Shown here: positions 1-10,838 of the stretch, piece after piece
Layout of the letters: every line of letters starts with the position of its first letter
Numbering within the stretch: position 1 is the first letter of the stretch
DNA from: a virus
Direction: 5' to 3' (one strand)
Length of the DNA: 10,838 bases
UHGV virus genome: UHGV-0114065
Notes under the pieces: generated by a model
Database searches by the model: none
What the model saw: the letters and a program-made list of their open reading frames with translations, nothing else
Told to the model about the DNA's origin: nothing
Made by a program: the position numbers and the translations under genes

Positions 1-1
1 T

Positions 2-607
2 AAAAGCGCAAAGTATGCCGCAGAAGCTCAGAAGTATGCCGCAGACCTGCAAAATAAGCAGTTCAACACCATCATGAACAACCTGAAGCCGTTTACTCCT
101 CTGGCTGATAAGTATCTCGGCAGCCTCGAGAACTTATCGTCTCTGGAAGGGCAAGGTCAGGCGCTTAACCAGTATTACAACTCTCAGCAGTATAAAGATC
201 TTGCTGGTCAGGCTCGCTATCAGAGTCTGGCGGCAGCGGAAGCAACAGGTGGATTGGGTTCCACCGCAACCAGTAATCAGTTAGCAACAATCGCACCAAC
301 GCTTGGTCAGCAATGGCTATCTGGACAAATGAACAATTACAACAACCTGGCAAATATCGGTCTTGGCGCTCTTCAGGGACAGGCAAACGCCGGGCAAACA
401 TATGCCAACAACATGAGTCAGATTTCACAGCAAAGCGCGGCGCTGGCGGCGGCAAACGCCAACCGACCGTCAGCATTGCAGCAGGGTGTTAGTGGTGCTG
501 CATCCGGTGCGCTTTTGGGTGGTGGCATAGCCAGTGCTCTCGAGCTATCAACTCCGTGGGGTGCTGGTATCGGTGCTGGTCTTGGTCTGCTTGGTTCACT
601 GTTTTAA
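2..607 (+). CDS. DNA-ejection (E) protein, P22 gp7-like; 5' end lies upstream of the window (frame open from nt 2, first in-window ATG at 74)
   Basis: Frame 2 has no stop from nt 2 to TAA at 605-607. Low-complexity Q/A/G/N-rich sequence typical of podovirus ejection proteins. Sits directly upstream of gp20/gp16-like genes in P22 gene order. An AAGGGG RBS for the next gene follows its stop. Confidence 0.75.
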   Translation, partial: KSAKYAAEAQKYAADLQNKQFNTIMNNLKPFTPLADKYLGSLENLSSLEGQGQALNQYYNSQQYKDLAGQARYQSLAAAEATGGLGSTATSNQLATIAPTLGQQWLSGQMNNYNNLANIGLGALQGQANAGQTYANNMSQISQQSAALAAANANRPSALQQGVSGAASGALLGGGIASALELSTPWGAGIGAGLGLLGSLF

Positions 608-617
608 GGGGTAATCA

Positions 618-1997
618 ATGGCTACGTGGCAACAGGGTATTAATTCTGGTGGGTTTCTTGCTGGCATCGGTGCGCAAAATGAGAATGCGCCAAAGGCAAG
701 CGACATTAATGCAACGCTTGGTCTGATCCGCGAAAACAATGAACTGGCTCGCTCAGGTGCAAATAACGTTGGCCTGACCGCGTTACGTGGTCTGGCTGGA
801 GTTGCTGATATTTACAATCAGGAACAGCAACAGAAAGCTATTAGTGCGTTCAATAAGGTTCACGCTGATGCATGGGCTTCTGGTGATCCATCTGGACTAT
901 TTAAGTTTGCCCAGGAAAATCCAGCGTTTGTTGCACAGGCACAACAGGCGTTTTCCGGTCTTAATGAGCAGCAACGCAACGATATGGGCGATTTAGCCAT
1001 GAGGGCTAACGTCGCTCTTTCCCAGGGACCGGAAGCCTACAGTAAATTCATTACTGACAACAAGGACAGGTTAAATCGCGTTGGTGCTAATGCTGACTGG
1101 ATGATTCAGACAGGTATCCAGAATCCAGAGCAGCTATCACACATGCTGACTACTATGTCTCTCGGTGCGCTTGGACCAGAAAAGGCGTTTGCTGTTCAGG
1201 ACAAGATGGCTGGTCGTGAAATTGACAGAGGCAGGCTGGCAGAGACAATCCGCAGCAATCAGGCTGGCGAGGCGCTAACAGCACGTGGTCAGAATATCAC
1301 GATGCGCGGTCAGGATTTATCGATGCAGAGAGCATCAATGAAAGGATCGGTTGGGAATAATGAGCGTACAGTTCAGTTAGCAGATGGCAGAACTGTAACG
1401 GTAGGCGGGAAGCTTCACGGCGCTGGGGCTAATGCGTTCTACGAAGGTATCGACAACGAGGGGAATATGGTTCGCGTCCCTGCTGGCTCTATTGCCGCTC
1501 CGGCTACATCGGCAGCAAGCGCGCAGAATTACGCAATGAAGAAAGATCTTGATGCAATTTCTGGTGCATCAATTGACGATCTTGGCTTCATGACTGGCAT
1601 TACAGGCTCTTCAGGTTCTCCTGCTCTTGGTGCAGATATTCGTAGCCGTGCATCTGGTGGTGATCAGAGGAAACTATACAACGCTGCACAGCGAATCCAA
1701 GGAAAGATGCAGAATCAGGGCATTGCAGCAGCCAGAGACATGGGGGCATCCGGTATCAACACCGTTGCAGAAGCAAAGATGTATTTTCAAGGTATGCCAC
1801 AGGTTGATTTCTCAAGCCCTGAAGCACTGCAACAATCAATGCGCGACATTCAGCAATATACCGACAATTACAACCAGCAATATAACGTTAATGTCGGTAA
1901 TGGAGGGAAGAAATCATCAATGCAACAGCCGCCTACTCAGCAATCAGCAGGAGGTAGCTACACGTCAAAATCAGGCATTCAATTTACGGTGGAATGA
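618..1997 (+). CDS. DNA-ejection (E) protein, P22 gp20-like
   Basis: 459-aa ORF with ATG at 618 preceded by AAGGGG RBS. Size and position between the gp7-like and gp16-like genes match the P22 7-20-16 block (from memory). Its stop overlaps the next start (ATGATGA at 1994-1999). Confidence 0.8.
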
Positions 1998-3835
1998 TGA
2001 AAGTAACTGCAAACGGTAAGACATTTACCTTCCCTGATGGTACGAGCACGGAAGATATTGGCACCGCCATTGATGAGTATTTTGCTGGTCAGGCTGTTCA
2101 GCAACAAACAGTTAATCAGGCCAATAATGAACCAGCACGTGAAGAACCATCATTGATGCAACAAGCTGGCGATTGGATCACTGGTGGTCAAAGTGCAGGG
2201 CAAATTGCAGAGCAGGCTGGTCGTGGTCTGGTAAACATACCATTTGACGTATTGCAGGGTGGCGCAAGTCTGATTAATGCAATCAGTCAGGGGCTTGGTG
2301 GGCCAAAAGTATTGGATGATGTTTATCGTCCAGTAGACAGACCGACAGACCCCTACGCACAAGCAGGTGAAACAATTGGTGGGTATTTAGTTCCAGGAGT
2401 TGGAACGGCAGGAAGCATGGCTATTGGATCACTGGCAGAGGCCGCAAATCAGAAAGGCGATTTCGCACAAAATGCAGCTAAAAATGCCGGAGTTAACCTT
2501 GCCGCTCAGGGTGTTCTTTCCGCAGCAGCAAAGGGAATAGGGCGTGGAATAACGGCTATAAAAGGTGATATTGCGCCAGAAGTGGCGAAGAAAATTGCCA
2601 CATCAGAATCGATGGGCGTGACACCAATGACATCTGATGTTATCCCGCCGAAAAATGCTTTCACTCGCGGCCTTACTCAGGATGCCGAGGGGGCTTTGCT
2701 CGGGACAGGCTCAAAGAGAGCGGAGCAATATGCAACGCGTAGTAAGCTGGTAAGCAATTATTTTGACCGTTTTGGTGAGTACAACCCTGATGATGTGGTG
2801 AAATCTCTGACCACCACGTTAAGGGGGCGGAAGGATGCCGCTGGCGCTGTTATCAATGACATCACCAATAAAATGGGTAATGCCGCAGTTGATACCACAA
2901 ATACCATGAATGCTCTGAATACAGCGATCGCAAGACAGGAACGACTTGGGACGTCTGCCAATCAAAGCCTGCTTACATCCTTGCGTAACCTACGTGAAGA
3001 ATTAGCAAACCCTGCAACTGATTTGGATGTTACGTTTGATCTCTTGCGTCAGCACAGAACGGCATTTAGATCTAATGTTCAGGGAGATGCTATGGTCTTC
3101 CCCAACCAGGCAAAAGCAGCTACCAATATGGTAGAGAATGCAATGTCAAAAGACCTTCGTAACGCAGTTGCAAAAAACCTCGGTGCATCAGACGCAGCAA
3201 AATACCTTAAAGCAAATTCTGATTATGCAAACGTTTATAATAAGGTGCTTAATAAAAACATTGCTAACAAACTCAACAAGGCAAGCAGTGAAGCCAGCCC
3301 TGAACTTATAAATACCGTTGTATTAAGCAGAAAACCATCTGACGTGAAACGAATATGGAGCGCACTGGATGATAAAGGGAAAGATGCTATGCGTGCAGCT
3401 TACGTCAGCAAAATAGCGGAAAAGGTCGGTGTCTCTCCAGCCAAGTTCATCACTGAAGTTAATAAGCTGAAATCTCAGTCAGGCGGTGAAATTTACAACA
3501 CTATTTTTTCTGGAAAGCACATGAAAGAGCTTGATGCTCTTCATGAAGTTCTACAGCAAACAGCAAGGTCAGACACCGCAAATGTAGTAACTCAGACGGG
3601 GCAATCACAAGCCAACAGGATAAGGACGATTGGCGCAACTGCGACTCTTGGCGTATCAATGGGGATTGAGGCTGGTTTTGGTGCAATGATGCGTTTGTAT
3701 GAGTCCAAAGCAGCAAGGAATGCGCTCTTACGTCTGGCAAACACTAAAGCTGGAACGCCAGCTTATGAAAGAGCGCTAAATCAGGCTGCTACTGCCGTGC
3801 GCCCGCTCTTAGCTAACGAAGCGACCCGGCAGTAG
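1994..3835 (+). CDS. DNA-ejection (E) protein, P22 gp16-like
   Basis: 613-aa ORF, translationally coupled to the upstream gene. Length is close to P22 gp16 (about 609 aa, from memory). It is the last gene of the late structural operon before the immI region. Confidence 0.8.
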
Positions 3836-3857
3836 CACTGTAAGCCAAGGACGGCAT

Positions 3858-4340
3858 TTATTTTATAGTTTTTATGAATTCTTTATTAAATCCCTTAGCT
3901 TCTCCGGGGTATCTTCCAAAGACAATTTTTATAAAAACAGAAAAAATAAAGATAGCAACGCTTAACAACAGTTGCAGTATCATTGGAACCCAAAGAACTA
4001 CAGGCTCTATATTCATGAAACCAAATATTCTTCCGGCGATCATGGCGAAGTACCACACTGTTATCAGCAAACTTAGTGGCATATGAATTACTGATATTAC
4101 CAATCCAAGAGCATCAGTAATTCTATTTTCAAATTTTTCAGGGGAAAACTTTTCTTTAAGGTAATTCAGTGCGCAGGTCTCATTCTCTGGATTTTCAGCA
4201 TTTTTCCCTATAGCAATAGAAATCTCAGATATCCTTGATTCAATTCTTTTGCGTTTAATAAAACTAGAAAAAAAGAACCACGCAATCTGCAACCCTATCC
4301 CCATAAATAGAGTTGCGGCAACTAGCACAGCGTAACTCAT
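3858..4340 (-). CDS. Small inner-membrane protein (about 160 aa, three predicted TM helices) at the position of P22 sieA; candidate superinfection-exclusion protein
   Basis: Minus-strand ORF. Start placed at the first ATG (complement of 4338-4340, [24 protein letters not shown]...) rather than the GTG at 4424 given by the ORF track. Three long hydrophobic stretches are visible by eye. The DNA is AT-rich. Gene order 16 > / < membrane gene / < unknown / < mnt mirrors P22 16-sieA-hkcC-mnt as recalled. Homology to SieA itself was not verified. Confidence 0.55.
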
Positions 4341-4569
4341 AGAATCAGACACACCAACCTCTTTAGTTTTTCTAGTTACTTTGTCACGATAGGATATGCG
4401 AATTGATAAAACTAAATTGCGCACATGATAACTCAGTAATAATTGTTAATGAAAACATGATCACCTATATTGCACAAGGCGAAACAGGAAGCATAATCTG
4501 GTTTCATGAGTGTGATCACGTTTGGGTAAATCAAAGTCAAGAGGAAATACTTGAAATTATCAAAAATAA

Positions 4570-5151
4570 CTATCTAAACGTTGCACACGACTCATCTATC
4601 CATTTTTCATAAAATTGTATACCGAGATAGGCAAGAACAGATGGATGTATATCAACAAGCTTTTCGCCAAGATGTTCTGTTGGAGGTGGATAATCTTTGC
4701 CTTGGTTTCTTACGGTTATAGGCATAGTTGTTGCTGGATGAAACTCAACTATCATAGGGTCGCCTTCGTATTTTGCTATTTTCCCTGTTGAATCAATGAT
4801 TAACTCTTTAATATAATGGCTTCTTGCTCCCGGAAATGCCCCAAGAGTAGTATAAGGAGGTTCAAGTTTTGAGATTTCCATAGTGGAATGATGATCAGCA
4901 TTTCTTGCTTGGTGAAGGTAAGCAAGTGTTTTGTCTGTTTTTCTAAGCATGAACTTTTGGTTGAAGTGGCTGCTAAATTTTCCACTAACCGGCTTTGTTG
5001 CACAGAGCAACTTACTGAAAGACTTTTCTATATGCCCAAGACATTCTCGCCAGTGCATTTCAAAATCATCATGGTTTGTAGATGATTTCATCTGCTCTAG
5101 GCACTTTTTAGCTGCGATGATTTCTTTTTTTGCTGGGTTGTAATCGATCAT
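4570..5151 (-). CDS. Hypothetical protein (193 aa), translationally coupled downstream of mnt; function unknown
   Basis: Minus-strand ORF whose ATG (complement of 5149-5151) overlaps the mnt stop codon (ATGA overlap at 5148-5151). No TM segments and no motif I can assign. AT-rich. Confidence 0.7.
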   Translation of the reverse strand: MIDYNPAKKEIIAAKKCLEQMKSSTNHDDFEMHWRECLGHIEKSFSKLLCATKPVSGKFSSHFNQKFMLRKTDKTLAYLHQARNADHHSTMEISKLEPPYTTLGAFPGARSHYIKELIIDSTGKIAKYEGDPMIVEFHPATTMPITVRNQGKDYPPPTEHLGEKLVDIHPSVLAYLGIQFYEKWIDESCATFR

Positions 5152-5402
5152 TTTGCATCCTTGCCATACATGTTTTTAAGTGTCTCAAATACCACAGACT
5201 TGAACTGTTCAGCCTGCATCTCGGCTAATCGTTCAGCTTCATTGCGATAACCTTTTACAGGAGATGGTCTCGATAGAGCATCTTGGACGATTTGCAACAA
5301 TTCTGAGTTCATTGATCTACCATTTGACTCTGCTCTGTATTTTAATTTTTCTCTTACTTCCAAAGGCATGCGGAAGTTAAAGTGCGGATCATCTCTAGCC
5401 AT
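5148..5402 (-). CDS. mnt: Mnt repressor (ribbon-helix-helix; maintenance of Pant repression in lysogens)
   Basis: 84-aa product MARDDPHFNFRMPLEVREKLKYRAESNGRSMNSELLQIVQDAL... closely matches the P22 Mnt N-terminal RHH domain as I recall it. It is divergent from arc across the operator region. GGAG lies 9 nt upstream of the ATG on the minus strand. Confidence 0.9.
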   Translation of the reverse strand: MARDDPHFNFRMPLEVREKLKYRAESNGRSMNSELLQIVQDALSRPSPVKGYRNEAERLAEMQAEQFKSVVFETLKNMYGKDAK

Positions 5403-5424
5403 GCCATCACTCCAAGTTAGTGTA

Positions 5425-5453
5425 TTGACATGATAGAAGCACTCTACTATATT
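5425..5453 (+). promoter_or_regulatory. Pant promoter (-35 TTGACA 5425-5430, 17-bp spacer, -10 TATATT 5448-5453)
   Basis: Consensus -35 and near-consensus -10 with the arc operator in the spacer, as in the P22 immI region. It drives arc-ant. Confidence 0.8.
5430..5450. promoter_or_regulatory. Arc operator (21 bp, ATGATAGAAGCACTCTACTAT)
   Basis: Exact match to the P22 Oarc sequence as recalled, with TAGA/TCTA half-sites. It lies between the -35 and -10 of both Pant and Pmnt. Confidence 0.8.
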
Positions 5454-5458
5454 CTCAA
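5430..5458 (-). promoter_or_regulatory. Pmnt promoter (minus strand: -35 TTGAGA at 5453-5458, 17-bp spacer, -10 TATCAT at 5430-5435)
   Basis: Divergent promoter overlapping Pant. The hexamers were read from the reverse complement. Arrangement is consistent with the known P22 Pant/Pmnt overlap. Confidence 0.6.
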
Positions 5459-5477
5459 TAGGTCCACCGTGGACCTA
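5459..5477. promoter_or_regulatory. Mnt operator (palindrome TAGGTCCACCGTGGACCTA)
   Basis: 19-bp near-perfect palindrome centred on one base, matching the P22 Omnt as recalled. It overlaps the predicted Pant transcription start. Confidence 0.8.
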
Positions 5478-5492
5478 TATTGTGAGGTGAAC

Positions 5493-5654
5493 ATGAAAGG
5501 AATGAGCAAAATGCCGCAGTTCAATTTGCGGTGGCCTAAAGAAGTATTGGATTTGGTACGCAAGGTGGCGGAAGAGAATGGTCGGTCTGTTAACTCTGAG
5601 ATTTATCAGAGAGTAATGGACAGCTTTAAGAAGGAAGGGCGTATTGGCGCGTAA
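5493..5654 (+). CDS. arc: Arc repressor (53 aa, ribbon-helix-helix)
   Basis: [53 protein letters not shown] differs from recalled P22 Arc at only two positions (R16K, E43D). GAGGTG RBS precedes the ATG at 5493. The longer ORF from 5430 in the track runs through the operators and is not the real start. Confidence 0.93.
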
Positions 5655-5722
5655 AGTTGAAGCCCCAACTGCGGGAACAGTCAGGGCTTCTGTTGTCAGT
5701 AAATTCGTGGAGAAAAACCAAC
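5654..5722 (-). ncRNA. sar: sar antisense RNA (about 69 nt) complementary to the arc-ant intercistronic region and ant RBS
   Basis: Extended -10 promoter on the minus strand (TGCTATACT, complement of 5729-5737) places a start near 5722, the complement of the ant ATG. The transcript would cover the ant RBS (5709-5717) and a 7-bp inverted repeat (5659-5665 / 5684-5690), ending near the arc stop. This matches the published P22 sar arrangement; the ends are inferred, not measured. Confidence 0.45.
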
Positions 5723-6625
5723 ATGAATAGTATAGCAATTTTAGAAGCAGTGAACACCTCTTACGTACCTTTCAATGGTCAGCAGATTATCACCGCCATG
5801 ACTGCCGGAGTTGCATATGTTGCGATGAAGCCAATCGTTGAAAACCTTGGAATGAGCTGGTCAACGCAGCAAACAAAACTCATGAAGCAGATTAGCAAAT
5901 TCAACTGTGTTCATATGAACATGGTTGCCGCTGATGGTAAGCTTCGTAAGCTACTCTGCCTTCCTTTGAAGAAGTTAAATGGATGGCTGTTCAGCATCAA
6001 CCCTGAGAAAGTTCGTGCTGACATCCGCGATAAACTGATTCAGTACCAGGAAGAATGCTTTACTGTGCTGCATGACTACTGGACGAAGGGAAAGGCAGAA
6101 AATGCACGTAAGAAAACATCTGTTGATGACAGGACTCCGCTTCGTGATGCTGTAAATATGCTAGTCAGCAAAAAGCATCTAATGTACCCAGAAGCTTATG
6201 CAATGATTCATCAGCGTTTCAACGTGGAAAGTATTGAAGAGCTTGATTCATCTCAGATACCGCAAGCAGTAGAGTACATCCACAGGGTAGTGCTTGAAGG
6301 CGAGTTCATCGGCAAACAAGAGAAGAAAACCAACGAGCTTTCTGCAAAAGAAGCAAACAGCCTTGTATGGCTATGGGATTATGCCAACCGCTCACAGGCA
6401 TTATTCCGCGAACTGTATCCGGCGCTGAAACAAATTCAATCGAACTATTCCGGCAGATGTCATGACTGCGGTTATGAGTTCTCCCGTATTATCGATATAG
6501 CGAGAGACGTTTTAATCAATCACACACGAGATGTTGATATTAATGAGCCAGACGGACCAACGAATCTTTCCGCATGGATGAGACTTAAGAATAAAGAATT
6601 ACCTCCTTCAGTACATAACTACTGA
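5723..6625 (+). CDS. ant: Antirepressor Ant (300 aa)
   Basis: Start placed at ATG 5723 ([21 protein letters not shown]...) with GGAGAAAAA RBS; the track ORF from 5657 is an upstream in-frame extension. Position after arc and length of 300 aa match P22 Ant. Confidence 0.88.
5729..5737 (-). promoter_or_regulatory. Psar extended -10 element (TGnTATACT on minus strand)
   Basis: Read from the reverse complement of 5729-5737, inside the first codons of ant. No good -35 is present, consistent with an extended -10 promoter. Confidence 0.45.
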
Positions 6626-6643
6626 CAGATAACCAACACGACA

Positions 6644-6667
6644 ACCCAGCTTCGGCTGGGTTTTTTT
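6644..6667 (+). terminator. Rho-independent terminator after ant (stem ACCCAGC / GCTGGGT, loop TTCG, then T7)
   Basis: Perfect 7-bp GC-rich stem with a TTCG tetraloop, immediately followed by TTTTTTT. Located 19 bp after the ant stop. Confidence 0.85.
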
Positions 6668-6725
6668 ATGCCCAAAATTCACCGTAGCCACGCTGCGGCG
6701 ATTCCTTGCATCTGGAGCAAATTAA

Positions 6726-8495
6726 ATGACAGACATTACAGCCAATGTGATCGTATCGATGCCTTCGCAACTCTTCACTATGGCGCGTTCTTTTAAAGCT
6801 GTTGCCAATGGCAAAATTTATATCGGAAAAATTGACACTGACCCGGTAAATCCTGAAAACCAGATTCAGGTTTATGTAGAGAACGAAGACGGCTCTCACG
6901 TTCCTGTTTCGCAACCAATCATCATTAACGCTGCTGGTTACCCGGTATATAACGGACAGATTGCCAAGTTCGTAACTGTGCAAGGCCATTCTATGGCTGT
7001 TTATGATGCGTACGGTGCGCAGCAGTTTTATTATCCGAACGTACTAAAATACGACCCGGATCAGTACAGTAAAATGGTCGGAGGCCTTACAACACCAGTA
7101 ACATGGCCTGGGTTTGCCGGAGGAGCAGATCCGACCGGAGTTAATTCATCTACAGCGGCTTTTCAAGCGTCATTGGATCAGATCGGCTACATTAACATGC
7201 CGCCAGGGGAGTACTTAATTGATGAAAGCTTAAACCTTGCAAAATCAGCTGTAATCTTTGGTGCTGGGAGATCGCTATCGAAGTTAAAATTCTCCGGGAA
7301 TTCTGCAACGCCTTTCGTTAAGGCTGCATTAGGGTACGCATCAACCGATTTAGTATATTTGCGTGATTTCACAGCCATTGCCACAGTTCCAAACTGCGGC
7401 CCTCTGGTTTCAATAAAAACAGATGCCGCCGCGCAATCTGCATCTCAGGTCGTTGTTGGTGATTTAGACAAACTAGTCATTAACAATGTTGATGCTTATG
7501 GTGATTCAAGCGGGAACTACTGGAATTGTGGCTTTGAAGCCATCGACTGCGGTGGTGTCCATATTCATAATTTCACAGTTAATAACAGGACTGTTTCGGC
7601 GCAAACTGACACATCGACATCTGGATTCAGGTTCAGAACTACGGCGCAAAAAGTAAGTGTAATACGCGCCCTGACAGCACAGGATTTCTACCTACTGAGA
7701 ATGTATTACGGCATCGACACGAAGCCGTTTAATAATCTCGGGGGCGGGATTACCAGTTATTATCTTTCCGACTTCGAAATCGTTGGCGTCAGGAATGGAA
7801 TAAGGGCTCAGAACTGGTGTGCGGCATGGCGAGTTACTGGGCATATCGATTCTACTGAGCAATGCCTAAACTTCCAGGGGGCGGGATTAACAAACGCACG
7901 GTTCACTGGCTGCGATTTCAGAAAAGGGAATAACGGCGGGCTAGGTTATGTTGCAGGACCAATGGTTACCCTGGACTACGGTGAGCAAATAACTTTCACG
8001 GGCGCGACGTTCTCCGGAATAAACCTCAATCTTGCTGACCCAAGCAATACTGCTTTTAGTTTTACCAATGCTTACAACGGCAACTGGGCATTTCTGATCA
8101 GTATTGACGGAAATACTTTTACTAAGTTTCACAACGTCATTGGGCAGACTAATAGCACCAATATTATTAGTATCGGCATTAATTCTTACAACCAGATTGC
8201 CGATGCAATAACCTTCGATTCAAATCTTGATCCAAGCTTTAGGCTTCAGACACCAATTCCAAGCATCAGCAAAGTTGTTGCCTTGCCAGTGGGAGATAGT
8301 ACATTTACCGTAAATGTTACCGCTAACCGTTTCAAAAATGCGCCTAACTATGCTGATGCTCGCCCGGTGAATAACCCAACTCAGAATGTCAGGGTTGTTT
8401 ATGATTATGCCGGATCTACAGCGAGCGCACTGCTTTTTAGGGTTTATGGAGTGGTGACCGCTGGGAACTTCCGATTTGGCATAATTACGGCATAA
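6726..8495 (+). CDS. Tailspike protein: P22 gp9-type N-terminal head-binding domain (about aa 1-115) fused to a divergent receptor-binding/enzymatic domain
   Basis: N-terminus [34 protein letters not shown]...VTVQGHSM...[11 protein letters not shown] matches the P22 tailspike head-binding domain from memory. Downstream of about nt 7070 the sequence is unrelated to the P22 endorhamnosidase domain. GGAG RBS at 6713-6716. Confidence 0.85.
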
Positions 8496-8513
8496 GCAAT
8501 ACAGGAGAAATAA

Positions 8514-8807
8514 ATGCGAGATATTTCACCACTGCTTCATGCTGTCACCGCTTTAGCTGTTCAGGCTGCTTTTGGCCTTTCCTCACGCGATTGGATAACT
8601 GGGGGTCTGCTGGGGAGTCTTTGGTTTATCGCTCGCGAGCACACCCAGGCTGAGTATCGCTGGATTGCCCAGTTCGGCGCAGGGAAGCGCGCCAACATGC
8701 CGTGGTGGGGCGGGTTCTCCTGGCGCGCATGGAACCTTCCCAGCATGCTCGACTGGATTGTGCCGGTGGCGACCTGCGCTGCCGTTTATTTTGCCTCCAC
8801 CCTTTAA
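8514..8807 (+). CDS. Hypothetical small membrane protein (97 aa), G+C-rich cargo gene immediately downstream of the tailspike
   Basis: ATG at 8514 with AGGAG RBS 6 nt upstream. Two or three hydrophobic/Trp-rich segments by eye. Composition is visibly more G+C-rich than flanking phage genes. It sits where P22-like phages carry O-antigen conversion genes (gtr or oac). Confidence 0.6.
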   Translation: MRDISPLLHAVTALAVQAAFGLSSRDWITGGLLGSLWFIAREHTQAEYRWIAQFGAGKRANMPWWGGFSWRAWNLPSMLDWIVPVATCAAVYFASTL

Positions 8808-8863
8808 CTCCTGTCGAGCTCATTGATAGGCGCCGACACATTGATCTGCACCTCCTTTAAAAC

Positions 8864-8883
8864 TACTGTATATAAAAACAGTA
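8864..8883. promoter_or_regulatory. LexA (SOS) box TACTGTATATAAAAACAGTA
   Basis: CTGT-N8-ACAG with 18 of 20 positions matching the E. coli consensus TACTGTATATATATACAGTA. It ends 1 nt before the AAGGAG RBS (8885-8890) of the downstream gene. Confidence 0.7.
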
Positions 8884-8898
8884 AAAGGAGTGCAGGTC

Positions 8899-9138
8899 AT
8901 GCCACGCCGTTCCGACATTCACGCCGCATTTGTGGCCGCAATACAGCTAAACCCCAAGGGCTACCGGTGCTTACGCACAGAAGACTTTATCCGCGAACTG
9001 GCAAAGGTCCACTGGCATTTCAGCCGGGCCGACGCCAACGAGTGGATAGAGCGCTATCAGCCCGACTTCACCGACAAGACAACTGACGGAACCGACAATC
9101 ACTACTGGATCCTGCGCAATATGGGGAGGGTTCACTGA
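8899..9138 (+). CDS. Hypothetical small protein (79 aa), first gene of the SOS-box-controlled cassette
   Basis: ATG at 8899 with AAGGAG 8 nt upstream; the ORF track starts it at a GTG at 8890 inside the RBS. Its stop overlaps the next gene's start (TGATG at 9136-9140). No recognisable family. Confidence 0.6.
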   Translation: MPRRSDIHAAFVAAIQLNPKGYRCLRTEDFIRELAKVHWHFSRADANEWIERYQPDFTDKTTDGTDNHYWILRNMGRVH

Positions 9139-9455
9139 TGGGCTTTCCTTCACCGGCGGGCGACTACGTAGAGCAGCGGTTAACACCGGAGCGTATCTGC
9201 GGGATCGGCATGGACAGCCGCATCCTCGAAACATCATCCGGCTTTGCCGTTATCGAACCGTGCACCAGGCTGGTACAGAATCAGGTTCTGCTGATTTTAT
9301 CTGGCGGCAGAACGCAGTTTGCCAGGGTAATGGGTAGGGCATTAATCACTGATGATGGTGAAGCGATCGAAGGGGAGGAGGCGGAGGAAGTTGAGGTGCT
9401 GGGGCGCGTGACGTTCTTCATCAACAGCGCGCTACAGGATGACAGGGTGGTTTGA
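9138..9455 (+). CDS. UmuD'-like protein (degenerate S24/LexA-type peptidase fold, starts at the position of the UmuD cleavage site; catalytic Ser/Lys not evident)
   Basis: N-terminus MGFPSPAGDYVEQRL matches UmuD residues 25-38 (GFPSPAADYVEQRI), the first residues of processed UmuD'. The C-terminal pattern EVEVLGRVTFFINSA resembles the last beta-strands of UmuD/LexA. GGGGAGGG RBS 7 nt upstream. I could not find the conserved Ser-Met and Thr-Val-Lys motifs. Confidence 0.65.
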   Translation: MGFPSPAGDYVEQRLTPERICGIGMDSRILETSSGFAVIEPCTRLVQNQVLLILSGGRTQFARVMGRALITDDGEAIEGEEAEEVEVLGRVTFFINSALQDDRVV

Positions 9456-9465
9456 TTGGGTGGCA

Positions 9466-10623
9466 TTACGCCACCTTTTCATCAAGCCAGTCCGCCCACC
9501 ACTGCATCATTTCTCTGCGCTTATCGAGATACTGAGCATGGTTGTAAATCCCGCGCACAGATCCGCCGTTGGCATGTGCCAGTTGCACTTCAATAGCGTC
9601 GGCAGGCCATTCGTGCTCGTTCATAATCGTGCTGAATTCATGCCTGAATCCGTGACCGCTTTCCAGACCTTCATAGCCGATTTGTTTGATCACAAGCAAT
9701 ACCGCGTTCTCGCAGATTGGCTTTTTCTTATCATTGCGCCCGGCAAAAACAAACTCTGATACTGGTTTGGTGATTGAGCTTAGCGTAGTGAGAAGTTCAA
9801 CCACCTGGTCCGACATCGGGACCACATGAATTTTGCGTCCCTTCATCACACTGGCGTCGATGGTGATAATCCTGTTTTCAAAATCGACGTTCTTCCATTG
9901 CATGGAACGAAGCTCTTTCGTTCTTAGGGCTGTGTAGCGTAAAACTTTGGTCGCAATGAGCGATACGATACTTCCTGAAAATGTTGCCAGTGCTTTGTTG
10001 AATGCCGGGATCTGGTCTGCAGGAAGAAACGGGAAGTTCTTCTTGCGGTATCCCTTCATGGCGTCAGCAAGGTCAGGTGCCGGGTTATATTTAGCCCTAC
10101 CAGTGACAATAGCGTAACGGAAAACCTCGCCGCATCTTCTGCGGGCTTTGTTGGCTCGCTCCATTGCACCGCGATCTTCAAATCTGCGGATTACTTCCAG
10201 CAGTTGCATCGGCTCAATATCCTGAATTTCAAGGCCGCCGATGATAGGTAAAATGTCGTCATCAAACATTTTTGCAAGTTCAGTTGCATAGCCTACTGAC
10301 CAGACTTGCTTCTTGTGCTCGTACCATTCCTTGTAAATGGCGCTAAAGGAATTGTTGTTAGACGAAGCCTTTTTCGCCTTTACCGGATCGATGCCAACCG
10401 AGATGTCTTTCCTCGCAGTCCATGCTTTATCCCTTGCCTCTTGCAAAGTCATAAGCGGGTATTTTCCGACGGTCAGGATTTTCTCCTTACCGTCAATCTT
10501 GTAGCGAAGCTGCCATACCTTTTTCCCTGACACAGGGACATAAAGGTACAGGCCATTACCATCGAGAAGGCGGTATGGTTTTTCTTTCGGCTTTGCTGCT
10601 TCAATCTGCTTAACGGTGAGCAT
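9466..10623 (-). CDS. int: Tyrosine integrase, P4/IntS family (385 aa from ATG at 10623; alternative GTG start at 10659)
   Basis: N-terminus MLTVKQIEAAKPKEKPYRLLDGNGLYLYV is typical of P4-family integrases. Catalytic residues are visible (R in LRTKELR, HGFRH, Y in GIYNHAQY). It reads away from the adjacent tRNA 3' end, as expected for tRNA-targeting P4-type integrases. Confidence 0.9.
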   Translation of the reverse strand: MLTVKQIEAAKPKEKPYRLLDGNGLYLYVPVSGKKVWQLRYKIDGKEKILTVGKYPLMTLQEARDKAWTARKDISVGIDPVKAKKASSNNNSFSAIYKEWYEHKKQVWSVGYATELAKMFDDDILPIIGGLEIQDIEPMQLLEVIRRFEDRGAMERANKARRRCGEVFRYAIVTGRAKYNPAPDLADAMKGYRKKNFPFLPADQIPAFNKALATFSGSIVSLIATKVLRYTALRTKELRSMQWKNVDFENRIITIDASVMKGRKIHVVPMSDQVVELLTTLSSITKPVSEFVFAGRNDKKKPICENAVLLVIKQIGYEGLESGHGFRHEFSTIMNEHEWPADAIEVQLAHANGGSVRGIYNHAQYLDKRREMMQWWADWLDEKVA

Positions 10624-10668
10624 GGGTAAAAATCCGGTGGGTAAAATTATTTTATCCACTTTTTACCC
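10624..10668. repeat. Three copies of a 9-bp motif GGGTAAAA(A/T) in the integrase leader (10624-10632, 10639-10647, and inverted at 10660-10668)
   Basis: Read directly from the sequence. Two direct copies and one inverted copy lie within 45 bp immediately 5' of the int ATG. Candidate integrase arm-type or regulator sites. Confidence 0.4.
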
Positions 10669-10785
10669 GTCATGGAGTGCGGCTGTCAACGATCTGACGC
10701 GAACCATTACGAACTGTGAATCTACGGAAGTCTTGGTATTCAGGGGATTTTGCGGACTGGTACGGATGGGAGCGAACTGATAAAT

Positions 10786-10838
10786 GGTGTCCCCTGCAGG
10801 AATCGAACCTGCAATTAGCCCTTAGGAGGGGCTCGTTA
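10786..10838 (-). tRNA. argW: tRNA-Arg (anticodon CCU), 3' portion only; 5' part lies beyond the window end. Probable prophage attL core
   Basis: Reverse complement of 10786-10838 reads TAACGAGCCCCTCCTAAGGGCTAATTGCAGGTTCGATTCCTGCAGGGGACACCA. This gives an anticodon arm AGCCC-CUCCUAA-GGGCU (anticodon CCU), a T-arm with GGTTCGATTCC, and a 3' CCA. It matches enterobacterial argW from memory. Confidence 0.9.

Follow-up and report, generated by a model that had tools for sequence, protein, structure and literature searches.

The window analyzed in this study, a stretch of 10,838 nucleotides, constitutes the right arm of a P22-like prophage, as determined from its open reading frame (ORF) listing and from family scans. 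Gene order in the window (gp20, gp16, then sieA, orf193 and mnt on the minus strand, followed by arc, ant and the tailspike) agrees with the P22 annotation, and the features are located as follows:

74..607, C-terminal part of gene 7
618..1997, plus strand, gene 20 ejection protein, 83% identical to P22 gp20
1997..3835, plus strand, gene 16 ejection protein, 76% identical to P22 gp16
3858..4352, minus strand, sieA coding sequence (CDS) of type A, 164 amino acids (aa) plus stop, with a probable GTG start at 4352..4350
4353..4569, minus strand, spacer between orf193 and sieA, 217 bp, GC 0.33, part of the orf193 module
4570..5151, minus strand, orf193, 193 aa, phrog_23516 (E 7e-120), unknown function
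5148..5402, minus strand, mnt repressor gene, Pfam Arc (E 2.8e-27) and Repressor_Mnt (E 3.4e-11)
5458..5430, minus strand, promoter-like site Pmnt, 10/12 matches
5655..5722, minus strand, full sar antisense RNA, Rfam RF00262 (91 bits), at the arc-ant junction
5657..6625, ant, preceded by arc
6726..8495, plus strand, tailspike, 589 aa
9466..10659, minus strand, tyrosine integrase
10788..10838, minus strand, 3' part of a tRNA (Rfam), cut by the end of the window

The sieA gene occupies the slot between homologues of genes 16 and 9 and is oriented opposite to the late operon; it converges with gene 16, and 22 bp separate the two stop codons. The tRNA fragment adjoins the integrase gene and probably belongs to the attachment site. 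Positions 8514..9455 (plus strand), located between the tailspike and integrase genes, form a GC-rich block (0.55-0.59) with three small ORFs, which match phrog_1443 (97 aa), phrog_3893 (82 aa) and phrog_3469 (a 105-aa UmuD-like protein, E 9.5e-46, of which the first 21 residues only match the NCBIfam HumD model). The same slot in P22 and in Escherichia coli YA-1 holds the gtr O-antigen conversion genes. The tailspike itself is 589 aa long in the window versus 667 aa in P22, and in strain YA-1 a 100%-identical sieA region is linked to a different tailspike of 684 aa and to gtr genes. Since the YA-1 tailspike differs despite this identity, the exclusion module travels with different receptor-binding modules.

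In its longest form, the ORF at the sieA position runs from 3858 to 4424 on the minus strand (188 codons from a GTG), and reading from the ATG at 4340 would yield 160 aa. Its product aligned without gaps to P22 SieA (BK000583, 164 aa), with 149 of 164 residues identical (91%; BLASTP, E 8e-113), and matched phrog_7745 ('superinfection exclusion SieA-like', E 2e-108), with profile positions 1-164 corresponding to residues 25-188 of the 188-aa ORF. All full-length database homologues of SieA bear the precomputed Pfam label PF26849.1; no significant family was found for SieA in a Pfam copy lacking PF26849 or in NCBIfam, and matches to Kri1 and DUF6161 fell below the cut-off and were dismissed as noise. 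Neither SieA nor orf193 matched a model in PADLOC-DB v2 at E <= 0.01; the library evidently has no model for SieA-type exclusion. A scan of GTDB species-representative genomes for SieA relatives produced 162 pattern matches, of which 0 were confirmed; these representative genomes evidently lack this prophage.

At the DNA level, the window and P22 align collinearly over gene 16 and sieA, as far as the ribosome-binding site. The GC content of sieA is 0.349 (GC3 0.315), compared to 0.47-0.49 in genes 16 and 20 and 0.464 in the whole window, and its dN/dS relative to P22 is 0.31. The BLASTP E-value against P22 SieA together with this dN/dS places the ORF far beyond chance. The preliminary description of this locus had proposed an AT-rich ORF for a small membrane protein, encoded on the opposite strand directly after the ejection-protein genes in the position and orientation of P22 sieA, and had called it SieA-like. 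The base composition and three hydrophobic segments bear out the former, P22 has the same 22-bp convergent geometry, and the SieA-like reading is correct in view of the protein identity (over 164/164 residues), the full-length PHROG match, the shared slot and geometry, the C-terminal motif described below and the names given to near-identical RefSeq copies. The alignment to P22 SieA that it had called for is the one reported above, and the topology prediction that it had also called for returned three hydrophobic helices and an all-helical AlphaFold2 (AF2) model. The orthology of sieA, its intactness, the purifying selection acting on it, its start codon and its genomic context are all observed in the window, and by analogy with the 91%-identical P22 SieA the window allele would be expected to behave likewise. 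Overall, positions 3858..4352 (minus strand) most likely represent sieA, the gene for superinfection exclusion carried by a P22-like prophage in an E. coli chromosome, and its product would exclude P22-like phages at DNA entry; we place the probability of this reading at approximately 0.93.

Hydrophobic segments of the protein were defined by Kyte-Doolittle averages above 1.6 in 19-residue windows, which delimited residues 29-56, 102-137 and 136-174 of the 188-aa frame. In the numbering of the 164-aa protein, the resulting features (all on the minus strand) are:

3882..3920, minus strand, C-terminal motif FxRYPxEAxxFNK, residues 145-157, present in the window translation and predicted to be cytoplasmic
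3918..4004, minus strand, hydrophobic helix 3, approximately residues 117-145 (Kyte-Doolittle; AF2 helix 117-145)
4014..4121, minus strand, hydrophobic helix 2, approximately residues 78-113 (Kyte-Doolittle; AF2 helix 74-110)
4257..4340, minus strand, hydrophobic helix 1, approximately residues 5-32, followed by a positive KRKR cluster (Kyte-Doolittle; AF2 helix 2-48)

The AF2 model, built from nine family members, is all-helical (mean pLDDT 79, pTM 0.59); its long helices cover the hydrophobic segments, and shorter helices were modeled at residues 55-68 and 151-163. Three predicted transmembrane (TM) helices agree with the TMHMM prediction reported for P22 SieA (PMC10883804), and type A SieA is characterized as integral to the membrane, having three predicted TM helices and no signal peptide. 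The C-terminal motif (P22 residues 145-157) is the only one that is well conserved in the SieA family (PMC10883804), and F145, R147, Y148, P149, E151, A152, F155, N156 and K157 do not vary among homologues with identities as low as 55%, which come from Yersinia and Serratia. A PDB sequence search, as well as a Foldseek comparison of the AF2 model with the PDB, identified no meaningful relative of SieA. The predicted topology has the N-terminus outside and the C-terminus inside, with a cytoplasmic loop of approximately 45 residues and a cytoplasmic tail bearing the motif; the N-terminus of helix 1 is predicted to be periplasmic based on the positive-inside rule, given the KRKR cluster after helix 1 and five Lys/Arg residues in the C-terminal tail. 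Only the first few residues and a loop of approximately 7 residues between helices 2 and 3 lie on the periplasmic side in this prediction. With so little of SieA predicted to be periplasmic, contact with the DNA conduit would more likely occur within the membrane (with gp16) than in the periplasm.

SieA is a classical exclusion system of P22, and the work of Hofer et al. in 1995 is said to be the original sieA paper. One chromosomal copy of P22 sieA, together with the 85 bp of DNA upstream, reduces the plating of P22 by a factor of at least 10^7, reduces its lysogenisation by 10^5 and abolishes the K+ efflux that accompanies DNA entry, and FLAG-tagged P22 SieA fractionates with the inner membrane only (PMC10883804). 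The protein acts on P22-like phages only and is active in both Salmonella and E. coli; in E. coli hosts, exclusion holds CUS-3 to <=10^-8 and affects HK620 only weakly (PMC10883804). The block to DNA entry suggested in the preliminary description is the activity demonstrated for P22 SieA, in E. coli hosts too (PMC10883804). Based on these properties, the 164-aa SieA expressed from the prophage would be an inner-membrane protein with three TM helices that, once superinfecting P22-like phages or generalized transducing particles have adsorbed, stops them by keeping the incoming DNA from crossing the inner membrane, with gp16 and gp20 as the putative targets. An indirect route via a host protein such as YajC was left possible by Leavitt et al. 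2024 (PMC10883804).

Escape from P22 SieA needs changes in gp16 (G532W, P546S) combined with changes in gp20 (T338I, T341I, A348T, G350D) (PMC10883804 Table 2). All of the residues at the escape positions of gp20 (T338, T341, A348 and G350) are conserved in the window gp20, and the window gp16 retains G532 and has Ala in place of P546. The escape segment of gp16 (approximately residues 540-578) is roughly half identical to P22 by eye, compared to 76% for the protein overall. We infer that the prophage's own virions would be excluded, as those of P22 are, because gp16 P546S alone gives no escape in P22 and very divergent ejection proteins are still sensitive to SieA (PMC10883804).

The start codon of P22 SieA is called uncertain in the literature, with the protein described as a '162- or 164-amino acid' product (PMC10883804). 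In the window, the relevant features upstream of helix 1 are:

4353..4424, minus strand, in-frame 24-codon extension of the 188-aa form, found in this upstream module only
4357..4361, minus strand, Shine-Dalgarno sequence (SD) GAGGT, read from the sequence (GGAGGT in P22)

The SD lies 5 nt upstream of GTG 4352, which is the start codon annotated for P22 sieA, and 17 nt upstream of ATG 4340; no convincing SD was seen upstream of GTG 4424. In a comparison of P22 and 33 IMG/VR loci, a set with at least five unrelated upstream modules, the SD was conserved in 33/33 related loci plus P22 whatever the upstream module, with conservation beginning at AAAACTAA(A/G)GAGGTTGGTGTG. Three of the upstream modules contain no start codon between the nearest in-frame stop and the equivalent of GTG 4352. 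The SieA homologues with 55-82% identity have lengths of 164-165 aa and retain M1-S2-D3-S4, while three of them have Ile or Phe at position 5, the equivalent of ATG 4340; it follows that codons 2-4 code for protein and that Met5 cannot serve as a general start. In E. coli Z1323HEC0422, the mnt-orf193-spacer sequence is identical through AGAGGTTGGTGTG and is followed by an unrelated gene of 129 codons, which puts a mosaic junction directly 3' of GTG 4352. The evidence thus favors a sieA CDS of 3858..4352, and the start of SieA is probably GTG 4352 rather than GTG 4424 or ATG 4340. The preliminary description had wavered between the latter two and overlooked GTG 4352; both of its candidates are probably wrong. 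Starting at GTG 4352, the protein has the length of type A SieA (approximately 164 aa) and lacks the extension with an extra TM helix that marks types B and C. The residues encoded upstream, from 4424, form a strongly basic stretch (net charge approximately +5) with no hydrophobic segment, which would be ill-suited to a position before helix 1 if the N-terminus is outside as predicted, and 4353..4424 is probably 5' untranslated region rather than coding sequence.

Sequence homology to P22 is lost just 5' of the SD, and the spacer shows no homology to the PsieA region of P22. The P22 record (BK000583) places a putative PsieA at 31-61 bp upstream of the start and a terminator after orf59a, between mnt and sieA. 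The AT-rich spacer of 229 bp noted in the preliminary description spans 4341..4569 as it had indicated, and measured from the start at 4352 it comprises 217 bp with a GC content of 0.327. A consensus scan of 3700..5500 detected no minus-strand promoter (threshold 9/12) or terminator in the spacer, and the overall counts across the scanned region were not above those in shuffled sequences. The best promoter-like site in the spacer, found in a looser scan, consists of a -35 TTCATT (4453..4448), a 17-nt gap and a -10 TATCAT (4430..4425) and scores 8-9/12, a value reached as often in dinucleotide shuffles. RNA folding of the spacer revealed no unusual structure (z = -0.23), and no Rfam family was found in it. 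A 69-aa ORF on the plus strand (4403..4612) was rejected as a gene for want of a PHROG or PADLOC match or a significant NCBIfam one. Two routes of expression are possible given the weak site in the spacer, the lack of a detected terminator and the intact Pmnt: sieA may be transcribed from its own weak promoter in the spacer, which the preliminary description had suggested and which is plausible, or by read-through from Pmnt across mnt and orf193. Because the P22 PsieA region is absent and the match in the spacer is weak, expression of sieA in the lysogen is assumed.

The replacement of the P22 PsieA region by an unrelated spacer through recombination might have left sieA silent or decaying in this prophage. 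In addition to the loss of P22 homology just upstream of the SD and the lack of a minus-strand promoter at the 9/12 threshold, sieA is expendable, as it is interrupted by ISSen4 in E. coli strain 81 and replaced by another gene in prophages with the same upstream module. However, the ORF is full-length, with its SD, its start codon and every invariant family residue intact and a dN/dS of 0.31, and 12 complete E. coli genomes, along with several IMG/VR contigs, retain the arrangement of spacer and sieA at 98.5-100% identity. Moreover, no terminator was found between sieA and the Pmnt-driven mnt-orf193 genes, and in P22 low transcription of sieA still brings about more than 10^7-fold exclusion (PMC10883804). 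A silent gene is therefore considered very unlikely. Even less likely is a real product of 188 aa from GTG 4424, a SieA variant that would have a basic cytoplasmic N-terminal extension and perhaps an altered topology or specificity. The frame is open from 4424, RefSeq records annotate the 188-aa product, the protein database includes gene calls of 188-209 aa, and SieA types B and C have N-terminal extensions of 30-40 residues (PMC10883804), but those extensions carry an extra TM helix, which the 24-residue extension with its charge of approximately +5 does not. Furthermore, the conserved SD precedes 4352 and no good one precedes 4424, the extension is confined to this upstream module, an upstream start is lacking in three others, and a different cassette uses the same SD and GTG in Z1323HEC0422. 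The best -10-like hexamer (4430..4425) also abuts 4424, so that transcription driven by it would begin downstream of 4424.

The protein could also be a membrane protein with some other function (holin-like, immunity or transport), with its similarity to SieA reflecting common descent only. The absence of a PADLOC or NCBIfam model match and of a solved structure or structural neighbor leaves room for such a role; however, even a type B SieA with 24% identity gave an indistinguishable exclusion phenotype (PMC10883804), and a changed function has a negligible chance given 91% identity to a protein that is both necessary and sufficient for exclusion and the same genomic position.

The stop codon of mnt and the start of orf193 overlap by 4 nt (ATGA). 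No match to orf193 was found in Pfam, NCBIfam, PADLOC or the PDB, and tblastn against isolated phages found none; its single-sequence AF2 model, with a pLDDT of 40, was unusable. The slot held by orf193 in the window is held by orf59a in P22. Across sieA loci, this is a hyper-variable moron slot that elsewhere contains a seeming toxin-antitoxin pair, a LexA-like repressor (judged by sequence alone) or P22 orf59a. A sequence of approximately 20 bp, AAAACTAA(A/G)GAGGTTGGTGTG (4350..4370, minus strand), is the sole sequence common to at least five upstream modules and two downstream cassettes, with mosaic junctions flanking the SD and start codon on both sides. In other E. coli P22-like prophages, an identical mnt-orf193-spacer-SD-GTG stretch is followed by a 129-aa ORF instead of sieA (2614..3003, minus strand, of the extracted locus in Z1323HEC0422, where the junction corresponds to window position 4350). 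This ORF belongs to phrog_2651 (unknown function) and has a signal-peptide-like N-terminus (VKQFLAAMFLFISFGATAEC...); RefSeq starts the phrog_2651 gene at an internal ATG, and the location of the homology breakpoint suggests that the gene starts at the shared GTG.

A tentative and improbable proposal, which concerns regulation and modularity rather than the protein, is that the joint of approximately 20 bp (AAAACTAARGAGGTTGGTGTG) acts as a fixed 'expression socket' at the end of immI in P22-like prophages, with swapped modules upstream (orf193, toxin-antitoxin-like or repressor-like) and cargo downstream (sieA or phrog_2651). Under this scenario, sieA would have lost PsieA and would be co-transcribed with mnt and orf193 from Pmnt, and orf193 and phrog_2651 may have undescribed exclusion or defense functions. 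If true, co-transcription from Pmnt would couple exclusion to the Mnt/Arc/Ant circuit.

Compared to P22, the window shares a SieA of 164 aa with three predicted TM helices, the FxRYPxEAxxFNK motif and an SD-GTG start, the convergence of sieA with gene 16 across a 22-bp gap (gene 16 ends at 13313 and sieA is complement 13336..13830 in P22), and an immI neighborhood with mnt, arc, sar and ant, in which the Pant and Pmnt promoters are likewise present. The differences comprise 15 substitutions in SieA, ejection proteins gp16 and gp20 that are 76% and 83% identical, respectively, to those of P22, a host that is E. coli for the window prophage rather than Salmonella, and an upstream region consisting of orf193 and the 217-bp spacer in the window but of orf59a, a divergent 125-aa ORF and PsieA in P22. 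Because this upstream mosaic module differs, the promoter of sieA may differ from that of P22 as well. The P22 125-aa ORF (approximately 13849..14226, unannotated in BK000583) is divergent from sieA, lies between sieA and orf59a and overlaps PsieA; it is probably a real gene, given its match to phrog_1365 (E 7.8e-40).

Two further SieA types share the slot, the TM pattern and the motif: type B, known from the E. coli prophage HS1 (EcHS_A0321), with an exclusion spectrum indistinguishable from that of P22 SieA, and type C, known from Providencia, Morganella and Proteus prophages (PMC10883804). The window SieA clearly belongs to type A and not to B or C, the latter two being known by their description (PMC10883804). 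HK97 gp15 and, in Gram-positive phages, Ltp and Sie2009 are likewise small membrane proteins, encoded by prophages or phages, that block DNA entry after adsorption, and they are overcome by changes in the DNA-conduit proteins of the incoming phage (PMC10883804). All of these proteins target long-tailed phages with a tape-measure conduit or, as with T4 Imm, T-even phages, whereas the target of SieA is the gp7/gp20/gp16 conduit of P22-like podophages; the likeness of SieA to them is functional. T4 Imm is a small injection-blocking inner-membrane exclusion protein; it likewise acts after adsorption and is overcome by changes in the conduit proteins of the phage that enters.

Positions 3700..5450 of the window are 100% identical to the chromosomes of E. 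coli YA-1, ij001 and EC_T6 and 98.5-99.8% identical in nine further complete E. coli genomes. Overall, 35 of 5,426 complete E. coli genomes contain a type A sieA with at least 95% DNA identity. E. coli strain 81 (NZ_CP088131.1) carries a natural knock-out, in which ISSen4, an element of the IS3 family, splits sieA near nt 190. RefSeq names some of the near-identical copies (98.5-99.8% DNA identity) 'superinfection exclusion protein A' and labels the 100%-identical copies 'hypothetical protein', which is the name in most of the records; all of the RefSeq copies examined are annotated with a 567-nt CDS (188 aa) that starts 72 nt upstream of the SD-GTG, and gene calls of 188-209 aa in the database share this over-extended SieA start.

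The presence of sieA in such a prophage is already known: sieA genes of type A or type B occupy this position in E. coli prophages, and the mechanism of P22 SieA was analyzed by Leavitt et al. 2024 (PMC10883804). The absent PADLOC model and structure are database gaps and no sign of novelty. The points of mild interest are the corrected start, the SD-GTG joint with junctions on both sides, orf193 and the phrog_2651 cassette. The practical value of these results lies in annotation, as identical copies in RefSeq are labeled as hypothetical and the RefSeq starts examined lie too far upstream. In addition, the MSDS N-terminus, the variable Met5 and the junctions around the SD-GTG help to resolve the uncertainty about the start codon of P22 SieA itself. 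Finally, by analogy with P22, when P22-like phages are used against E. coli strains that carry this prophage, exclusion at the DNA-injection step would be expected.

Follow-up and report, generated by a model that had tools for sequence, protein, structure and literature searches.

Candidate defence genes are common in prophages, and the described defence and exclusion morons of temperate phages include P22 SieA, SieB, HK97 gp15 and BstA. Among RNases of the HEPN type, represented here by HepT/DUF86 (5yep and 7ae2), AbiV, AbiD/F, AbiJ, AbiU2, RnlA/LsoA and PrrC/RloC, the usual position of an insert is between helices 2 and 3. In the HEPN superfamily, an Rx4-6H motif is situated where helix 3 ends or where its connector to helix 4 begins; the residue next to the arginine is mostly N, D or H, and in Csx1 a beta-hairpin is inserted directly after this motif (PMC3710099). 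A neighbourhood of restriction-modification (R-M), HEPN and Fic/Doc genes has been described for HEPN proteins of the PrrC/RloC type. In phage P22, the slot 3′ of mnt and 5′ of sieA is occupied by orf59a; since the P22 annotation places the mnt terminator downstream of orf59a, this slot belongs to the mnt transcription unit.

In this study, a stretch of 10,838 nt (hereafter the window) was analysed, which represents the late-operon end of a P22-like Escherichia coli prophage. Positions 4400–5420 were 100% identical to the chromosome of E. coli MB53 and to others. Genes on the plus strand were arranged in the order ejection-protein genes (618–3835), arc, ant (5493–6625) and tailspike gene (6726–8495), and three genes on the minus strand, sieA, ORF 4570–5151 and mnt, were situated between the ejection genes and arc/ant. 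The features of this region are as follows.

3858–4352, minus strand: sieA (superinfection exclusion), the next gene downstream of the ORF; GTG start at 4352, 164 aa, 92.6% nucleotide identity to P22 sieA.
4371–5220, no strand: mosaic module of 850 bp without P22 similarity (blastn of the window against P22), 37.4% GC.
4570–5151, minus strand: the 193-aa gene, from the ORF list; its product is identical to RefSeq WP_000568382.1, named 'hypothetical protein'.
5148–5151, minus strand: ATGA shared by the TGA stop of mnt and the ATG start of the ORF, read directly from the sequence.
5148–5402, minus strand: mnt, first gene of the operon, encoding an 84-aa ribbon-helix-helix (RHH) repressor of Pant (Pfam Arc, 2.8e-27; Repressor_Mnt, 3.4e-11).
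5158–5162, minus strand: AAGGA Shine-Dalgarno sequence of the ORF, lying within the final mnt codons, 6 nt 5′ of the ATG (direct reading).
5425–5453, plus strand: Pant, divergent from and overlapping Pmnt; coordinates agree with the annotation of P22 (BK000583).
5430–5458, minus strand: Pmnt, TTGAGA-17-TATCAT, from a promoter scan; it coincides with the Pmnt annotated in P22 (BK000583).
About 5454–5476: palindromic mnt operator (Omnt), flanking Pmnt; coordinates agree with the annotation of P22 (BK000583).

The preliminary description had placed the 193-aa gene in the mnt operon, with a start codon overlapping the mnt stop, and direct reading bore this out. The mnt stop codon (TGA, 5150–5148) and the start codon of the ORF (ATG, 5151–5149) together form ATGA, the minus-strand junction being GGCAAGGATGCAAAATGATCGAT, and the ORF has its own AAGGA site. 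No intrinsic terminator was found between the two genes. The 5′ two-thirds of mnt were approximately 91% identical to P22 mnt in blastn, with P22 homology running from 5221 upward, and the Pmnt/Pant/operator region was likewise conserved at approximately 91% identity to P22. As judged from these signals, the operon logic of mnt and the ORF is solid. No terminator was evident 3′ of the ORF, the 228-nt stretch made up of the sieA spacer and the last 11 nt of the ORF having a fold not better than that of shuffles (z −0.74). Nor was a structured RNA detected in this spacer, an Rfam scan of 3700–6800 returning sar alone. The sar antisense RNA (RF00262, 91 bits) lies on the minus strand at 5655–5722, just 3′ of the arc stop and across the ant start.

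Two further observations concern the sieA side of the gene. RefSeq gives a longer sieA, of 188 aa with a GTG start at 4424; this form is probably an over-extension, because GTG 4352 is where both the homology to P22 and the alignment to the PHROG profile start (residues 25–188 of the long form align to positions 1–164 of the SieA-like phrog_7745). A ribosome-binding site, AAAGAGG, precedes GTG 4352. The spacer between sieA and the 193-aa gene is filled by a 69-aa ORF on the plus strand (4403–4612), which is unannotated and overlaps both at its ends. It is probably spurious, and its single family match, in PADLOC, was at chance level (E 0.026).

Comparison with P22 revealed that homology breaks off at 4370, a short way upstream of sieA, and begins again within mnt at 5221, approximately 24 codons from its end. 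The module between these points comprises ORF 4570–5151, the terminal ~24 codons of mnt and the spacer that precedes sieA, and it therefore replaces the part of P22 in which the mnt 3′ end, orf59a, the mnt terminator and PsieA are located; since homology ends at 4370, the PsieA region of P22 is not conserved in the window. The ORF has a GC content of 38.7% (GC3 31%), compared with 46.4% for the window and 47.9% (GC3 51%) for the neighbouring ejection genes. A tblastn search with the 193-aa protein gave no match among 50,697 phage records, P22 and HK620 included, and thus the gene is absent from the cultured phage records searched. Homology to P22 orf59a, considered as a candidate, was rejected on the basis of this search and of the break in DNA homology over 4371–5220. 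By sequence comparison, then, the ORF is a positional analogue of orf59a and not its homologue: it takes the same slot in the mnt transcription unit, as had been proposed, whereas orf59a encodes 59 aa instead of 193 and begins 99 bp past mnt, without overlap.

The gene was found in approximately 21 of 5,426 complete E. coli genomes. In about 156 other E. coli genomes, whose mnt is 80–90% identical to that of the window, the slot appears in most to hold a gene for a 178-aa ClpP-like protein, an occupancy inferred from the feature names in the four matches listed and from one inspected locus. At that locus (L060, 3466–4002, E. coli SMN013SH2), the gene, annotated as 'ClpP-like proteolytic subunit', overlaps the mnt stop by 1 nt, and it had no PADLOC match. 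The position behind mnt thus looks like an exchangeable cargo site of P22-like prophages, carrying the 193-aa gene, a ClpP-like gene or orf59a depending on the phage, and with such varied contents it is a convenient place to seek further lysogen-expressed functions. The mosaic module, its low GC content and the ClpP-like occupant agree with the earlier suggestion of AT-rich, horizontally acquired cargo. In being AT-rich cargo of a variable temperate-phage slot, predicted to be expressed in the lysogen, the gene resembles the defence and exclusion morons P22 SieA, SieB, HK97 gp15 and BstA, which are also often transcribed against the late operon. It differs from them in having no sequence relationship to any, and its product is not a membrane protein like SieA or gp15; as previously stated, the protein is soluble (GRAVY −0.52, without a hydrophobic segment).

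In searches for related proteins, an exhaustive profile search at E ≤ 1e-3 retrieved 1,772 representatives (50% identity), 1,296 of them with E ≤ 1e-10; a word-indexed search for the same family retrieved seven clusters only. Nearly all representatives were 170–205 aa long (typically ~190 aa) and aligned end to end, the full-length homologues being 25–62% identical to the 193-aa protein. Domain fusions in the longer members were uninformative. The source names were 'hypothetical protein' throughout, and almost none of the members had a Pfam match. The 193-aa protein itself corresponds to phrog_23516 (7e-120, full length), to which no function is assigned in PHROGs. It gave no match in Pfam or NCBIfam, and no catalogued defence family matched it in PADLOC-DB v2.0.0 (0 families at E up to 1). 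By these searches the gene falls in no curated family, and a literature search for the accession or the gene description found no paper.

ORF 4570–5151 is a genuine gene and not a chance reading frame, because it has full-length homologues in ~1,770 clusters and a very confident structure prediction. Its presence in so few E. coli genomes would suit a decaying or neutral passenger of a variable region, a functionless hitch-hiker. We regard this as very improbable, given that the length and the invariant residues are conserved over those clusters, that the fold is predicted so confidently, that unrelated strains and 15 IMG/VR contigs have intact copies of 98–100% identity, and that coupling to an upstream gene is kept even with a 62%-identical homologue (L011, see below).

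Conservation was analysed, and the structure modelled, with an alignment of 150 diverse members of 21–60% identity. The resulting features of the protein, given as positions of the window, were:

4888–4905, minus strand: R83-N-A-D-H-H88, invariant Rx4H motif and putative HEPN-type catalytic dyad (R83 and H88 in 150 of 150 members).
4666–4686, minus strand: P156-P-T-E-H160-L-G162, second conserved motif, from the translation (P157 in 146 and H160 in 140 of 148).
4645–4887, minus strand: beta-rich insert, residues 89–169, including the PPxxHLG loop; AlphaFold2 model, with strands between residues 94 and 154.

Only W34, R83 and H88 were invariant. Residue 84 was N in 78, D in 39, H in 18 and G in 14 of the 150 members, so that N, D or H was present in 135. 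Alignment columns conserved in at least 90% of the members were R70, D73, L75, L76, Y78, A82, P157 and H160, and the consensus of the family core reads RKxDPLLxYLxQARNADxH, followed later by PPxxHLG. In helix 2, residue 42 was E in 87, N in 21 and D in 15 of 150, and K47 was present in 121, with the spacing Ex4K and not Ex3K. The AlphaFold2 model built with this alignment had a pLDDT of 96.7 and a pTM of 0.89. Its helices (5–23, 27–51, 60–88 with a kink at 73, and 170–192) form an up-down four-helix bundle, with R83-x4-H88 at the C-terminal end of helix 3 and the beta domain beginning at residue 89.

The protein had been described as carrying no assignable motif, a statement that is not upheld because it carries the HEPN-type Rx4H signature; of the remote homology and structure searches suggested at that time, none matched a known family, while the signature and the four-helix model did emerge. 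A four-helix up-down bundle of about 100–120 core residues is seen in the predicted model, in which helix 3 terminates with the conserved Rx4-6H sequence, the arginine being followed by the polar N, D or H. Like the HEPN RNases listed above, members of the family are small and cytoplasmic, and they are found in prophages as well as, together with a Fic gene, in a type I R-M operon. The acidic residue E42 of helix 2, conserved to a moderate degree (58%), may correspond to the second acidic residue of HEPN proteins, which often has the form Ex3[KR]. Several properties set the family apart from those RNases. Its large insert lies between helices 3 and 4, as opposed to 2 and 3, and forms a beta domain of 80 residues right after the motif, where only Csx1 has a small beta-hairpin; there is an extra PPxxHLG loop and a cluster of R70, D73 and Y78; and a cognate partner of the MNT nucleotidyltransferase, RnlB-like antitoxin or ABC ATPase kind is absent. 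Moreover, neither sequence nor profile comparison linked the family to a curated HEPN family. An hmmscan of the 150 members against Pfam found no HEPN family, and consensus sequences (with the insert deleted and others) had no Pfam match even at E values up to 10. Profiles that included or lacked the insert were likewise without a match among PDB sequences, and hhalign against E. coli RnlA was negative. Foldseek against PDB returned nothing significant, the beta insert included, and unrelated helical bundles scored equally well.

We read the 193-aa protein as a divergent HEPN-like domain with a large family-specific insertion. This reading depends on the motif at its position, which discriminates, and not on the fold alone, which does not since unrelated bundles score equally. 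The residues R70, D73, Y78 and H160, outside the HEPN signature, could form a metal or ligand site or indicate a different chemistry. A different account is that the protein is an accessory without nuclease activity, in which the helical bundle serves as a scaffold, the ligand of the beta domain is a small molecule or a protein of the host or phage, and the HEPN resemblance is convergent; examples would be a factor for lysogenic conversion or regulation, an anti-defence protein, or an enzyme that depends on a metal and uses H88, H160, D73 or D86. We consider this account possible, although rather doubtful: the only invariant polar residues are the R-x4-H pair, with N, D or H next to the arginine, at the structural position that defines HEPN, and the contexts of the gene (prophage morons and an R-M/Fic operon) are typical of HEPN and Abi genes.

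Homologues were located in several genomic contexts, in line with the earlier proposal of a prophage-defence type of setting, since they occupy typical moron or defence positions. In IMG/VR, 15 near-identical copies were all in P22-like contigs, and 16 distant copies (27–41% identity) were in contigs mostly about 35–57 kb in length. Most of the distant copies stood by themselves in opposite orientation, flanked by a 485-aa late gene and the lysis cassette, or adjoining terminase or lysis genes. Lysis cassettes were adjoined by homologues at loci L038–L050 and L049, and in a Pseudomonas fluorescens prophage (L015) the homologue adjoins a DUF2514 gene and a gene for a glycoside hydrolase of family 19 (endolysin-type). 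Other positions were the tail region of a siphophage (L008), the end of a prophage beside the tailspike gene (L002), a site beside long unannotated late-strand genes of 778 and 825 aa (L058), and a site after a YgjP-like metallopeptidase gene (L021). In a Rhodoferax MAG (L014, 1404–7756), the homologue is part of a type I R-M operon with the order Fic, HsdS, a 148-aa gene, the homologue and HsdR, the Fic gene being PDC-S04/SoFic-like in PADLOC. By its gene content, this is a multi-layer defence-island arrangement that reproduces the neighbourhood of R-M, HEPN and Fic/Doc genes. Apart from this Fic gene, the neighbours of the homologues gave no PADLOC matches. No conserved partner gene was found, the upstream neighbours being mutually unrelated in nine genomic loci, as expected for a self-contained effector.

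Two loci retain the ATGA overlap with an upstream RHH gene. In one (L011, 1328–2157), a Mnt-like RHH gene of 23% identity is followed by a 62%-identical homologue without arc/ant, next to a UmuC-like fragment and a gene for a 210-aa membrane protein, which suggests that an RHH gene and a gene of the 193-aa type can travel as a unit. In the other, from E. coli (L012), the overlap involves a second Mnt variant. With the window, three different RHH genes are thus fused to the gene by ATGA, and Mnt weakly matches FitA-like and RelB-like antitoxins. The classical type II toxin-antitoxin (TA) layout consists of an RHH gene followed by the toxin gene, with overlapping codons. On these grounds the pair might be an addiction module in which Mnt, or a Mnt-like protein, is antitoxin and autorepressor and the HEPN-like protein is the toxin, so that the prophage is stabilised and incoming phages are not sensed. 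We consider such a module unlikely. The conserved adjacent antitoxin gene by which a type II TA system is recognised was not found: an RHH gene stands directly upstream in three context types only (the window, L012 and L011), other upstream neighbours, where they exist, are unrelated to one another, and most of the homologues examined stand alone, a small gene on the same strand being absent from their 5′ side (L002, L008, L058, L038–L053 and the genomic loci). In a Raoultella siphophage/prophage, with the order ant-arc/mnt, two other genes separate mnt from the homologue. Mnt also has a well-established separate job as the repressor of Pant, and the ClpP-like gene that appears to stand behind mnt in about 156 E. 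coli genomes points to a general cargo site.

For the HEPN-like protein, a defence role is plausible. We propose that the gene encodes a HEPN-like RNase, self-contained and made in the lysogen, which serves abortive infection or defence and is held inactive until infection, plausibly by the beta domain; we give this proposal about an even chance of being correct. The gene would be cargo in the 'ant moron' of a P22-like prophage, and a low constitutive level of its product would be expected in the lysogen, because the gene would be co-transcribed from Pmnt and translationally coupled to mnt. The product would be a cytoplasmic, stand-alone four-helix bundle of the HEPN-like type in which R83-x4-H88 forms a metal-independent RNase site, and the beta domain of ~80 residues inserted directly after the motif is a possible lid or sensor. 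The enzyme would be kept inactive and be switched on by a superinfecting phage; once active, it would cleave RNA (mRNA, tRNA or rRNA), and phage growth would stop. It is a prediction in each case that the protein is an RNase, that the insert regulates it, that the lysogen expresses it and that it confers a defence phenotype. A solitary, constitutively expressed RNase would need some mechanism of regulation, and the one put forward here is a guess. If the proposal is true, a fold, a catalytic motif and a role open to testing would become available for ~1,800 clusters of 'hypothetical' proteins, a compact one-gene system invisible to Pfam, NCBIfam and PADLOC would join the known prophage defence genes, and a beta domain at the active-site loop would represent a new way to regulate a HEPN nuclease.

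A possible link to lambda Ea47 was also noticed. Weak precomputed matches to PF26900 (Phage_lambda_Ea47) were present in 2 of about 200 members (P0288 and P0304), and residues 65–85 of lambda Ea47 (KNDPLMAWAKNSRN; L063, 1687–2919) are in register with the RKxDPLLxYLxQARN block of the family. This similarity, over a block of 21 residues, is below significance (hhalign probability 3%, hmmsearch p about 0.01), and the Ea47 copies in the phage collection are identical lambda copies only. Both are non-essential accessory genes of temperate coliphages, whereas Ea47 is 410 aa long, has K at the position of the invariant H88 and leaves the beta insert unmatched. More speculatively, the family may form a new and widespread HEPN clade of immune effectors against phages, each made of one protein and perhaps distant kin of the lambda b-region protein Ea47, in which the beta domain, inserted at the active-site loop, is a sensor gating the RNase; such genes would be swappable cargo of temperate phages of Proteobacteria, hard-wired here to Mnt for co-expression of immunity and defence. 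We offer this wider picture tentatively, as something that may well prove wrong.

Downstream of the tailspike gene, the window ends in a GC-rich block (8500–10838, 55–59% GC). It contains an ORF of 97 aa (8514–8807), an overlapping pair of ORFs (8890–9138 and 9138–9455), the second with a UmuD-like N-terminus ('GFPSPAGDY'), and an IntS-type integrase gene on the minus strand (9466–10659), whose E. coli matches border tRNA-Arg. At least 80% of the region 8400–10838 was matched by only 8 complete E. coli genomes, with 92–96% identity in the six listed; the junction therefore differs from that of the MB53 prophage.

Follow-up and report, generated by a model that had tools for sequence, protein, structure and literature searches.

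The locus described here raises the question of whether a gene that begins like the tailspike gene of P22 and then departs from it encodes a working tailspike and, if so, what its product recognizes and how it acts. P22-like virions carry six trimeric gp9-type spikes, which are anchored through a head-binding domain and whose beta-helix domains attach to O-antigen or capsule and cleave it. In a first-pass annotation of the window (the whole stretch of DNA that was analysed, 10,838 nucleotides of the virus genome UHGV-0114065), the product of this gene was described as a mosaic tailspike with an exchanged receptor-binding domain. Our analysis supports this description. We conclude, with a probability of about 0.8, that the gene encodes a functional tailspike of a P22-like phage, that its receptor module was swapped in from about residue 117, and that the spike binds and cleaves a surface polysaccharide of Escherichia coli. 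The analysis shows where the domains meet, the fold class (by prediction), the rarity of the receptor domain, its purifying selection, its presence on several anchors and the species of the host. That the spike is a trimer, that its substrate is a polysaccharide, that it is catalytic and which residues carry out catalysis are points that we infer.

Genomic setting and head-binding domain

The window covers the right-hand end of a P22-like prophage. Its genes lie in the order gp7, gp20, gp16, sieA, a 193-amino-acid gene, mnt, arc, ant, the tailspike gene, three small ORFs and an IntS-type integrase gene. This is the typical position of a P22-like tailspike gene, as judged from Pfam labels on the identical contig L001 and from DNA similarity to P22, N7, 611R6 and phiv205-1. 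The identical prophage also lies on contig L001 (48 kb), where yfdC, mlaA, fadL, yfcZ, fadI and fadJ come after it. These 7.7 kb of flanking DNA match E. coli chromosomes with 100% identity, which identifies the host as E. coli; reads of the lysogen that carries the identical prophage are filed under SRR19776929. Related prophages use tRNA-Arg (argW) as their attachment site. The prophage is that of a Lederbergvirus-type temperate phage, integrated at argW beside yfdC in E. coli. The gene and its first domain are as follows.

6726..8495, + strand: tailspike gene, 589 amino acids plus stop codon (ORF list and translation)
6726..7070, + strand: head-binding (tail-attachment) domain, residues 1-115 (Pfam PF09008, PDB matches and DNA identity)

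The Pfam model Head_binding (PF09008) matched residues 1-113 over its whole length (profile positions 1-113 of 113; E = 1e-66; 222.7 bits against a cut-off of 24). In the PDB, residues 1-115 matched the tailspikes of Sf6 (gp14; 7sg7, E = 7e-65) and P22 (gp9; 8tvr/2xc1, E about 1e-51), and past residue 115 phmmer found no match in any PDB chain. Over these 115 residues the protein is identical to P22 gp9 at 88 positions (77%) and to Sf6 gp14 at 103 (90%). At the DNA level, this region is 83-96% identical to its counterpart in the tailspike genes of P22-like phages and prophages. When 50,697 phage records and 5,426 complete E. coli genomes were searched by megablast, nucleotides 1-340/350 of the ORF were the only part that was matched, and this part was found in 1,106 of the 5,426 E. 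coli genomes.

In phiv205-1 (MN340231.1; L004 8134-10753), whose record spans most of the window, an insertion with transposase genes breaks up the head-binding part of the tailspike gene after about 72 codons and is followed by an ORF for a 917-amino-acid 'tail fiber protein'.

The recombination junction and the exchanged block

Two features are needed to describe where the gene changes its ancestry.

7066..7076, + strand: recombination junction, codons Y-S-K-M, residues 114-117 (base-by-base comparison)
8514..8807, + strand: gene for a 97-amino-acid predicted membrane protein, directly after the tailspike gene (blastn and homologue positions)

Homology to P22-like sequences (N7, 611R6 and the N9 prophage) stops at 7065-7067 of the window, and homology to the receptor-domain donors, which are tailspikes of siphovirus prophages (L009 and L012), starts at about 7075-7095. 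No extended microhomology was visible in the base-by-base comparison of 7066..7076. The first-pass annotation had placed the junction near nt 7070, which is correct to within about 5 nt, and it had stated that the first 115 or so residues follow the P22 gp9 head-binding domain, which the PF09008 match and the 88 identities to P22 bear out. The central claim, a domain-swap mosaic in which a conserved P22-type anchor precedes a receptor region unrelated in sequence, is thus confirmed together with its breakpoint. A 'boundary sequence' annotated in CUS-3 was considered as the domain junction and rejected; it denotes the intergenic stretch ahead of the gene.

The extent of the exchange differs with the partner that is compared. 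By blastn, similarity to the siphovirus prophages L009 and L012 runs unbroken from about 7077-7095 to 8877-8901, across the stop codon and the 97-amino-acid gene. In a lytic phage (P0004), DNA homology to the window ends precisely at the stop codon. In temperate phages the exchanged unit exceeds the receptor domain and takes in the downstream 97-amino-acid gene. Similarity to the closest phages (phiv205-1, 611R6 and N7) is lost at 7065 and regained at 9459-9465, within int; therefore, the block that was replaced consists of the receptor domain and the three small ORFs.

Recombination also appears to have occurred within the receptor domain. P0003, a second P22-type tailspike, from a JGI metagenome, was compared with residues 111-589 of the window protein; it is 98-100% identical as far as about residue 350 and is then 95-100% identical to the P0005 lineage. 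The alignment indicates a crossover in the most conserved, putatively catalytic stretch of the domain.

A more distant protein has only the start of the module in common with these spikes. E. coli CUPF06 encodes a 642-amino-acid tailspike-like protein in a non-P22 prophage (L008 4892-6820); the common part is the module start, (L/M)(I/V)GGL.TPVTW.GF.GGAD.TG, with 40% identity over 68 amino acids, and the rest is unrelated. Spikes of siphovirus prophages may commonly recombine at this linker and cap segment.

The receptor region is predicted to be a beta-helix followed by a beta-sandwich

Structure prediction, which had been suggested as a check on the mosaic, divided the receptor region into two parts.

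7110..8255, + strand: predicted right-handed parallel beta-helix, about residues 129-510, which starts with a degenerate pectate-lyase-type cap motif (residues 133-205)
8256..8492, + strand: predicted C-terminal beta-sandwich domain, about residues 511-589 (AlphaFold2 strands, model residues 401-478, after the helix)

The prediction was made for the monomer. AlphaFold2 reached a pLDDT of 76.6 with an 11-sequence alignment, and a pLDDT of 86.5 and a pTM of 0.78 with a 25-sequence alignment. In the model, a disordered linker is followed by short beta-strands (about residues 129-510) and then by a compact all-beta domain (about residues 511-589), that is, by a right-handed parallel beta-helix and a small beta-sandwich. 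The Sf6 tailspike was the top Foldseek match in the PDB, and the top match in BFVD was an uncharacterized protein of Pseudomonas phage MR4 (TM 0.61, 18% identity). In addition, hhalign detected faint homology to the first 160 or so residues of the Sf6 beta-helix (probability 91%). The model suggests that the C-terminal region has the fold expected of a tailspike receptor domain. With its PF09008 anchor, its gene position and this predicted beta-helix, the protein has three of the features by which a P22-like tailspike is recognized.

At 9-18% identity, the fold matches are generic; non-catalytic adhesins (PfbA) and epimerases (AlgE4) are among them, and therefore the fold alone establishes neither catalysis nor chemistry. 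The sole Pfam signal of the receptor region, PF12708 (pectate lyase superfamily) on residues 133-205, covers profile positions 8-86 of 213 at 30.3 bits (cut-off 27). It represents a beta-helix cap motif that is degenerate here, and the relatives P0008 and P0011 have the canonical cap motif (54 and 51 bits). As the match comprises the cap and first rungs only, it is silent on chemistry.

These results refine the earlier statement that the receptor region is unrelated to the P22 endorhamnosidase domain. At the sequence level the statement stands: phmmer against the PDB aligned residues 1-115 only, the Pfam family for the P22 tailspike C-terminus gave no match, no similarity to gp9 residues 125-667 or thereabouts was found, and there was accordingly no full-length similarity to P22 gp9. 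It does not extend to the predicted fold, which belongs to the same right-handed beta-helix class, nor to the faint profile homology with Sf6. The contrast in length that had been drawn with P22 gp9 is correct, as the window protein has 589 residues and P22 gp9 has 667 (8tvr_A); Sf6 gp14 has 623.

A rare domain that occurs on several other anchors

The receptor domain is rare. Its 474 residues matched no PHROGs family and no NCBIfam model. Searches of 50,697 phage records by megablast and tblastn returned nothing beyond two trivial cap-motif matches, and 5,426 complete E. coli genomes gave zero matches, including in the 'distant' mode of blastn. Identity to an already characterized tailspike, against which the first-pass annotation had set its claim, was found in none of the databases searched (PDB, PHROGs, INPHARED phages and BFVD). 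A search across 5.8 billion proteins yielded just 11 relatives or clusters. With an HMM, 1.84 billion representatives gave about 20 full-length members (E < 1e-79) and 48 matches with E < 1e-30, beyond which lies a very large pectate-lyase-like superfamily. Among 185,579 GTDB species-representative genomes there was a single relative, in Silvania confinis H4N4, and none turned up when IMG/VR was scanned with the alignment of the family.

The receptor domain was found on at least six other N-terminal anchors, in siphoviruses, myoviruses and phages with several tailspikes. These homologous domains are 44-91% identical and lie behind a GpJ-type tail tip in siphoviruses, in baseplate clusters of myoviruses, and beside other tailspikes in a lytic phage. 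The anchors are as follows.

P0002, P0005 and P0007 (siphovirus prophages, E. coli and Silvania): anchor of about 140 amino acids, encoded directly after a GpJ-like tail-tip gene
P0006: variant of the siphovirus anchor of about 140 amino acids
P0004 (lytic phage): TSP1/Gp66-type N-domain (PF18668); the gene lies beside an S74-peptidase fibre gene and a capsule-depolymerase-like gene
P0009 (myovirus baseplate cluster): phiTE_241-type N-domain
P0010 (E217-like baseplate cluster): another anchor type
P0008 and P0012: further N-termini

This distribution points to sharing of the module across morphotypes, beyond swaps among P22-like phages alone. The siphovirus-prophage tailspikes P0002, P0005 and P0007 (loci L009, L012 and L014) are 74-91% identical to the window protein over the 470 or so residues of the receptor domain, have the module start VGGL..P(V/I) in common with it, and remain homologous through the downstream 97-amino-acid gene. 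They differ from it in their own anchor after the GpJ-like tail-tip gene, and none of them has been characterized.

In one E. coli assembly (GCA_036619115.1, contig JAZJUT010000001.1), whose domain is 76% identical to that of the window protein, P0005 and its upstream tail genes occur twice, about 46 kb apart (L012 and L013), and in both copies an ISL3-family transposase gene is inserted between the 96- and 104-amino-acid genes. The repeat could be a tandem or duplicated prophage.

The probable target

By analogy with related spikes, O-antigen would be the most probable target, with capsule as the alternative. In Lederbergvirus prophages, the receptor domains of the tailspikes follow the O-serogroup of the host, and their exchange crosses genus boundaries (Pas et al., 2023; PMC10408124). 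We consider it rather unlikely that the target is instead a capsule (a group 1 or 4 K-antigen, or colanic acid). Capsule-specific spikes do occur in P22-like phages, as in CUS-3, whose record annotates a K1 endosialidase, and in phiHS3, whose spike acts on a K47-like capsule (bioRxiv 10.64898/2026.05.19.726188), and the extreme rarity of the domain in E. coli genomes could suit an uncommon capsule type. However, the correlation with O-serogroup holds for most Lederbergvirus prophage spikes (PMC10408124) and, beyond the generic fold, the window protein showed no similarity to any known capsule depolymerase.

Conserved residues and candidate chemistry

The enzymatic reading, in which the spike cleaves its polysaccharide, draws on conservation within the family, which is highest in one stretch.

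7776..7985, + strand: most conserved stretch, residues 351-420, with the candidate catalytic residues E351, H373, D375, D397, K400, N403 and E420

Across 27 family members, D248, Y265, W266, R314, R325, E351, H373, D375, D397, K400, N403 and E420 are invariant or nearly so. The candidate residues between 351 and 420 are kept in 24-27 of the 27, down to 26% identity, and this stretch is also the best-conserved block between subfamilies. From E351 to E420 the conserved residues are spaced 22-24 positions apart, a distance that equals one coil of a beta-helix. They probably lie along a single face, on successive rungs, as in the active sites of beta-helix glycanases. In the region of the beta-sandwich, Y559, S564, F571 and R583 are invariant across the family.

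We favour, with low certainty, an endoglycosidase (hydrolase) mechanism over a lyase mechanism. Neither Pfam nor NCBIfam gave a GH or PL family signature, and the Pfam model for GH28, with its NTD, DD, GHG and RIK motifs, was not matched. It is doubtful that the domain is a polysaccharide lyase, and no hydrolase, that acts by beta-elimination on an O-antigen or capsule containing uronic acid, although the conserved His, Arg, Lys and Tyr would suit a lyase or epimerase-like mechanism too.

Two more specific assignments were tried and rejected. GH55, the name that NCBI gives to the homologue P0007, was rejected because the family profile aligns with the GH55 structure 5m5z in no more than two cap motifs, each of about 60 amino acids; no NCBIfam model matches either the window protein or P0007. 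Catalytic residues could not be transferred from Sf6, as the profile alignment ends at about residue 314 of Sf6, short of the catalytic E366 and D399.

A third reading is that the receptor domain is a binder only, a fibre-like adhesin with no enzymatic activity. We regard this reading as improbable, since E351, H373, D375, D397 and E420 are invariant in members that are only 26-33% identical and that occur on different phages. An invariant cluster of acidic residues and histidine is more typical of an active site, whereas a binding surface should vary with the receptor. Moreover, those P22-like phage spikes with a beta-helix that are known to have been studied act as enzymes.

A further suggestion goes beyond a cleaving spike, and we offer it tentatively, as a possibility that falls well short of the main reading. 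The receptor domain may found an undescribed family of polysaccharide-degrading enzymes (about 20 full-length clusters at 50% identity, with an invariant E-H-D-D-K-E set, outside the current GH and PL families) that is specific for an uncommon glycan of E. coli or other Enterobacteriaceae and serves as a portable cassette in podovirus, siphovirus and myovirus tails, moving with the 97-amino-acid membrane protein in temperate phages. If this were true, the role of the 97-amino-acid protein might be tied to the same glycan, for example through its modification or through superinfection exclusion.

A model for the tailspike

We propose a model for the origin and action of the spike. Recombination between nt 7066 and 7076 would have joined the receptor module to the head-binding domain, which would have been kept since it has to match the tail machine of the phage itself. 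Through residues 1-115, the spike, presumably a trimer, would attach to the tail hub. From about residue 117, the protein would consist of a horizontally acquired receptor-binding module, a right-handed parallel beta-helix and then a small beta-sandwich, which would bind and cleave the surface polysaccharide of a particular E. coli serotype. The active site would be formed by E351, H373/D375, D397/K400 and E420, on successive rungs of the helix, and cleavage of the polysaccharide would open a path for the virion to the outer membrane. In temperate phages, the module would travel with the downstream gene for the 97-amino-acid membrane protein.

Comparison with known systems

The spikes of P22 (gp9), Sf6 (gp14), HK620 (gp9) and CUS-3 (endosialidase) resemble the window protein in several respects. 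They have the N-terminal head-binding domain in common, their genes lie at the same place, with the ejection-protein genes and immI region ahead of them and int behind, and they follow the same plan, an anchor and then a beta-helix receptor domain. The break point is also the same, directly after the motif YDPDQ(Y/F). They differ in that their receptor domains have no significant sequence similarity to that of the window protein, save for the faint profile match to Sf6. Identity to other PF12708 beta-helix proteins (for example phi29 gp12, ORF18 of Geobacillus virus E2 and the A-module of AlgE4) is at most 9-16%; the similarity is restricted to the first 60-100 residues of the helix, and their catalytic motifs are not recognizable in the window protein.

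The cross-genus exchange described by Pas et al. (2023; PMC10408124) follows the same principle, in that anchors track phage taxonomy and receptor domains track the glycan type of the host. The likeness is one of principle; here, a podovirus prophage is linked with siphovirus prophages and myoviruses, and the unit includes the downstream gene in temperate phages.

Tailspike receptor domains set which serotypes a phage infects, and they can be reused in serotyping reagents, engineered tailocins or pyocins and phage cocktails. A conserved genus anchor with a horizontally swapped receptor domain was already known, and our results leave the understanding of tailspike evolution unchanged. The case is one of textbook modular exchange and is notable chiefly for the breadth of its anchors (podovirus, siphovirus and myovirus). 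What is new is the particular domain, which represents a rare, uncharacterized family that is absent from the phage isolates and the complete E. coli genomes searched. It extends the set of known E. coli modules for glycan recognition and possibly represents a new depolymerase family.

Expression signals and intactness of the gene

Two candidate expression signals lie upstream of the uninterrupted ORF.

6714..6717, + strand: Shine-Dalgarno sequence GGAG, 8 nt before the ATG (read from the sequence)
6643..6669, + strand: terminator-like hairpin with a T-run, in the gap that separates ant from the tailspike gene (pattern scan)

The stem of the hairpin is of 8 bp with 5 GC pairs and is followed by TTTTTTT; it sits inside an intergenic block that is kept in other P22-like phages.

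A protein identical to the tailspike (P0001) was present, with identical flanks, on contigs of three independent samples, and a fourth sample had the same architecture with a receptor domain that is 89% identical (P0003). Because the gene recurs in this way, the mosaic is no assembly chimera. The receptor domain had a dN/dS of 0.053 (dS 0.88) and 0.036 (dS 1.9) against two homologues. With values of about 0.05, the domain is therefore under strong purifying selection and the gene is functional. That the mosaic might be an assembly artefact or a decaying pseudogene of a defective prophage is thus highly improbable: although the sequence was found solely in metagenome and read-archive assemblies, one of the three contigs is of 48 kb and runs on into the E. 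coli chromosome, the domain of P0003 has diverged within the same architecture, and the block of ejection-protein, immI and int genes is wholly intact.

Neighbouring small genes

The 97-amino-acid protein belongs to PHROG 1443, to which no function is assigned there, and had no match in Pfam, NCBIfam or PADLOC. Judged by its sequence, it is likely to be a small membrane protein that has about three hydrophobic segments. In five other settings in E. coli prophages or phages (L006, L007, L008, L009/L010 and L012/L013), a homologue with 54-76% amino acid identity follows the tailspike gene directly or at a short distance, whatever the receptor domain. In L006, an O-acetylase gene lies between the tailspike gene and the homologue.

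Two further ORFs, at 8899-9138 (79 amino acids) and 9138-9455 (105 amino acids), fill the slot that holds gtrABC or an O-acetylase gene in other P22-like phages. We considered the three downstream small ORFs as O-antigen-modification genes of the gtr or oac type and rejected this assignment, as no such family was matched; PADLOC also found nothing among the neighbouring small ORFs. The 105-amino-acid protein starts with a UmuD/HumD-type motif, GFPSPAGDY; the match to HumD is limited to residues 1-21, and a Peptidase_S24 domain was not detected. At the corresponding position, L009 encodes a 129-amino-acid Peptidase_S24 protein. At 84-87% nucleotide identity, the pair of 79- and 105-amino-acid ORFs is found again in two E. 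coli strains: N9, where the site is likewise argW, and CUPF06, where the prophage is of a different type.

On the - strand between sieA and mnt, the 193-amino-acid ORF (4570-5151) belongs to PHROG 23516, again with function unassigned there, and had no match in Pfam or PADLOC. It is located in a low-GC (36-39%), moron-like part of the immI region and is thus a candidate for an accessory gene expressed from the prophage.

What the first reader, a model, noticed from the sequence alone, without database searches (positions are those of the whole stretch)
8514..8807. G+C-rich 97-aa membrane protein occupying the O-antigen conversion slot
It lies directly after the tailspike stop with a strong RBS, so it is probably co-transcribed with the late operon or from a local promoter. 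It replaces the gtr/oac-type conversion genes expected at this position. It is hydrophobic and Trp/Gly-rich, with composition distinct from neighbouring phage genes, suggesting an independently acquired moron. It could alter the envelope, for example superinfection exclusion or receptor masking matched to the new tailspike specificity.
Basis: partly seen in the sequence, partly recalled or inferred. Interest (0 to 1): 0.5.

Follow-up and report, generated by a model that had tools for sequence, protein, structure and literature searches.

The report
Conserved small membrane protein after tailspike
The 97-codon ORF is a real, strongly conserved gene for a small three-helix membrane protein of unknown function that sits behind the receptor-binding tail gene of hundreds of different temperate phages and also occurs in sphingomonad chromosomes, so it is a good target for experiments but not a known O-antigen conversion gene.

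Summary
Window 8514-8807 (+) is an intact 97-aa ORF with AGGAG 6 nt before its ATG, 18 nt after the tailspike stop. It is G+C-rich (58% against 45%) and rich in Trp, Gly and Ala.

It belongs to an uncharacterised family (phrog_1443, UniProt 'Ybl63'). The family has no Pfam, NCBIfam, PADLOC or PDB relative. It is under purifying selection (dN/dS about 0.15) and occurs in at least 1068 of 5426 complete E. coli genomes. AlphaFold2 gives a very confident three-helix model (pLDDT 97.9) with no informative structural match.

In most of 84 phage loci it directly follows a receptor-binding tail gene on the same strand. Those tail genes fall into 32 unrelated types. No promoter of its own was detected, so it looks like the last cistron of the tail-gene transcript.

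A prophage 97.5% identical in the flanks carries another tailspike domain plus gtrA/B/S in this slot.

Sphingomonad chromosomes hold stand-alone copies with the same invariant core (H9, R41, E42, Q45, E47, W73, D80, P84), which argues against a function tied to one O-antigen.

My best guess, at low confidence, is an inner-membrane protein that binds a conserved envelope ligand. A role matched to the tailspike's specificity is not supported.

The parts
8503..8507 (+). Shine-Dalgarno AGGAG, 6 nt before the ATG and 8 nt after the tailspike stop codon
   Evidence: Read from the sequence
8514..8807 (+). ORF97, a 97-aa member of the phrog_1443/'Ybl63' family of small membrane proteins
8526..8585 (+). 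Helix 1 (residues 5-24). Hydrophobic and fast-evolving, but it holds the nearly invariant His9
   Evidence: AF2 models; hydropathy; pN/pS 0.45 for codons 1-36
8592..8675 (+). Helix 2 (residues 27-54). It has a Gly-rich hydrophobic first half followed by the invariant motif R41-E42-x-x-Q45-A46-E47-Y-R-W-I
8676..8735 (+). Trp-rich loop (residues 55-74, GAGKRANMPWWGGFSWRAWN), modelled with high confidence
   Evidence: pLDDT at or above 97 in every 10-residue block; columns invariant in A4
8736..8801 (+). Helix 3 (residues 75-96), hydrophobic, with invariant Asp80 and Pro84 at its start
8622..8801 (+). Conserved core at DNA level. Nucleotide homology to other carriers of the cassette begins at codon 37, inside the ORF
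   Evidence: blastn breakpoints at 8622 against L001, L002 and L003; 92% identity over 8622-8801 to E. coli MB20
6726..8495 (+). Tailspike gene, the upstream cistron. It has a P22 head-binding domain (aa 1-113) and a pectate-lyase-like distal part
   Evidence: Pfam PF09008 E 1e-66 and PF12708
7066..9464 (+). Mosaic segment (tailspike distal part, ORF97, ORF79 and ORF105). It replaces 'another tailspike distal part plus gtrS/B/A' of an otherwise 97.5% identical prophage
8808..9455 (+). Cargo that travels with ORF97 in this clade. It comprises a LexA box TACTGTATATAAAAACAGTA (8864-8883) overlapping a putative promoter TTGATC(8841-8846)-17-TACTGT, then ORF79 (8899-9138) and ORF105 (9138-9455, whose N-terminus resembles the UmuD' arm)

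Best explanation
ORF97 is an intact gene for a 97-aa integral inner-membrane protein of the uncharacterised phrog_1443/'Ybl63' family. The protein has three helices and a structured Trp-rich loop.

Shown or strongly supported. ORF97 is the last cistron of the tailspike transcription unit: it follows the tailspike stop after 18 nt with a strong RBS, and no promoter of its own was detected. It forms the left end of a G+C-rich cargo island (8514-9455). That island, together with the tailspike's receptor-binding part, was swapped into an argW P22-like prophage at the place where a near-identical relative carries gtrA/B/S. The family's core is conserved regardless of which receptor-binding protein precedes it, and it is equally conserved in stand-alone chromosomal copies in sphingomonads.

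Inferred, with about 0.6 confidence for the geometry and about 0.3 for the biological role. The protein inserts N-out/C-in. By helix register, His9, Arg41/Glu42, Gln45/Glu47, Asp80 and the Trp-rich loop all lie at the same membrane face, probably the periplasmic one. There they would form a small binding or catalytic pocket for a ligand that is conserved from alpha- to gamma-proteobacteria. Candidates are a metal ion, a polyprenyl-phosphate-linked envelope precursor, or a conserved inner-membrane machine. The phage copy, made together with the tail gene late in infection or after induction, would then perturb an envelope process at the inner membrane. The likely benefit would be blocking entry of further phage or lowering surface receptor display. 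It would not serve the tailspike itself and would not modify one particular O-antigen.
For: The gene is real and selected: phrog_1443 match at E 3e-36; 406 and 1297 clusters at 90% identity; 386 representatives at 50% identity, all 63-142 aa; dN/dS 0.15, and pN/pS 0.11 in codons 37-78.

Fold: AF2 gives pLDDT 97.9 and pTM 0.85, with helices 5-24, 27-54 and 75-96.

Invariant residues: H9, R41, E42, Q45, A46, E47, W73, D80 and P84 across sequences of about 30% identity, and the same residues between the window copy and sphingomonad copies.

Operon position: most of 84 loci have a long same-strand receptor-binding-protein gene ending from 7 nt of overlap to about 100 nt before the start. Promoter-like scores upstream are no higher than in internal control regions (5.6 against 5.4 and 5.9; window 4.3 against 9.0 for the LexA promoter region). 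Intrinsic terminators follow the gene in other clades.

Independence from the tail gene: 32 clusters of upstream-protein C-termini; a J-type fibre in Comamonas; LamG and S74 types; decayed remnants behind tail genes of virulent phages.

Cellular copies: after ligA, next to pnp, cyclophilin and OMP genes.

Topology: basic C-terminal tails and an Arg in loop 1 in the sphingomonad copies; an acidic residue at position 3.

Mosaic swap.

Against: Topology is ambiguous for the phage copies. Region 41-77 carries 5 Lys/Arg, which by the positive-inside rule would place it in the cytoplasm. I had no model coordinates, so the clustering of the His, Glu and Asp residues rests on helix register only.

Intact copies in isolated phages were found mainly in temperate phages, and the copies checked in virulent phages were decayed remnants. 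That fits a lysogeny-specific role better than a late lytic one.

Late co-expression is inferred from sequence only.
Confidence: 0.42

Rival explanations
1. This is the first reader's view: a lysogenic-conversion or superinfection-exclusion moron. Under it, ORF97 is expressed from the prophage and alters the envelope (O-antigen or receptor) so that lysogens are protected from phages carrying this tailspike.
For: It occupies the slot where close relatives carry gtrA/B/S or list an acyltransferase and where epsilon15 carries an O-antigen-ligase-family gene. Its G+C content differs from the surrounding phage DNA. Intact copies in isolated phages are mainly in temperate phages, and the copies checked in virulent phages are decayed. 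No gtr gene and only one acyltransferase lie near the gene in about 85 loci. Small stand-alone phage proteins that alter O-antigen do exist (the Gnarl proteins, PMC12373910).
Against: No promoter of its own was found in the window, and promoter-like sequences are not enriched upstream in 71 loci. Starts often overlap the upstream tail gene. The same core accompanies 32 types of receptor-binding protein, including protein-binding J-type fibres. Chromosomal copies occur in sphingomonads, which from general knowledge lack LPS O-antigen. There is no similarity to gtr, oac or Gnarl proteins.
Confidence: 0.22
2. A lysis-related protein, such as a holin, antiholin or lysis-timing factor, made at the end of the late operon.
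For: It is about 100 aa with three transmembrane segments, and the inferred N-out/C-in topology is that of class I holins (general knowledge). In the Uetakevirus phiv142-3 it lies directly before two holin genes and the endolysin. From general knowledge, T7 and T4 place their holins after tail-fibre genes. One distant member gave a weak Phage_holin_8 match (E 0.0036).
Against: The window copy has no charged C-terminal tail. A 37-residue invariant loop and invariant polar residues are unlike holins. The carrier phage checked (phiv142-3) already has two holin genes. Stand-alone chromosomal copies sit next to housekeeping genes. The Pfam match is in 1 of 49 members and below any curated threshold.
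Confidence: 0.08
3. A membrane-bound assembly or maturation factor for the tailspike or tail fibre encoded just upstream.
For: Adjacency on the same strand is tight and often overlapping in most of 84 loci. Pairs of loci with the same tail-gene type have more similar ORF97 N-terminal regions.
Against: The core does not vary with tail-gene type (32 clusters). Virulent phages keep the tail genes while ORF97 is reduced to a frameshifted or truncated remnant. The N-terminal similarity is what physical linkage alone predicts, and the window's N-terminus is not closer to L018 or L040, which share its tailspike type. Chromosomal copies have no tail gene nearby.
Confidence: 0.07
4. A passenger with no benefit to the phage. 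Under this view it persists because its conserved DNA core serves as the right-hand homology arm for swapping receptor-binding modules between phages.
For: DNA homology between otherwise unrelated prophages starts inside the ORF at codon 37. The Kuttervirus remnant ends inside the conserved core, at residue 52. Synonymous divergence is somewhat lower in the core than in codons 1-36 (pS 0.53 against 0.70).
Against: Purifying selection at the protein level is strong (pN/pS 0.11 in the core while pS is still 0.53). Reading-frame length is conserved. The predicted fold is confident. Distant chromosomal copies keep the same invariant residues. Serving as a recombination arm can be a by-product.
Confidence: 0.06

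Closest known systems
phrog_1443 / UniProt 'Ybl63' (E2QKS6, E. coli B Rac prophage) / phage 21 CPT_21_24 'putative membrane protein'
   Same: It gives a full-length HMM match (E 3e-36). It has the same length and the same invariant motifs. It has the same position after a tail-fibre gene.
   Different: The window copy is only 57% identical to the phage 21 copy and to the lambda hybrids that carry the same gene. It belongs to a G+C-rich clade that carries a LexA-controlled two-gene cassette downstream. The family has no assigned function.
gtrABC, oac and wzy-beta O-antigen conversion genes of P22-like and epsilon15-like phages
   Same: It occupies the same genomic slot between the tailspike gene and int/att. 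It is a membrane protein with a foreign base composition.
   Different: It has no sequence or profile similarity to them. It lies on the tailspike strand and no promoter of its own was found, whereas the gtr genes of the relative lie on the opposite strand. It is a single 97-aa protein, against gtr products of 120, 305 and 488 aa in the relative.
Gnarl1-3, small stand-alone phage proteins that alter O-antigen (Nat Commun 2025, PMC12373910)
   Same: These are small (40-90 aa) accessory phage proteins proposed to act on envelope glycan synthesis without phage enzymes. That is the kind of mechanism considered here.
   Different: hhalign finds no relationship to Gnarl2 (Mu gp7) or Gnarl3. The ORF97 tblastn search returned no Mu, Klebsiella or Mangalitsa record. 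Gnarl3 binds cytoplasmic GalU, whereas ORF97 is a predicted integral membrane protein.
Exclusion proteins encoded next to receptor-binding genes (Cor of phi80/T1/N15, Llp of T5) and inner-membrane exclusion proteins (P22 SieA, T4 Imm, HK97 gp15), from general knowledge; SieA abstract seen
   Same: Like them it is a small envelope protein. Like Cor and Llp it sits beside the receptor-binding gene. Like SieA and Imm it is predicted to be in the inner membrane.
   Different: There is no homology, and a separate SieA-like gene is already present at 3858-4424. Those proteins are specific to one receptor or entry route, whereas this family accompanies many kinds of receptor-binding protein and has cellular homologues.
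Class I holins such as lambda S105 (general knowledge)
   Same: It is of similar size, has three transmembrane helices, and has a possible N-out/C-in topology.
   Different: It has a long invariant loop and invariant polar residues. The window copy has no charged C-terminal tail. It is not next to an endolysin gene in the window.

Membership tests
phrog_1443 / 'Ybl63' small membrane protein family | Full-length profile match | tested here: met
   E 3e-36, residues 3-94 against profile positions 2-93 of 97
phrog_1443 / 'Ybl63' small membrane protein family | Stand-alone protein of about 95-101 aa with the motif H...GRExxQAEYRWI...G.R.NMPWWGGF...W...LD..P | tested here: met
   Alignments A1, A2 and A4; length distribution
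phrog_1443 / 'Ybl63' small membrane protein family | Position directly after a tail-fibre or tailspike gene in phages | tested here: met
   18 nt after the tailspike stop in the window; the same arrangement in most of 84 loci and in Comamonas, Leclercia, Pantoea and E. ruysiae genomes
Gtr-type O-antigen glucosylation (GtrA PF04138, GtrB GT2, GtrC) | Profile match to GtrA, GtrB or GtrC | tested here: not met
   No Pfam match for the window protein or for 49 family members. tblastn with the gtrA, gtrB and gtrS of the related prophage finds nothing in the window
Oac-type O-antigen acyltransferase (Acyl_transf_3) | Acyltransferase of about 330 aa with about 10 transmembrane segments, giving a profile match | tested here: not met
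   The protein is 97 aa with no Pfam match and no tblastn similarity to the L002 acyltransferase
Gnarl proteins | Sequence relationship to Gnarl2 or Gnarl3 | tested here: not met
   hhalign probability 0.04% and 0.7%
Gnarl proteins | Expression shifts the O-antigen ladder and sensitises wild E. coli to T5 | not testable with these tools
   This needs LPS gels and plaque assays
Moron (gene with its own promoter and terminator inserted between phage genes) | Base composition different from the flanks | tested here: met
   GC 58% against 45%, GC3 61% against 44%. The same contrast holds for the whole clade
Moron (gene with its own promoter and terminator inserted between phage genes) | Own promoter upstream | tested here: not met
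   No + strand promoter-like site before the ORF. PWM score 4.3 in the window, and no enrichment in 71 loci. This is a sequence-based test only
Class I holin | Three transmembrane domains, N-out/C-in | tested here: inconclusive
   Three helices are predicted. Orientation is inferred from the basic tails of sphingomonad homologues, but charge counts of the phage copies are ambiguous
Class I holin | Charged cytoplasmic C-terminal tail and adjacency to an endolysin gene | tested here: not met
   The window protein ends ...YFASTL directly after helix 3. No lysis genes are found in the window
Known anti-phage defence or exclusion proteins (PADLOC; SieA) | Profile match | tested here: not met
   PADLOC gives no match. 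The SieA-like protein of the window is a different gene at 3858-4424

The most novel reading that the evidence does not exclude
ORF97 may represent a minimal (about 97 aa, three-helix) membrane module with a His/Glu/Asp and Trp-rich pocket at the periplasmic face. That pocket would bind or process a universally conserved envelope intermediate, such as a polyprenyl-phosphate-linked glycan, or a metal. The module would be shared between sphingomonad chromosomes and the phages of entero-, aero- and comamonads. Phages would deploy it as a generic envelope modifier or exclusion factor that travels with the tail gene, making it a new class of stand-alone conversion factor. Its conserved DNA core would double as the right-hand recombination arm for swapping receptor-binding modules.
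Probability: 0.18. Interest if true: 0.7.

Novelty: new member of a known kind. Interest (0 to 1): 0.5.

Why it matters
About one complete E. coli genome in five carries this gene, with up to five places per genome. It sits at the most actively exchanged spot of temperate phage genomes, the receptor-binding module, yet nothing is known about what it does. It has a very confident predicted fold, a handful of invariant polar residues that make obvious mutagenesis targets, and cellular homologues. That makes it an unusually tractable 'hypothetical protein'. If it alters the envelope or blocks phage entry it would affect phage host range, phage-therapy design and serotyping. If it is a tiny enzyme or ligand-binding module it would be of wider interest for membrane biochemistry. 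For annotation, it marks the right-hand boundary of swappable tailspike modules.

Tried and rejected
Profile and sequence searches gave nothing. This covers Pfam, NCBIfam and PADLOC on the window protein and on 49 or 14 diverse members, and PDB sequence search with a profile.

I rejected a Gnarl relationship. I rejected relevance of Kapi1: its candidate between tailspike and integrase is acyltransferase-like and gave no LPS change.

I rejected the terminator-like hairpin inside the ORF (8764-8784) as chance. Its T-run comes from the Val-Tyr-Phe codons and is not kept in homologues.

I tested whether the long hairpin around the LexA box is a conserved RNA structure. RNAalifold kept only the LexA palindrome, and the 5' arm varies without compensation.

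I tested whether the variable N-terminal third tracks the tail-gene type. The only effect seen is what linkage predicts.

Literature searches for 'Ybl63', WP_000355360 and tail-gene-adjacent exclusion proteins found nothing on this family. Context look-ups of two distant members returned contigs too short to use.

Full report
**What is in the window.** The window is the right end of a P22-like prophage. In order it holds:
- ejection-protein genes at 74-3835 (+);
- a SieA-like gene at 3858-4424 (-);
- an unknown 193-aa gene;
- mnt at 5148-5402 (-);
- sar antisense RNA at 5655-5722 (-);
- ant, ending at 6625 (+);
- a tailspike gene at 6726-8495 (+), with a P22 head-binding domain and a pectate-lyase-like distal part;
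- the ORF in question at 8514-8807 (+);
- two further small genes at 8899-9138 and 9138-9455 (+);
- an IntS-type integrase gene at 9466-10659 (-);
- the 3' part of a tRNA at the window's edge.

**Check of the observation.**
- The tailspike stop is at 8493-8495. AGGAG is at 8503-8507 and the ATG at 8514.
- The product is 97 aa with 8 Trp, 8 Gly and 15 Ala, and has three hydrophobic stretches.
- G+C is 58.2% (GC3 61%), against 45.4% (GC3 44%) for the tailspike. The G+C-rich island runs on to 9455 and includes the two downstream genes.
- The ORF is not a fragment. It matches phrog_1443 end to end (E 3e-36), and homologues are 95-101 aa.
- It is under purifying selection: median dN/dS is 0.15 at a mean dS of about 1.
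- Selection is uneven along the gene. Codons 1-36 evolve fast (pN/pS 0.45), while codons 37-78 are almost frozen (pN/pS 0.11).

**The 'conversion slot' claim.** Window 1-7065 and 9465-10838 are 97.5% identical to an argW prophage of E. coli YA-1. The segment between differs. The window has the tailspike distal part, ORF97, ORF79 and ORF105. YA-1 has another tailspike distal part plus gtrS, gtrB and gtrA on the opposite strand. Other relatives have an empty slot or list an acyltransferase among the features under the match. In epsilon15 the slot after the tailspike holds an O-antigen-ligase-family gene. In the related Uetakevirus phiv142-3 an ORF97 homologue sits there instead. The positional statement is therefore correct.

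**How widespread the family is.**
- A sequence search finds 406 clusters at 90% identity. A profile search finds 1297.
- An exhaustive profile search finds 386 representatives at 50% identity. All are stand-alone proteins of 63-142 aa.
- 521 IMG/VR contigs carry it, as do 70 isolated phage genomes. These include phage 21, lambda hybrids, P22-like phages and Uetakeviruses.
- At least 1068 of 5426 complete E. coli genomes carry it, with up to five places per genome.
- E. coli B/BL21 has a copy in its Rac prophage. UniProt calls it Ybl63.
- Every source calls it hypothetical. Phage 21's annotators noted a signal-like N-terminus and two TMHMM segments.
- Pfam, NCBIfam, PADLOC and PDB sequence search find nothing, even for distant members.

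**Invariant residues and where they sit.** His9, Arg41, Glu42, Gln45, Ala46, Glu47, Trp73, Asp80 and Pro84 are invariant or nearly so across the family. By helix register, residue 9 lies about 15 residues from the helix 1-2 turn, and so does residue 42. Residue 80 lies about 16 residues from the end of helix 3. His9, Glu42 and Asp80 should therefore sit at the same depth, at the membrane face opposite the hairpin turn. This is an inference. I had no coordinates to check it.

**Genomic context in phages.** In 84 loci the gene nearly always follows a long same-strand gene, either directly or after a small tail-fibre-assembly-type gene. The gap ranges from a 7-nt overlap to about 100 nt.
- The upstream proteins fall into 32 clusters by their C-terminal 150 residues.
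- They have several different N-terminal anchors: P22 head-binding, epsilon15-like, lambda Stf-like, and a type found downstream of TipJ-family tail genes.
- Their domains include beta-helix tailspikes, S74-chaperone fibres and LamG fibres. A Comamonas prophage has a 2520-aa J-type tip protein upstream.
- PHROG tail families also precede the gene in Comamonas, Pantoea, Leclercia and E. ruysiae genomes.
- Promoter-like scores in the 150 nt upstream are no higher than in internal control regions. The means are 5.6 against 5.4 and 5.9 (n = 71). The window scores 4.3, against 9.0 for the LexA promoter region and 16.3 for the Pant region.
- Outside the window's clade the gene is typically followed by an intrinsic terminator. 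In some loci a terminator also precedes it, which antiterminated late transcription would read through.
- Together this makes ORF97 the last cistron of the tail-gene transcript. It is not a classical moron with its own promoter.

**It is not needed by the tail gene.** In HC6, whose taxonomy line names no genus and which I take to be a virulent Dhillonvirus-like phage, an S74-type fibre gene is followed by a frameshifted and prematurely stopped remnant covering aa 42-95. In the Kuttervirus KFSST3 a gene lying next to an annotated tailspike gene is followed by a remnant of aa 1-52 only. These phages plate, so their tail proteins work without ORF97. The remnants also show that the gene travels with receptor-binding modules. 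DNA homology between the window and other carriers begins at 8622, which is codon 37, inside the gene. The conserved core therefore acts in practice as a recombination junction. Synonymous divergence in the core is still 0.53, so the conservation is mainly at the protein level.

**Cellular homologues.** A scan of one genome per species found the family in many taxa:
- Enterobacterales: Leclercia, Silvania, Pantoea, Phytobacter and Escherichia;
- Aeromonas;
- Betaproteobacteria: Comamonas, Acidovorax and Pigmentiphaga;
- Alphaproteobacteria: Chelativorans, Devosia and many Sphingomonas and Sphingomicrobium.

In the sphingomonads the gene is not behind a tail gene. It follows ligA in three genomes. 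In others it lies next to pnp, cyclophilin and cyclase genes, an OMP gene, a Slam-type gene or a cytidine deaminase gene. The core is essentially identical to the window's. These copies carry an Arg-rich C-terminal tail and an Arg in the helix 1-2 loop. By the positive-inside rule that puts the C-terminus and loop 1 in the cytoplasm and the conserved 41-77 region in the periplasm. The conserved acidic residue 3 of the enterobacterial copies fits an N-out orientation. The phage copies alone are ambiguous, because region 41-77 has 5 Lys/Arg. From general knowledge sphingomonads lack LPS O-antigen, so a biochemical activity specific to O-antigen is unlikely.

**What it most likely does.**
- What is shown: it is a real, selected, small membrane protein. 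It is positionally and probably transcriptionally tied to the tail gene. It is independent of tail-gene type. It is dispensable for tail function. It has cellular homologues.
- What is inferred: a polar and aromatic pocket at one membrane face, probably the periplasmic one, recognises something conserved across Proteobacteria. Candidates are a metal, a polyprenyl-phosphate-linked precursor or a conserved inner-membrane machine.
- The phage copy would then perturb an envelope process when the tail genes are expressed. The likely benefit is exclusion of further phage or reduced receptor display.
- I put about 0.9 on the descriptive part, about 0.6 on the geometry, and about 0.3 on the envelope or exclusion role.
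- The rivals, with evidence for and against each, are listed separately: a lysogeny-expressed conversion or exclusion moron, a lysis factor, a tail-assembly factor, and a functionless passenger.

**Comparison with known systems.** ORF97 is a member of phrog_1443/Ybl63, and all features tested for that family are met. It is not a Gtr, Oac, Gnarl, SieA or PADLOC family member, because the profile tests are not met. The moron definition is only half met: composition yes, own promoter no. Holin features are partly inconclusive and partly not met. Functionally the nearest ideas are the Gnarl proteins (PMC12373910), the exclusion genes encoded beside receptor-binding genes (Cor, Llp), and the inner-membrane exclusion proteins (SieA, Imm). 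These are analogies, not tested relationships.

**Novelty and score.** The gene is a new member of a catalogued but uncharacterised family. The new points from this analysis are:
- the strict tail-gene adjacency across 32 types of receptor-binding protein;
- the lack of a detectable promoter;
- the decay in virulent phages;
- the very confident fold;
- the invariant His/Glu/Asp set;
- the sphingomonad chromosomal branch.

I score interest at 0.5. It is not surprising to find a conserved hypothetical gene here, but this one is an unusually well-defined and tractable target.

Noticed in passing
window 8808-9455: An SOS-controlled two-gene cassette follows ORF97. It has a perfect LexA box TACTGTATATAAAAACAGTA (8864-8883) overlapping a putative promoter (TTGATC at 8841-8846, 17-nt spacer, TACTGT). 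ORF79 (8899-9138) belongs to phrog_3893, of unknown function. ORF105 (9138-9455) has a first 20 residues equal to the UmuD' N-terminal arm, starting exactly at the post-cleavage Gly25, while the rest cannot be aligned to UmuD. The box sits about 62 nt after the ORF97 stop in some 40 other loci.
   Followed up: partly
window 8839-8901: An extended inverted repeat (GCACCTCCTTT at 8848-8858 and AAAGGAGTGC at 8884-8893) flanks the LexA box. As RNA the region folds at -37 kcal/mol (z = -5.8) and pairs the ORF79 ribosome-binding site and start codon. This could silence ORF79 on read-through transcripts. However, across 38 loci the 5' arm varies without compensating changes, so a conserved RNA structure is not supported.
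   Followed up: yes
window 8812-8838: A short hairpin encloses the first of two ATTGAT(A/C) repeats just after the ORF97 stop. Its stem sequences differ between loci in a way that looks compensatory (GTCG/CGAC in the window, GGCGGC/GCCGCC elsewhere). No T-run follows it, and its role is unknown.
   Followed up: no
L089 3965-4162; L098 4001-4156: Decayed remnants of the ORF97 gene lie directly behind tail genes of virulent phages. In HC6 and relatives the N-terminal part is deleted and there is a premature stop. In Kuttervirus KFSST3 only aa 1-52 remain.
   Followed up: yes
L159 4004-4282, L141, L161, L133, L138, L142, L152: Stand-alone chromosomal homologues occur in Sphingomonas, Sphingomicrobium and uncultured Alphaproteobacteria. 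They lie next to housekeeping genes (after ligA in three genomes), have the same invariant core, and carry an Arg-rich C-terminal tail.
   Followed up: partly
window 7065/7066 and 9464/9465: These are sharp mosaic breakpoints against the E. coli YA-1 argW prophage. The left one falls at the end of the tailspike head-binding domain. The right one falls just before the integrase gene's stop.
   Followed up: yes
L004 4713-4991; L090 6602-6880: In phage 21 and in the E. coli B Rac prophage a 92-aa gene (phrog_1361, unknown function) sits between the side-tail-fibre gene and the ORF97 homologue. It may be a partner gene in that clade.
   Followed up: no
L093 10248-11795: In a Comamonas testosteroni prophage the ORF97 homologue follows a 2520-aa J-type protein. 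A umuD/umuC-like pair (Peptidase_S24 and IMS) lies about 2 kb downstream. This is a second case of translesion-synthesis genes near this family.
   Followed up: no
window 5655-5722 (-): This matches the Rfam sar RNA (91 bits), the antisense RNA of the P22 immI region. It overlaps the start of ant, which suggests the listed TTG start at 5657 for ant is too far upstream.
   Followed up: no
window 10788-10838 (-): This is the 3' part of a tRNA, cut by the window end (Rfam tRNA, 31.7 bits). ARAGORN missed it. It corresponds to the tRNA-Arg next to intS in related E. coli prophages.
   Followed up: partly
window 3858-5151 (-): A SieA-like superinfection-exclusion gene (phrog_7745, E 2e-108) lies here, followed by a 193-aa gene of unknown function (phrog_23516). 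Both are A+T-rich (35-39% GC) and sit between the ejection genes and mnt.
   Followed up: no

Follow-up and report, generated by a model that had tools for sequence, protein, structure and literature searches.

Among the main routes to stress-induced mutation and antibiotic resistance is SOS mutagenesis by Pol V, which is normally held back because UmuD is cleaved slowly. Genes of the humD type that are controlled by a LexA box are known in P1 and N15. In the P1 record, HumD is described as a protein that "functionally complements E. coli UmuD'", and a LexA site is annotated in the regulatory region. Another phage protein, gp26 of mEp390, is annotated as similar to HumD.

The DNA analyzed here (the window) was a stretch of 10,838 nucleotides of the virus genome UHGV-0114065. 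It was found to contain a two-gene unit, orfA-orfB, flanked by the tailspike gene and the integrase gene of a P22-like prophage (Table 1). Ejection proteins, SieA, Mnt/Arc, Ant and the sar RNA were identified as further P22-like context. Considering these flanks and markers, the unit lies in the moron (lysogenic-conversion) slot of such a prophage, as proposed in the initial annotation. The novelty that was ascribed there to the module was overstated, because the module is widespread and some of it already carries an annotation (PHROG 3469, 'UmuD-like protein'; mEp390 gp26) and has parallels in P1, N15 and the P22-like phage BTP1, in which a decayed humD-type gene occupies the equivalent slot. 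The orfA-orfB unit is a very common relative of phage P1 HumD rather than a new kind of system.

The end of orfA and the start of orfB overlap in the sequence TGATG, in agreement with the translational coupling that had been claimed for this pair of 79-aa and 105-aa products. When the UmuC N-terminus was used as the tblastn query, neither the window nor any of the related loci compared gave a UmuC-like gene; the statement that no such polymerase gene accompanies the pair was thus upheld. The claim of a G+C-rich cassette was confirmed: the G+C content was 0.53-0.59 across positions 8400-9600 versus 0.41-0.49 within the tailspike gene. The rich tract starts further upstream than claimed and also covers a separate 97-aa ORF. 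Beyond orfB, a stem-loop was read by eye from the sequence. It is followed by only four T's, a run below the terminator-scan threshold, and may be regarded as a weak candidate for the intrinsic terminator of the cassette.

Table 1. Features of the orfA-orfB cassette and its flanks (positions in the window)
Feature	Position	Strand	Description
Tailspike gene	6726-8495		P22 head-binding domain, E 1e-66
Separate ORF	8514-8807		97 aa; inside the G+C-rich tract
Upstream promoter region	8822-8849	+	Two ATTGAT blocks: ATTGATAG (8822-8829) and ATTGATCTGC (8840-8849)
Extended inverted repeat	8839-8901	+	Left arm 8839-8858, right arm 8884-8901; encloses the SOS box
Inferred -35 hexamer	8841-8846		TTGATC
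Predicted LexA (SOS) box	8864-8883	none	TACTGTATATAAAAACAGTA; consensus match, umuDC identity, conservation
Inferred -10 hexamer	8864-8869		TACTGT; first hexamer of the LexA box
Shine-Dalgarno sequence of orfA	8885-8890		AAGGAG
orfA	8899-9138	+	ATG start; 79 aa; predicted winged-helix protein; PHROG 3893
orfB	9138-9455	+	105-aa 'mini-HumD'; pre-truncated UmuD' homologue; phrog_3469
Stem-loop	9459-9479	+	GGTGGC-ATTAC-GCCACC, then TTTT; candidate intrinsic terminator of the cassette; overlaps the int 3' end
Integrase gene	9466-10659	-	Directly after orfB

Operator and promoter of the cassette

The predicted LexA box differed from the 20-mer LexA consensus at two positions, had a perfect CTGT-N8-ACAG core and had no second site of this kind beside it in the window; 200 shuffled sequences gave no match at all. 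Its 20-mer was identical to the operator of E. coli K-12 umuDC. A CTG-N10-CAG match, which was always CTGT-N8-ACAG, was present 5' of orfA in 87 of 88 loci, a count that takes in Klebsiella versions with OrfA only 47% identical. These results confirmed the near-consensus LexA box that had been placed on the promoter/RBS region.

The similarity to umuDC was found to extend upstream of the box. The two ATTGAT blocks aligned with the K-12 umuDC promoter at equal spacing from the SOS box, and the alignment score observed for the 45 nt 5' of the box was reached in only 4 of 2000 shuffles. TTGATC stood exactly 17 nt ahead of TACTGT in all eight loci of one comparison set, and TTGATC-N17-TACTGT was the prevailing layout among 76 distinct upstream sequences. 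Both the LexA box and the -35 spacing were kept down to 47% protein identity, also on a plasmid. TACTGT was taken as the -10 hexamer; in the record of phage 186, the -10 of promoter p95 is likewise annotated as the TACTGT that opens the LexA site. Judging by these alignments, the promoter/operator of the cassette and the umuDC promoter clearly share ancestry, and the two-gene unit is probably switched on by DNA damage.

The layout of the cassette, with a LexA box doubling as the promoter -10 at a prophage end, is that of p95-tum. It speaks for one suggestion of the initial annotation, namely, that the unit is an SOS-triggered antirepressor or induction module resembling phage 186 Tum or the Gifsy antirepressors. 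Nevertheless, this explanation is very improbable. BLASTP of OrfA and OrfB against Tum gave no alignment at E <= 100, which also led us to reject both OrfA and OrfB as Tum proteins, and neither product showed similarity to DinI. In addition, the unit is found on conjugative plasmids and in phages whose immunity regions are unrelated, the prophage already has a complete Ant/Mnt/Arc/sar region, and the ancestry of OrfB is that of UmuD' rather than of a repressor-binding protein.

The SOS box is enclosed in an extended inverted repeat, and both the Shine-Dalgarno sequence and the AUG start codon of orfA fall within its right arm. The left arm falls in the promoter spacer and would therefore be absent from the SOS-driven transcript. 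As RNA, the repeat had a folding energy of -27.6 kcal/mol (z = -7.25). In its outer helix, 83% of the cells were paired and 10 pairs showed compensatory changes, which none of 500 shuffles reached. However, G-U and A-C mismatches were equally common (63 and 52, respectively), so selection at the RNA level lacked support, and RNAalifold retained only the core of the SOS box. An RNA switch that hides the Shine-Dalgarno sequence and the AUG in read-through transcripts was considered because of the strong fold and was rejected on account of the RNAalifold result and the G-U/A-C parity.

The two encoded proteins

OrfB matched phrog_3469 ('UmuD-like protein') with an E-value of 9.5e-46 and the HumD/UmuD' profile with an hhalign probability of 98.9% (E 2e-17, 106 columns). 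Its alignment with UmuD and the HumD proteins of P1, N15 and HK140 spanned the full length. The NCBIfam HumD model NF051876 matched residues 1-21 only, at 29.7 bits with a cut-off of 120. In Pfam, PF00717 (Peptidase_S24) included, neither OrfB nor the related proteins of mEp390 and Klebsiella gave a match, whereas the HumD-like proteins of P1, HK140 and IncX3 pass PF00717. Across Pfam, NCBIfam and PADLOC, the 21-residue arm was the only part of OrfB that was matched. A search of PDB sequences with OrfB gave a match to UmuD/UmuD' in the arm only. In the AlphaFold2 model of OrfB, the pLDDT was 79 overall and 52-66 over the first 20 residues; the low values in this segment fit a flexible arm. The top Foldseek matches of the model were the LexA C-terminal domain, UmuD' (1ay9 and 1umu; TM 0.58) and the lambda CI C-terminal domain, with weak E-values (0.01-0.1) and moderate model confidence. 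On this basis, OrfB is predicted to have a LexA/UmuD'-type (S24) beta fold. The UmuD'-like label given to the 105-aa product was borne out by the PHROG assignment, the hhalign match and the predicted fold, and OrfB is, as its alignments indicate, a full-length yet degenerate UmuD'/HumD homologue.

The similarity was concentrated in the N-terminal arm. Residues 2-20 of OrfB aligned to residues 25-43 of UmuD (1-19 of UmuD'), and the protein begins precisely where UmuD is cleaved, Gly25 being the corresponding residue of UmuD. The arm MGFPSPAGDYVEQR was retained, its general form being GFPSPAxDYVEQR, and in the segment GFPSPAGDYVEQR only 1 of 13 residues differed from UmuD'. Eleven of the 12 columns that are invariant across OrfB, HumD and UmuD lie within the first 14 residues; OrfB and all HumDs compared begin with MGFPSPA. 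The Ser60/Lys97 dyad is not known to be required for the activity of UmuD' in mutagenesis. OrfB is devoid of the 12-residue loop bearing Ser60, and the column of Lys97 is occupied by Ala or Val.

In an AlphaFold model of Pol V, the UmuD' arm makes contact with UmuC at its palm, its little finger and its C-terminus, and S36, T71 and K73 of UmuD' hold the C-terminal carboxylate of UmuC (PMC11791011). According to experiments cited in the same paper, armless UmuD' still dimerizes and supports no mutagenesis (PMC11791011). By our own conversion (+24 residues), S36, T71 and K73 of UmuD' correspond to Ser60, Thr95 and Lys97 of UmuD. Since the Ser60 loop and Lys97 are gone from OrfB, one of the two modelled UmuC contacts is possibly lost, and this loss of the modelled pocket would be as compatible with a decoy as with a surrogate of UmuD'.

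The decoy explanation supposes that OrfB, which keeps the UmuC-binding arm, may still bind the RecA* groove and lacks the rest of the UmuD' interface, is an antagonist of the Pol V/RecA* axis. It would occupy UmuC or RecA*, or heterodimerize with UmuD or UmuD', with no active mutasome as the result; host mutagenesis would then be lowered, or the UmuD2C replication checkpoint would be relieved during replication of the element. In its favor, DinI binds RecA filaments and inhibits UmuD cleavage, and plasmids are known to carry SOS inhibitors such as PsiB. The gene context adds to this, since in lambdoid relatives the cassette is divergent from a phage dinI gene (Pfam DinI, E 1e-21) and a dinI homologue was found near 16 of 80 viral loci. 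[quoted passage not shown] However, P1 HumD, the closest characterized relative, is recorded as complementing UmuD' and not as inhibiting it, and orfA pairs equally with full-length HumD that retains the Lys. The near-perfect conservation of the arm is compatible with either direction of the effect. Taken together, a decoy seems rather unlikely.

OrfA could be characterized mainly by its predicted structure, which has the topology H-S-H-H-S-S of a winged helix. Its structural matches were generic winged-helix domains with weak scores, and the LexA N-terminal domain was missing from the top matches. Searches of Pfam, NCBIfam and PADLOC yielded no match, and no real match was found among PDB sequences. 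In the phages and plasmids of enterobacteria, OrfA is what is usually encoded upstream of HumD-type genes. Its gene is coupled either to a mini-HumD or to a full-length 129-aa HumD (HK140, L060 and L070), and on plasmids to HumD-like genes of 118-120 aa; humD of P1 and N15 occurs without orfA.

LexA consists of a winged-helix domain and an S24 domain, and both fold types are present here as separate polypeptides. It is therefore conceivable that OrfA and OrfB form a two-piece LexA-like regulator, i.e., a second-tier SOS transcription factor for host or phage promoters, of which UmuDAb and DdrR of Acinetobacter would be the analogue. The start of OrfB exactly at the cleavage-site equivalent agrees with this explanation, as do the coupling of the two genes and their co-occurrence in nearly all loci. 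The properties of OrfA make it improbable. Its structural matches were generic and weak, without the LexA N-terminal domain at the top; its third helix, RADANEWIERY, which would be the DNA-reading one, is not basic; and no repeated candidate operator was found besides the LexA box. Furthermore, no fusion of OrfA to an S24 domain was present among 160 family clusters. In many winged-helix domains, such as PCI domains, the ligand is a protein rather than DNA, and OrfA is most likely a protein adaptor or stabilizer rather than a classical repressor.

Other assignments of OrfA were also considered. An ImpC/DinI identity was rejected because OrfA had no Pfam DinI match, no BLASTP similarity to the DinI of mEp390 (which itself matches Pfam DinI at 1e-21) and a winged-helix predicted fold. 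The idea that the last residues of OrfA (RNMGRVH) mimic those of UmuC (LLRVK) was discarded since the similarity spans too few residues and the plasmid relatives have NPNGGR at this end. No fused proteins revealing the function of OrfA were found among the 160 family clusters (50% identity); a few long matches to the family look like frameshift fusions with the downstream HumD-like gene.

Distribution of the unit and its proposed role

Viral contigs with the unit numbered at least 557; it was also found in about 50 sequenced phages and in 1033 plasmid records, and the family searches yielded 1092, 821 and 791 protein clusters from several genera. Its hosts were P22-like and other, unrelated prophage types, with unrelated immunity regions among the phages, as well as IncX3 and IncN/IncY plasmids, the carriers including conjugative plasmids. 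The dN/dS ratios were 0.15 for orfA and 0.11 for orfB, which indicates purifying selection on both genes. The gene lengths were constant across loci (79 and about 105 aa), 77 of the 80 loci in which the downstream sequence could be read had the TGATG overlap, and orfA and orfB co-occurred in nearly all loci. No paper on the orfA-orfB pair was found in the literature; STM14_3218-3220 of Gifsy-1 was considered as a literature match and is unrelated.

The promoter and orfB do descend from a umuDC-type operon, and decayed copies exist: a humD pseudogene in BTP1, a frameshifted HumD gene in E. coli PCP07014 and an IncX3 copy with the LexA box cut by an insertion sequence. The cassette might thus be regarded as what is left of a umuDC or humD operon that has lost its function and is decaying. 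This explanation is hardly credible, considering the low dN/dS ratios (0.11-0.15), the constant gene lengths, the TGATG overlap in 77 of 80 readable loci and the more than 1000 clusters in several genera; purifying selection has already largely refuted it. With regard to the possibility, raised in the initial annotation, that the pair is a fragment of an impCAB/umuDC operon, the umuDC-type descent of the promoter and orfB stood, and the notion of a fragment did not. The conservation data point to a conserved, selected unit.

The explanation that we favor, with confidence that falls a little short of even, is that the cassette, repressed by LexA, encodes a HumD-class surrogate of UmuD', the target of which is host UmuC (Pol V) and the partner of which is OrfA. 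LexA binding, SOS induction, contact with UmuC or RecA and the activating or inhibiting direction of the effect are what we infer. The cassette would be a mobile-element derivative of a umuDC-type SOS operon. In an undamaged lysogen, host LexA bound to the umuDC-identical operator would keep it silent, since the operator overlaps the -10 of the TTGATC-N17-TACTGT promoter. Upon DNA damage, self-cleavage of LexA would derepress the cassette along with host umuDC, and a single mRNA with a short leader would give OrfA and OrfB by coupled translation.

OrfB would be produced already 'cleaved', from the equivalent of UmuD Gly25. Without the catalytic Ser loop and Lys but with the arm retained, its most likely target would be host UmuC, because the arm is kept and the Pol V model puts it beside the UmuC active site. 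A host-encoded UmuC is the presumable partner since no umuC accompanies the unit in any locus examined. OrfB may thus supply a UmuD'-like accessory function that bypasses the slow RecA*-dependent cleavage of UmuD, which is the role recorded for P1 HumD, and the element would gain in that lesions in its damaged DNA are bypassed earlier. The earlier suggestion of a modulator of host RecA/Pol V fits a HumD/UmuD' homologue with a UmuC-contacting arm and a umuDC-identical operator.

A bolder explanation, which we consider doubtful, gives OrfA a direct part. OrfA and OrfB would form a mobile-element accessory complex that reprograms host UmuC, with OrfA as a hitherto unrecognized Pol V cofactor that perhaps replaces the anchoring contact of the Ser/Lys pocket lost by OrfB. 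If such a complex exists, phages and plasmids in their thousands could activate or shut down the translesion synthesis of the host without depending on UmuD cleavage mediated by RecA*.

Under the surrogate explanation, a common phage and plasmid unit may feed a ready-made, catalytically dead look-alike of UmuD' into the Pol V pathway. If this is true, mobile elements tune host mutagenesis far more often than the single example of P1 HumD suggests. OrfB could also serve as a natural experiment: the arm is kept and the modelled pocket for the UmuC C-terminus is gone, so the two contacts could be separated. OrfA is a partner new to characterization, with a confidently predicted fold.

Comparison with known systems

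The first gene of impCAB is small (about 80 aa), and ImpC belongs to the DinI family. Like the cassette, impCAB, mucAB and rumAB provide SOS-regulated functions of the Pol V type on mobile elements; the cassette differs from them in having no ImpB/MucB/UmuC-type gene and an OrfA without similarity to DinI. The p95-tum operon of phage 186 shares with the cassette a LexA site that begins with TACTGT, the annotated -10, and a location at the prophage end. However, Tum is unrelated to OrfA and OrfB, and the cassette is tied to no single immunity type. UmuDAb of Acinetobacter is a UmuD-family protein that works within a DNA-damage regulon together with DdrR, a product of about 80 aa encoded beside it. 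In contrast to OrfB, it has retained its DNA-binding N-terminus, still cleaves itself and is a repressor.

The cassette has the 20-nt operator of E. coli umuDC unchanged and homologous promoter blocks, and OrfB shares its predicted fold with UmuD' (TM 0.58 to 1ay9 and 1umu). Unlike umuDC, the cassette has neither umuC nor a cleavable N-terminus, Ser60 or Lys97, and an extra winged-helix gene stands between the promoter and the umuD'-like gene.

The closest counterparts are the HumDs, namely, P1 HumD, N15 gp26 and HK140 gp28 (NF051876). They and OrfB are orphan UmuD' homologues on mobile elements that lack the N-terminal 24 residues, start with MGFPSPAxDYVE and have a LexA box just 5' and no umuC. 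The identity between the HumDs and OrfB was 27-29% over the full length. The HumDs of P1, N15 and HK140 comprise 129 aa, whereas OrfB has 105 aa and lacks a 12-residue loop (the Ser of which is kept in P1 HumD) and a 6-residue loop. The Lys is kept by the HumDs and missing from OrfB, and the HumDs pass Pfam Peptidase_S24, which OrfB fails. Unlike the cassette, P1 and N15 have no orfA, whereas in HK140 the same orfA gene overlaps humD, as it overlaps orfB in the cassette.

Organization and control region of the cassette

The window corresponds to the right end of a P22-like prophage. The cassette was exactly as described in the initial annotation: a LexA box was followed by an overlapping pair of genes of 79 and 105 aa, the G+C content was higher (0.53-0.59 over 8400-9600 vs 0.41-0.49 within the tailspike gene), and no UmuC-like gene was found in the window. 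The two genes, orfA and orfB, overlapped in the sequence TGATG.

Features of the window around the orfA-orfB cassette
Feature	Position	Strand	Remarks
Ejection-protein genes, then sieA			First in order
immI region	5148-6625		Complete, P22-type: Mnt/Arc-like genes, Ant antirepressor gene, sar antisense RNA
sar antisense RNA	5655-5722	minus	Rfam RF00262, 91 bits
Tailspike gene	6726-8495		P22 head-binding domain
97-aa ORF	8514-8807	plus	G+C 0.59; PHROG 1443 (function unknown)
Extended inverted repeat, TGATCTGCACCTCCTTT ... AAAGGAGTGCAGGTCA	8839-8858 with 8884-8901		Flanks SOS box
LexA (SOS) box, TACTGTATATAAAAACAGTA	8864-8883		2 mismatches to 20-mer consensus
Shine-Dalgarno, AAGGAG	8885-8890
orfA	8899-9138		79 aa
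orfB	9138-9455		105 aa
GC stem-loop, then TTTT	9459-9479
Integrase gene, IntS-type	9466-10659	minus
tRNA gene, 3' part	10788-10838	minus	Cut by window end, just past integrase gene

The tRNA fragment beside the integrase gene agrees with integration at a tRNA gene, and a close relative, the E. coli EC31 prophage, was located at the tRNA-Arg gene beside yfdC. Among 80 related viral loci, only 6 had the 97-aa ORF ahead of the cassette, and it was therefore considered a separate moron; it encodes three hydrophobic segments and had no match in Pfam, NCBIfam or PADLOC. A terminator-like hairpin (8764-8784) lies within its 3' end. A 193-aa ORF adjoining sieA on the minus strand (4570-5151), within an A+T-rich stretch, aligned along its entire length with PHROG 23516 (function unknown; E = 7e-120); it too may be a moron.

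The LexA-box-type site occurred once in the window, and 0 of 200 shuffles gave a match. The 20-mer operator was identical to the umuD operator of E. coli K-12. The 45 nt 5' of the box aligned with the umuDC promoter with a score equalled in only 4 of 2000 shuffles, and the blocks ATTGATAG and ATTGATCTGC were found at equal distances in both promoters. Judged by sequence, the operator and promoter of the cassette are of the umuDC type. The TTGATC-to-TACTGT spacing was exactly 17 nt in all eight loci compared, and this layout prevailed among 76 distinct upstream sequences. Because of this conserved spacing, the putative promoter was defined as TTGATC-N17-TACTGT, with the left half of the SOS box serving as the -10 element; the same layout is annotated in the record of the phage 186 SOS promoter p95. 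LexA on the box would block the -10 element and the start site, and the predicted leader is approximately 20 nt. We infer that the cassette is bound by LexA and induced in the SOS response. Since host umuDC has an identical 20-mer operator, the cassette would be expected to be derepressed together with host UmuD and UmuC.

The inverted repeat, whose left arm falls in the promoter spacer, would pair the orfA Shine-Dalgarno sequence and AUG with the -35/spacer region. Folded as RNA, 8839-8901 gave -27.6 kcal/mol (z = -7.25), and compensatory changes across loci were found at 10 pairs. RNAalifold did not recover the repeat, and G-U pairs were not in excess over A-C mismatches, the two being balanced. 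The E. coli K-12 umuDC promoter contains a shorter form of this repeat. Two functions are conceivable for the repeat, silencing of read-through transcripts or an effect at the level of the DNA.

Relationship of OrfB and OrfA to known proteins

Sequence libraries detected only the first 21 residues of OrfB: it scored 29.7 bits against the NCBIfam HumD model (cut-off 120), matched UmuD residues 25-43 in the PDB and had no match in Pfam. It matched PHROG 3469, named 'UmuD-like protein' (E = 9.5e-46). OrfB could be aligned over its full length with P1 HumD, N15 gp26, HK140 gp28 and UmuD (27-29% identity). Its first residue aligned with UmuD Gly25, directly after the cleavage site, and invariance among OrfB, HumD and UmuD was concentrated in the first 14 residues, with 11 of the 12 invariant columns. 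The 12-residue loop carrying Ser60 and a second loop of 6 residues were deleted, and the Lys97 column was not Lys in OrfB. Profile-profile comparison with HumD/UmuD' extended over all 106 columns (probability 98.9%, E = 2e-17). The top structure matches of the AlphaFold2 model (pLDDT 79, N-terminal arm of low confidence) were exclusively the LexA C-terminal domain, UmuD' (TM 0.58) and the lambda CI C-terminal domain. It was concluded that OrfB is a stripped-down HumD/UmuD'; the full-length alignment, profile comparison and predicted fold bear out its original UmuD'-like label.

OrfA is predicted to be a small winged-helix protein and belongs to no named family. It matched PHROG 3893 (function unknown), and its family comprised 791 clusters at 90% identity, every one named hypothetical, and only 160 at 50% identity, among which no genuine fusions were found. 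A relationship with DinI or Tum was rejected, OrfA being unrelated to both. Its third helix is not basic; therefore, DNA binding is no more likely than protein binding. That the pair constitutes a two-piece LexA-like regulator was judged improbable. The OrfA C-terminus (...RNMGRVH, 9124-9138) shares R-V-x with that of E. coli UmuC (...LLRVK), whose C-terminal segment is docked onto UmuD' in a published model (PMC11791011). This likeness is probably due to chance since it is very short and absent from the plasmid relatives, which end in NPNGGR.

Distribution and conservation of the gene pair

Close DNA matches were found in 24 of 5426 complete E. coli genomes, where they occupied three different prophage settings: at argW the prophage was P22-like, beside yciB it had tail genes of siphovirus type, and at icd the carrier was a gtrABC-bearing element. 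Among sequenced phages, OrfA was found in 48 records and OrfB in 56, the hosts being Escherichia, Enterobacter, Klebsiella, Cronobacter, Erwinia and Pantoea; matches were also found in at least 557 IMG/VR viral contigs and 1033 plasmid records (948 predicted conjugative). Most of the plasmids listed had a size of about 46 kb, and the example examined was IncX3. In more than 1000 plasmid records, a distant orfA relative (38% identity) lay immediately 5' of a HumD-like 'umuD'.

CTG-N10-CAG was found 5' of orfA in 87 of 88 loci, always as CTGT-N8-ACAG. The downstream sequence was readable in 80 loci, and in 77 of these an MGFPSPA-type ORF began in the TGATG overlap. The dN/dS values were 0.15 for orfA and 0.11 for orfB. 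It was concluded that the two genes are a widespread unit under selection, and a dead remnant is scarcely credible. The orfA partner varied: it was usually the 105-aa mini form, in HK140 and two further loci (L060 and L070) a full-length 129-aa HumD, and on plasmids a HumD-like gene of 118-120 aa. umuC was absent from every related locus searched.

In the lambdoid relatives Eeyore, mEp390, HK225 and HK140, a phage dinI gene was transcribed divergently from the orfA promoter region, which may place two functions related to RecA/Pol V under the control of a single intergenic region. In HK225, orfA was extended to 99 aa, with no HumD-like gene after it. On the IncX3 plasmid pVH1 (2899-3600), the LexA box had lost its left half to ISKox3; on pBK28009 (2960-3625), the box was intact, and the annotated umuD start missed the true MGFPSPAMDY start.

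Proposed role and comparison with known systems

In an AlphaFold model of Pol V (PMC11791011), UmuD' contacts UmuC in two ways. [quoted passage not shown] In the second contact, UmuD' S36, T71 and K73 (UmuD Ser60, Thr95 and Lys97 by our own arithmetic, +24 residues) bind the UmuC C-terminus. OrfB kept the first contact almost intact, whereas the residues of the second were lost. HumD complemented UmuD' according to the P1 record. Considering this record and the modelled contacts, the reading favoured, tentatively, is that OrfB would act as a UmuD' surrogate on host UmuC without RecA*-dependent processing. The main rival, a decoy or antagonist of UmuC or RecA*, appears rather unlikely. The initial annotation had suggested a modulator of host RecA/Pol V or an antirepressor; a UmuC-directed role is in line with the former. 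The latter is very improbable: the unit is carried by unrelated phages as well as by plasmids, and the prophage already has its own Ant system; both observations argue for a host target. The module is common and open to direct testing by standard SOS-mutagenesis genetics.

The humD genes of P1 and N15 have a LexA box, as does the cassette, but, unlike it, lack orfA. In the P22-like Salmonella phage BTP1, a LexA box together with a humD pseudogene occupies the slot of the cassette: at 2440-2900, between gtrA and int, a TTGATC -35 element and LexA box TACTGTATTAATATACAGTA precede the pseudogene MEFPSPAADYVEQR..., which contains an internal stop and a frameshift. In contrast to the cassette, this slot has no orfA, and the record annotates an opposite-strand hypothetical gene there. 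The cassette is the 'mini-HumD plus winged-helix partner' form of the known LexA-controlled orphan UmuD'-like genes on mobile elements.

Follow-up and report, generated by a model that had tools for sequence, protein, structure and literature searches.

The window analysed here, the whole stretch of 10,838 nucleotides presented from the virus genome UHGV-0114065, carries a 105-codon open reading frame whose product starts with the residues that lie directly behind the autocleavage site of UmuD. Two questions are raised by this locus: whether the likeness to UmuD′ extends beyond the first residues, and what such a protein would do in a host undergoing the SOS response.

A LexA-repressed two-gene cassette

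The open reading frame is the second of two cistrons in an operon made up of the following elements.

8841–8846, plus strand: −35-like hexamer TTGATC of a putative SOS promoter, read from the sequence
8864–8883, no strand assigned: LexA (SOS) box TACTGTATATAAAAACAGTA, located by a consensus search and overlapping the presumed −10 element
8885–8890, plus strand: Shine-Dalgarno sequence AAGGAG of the first cistron, 8 nt before ATG 8899
8899–9138, plus strand: first cistron, a 79-aa partner protein (MPRRSDIHAAF...NMGRVH) with a winged-helix fold, its start taken as ATG 8899
9123–9130, plus strand: Shine-Dalgarno sequence GGGGAGGG of the second cistron, within the end of the first, 7 nt before ATG 9138
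9138–9455, plus strand: second cistron, a 105-aa born-cleaved, dyad-less UmuD′/HumD-like protein (homology, fold and family conservation)
9459–9479, no strand assigned: terminator-like hairpin GGTGGC-ATTAC-GCCACC followed by TTTT (ViennaRNA)

With up to three mismatches allowed, the palindromic consensus matches the window at the LexA box only, and no match of any kind occurred in 200 shuffles. It is identical to the umuDC box of E. coli K-12 at 20 of 20 positions, and the layout in the window, the 10-mer ATTGATCTGC, a 12-nt spacer and ACTACTGTATATAAAAACAGTA, is that found upstream of umuD in E. coli K-12. The hexamer TTGATC also lies upstream of the LexA box in mEp390, Flotzy, RothD and CP054718. 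More widely, a CTG-N10-CAG box stands at the equivalent position in almost all intact related genome loci, and a LexA box does so in mEp390, Flotzy, RothD, a Salmonella phage-plasmid, a Phytobacter plasmid, P1, N15 and HK639, with further boxes upstream of the Hafnia, Aeromonas and Pantoea homologues of HumD, the P1 protein discussed below. A LexA site upstream of humD is annotated in the P1 record itself, and the N15 box precedes gp26. Across the lineage formed by HumD and the 105-aa proteins, SOS control is the most conserved property.

The TGA of the first cistron (9136–9138) overlaps the ATG of the second (9138–9140) in an ATGA-type coupling, and both the ribosome-binding site and the translational coupling, like the LexA box, are conserved in relatives. 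At the distal end, the ViennaRNA fold of 9451–9490 has an energy of −15.3 kcal/mol and contains the hairpin stem, which a simple scanner did not list; the hairpin lies between the operon and a convergent integrase ORF on the minus strand that ends at 9466. From 8841 to 9479, the stretch is well supported as a self-contained two-gene cassette that is repressed by LexA and lies at the integrase-proximal end of a P22-like prophage. The cassette contains no polymerase gene, and a PADLOC search for defence systems gave no meaningful match. A polymerase gene downstream in relatives was also considered, the candidate being a 348-aa ORF in RothD, which proved to encode a Gly_rich_2 protein and not a Y-family polymerase.

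The 105-aa protein is related to UmuD′ over its whole length

Three segments of the 105-aa protein carry most of the comparison with UmuD and HumD.

9141–9179, plus strand: N-terminal arm GFPSPAGDYVEQR, residues 2–14, equivalent to UmuD′ residues 25–37 (alignment with UmuD and UmuD′ of the PDB)
9234–9242, plus strand: tight turn S33-S34-G35 in place of the 11-residue Ser60 loop of UmuD (gap position in MAFFT and hhalign)
9432–9452, plus strand: acidic C-terminal tail LQDDRVV, a variant of the HumD-type DDxP[VI][IMV] (sequence comparison)

The translation of 9138–9455 opens MGFPSPAGDYVEQR, that is, M-GFPSPAGDYVEQR. Twelve of the 13 residues from 2 to 14 are identical to UmuD 25–37, which directly follow the Cys24-Gly25 autocleavage site, and the DNA encoding the arm matches E. 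coli umuD at 33 of 42 positions. Upstream, the frame is shut by a TGA at 9084–9086, 17 codons before 9138, and no in-frame start codon was found between the two; a UmuD-type arm upstream of the cleavage site therefore cannot be encoded. The protein begins Met-Gly, with neither an Ala/Cys-Gly cleavage site nor an N-terminal arm or domain ahead of one. Among 64 diverse family members, M1, G2, F3, P4, S5 and P6 are invariant and A7, D9 and Y10 are at least 90% conserved. Removal of Met1 is expected from the methionine-aminopeptidase rule when glycine follows. An earlier reading made from the sequence alone had described this ORF with these coordinates, both correctly, and had proposed that its primary product resembles activated UmuD′ and that the closed frame leaves no room for an N-terminal arm; the Met-Gly start, the 12 matching arm residues and the upstream stop codon bear out both proposals.

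Searches with the single sequence detect merely the first 20 or so residues. No Pfam family matched the 105-aa sequence at E ≤ 10, hence there was no Peptidase_S24 match above the gathering score; the NCBIfam HumD equivalog model NF051876 gave 29.7 bits against a cut-off of 120, over residues 1–21 only; and the match to UmuD in the PDB was confined to residues 2–20. Comparison of profiles extended the relationship along the protein. With hhalign, a 26-sequence family profile aligned to a UmuD/HumD profile over residues 2–97 (99% probability, E = 5e-18), and the alignment persisted when the N-terminal motif was deleted from both profiles (91.6% probability, E = 8e-7). A 64-sequence family profile searched against the PDB found UmuD (8gmt_B, E = 9e-8), with residues 2–96 aligned to 25–136. 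The AF2 model is the beta-barrel characteristic of S24 proteins (pLDDT 84.5, pTM 0.71; pLDDT below 50 at residues 103–105), and its best Foldseek match is UmuD′ 1ay9_A (probability 1.00, TM 0.60), followed by LexA C-terminal domains. The relationship to UmuD′ spans the whole length of the protein and is not confined to a short motif. The idea of a chance N-terminal likeness on a protein without an S24-like fold is contradicted by the E-value obtained without the motif and by UmuD′ as the top structural match.

Loss of the catalytic dyad

MAFFT and hhalign agree in placing an 11-residue gap in the 105-aa protein exactly at the UmuD Ser60 loop, and where this loop is deleted the AF2 model has a strand (28–32), a tight turn and a second strand (35–40). 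The Lys97 column is occupied by Ala in the 105-aa protein and is variable across the family, so that the Ser-Lys dyad of the Peptidase S24 superfamily is absent. Since the serine loop is deleted and the lysine replaced, the protein cannot be an S24 protease. The sequence-only reading had noted the lack of both catalytic motifs and considered protease activity unlikely; proper alignment brought neither a conserved serine nor a lysine to light, and its picture of a protein born in the post-cleavage form, without room for an upstream arm and without dyad, is supported, the S24/UmuD′ fold being found as well.

Ser and/or Lys have also been lost in HK639, Hafnia yong1, Aeromonas pAEv1818, Pantoea G19 and plasmid HumD-like proteins. 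Loss of the dyad is common among HumD relatives and not special to the 105-aa branch, and the dyad is dispensable in the lineage, an outcome to be expected once cleavage is no longer needed. UmuD′ carrying S60A, in work attributed to Nohmi et al. in 1988, reportedly still supports mutagenesis.

A large and conserved family

The protein matches PHROG 3469, 'UmuD-like protein', with E = 9.5e-46 (residues 1–103 against profile positions 1–103 of 106). The family of this type comprises approximately 1,600 clusters at 90% identity and 183 representatives at 50%, and nearly all members have 100–109 aa and start M-GFPSPA. Their source names are mostly 'hypothetical protein' and occasionally 'LexA family protein', 'S24/S26 family peptidase' or 'DNA polymerase V subunit UmuD'. 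Invariant residues are distributed along the entire protein, and the 64 members share a near-invariant acidic loop, I-T-x-D-G-E-A-I-E-G-E, with no counterpart in UmuD or HumD; this family-specific loop implies that the surface differs in its ligand or has an extra one.

When one genome per species was scanned, 68 loci were found, nearly all labelled Enterobacterales, of which 51 are intact and several are 5′-truncated remnants (L066, L070, L071, L074, L076 and L081–L084). In phage records the gene lies between the tail-fibre or tailspike genes and int/attP, and the temperate phages that carry it infect Klebsiella, Enterobacter, E. coli (mEp390, Flotzy), Cronobacter and Erwinia. At the nucleotide level, a megablast search of phage records with this region brought up nothing closely related to the cassette. 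The gene is rare in E. coli, where it is present in 23 of 5,426 complete genomes and is always chromosomal; in strain EC31 it adjoins intS and a tRNA-Arg gene. Relative to the EC31 copy, dN/dS is approximately 0.25 for both cistrons (0.26 for the 105-aa gene), a figure based on few differences, and both cistrons appear from it to be under purifying selection. In BTP1, a HumD-like sequence occurs in two pieces.

These data bear on the view that the gene is a decaying remnant, a degenerate HumD copy whose shortened body is inactive and which is carried along in a prophage accessory region. Rarity in E. coli, the 5′-truncated copies, the divided BTP1 sequence and HK225, which has the partner without this gene, would all be in keeping with decay. 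Against this stand the number of clusters, their near-constant length, the invariant residues throughout, a dN/dS of approximately 0.26, the confident AF2 fold and the conservation of the LexA box, ribosome-binding site and translational coupling, and we regard decay as highly improbable.

A shortened branch of the HumD lineage

The idea of a pre-cleaved UmuD′ is already established through HumD of phage P1. In the P1 record, HumD is annotated as a protein that 'functionally complements E. coli UmuD′', and a passage of PMC11541004 that cites McLenigan et al. 1999 presents HumD as a UmuD′ substitute. P1 HumD is the one member for which replacement of UmuD′ in SOS mutagenesis with UmuC is known. 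The HumD-type proteins compared here were those of P1, P7, D6, N15 (gp26), phiKO2 (gp23) and HK639 (gp28). P1-type HumD and the 105-aa family have in common the M-GFPSPA start, the lack of an N-terminal arm and the S24 fold; a LexA box lies 14–20 nt before the HumD gene and is present before the 105-aa operon too, and the genes follow the tail-fibre genes of temperate phages, beside int/attP or par. They differ in that HumD has 125–130 aa and a segment equivalent to the Ser60 loop, whereas the window protein has 105 aa and lacks this segment; P1 HumD retains Ser and Lys, whereas the window protein has neither; the acidic DGEAIEGE loop is found in the 105-aa family only; and the 79-aa partner gene usually precedes the 105-aa gene but is missing at P1 and N15.

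The C-terminus may provide a further link. The HumD tail is acidic and ends DDxPV[ILM]; such a tail is present in P1 HumD (SGEFDDCPVI), N15 gp26, HK639 and the plasmid homologues and is absent from UmuD. In the window protein, which ends QDDRVV, the acidic pair and the hydrophobic end are kept and Pro is replaced, as in the rest of its clade (DDRVV), whereas most of the wider family keeps Pro: 152 of 250 members end P-(x)-hydrophobic, and 208 of the 250 have an acidic pair within the last nine residues.

A plasmid-encoded HumD-like 'S24 family peptidase' (126 aa, starting MGFPSPA) is 46% identical to P1 HumD and in tblastn matches members of the 105-aa family over their full length, with 28–33% identity and E down to 4e-8. 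Plasmid proteins of this kind, on IncX3 pNDM-type plasmids and Phytobacter pMRY16-398_1, resemble the window arrangement in having a 79-aa partner (38% identical) ahead of a protein with an MGFPSPA start; in the plasmid proteins Lys97 is changed to Met, and on the Phytobacter plasmid a LexA box lies upstream. Unlike the window protein, they keep a full-length HumD body of 118–126 aa and are still annotated as S24 by pipelines. The 105-aa protein is well supported as a shortened, much-diverged and uncharacterised branch of the HumD lineage.

E. coli UmuD′ itself shares with the window protein 12 of 13 arm residues, the closest structural match, and the umuDC operator and −35 element. However, UmuD′ arises when a 139-aa precursor, which carries a Ser60-Lys97 dyad, cleaves itself, and it is encoded with umuC, whereas the window cassette has neither precursor, dyad nor polymerase gene. 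The C-terminal domain of phage 186 CI differs in being part of a DNA-binding repressor, in lacking a UmuD-type arm and in not being controlled by LexA. DinI/ImpC-type and Gifsy-type proteins are likewise small, SOS-induced products of prophage accessory regions with their own LexA box, but they have no sequence or fold relation to the winged-helix partner or the S24-barrel protein. Hex of phage 434, considered as a precedent for an S24-like inhibitor, is unrelated.

The winged-helix partner

For the first cistron, ATG 8899 was preferred over the mechanically listed GTG 8890 because nearly all listed homologues have 79 aa. At least 16 phage records have the partner gene immediately before the UmuD′-like gene, as judged by adjacent coordinates, and tblastn placed it upstream in 45 of the 68 genome loci, with a few more divergent cases. 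It is present at roughly three quarters of the intact loci. On approximately 1,000 conjugative plasmids, including IncX3, it precedes a full-length HumD-like gene. In HK225, the UmuD′-like gene has been lost and the partner gene kept.

The remaining quarter includes approximately 10–12 intact loci without the partner, at which the LexA box is located approximately 20 nt before the ATG of the UmuD′-like gene. Genes that stand alone with their own LexA box indicate that the UmuD′-like protein has a function of its own; together with the partnerless humD genes of P1 and N15, they also dispose of the possibility that the partner is obligatory. Two identities for the partner were examined and rejected. 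ImpC is DinI-like; the partner has a winged helix and forms its own sequence family, a DinI query matched separate genes only, and the cassette is therefore not an impCAB-type operon with an ImpC-like first gene. Lxr of P1 is a 190-aa divergent gene, and no 79-aa gene lies upstream of humD in P1 or N15. There is also no support for the idea that the C-terminus of the partner (..GRVH) mimics that of UmuC (..LRVK), as the residue at its end is variable and in the plasmid/Erwinia clade the sequence finishes with NPNGG[RLF]. Structural matches to the partner are generic, and the LexA N-terminal domain is not among the top 60.

A proposed UmuD′ surrogate for host UmuC and its alternatives

The best explanation, to which we assign a probability of about one half, is that the cassette provides an SOS-timed UmuD′ surrogate of the HumD lineage that acts with host UmuC. 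Following DNA damage, LexA cleavage would derepress the cassette together with host umuDC, since the operator is the same. Removal of Met1 ahead of Gly2 would expose a Gly-Phe-Pro-Ser-Pro-Ala start, as in RecA-processed UmuD′. The 105-aa protein would dimerise, most likely via its retained C-terminal strand, and would set its invariant arm against host UmuC, like UmuD′ in Pol V, with the translationally coupled winged-helix protein presumably serving as an accessory subunit or regulator. An induced prophage would in this way gain UmuD′ function without the slow RecA-dependent cleavage of UmuD, possibly to bypass lesions where phage or host DNA has been damaged. Cleavage of host UmuD comes late in the SOS response (PMC9926225), so that an immediate supply of UmuD′ could be an advantage to a damage-induced prophage. 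[quoted passage not shown] Among the partners suggested for the protein, UmuC, bound through the invariant arm, looks most likely in our analysis, whereas the RecA filament groove looks least likely from the residues compared. UmuD contacts RecA through a hydrophobic pocket (Y52, V54, F94) with F18 of the arm, and through an acidic patch (D91, E93) (PMC9926225). In the 105-aa protein, Y52 is replaced by R, D91 by G and E93 by R, and F18 is absent; the Y52 position is variable in the family, and V54 is the only contact position that stays hydrophobic. Binding in the RecA groove is less likely because Y52, D91, E93 and F18 are not conserved.

These substitutions likewise argue against a second reading, in which a non-cleavable S24 body sits in the groove of activated RecA filaments, or on the C-terminal domain of LexA or a phage repressor, and tunes the SOS response or prophage induction; the pair could then be a split LexA-like DNA-binding regulator or an antirepressor. 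LexA-controlled phage antirepressors offer a precedent (PMC3121763). However, conservation is highest in the arm, a feature peculiar to the UmuD subfamily with a modelled role on UmuC; about one intact locus in four lacks the partner, which has the generic fold matches described above, without the LexA N-terminal domain; and this P22-like phage already carries an Mnt/Arc/Ant system. We consider a modulator of this kind improbable.

The surface that receives the UmuC C-terminus raises a different objection to the surrogate. In the Pol V model, the UmuC C-terminus is held by S60, E93, T95 and K97 of UmuD (PMC11791011); in the 105-aa protein S60 is deleted, and E93, T95 and K97 align with R, Q and A. 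With the pocket residues deleted or replaced, the interface with UmuC cannot be identical to that of UmuD′. The low score against the HumD equivalog model, the acidic loop that UmuD and HumD lack, and the fact that P1 HumD and N15 gp26 do without a partner protein also speak against the surrogate. Since the pocket is lost and the acidic loop is specific to the family, a decoy or inhibitor of Pol V is a serious rival, if on balance an unlikely one. The arm, perhaps together with heterodimerisation with UmuD/UmuD′, would be kept and the pocket lost, so that dead-end complexes would form and host mutagenic synthesis would be restrained during the SOS response. Induction together with umuDC from an identical operator suits a stoichiometric antagonist as well as an activator. 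In addition, a DinI-like gene adjoins the operon in mEp390, Flotzy and HK225 and lies within 3 kb of the gene at 7 of the 68 genome loci, and DinI is a known damper of UmuD processing. Set against a decoy are P1 HumD, the closest characterised relative, which is an activator according to the P1 record, and the full-length body kept by other HumD relatives that lack the dyad, which indicates that loss of the dyad residues alone does not imply loss of function.

In a more novel reading, the cassette would be a two-protein SOS-timed device and not a Pol V activator. A minimal, inert UmuD′ body with arm, acidic loop and a tail resembling the tip of SSB would capture UmuC or another replication or repair protein, controlled by or in complex with the winged-helix protein, and would act as a mutasome antagonist or re-targeting factor, or as a split LexA-like regulator. 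We hold this reading to be rather unlikely.

Implications for SOS mutagenesis

Three features are new here: a large and compact clade from which the catalytic loop has been removed, a conserved winged-helix partner and reuse of the exact umuDC operator. Pol V normally becomes active with a delay, since UmuD has to be cleaved on RecA filaments beforehand. If the 105-aa protein acts with UmuC as a surrogate, ready-made UmuD′ on mobile elements could shift the timing or amount of mutagenic synthesis after antibiotic or UV stress. The protein also represents a natural minimal UmuD′, consisting of arm, barrel core and C-terminal strand without a protease loop. Such an architecture makes it a ready-made tool for finding the parts of UmuD′ that are needed to activate UmuC. 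If it blocks Pol V instead, it would be a new kind of phage-encoded anti-mutator, which as a decoy would keep Pol V from mutating the prophage genome or would change the UmuD2C checkpoint. Reuse of the exact umuDC operator would lock a prophage gene to a particular stage of the host SOS programme. The clade is found widely among prophages of Klebsiella, Enterobacter, Citrobacter, Leclercia and E. coli, and its sister form is located on IncX3 carbapenemase plasmids, on which the operator is interrupted by ISKox3 and the 3′ end by IS26.

Genomic setting and base composition of the SOS cassette

The GC content of the 8501-9500 interval, which holds the SOS cassette (the LexA-controlled operon of the partner and UmuD′-like genes), is 54-57%; elsewhere in the P22-like prophage end it is 36-50%. 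Such a contrast is in keeping with a moron gained by horizontal transfer, perhaps from an Enterobacter or Klebsiella background of higher GC. A further reading frame separates the cassette from the tailspike gene and has a terminator-like hairpin (8764-8784) at its 3' end:

8514-8807, + strand: ORF of 97 aa, hydrophobic and membrane-like; PHROG 1443 (function unknown)

A DinI-like gene neighbours the cassette in phages mEp390 (L001), Flotzy (L002) and HK225 (L010), in all three of which it is divergent from the cassette, and one lies within 3 kb of the UmuD′-like gene in 7 of the 68 genome loci. Together, the DinI-like gene and the cassette are a small SOS/RecA-related accessory island adjoining attP.

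Fused, rearranged and damaged relatives

Database protein P0172 (187 aa) is a fusion of the partner to the UmuD′-like protein, and in HK225 (L010:1501-1800) the partner gene is retained and lengthened to 99 aa, with a DNA invertase in place of the UmuD′-like gene. In the 141-aa database protein P0148, a body of the dyad-less family is preceded by an N-terminal arm of the UmuD type together with the cleavage site (FIRPAELREI..LFSDSMQC|GF). P0148 represents either an ancestral, uncleaved form or the product of recombination of a host umuD with the prophage gene, with the crossover in the arm-coding DNA that the two share.

On IncX3 NDM plasmids (L005, pNDM-T16, 1679-4337), ISKox3 sits inside the LexA box of the operon encoding the partner and a protein like HumD, the phage P1 UmuD′ homologue, leaving a half-box, and SOS control of this operon has probably been lost. 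IS26 directly borders the HumD-like gene on its 3' side, and the protein that this gene encodes, of 118 aa, is missing the acidic tail at its C-terminus. In Salmonella prophage BTP1 (L009, 2501-2870), the match to HumD-like sequence is split into two pieces, which suggests a frameshift; the sequence is flanked by gtrA and int on a strand that carries no annotation there, and it looks like a pseudogene.

The acidic C-terminal tail

HumD, with its relatives in L007, L008 and L014-L016, and the UmuD′-like family share a C-terminal tail in which an acidic pair precedes a terminal P-(x)-hydrophobic, as in DDDIPIM, DDSPF and DDCPVI; in the clade of the window's protein the tail (9432-9452) reads DDRVV. 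The C-terminal tip of SSB is DDDIPF, which the tail of HumD and the UmuD′-like family resembles.

The immI region and two ORFs of possible exclusion or defence cargo

Elsewhere in the window, an immunity region encodes Mnt-like (84 aa, - strand), Arc-like (74 aa) and P22_AR antirepressor (322 aa) proteins:

5148-6625: P22-type immI region, complete

With this region the prophage is already provided with an antirepressor system, which is separate from the SOS cassette. Between the P22 gene-16-like ORF and mnt, the position of sieA in P22, lie two minus-strand reading frames:

3858-4424, - strand: ORF of 188 aa with a hydrophobic, membrane-like sequence
4570-5151, - strand: ORF of 193 aa

Neither matched Pfam. 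The pair falls in the stretch of the window with the lowest GC (36-38% versus 45-55%) and could represent superinfection-exclusion or defence cargo.

Follow-up and report, generated by a model that had tools for sequence, protein, structure and literature searches.

A probable attL end of a P22-like Escherichia coli prophage at argW, with a terminator-like hairpin between intS and a converging cassette

The 10,838-nucleotide stretch of viral DNA analysed here (UHGV-0114065, hereafter the window) is very probably the attL end of a P22-like E. coli prophage of a known type, in which an IntS integration module sits at argW and a converging cassette is separated from intS by a hairpin. The evidence for this reading comes from the identities of the genes, their synteny, the att core and the identity of the intS promoter, together with the presence, the recurrence and the orientation bias of the hairpin. 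As a discovery it is minor, being a case of textbook lambdoid/P22-like mosaicism. Its value is for annotation, as the positions of attL, of its core and of PintS are now fixed, like the boundaries of the cargo slot (Table 1), and an earlier statement that no terminator lies between the cassette and int is corrected. Only the LexA-box cassette and the hairpin that adjoins it over the int stop codon might repay experiments.

Table 1 Features of the window, with positions counted from its first nucleotide
Feature	Position	Strand	Remarks
gp7 (partial)	74-607	+	85% aa identity to P22
gp20	618-1997	+	83% aa identity to P22
gp16	1994-3835	+	76% aa identity to P22
sieA	3858-4424	-	91% aa identity to P22; phrog_7745
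orf193	4570-5151	-	without named homologue
P22-type immI region	5148-6662		from mnt to the ant terminator
mnt	5148-5402	-	79% identity to P22; Pfam Repressor_Mnt
Pant/Pmnt promoter pair	5425-5458	both	overlapping, face-to-face
arc	5493-5654	+	96% identity to P22; Pfam Arc
ant	5723-6625	+	85% identity to P22; Pfam P22_AR_N/C
ant terminator	6643-6662	+	
tailspike	6726-8495	+	Pfam Head_binding, E = 1e-66
orf97	8514-8807	+	between tailspike and cassette
converging cargo cassette (moron)	8818-9457	+	~640 bp; limits are homology breaks
LexA box TACTGTATATAAAAACAGTA	8864-8883		full consensus match, CTGT-N8-ACAG form
orf79	8899-9138	+	phrog_3893
orf105	9138-9455	+	phrog_3469 'UmuD-like'
terminator-like hairpin	about 9458-9483	+	stem, loop and short U-tract; straddles the int stop codon
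intS	9466-10623	-	P4-type tyrosine integrase, 385 aa; ATG start; stop codon 9466-9468
PintS promoter	10660-10689	-	inside attL; -35 TTGACA 10689-10684; -10 TAAAAA 10665-10660
attL core TGGTGTCCCCTGCAG	10785-10799		15 bp, the last 15 nt of argW
tRNA-Arg(CCU) argW	10785-10838	-	3′ 54 nt; window ends inside the gene

The left part of the window is a P22-like (Lederbergvirus) late and immI arm, as judged from the series gp7-gp20-gp16, from sieA and mnt-arc-ant, and from a tailspike with a Head_binding domain. Residues 1-115 of the tailspike are 77% identical to P22 gp9, and the remainder, the receptor-binding part, is unrelated to it. Searches with Pfam and PADLOC gave no match for orf193, orf97, orf79 or orf105. 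A metagenome scaffold (L008) that ends at the same base matches the window at 99.99% identity, and a 48-kb contig from run SRR19776929 (L005) is equally close at 99.99%.

At its right end the window runs into argW. ARAGORN found no tRNA in the window because the gene is cut by the window's end; Rfam, however, recognized the fragment as a tRNA truncated at its 5′ end, which scored 31.7 bits where the gathering score is 29. In the 48-kb contig L005 the tRNA-Arg is complete, with 75 nt and the anticodon CCT, and is followed by yfdC, mlaA and fadL, which identifies the argW locus. Annotated complete E. coli genomes show this neighbourhood as well, and in 5425 of 5426 E. coli genomes argW matches the fragment at 100% identity. 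From the int ATG to the tRNA's 3′ end there are 161 nt and no intervening host gene, and since both genes lie on the minus strand, the 5′ end of int faces the tRNA's 3′ end, as the initial annotation had proposed. Neither of the two findings named as refuting that annotation, a tRNA fragment from outside argW or host genes between it and int, therefore applies.

Comparison with attP, with attR and with an argW free of integrase confirmed the position of the core. When aligned with the attP of HK620 and Sf6, the window matches from int through TGGTGTCCCCTGCAG, with the identity ending after 10799; past this position the window runs on into argW and the two phages into the xis-side arm. The Combat2C1 prophage, which has the same layout, contains the 15-mer once at each end as an attL/attR direct repeat, with flanks that diverge at once. 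In the integrase-free argW of strain TUM14697, the core and seven further bases are common with the phage arm. The core was set from these three comparisons at the 15 bp of Table 1 and may, depending on the host flank, extend to 10783. The window contains a single copy of the 15-mer, against 0.01 expected by chance. For KplE1 the published core is 16 nt (PMC2951348), and for Kapi1 it is 17 bp, 'identical to Sf6, HK620 and KplE1 except for the 5′ A' (PMC8787464). An IntS orthologue is present together with the core CTGCAGGGGACACCA(T) at argW, as in the IntS-TorI module of KplE1, HK620, Sf6 and CUS-3.

The integrase contains the Pfam domains Arm-DNA-bind_3 (2e-25), Phage_int_M (6e-28) and Phage_integrase (2e-39). 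The same three domains make up P4 Int, to which IntS is 35% identical along its entire length (E = 4e-78). Catalytic residues R234, H324, R327, H350 and Y360 of IntS are all present and aligned with those of P4 Int. This architecture, the similarity to P4 Int, the catalytic residues and the placement of the core assign IntS to the P4-type (Arm-DNA-bind_3/DUF4102) integrases, in agreement with the family first proposed from the sequence. The list of open reading frames gives an alternative GTG start for intS at 10659. The protein is 100% identical to Int of phage CurroJimenez_Bas106 and 99% identical to HK620 Int, and it matches the K-12-type IntS of KplE1/CPS-53 at 383 of 384 residues. At the DNA level, int is 96.5-97.8% identical to the int genes of HK620, Sf6 and CUS-3 (96.5-97.1% for HK620 and Sf6), which bears out its description as an Sf6/HK620-like integrase. 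A comparison with P22 Int returned no significant similarity (E = 0.039), and P22 has its attP downstream of int and, like its close Salmonella relatives, integrates at thrW (PMC2629481), so that P22 differs in both integrase and site, as had been stated. The spacing reported earlier was also right, with 10 bp between the stops of int and the converging orf105 and 970 bp between those of int and the tailspike (8495). A 106-aa antisense reading frame inside int (9439-9759, plus strand) was regarded as spurious, since its start sits in non-conserved cassette sequence.

Integration and excision would be carried out by the module of KplE1, HK620, Sf6 and CUS-3, with a P4-type IntS expressed from its own promoter. 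In KplE1, the intS promoter (-35 TTGACA, -10 TAaAAa) was mapped experimentally by Panis et al.; it shares sequence with the attL arm sites, and both IntS and the excisionase TorI repress it (PMC2951348). The same authors list HK620, Sf6, CUS-3 and the UTI89 and APEC-O1 prophages as carriers of the module, report Int autoregulation for KplE1 IntS and P4 Int alike, and describe KplE1 excision as very sensitive to IntS dosage (PMC2951348). The window is 100% identical from the -35 box to the ATG to both the K-12-type KplE1 attL and the HK620 attP, and at the position of PintS the HK620 record has an annotated 'prophage excision' promoter, together with arm repeats of attP. From this identity we infer the same regulation for the present prophage, in which PintS would overlap the attL arm sites and would be repressed by IntS itself and by TorI. 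As PintS is located in the interval from the att core to the start codon of int, the promoter stays beside int in the prophage. The gene for TorI would be located at the opposite prophage end, where it is found in the relatives Combat2C1 and EC31, and by analogy with these two the present prophage is presumably complete, attR and torI included.

The stretch between tailspike and int corresponds to the usual cargo slot of these phages, in which Sf6 has oac, CUS-3 has neuO, and KplE1 and others have gtr genes; in the window the slot contains a small open reading frame and the ~640-bp LexA-box cassette that converges on int. The box, for which 0.00 occurrences are expected by chance, overlaps a predicted promoter, the arrangement of a LexA-regulated promoter at the sequence level. 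The cassette would accordingly be read as a candidate for LexA control, and the perfect agreement of the box with the consensus makes SOS induction of the cassette plausible. Of orf105, only the first 21 residues match an NCBIfam model, that of HumD. The cassette is carried by 24 of 5426 E. coli genomes, and a megablast of the cassette against the phage collection returned nothing left of 9459. In E. coli EC31 the same cassette lies 9 bp from intS. It also occurs in another prophage at the ompW-yciB site, where the homology stops two bases past the stop codon and no terminator accompanies the cassette. Some transcription may read through into int in antisense. Tailspike and int also converge in HK620 and Sf6, and antiterminated late transcription meets int in every such phage, so antisense exposure of the integrase gene would not be peculiar to the present prophage.

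A terminator-like element is present at the junction between the cassette and int, where the initial annotation had noted the absence of any terminator. It is a GC-rich hairpin in which the stem arms GGGUGGC (9458-9464) and GCCACCU (9470-9476) enclose the loop AUUAC (9465-9469) and are followed by the tail UUUCAUC. The int stop codon falls within the loop, and the right arm is made up of the last Int codons. The fold has a predicted energy of -12.2 kcal/mol (z = -4.9), and none of 200 shuffled sequences was as stable. With a 6-bp stem, the tail is UUUUCAUC, with five U in eight positions (including a U4 run), and the extra G.U pair leaves four U; because this extension of the stem uses up one T of the tail, the hairpin is a borderline and not a textbook terminator. 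Stem-loop and U4 run together cover 9458-9479. A consensus terminator scan of the window did not list the hairpin.

We put the likelihood that the hairpin acts as a terminator at roughly even or a little better. A different possibility, which we consider unlikely but deserving of attention, is that the structure is a passenger of the int 3′ flank, its right arm held in place by coding and its left arm passed on by descent, or that it acts on the int mRNA as a 3′ stabiliser or an RNase III site like lambda sib. Such a role would suit the observations that the minus strand folds too (-17.4 kcal/mol, z = -3.8) and that a longer inverted repeat (9448-9456/9481-9489) allows a 46-nt structure of -22.3 kcal/mol in which the U-tract is buried. 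On the minus strand, however, the stem is followed by CAAUCAAACC, which contains no U-tract; if the hairpin terminates, it therefore stops transcription arriving from the cargo side.

The conservation of the hairpin also bears on this question and was surveyed at 80 IntS loci from IMG/VR and other loci, giving 91 loci in which 58 of the int 3′ flanks are distinct. Of these 58 flanks, 29 (48 of the 91 loci) have a perfect stem of 6 bp or more at this position, compared to 2.3% of shuffled flanks. The other half of the flanks, including those of Sf6 and CUS-3, have no perfect stem, as might be expected of a passenger or an mRNA element. Against such a role, the left arm remains complementary in unrelated contexts and co-varies with the C-terminus of Int. 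Two C-terminal variants occur, ...KVE with the right arm TCCACC and ...KVA with the right arm GCCACC, and the left arms change in pair with them, GGTGGA accompanying TCCACC and GGTGGC accompanying GCCACC, in a comparison that is uncorrected for ancestry and in which the right arm is constrained by coding. The left arm of the KVA variant is kept across several unrelated upstream contexts. Retention of the stem, moreover, follows the orientation of the neighbouring gene. In a set of 69 distinct contexts, 29 of the 42 with a nearest open reading frame that converges on int retain the stem, compared to 5 of the 21 in which this frame is codirectional (odds ratio 7.1, p = 0.0011, uncorrected for ancestry and with crude calling of reading frames). 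Sf6, in which oac is codirectional with int, has no stem at the stop codon.

In the mechanism that we favour, the hairpin would most likely terminate or attenuate transcription coming from the cargo and late genes before it enters int in the antisense direction. A bolder proposal is that the hairpin is a dedicated insulator that closes the cargo slot of phages with IntS, and that partial SOS-induced read-through from the adjoining cassette lowers IntS by antisense transcription; this we regard as very improbable. If it were true, the efficiency of excision would be tied to DNA damage along a path that bypasses the phage repressor, a coupling that would follow from the sensitivity of KplE1 excision to IntS dosage (PMC2951348).

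The combination of a P22-type immI region with an Sf6/HK620-style integration module, to which the initial annotation had drawn attention, is real, but it is neither special nor new, as it is found in CUS-3 and in many genomes. It is improbable that the window represents an unusual, recent hybrid of this kind, with no terminator and with SOS-driven antisense transcription affecting integrase expression. The perfect LexA consensus match and the 10 bp between the cassette and int stops would agree with such an account, as would the short U-tract after the hairpin and the failure of the scan to call a terminator; the combination is, in addition, absent from Sf6, where the ant region is missing, and from HK620, where it is degraded (PMC2629481). 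CUS-3 nevertheless provides a precedent, with the annotated order mnt, ant, tailspike, cargo gene neuO, int and attL core, and in the work of Villafane et al. on 'ant morons' P22, CUS-3 and the UTI89 and APEC-O1 prophages form one group (PMC2629481). The arrangement is also common in complete E. coli genomes. Among the best 25 matches to the window, intS is present in all 25 and at least 14 list an antirepressor in the same joined match, and the intS-attL-argW junction occurs in 1895 of 5426 complete E. coli genomes. The IntS-argW module is common to P22-like podoviruses, Stx-converting phages and the KplE1 remnant of K-12. A stable hairpin with a U4 run at the junction, of a type enriched where the neighbour converges, speaks against the absence of a terminator, and late transcription that converges on int is generic, as in HK620 and Sf6. 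Given the CUS-3 precedent, the grouping in the literature and the frequency in complete genomes, the hybrid layout is ordinary modular mosaicism that has already been described.

A reading as two elements, with intS in a KplE1-like remnant beside a second, P22-like prophage that has another integrase, could point to the defective 10-kb KplE1 remnant of K-12 with its near-identical intS at the same site, but it is hardly credible and was rejected, since int is contiguous with the tailspike in the free-phage genomes of HK620, Sf6, CUS-3, N7 and CurroJimenez_Bas106, and since Combat2C1 and EC31 each contain a single ~40-kb P22-like prophage that extends from torI/attR to intS/attL at argW, with no second integrase.

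Taken as a single P22-like prophage with an IntS module at argW, the window can be set beside several known systems. CUS-3 (CP000711; King et al. 2007, J Bacteriol 189:6447) shares with it, in the same order, mnt/ant, the tailspike, the cargo slot, int on the minus strand (97.8% identical DNA) and attL at argW. CUS-3 differs in its endosialidase tailspike, in carrying neuO as cargo instead of the LexA-box cassette, in having two mnt-like genes and no annotated arc, and in its imperfect stop-codon hairpin. KplE1 (CPS-53) of K-12 (Panis et al. 2007, 2010) has the same argW target, core and PintS/attL arm and the IntS that is identical at 383 of 384 residues, whereas it is a defective 10-kb remnant without structural or immunity genes, and the gene downstream of its intS, yfdG (gtrA), is codirectional with int. 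HK620 and Sf6 (Lederbergvirus) are alike in the attP core and arm region and in the order of tailspike and then int, but unlike in ant/immI, which Sf6 lacks and HK620 has in degraded form (PMC2629481); Sf6 differs further in its codirectional oac cargo and the lack of a stop-codon hairpin.

P22 resembles the window in its ejection proteins and sieA, in mnt-arc-ant and the promoters that overlap there, and in the head-binding domain of the tailspike (76-96% aa identity), and differs in its unrelated Int, in an attP downstream of int and in its gtrABC cargo. P4, HK620, Sf6 and the window all have the att core upstream of the 5′ end of int, in contrast to the downstream core of P22. In P4 this distance is ~150 nt, with arm repeats between core and int as in the window, while its Int is longer at 439 aa, its excision factor is Vis and its target is leuX.

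The cargo stretch between the tailspike and the P4-type integrase gene (int) holds a self-contained cassette with a LexA box and two genes, orf79 (phrog_3893) and orf105 (phrog_3469), which share one base where the first ends and the second begins (TGATG). The orf105 family is described as 'UmuD-like', and the first 20 residues of the protein, GFPSPAGDYVEQR..., match UmuD' starting exactly from its post-cleavage Gly25; beyond these residues, no match to the S24 peptidase was detectable in orf105. The LexA box itself lies inside a larger palindrome, which contains both the predicted LexA-controlled promoter and, in its right arm, the ribosome-binding site of orf79. Folding of 8790-8900 gave -36.9 kcal/mol (z = -6.5). 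In transcripts arriving from upstream, this fold would hide the orf79 ribosome-binding site; in transcripts initiated at the predicted promoter within the palindrome, the site would be left exposed.

Features of the cargo and immI regions and of the cassette-int junction
Feature	Coordinates	Description
orf193	4570-5151	phrog_23516; between sieA and mnt
orf97	8514-8807	phrog_1443; 18 bp after the tailspike
LexA-box cassette	8818-9457	self-contained
Larger palindrome	8841-8900	CTGCACCTCCTTT...AAAGGAGTGCAG; encloses the LexA box
Outer inverted repeat	9448-9456 with 9481-9489	second repeat; encloses the inner hairpin

At the junction where the cassette converges on int, the terminator-like inner hairpin that straddles the int stop codon is enclosed by an outer repeat in which the last codons of orf105 pair with the last codons of int. 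The combined 46-nt structure folds at -22.3 kcal/mol (z = -5.1), and at a related cassette-int junction, L032, there is a comparable long stem (-25.1 kcal/mol) whose register differs. Lambdoid phages without this integrase, among them 434, lambda hybrids, mEp332, and ev099, also contain the hairpin and the last ~85 nt of int (9459-9549) as a stand-alone fragment with 93-98% identity, which their records label hypothetical or transposase. This fragment may mark the boundary of a module or be the scar of a recombination event.

Among 5426 E. coli genomes, 24 carry the cassette; in about half of these carriers it adjoins intS, the same integrase gene, and in others it lies at the ompW-yciB prophage site. 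Homologues of orf105 were present in 56 phage records, mostly from Klebsiella and Enterobacter. The cargo stretch also carries orf97, which has a terminator-like hairpin within its 3′ end (8764-8784) and is missing from most relatives, the same slot being filled there by gtr, acyltransferase, or other cargo.

The tailspike (6726-8495) is a mosaic that joins the P22 head-binding domain (residues 1-115) to a ~470-aa part unrelated to that of P22, with a weak pectate-lyase-like match and covered by no phage record at the megablast level. A second cargo gene, orf193, is sited in the immI region, had no match in Pfam, NCBIfam, or PADLOC, and is also carried by the same-layout prophage of E. coli Combat2C1; in P22, its place is held by orf59a.
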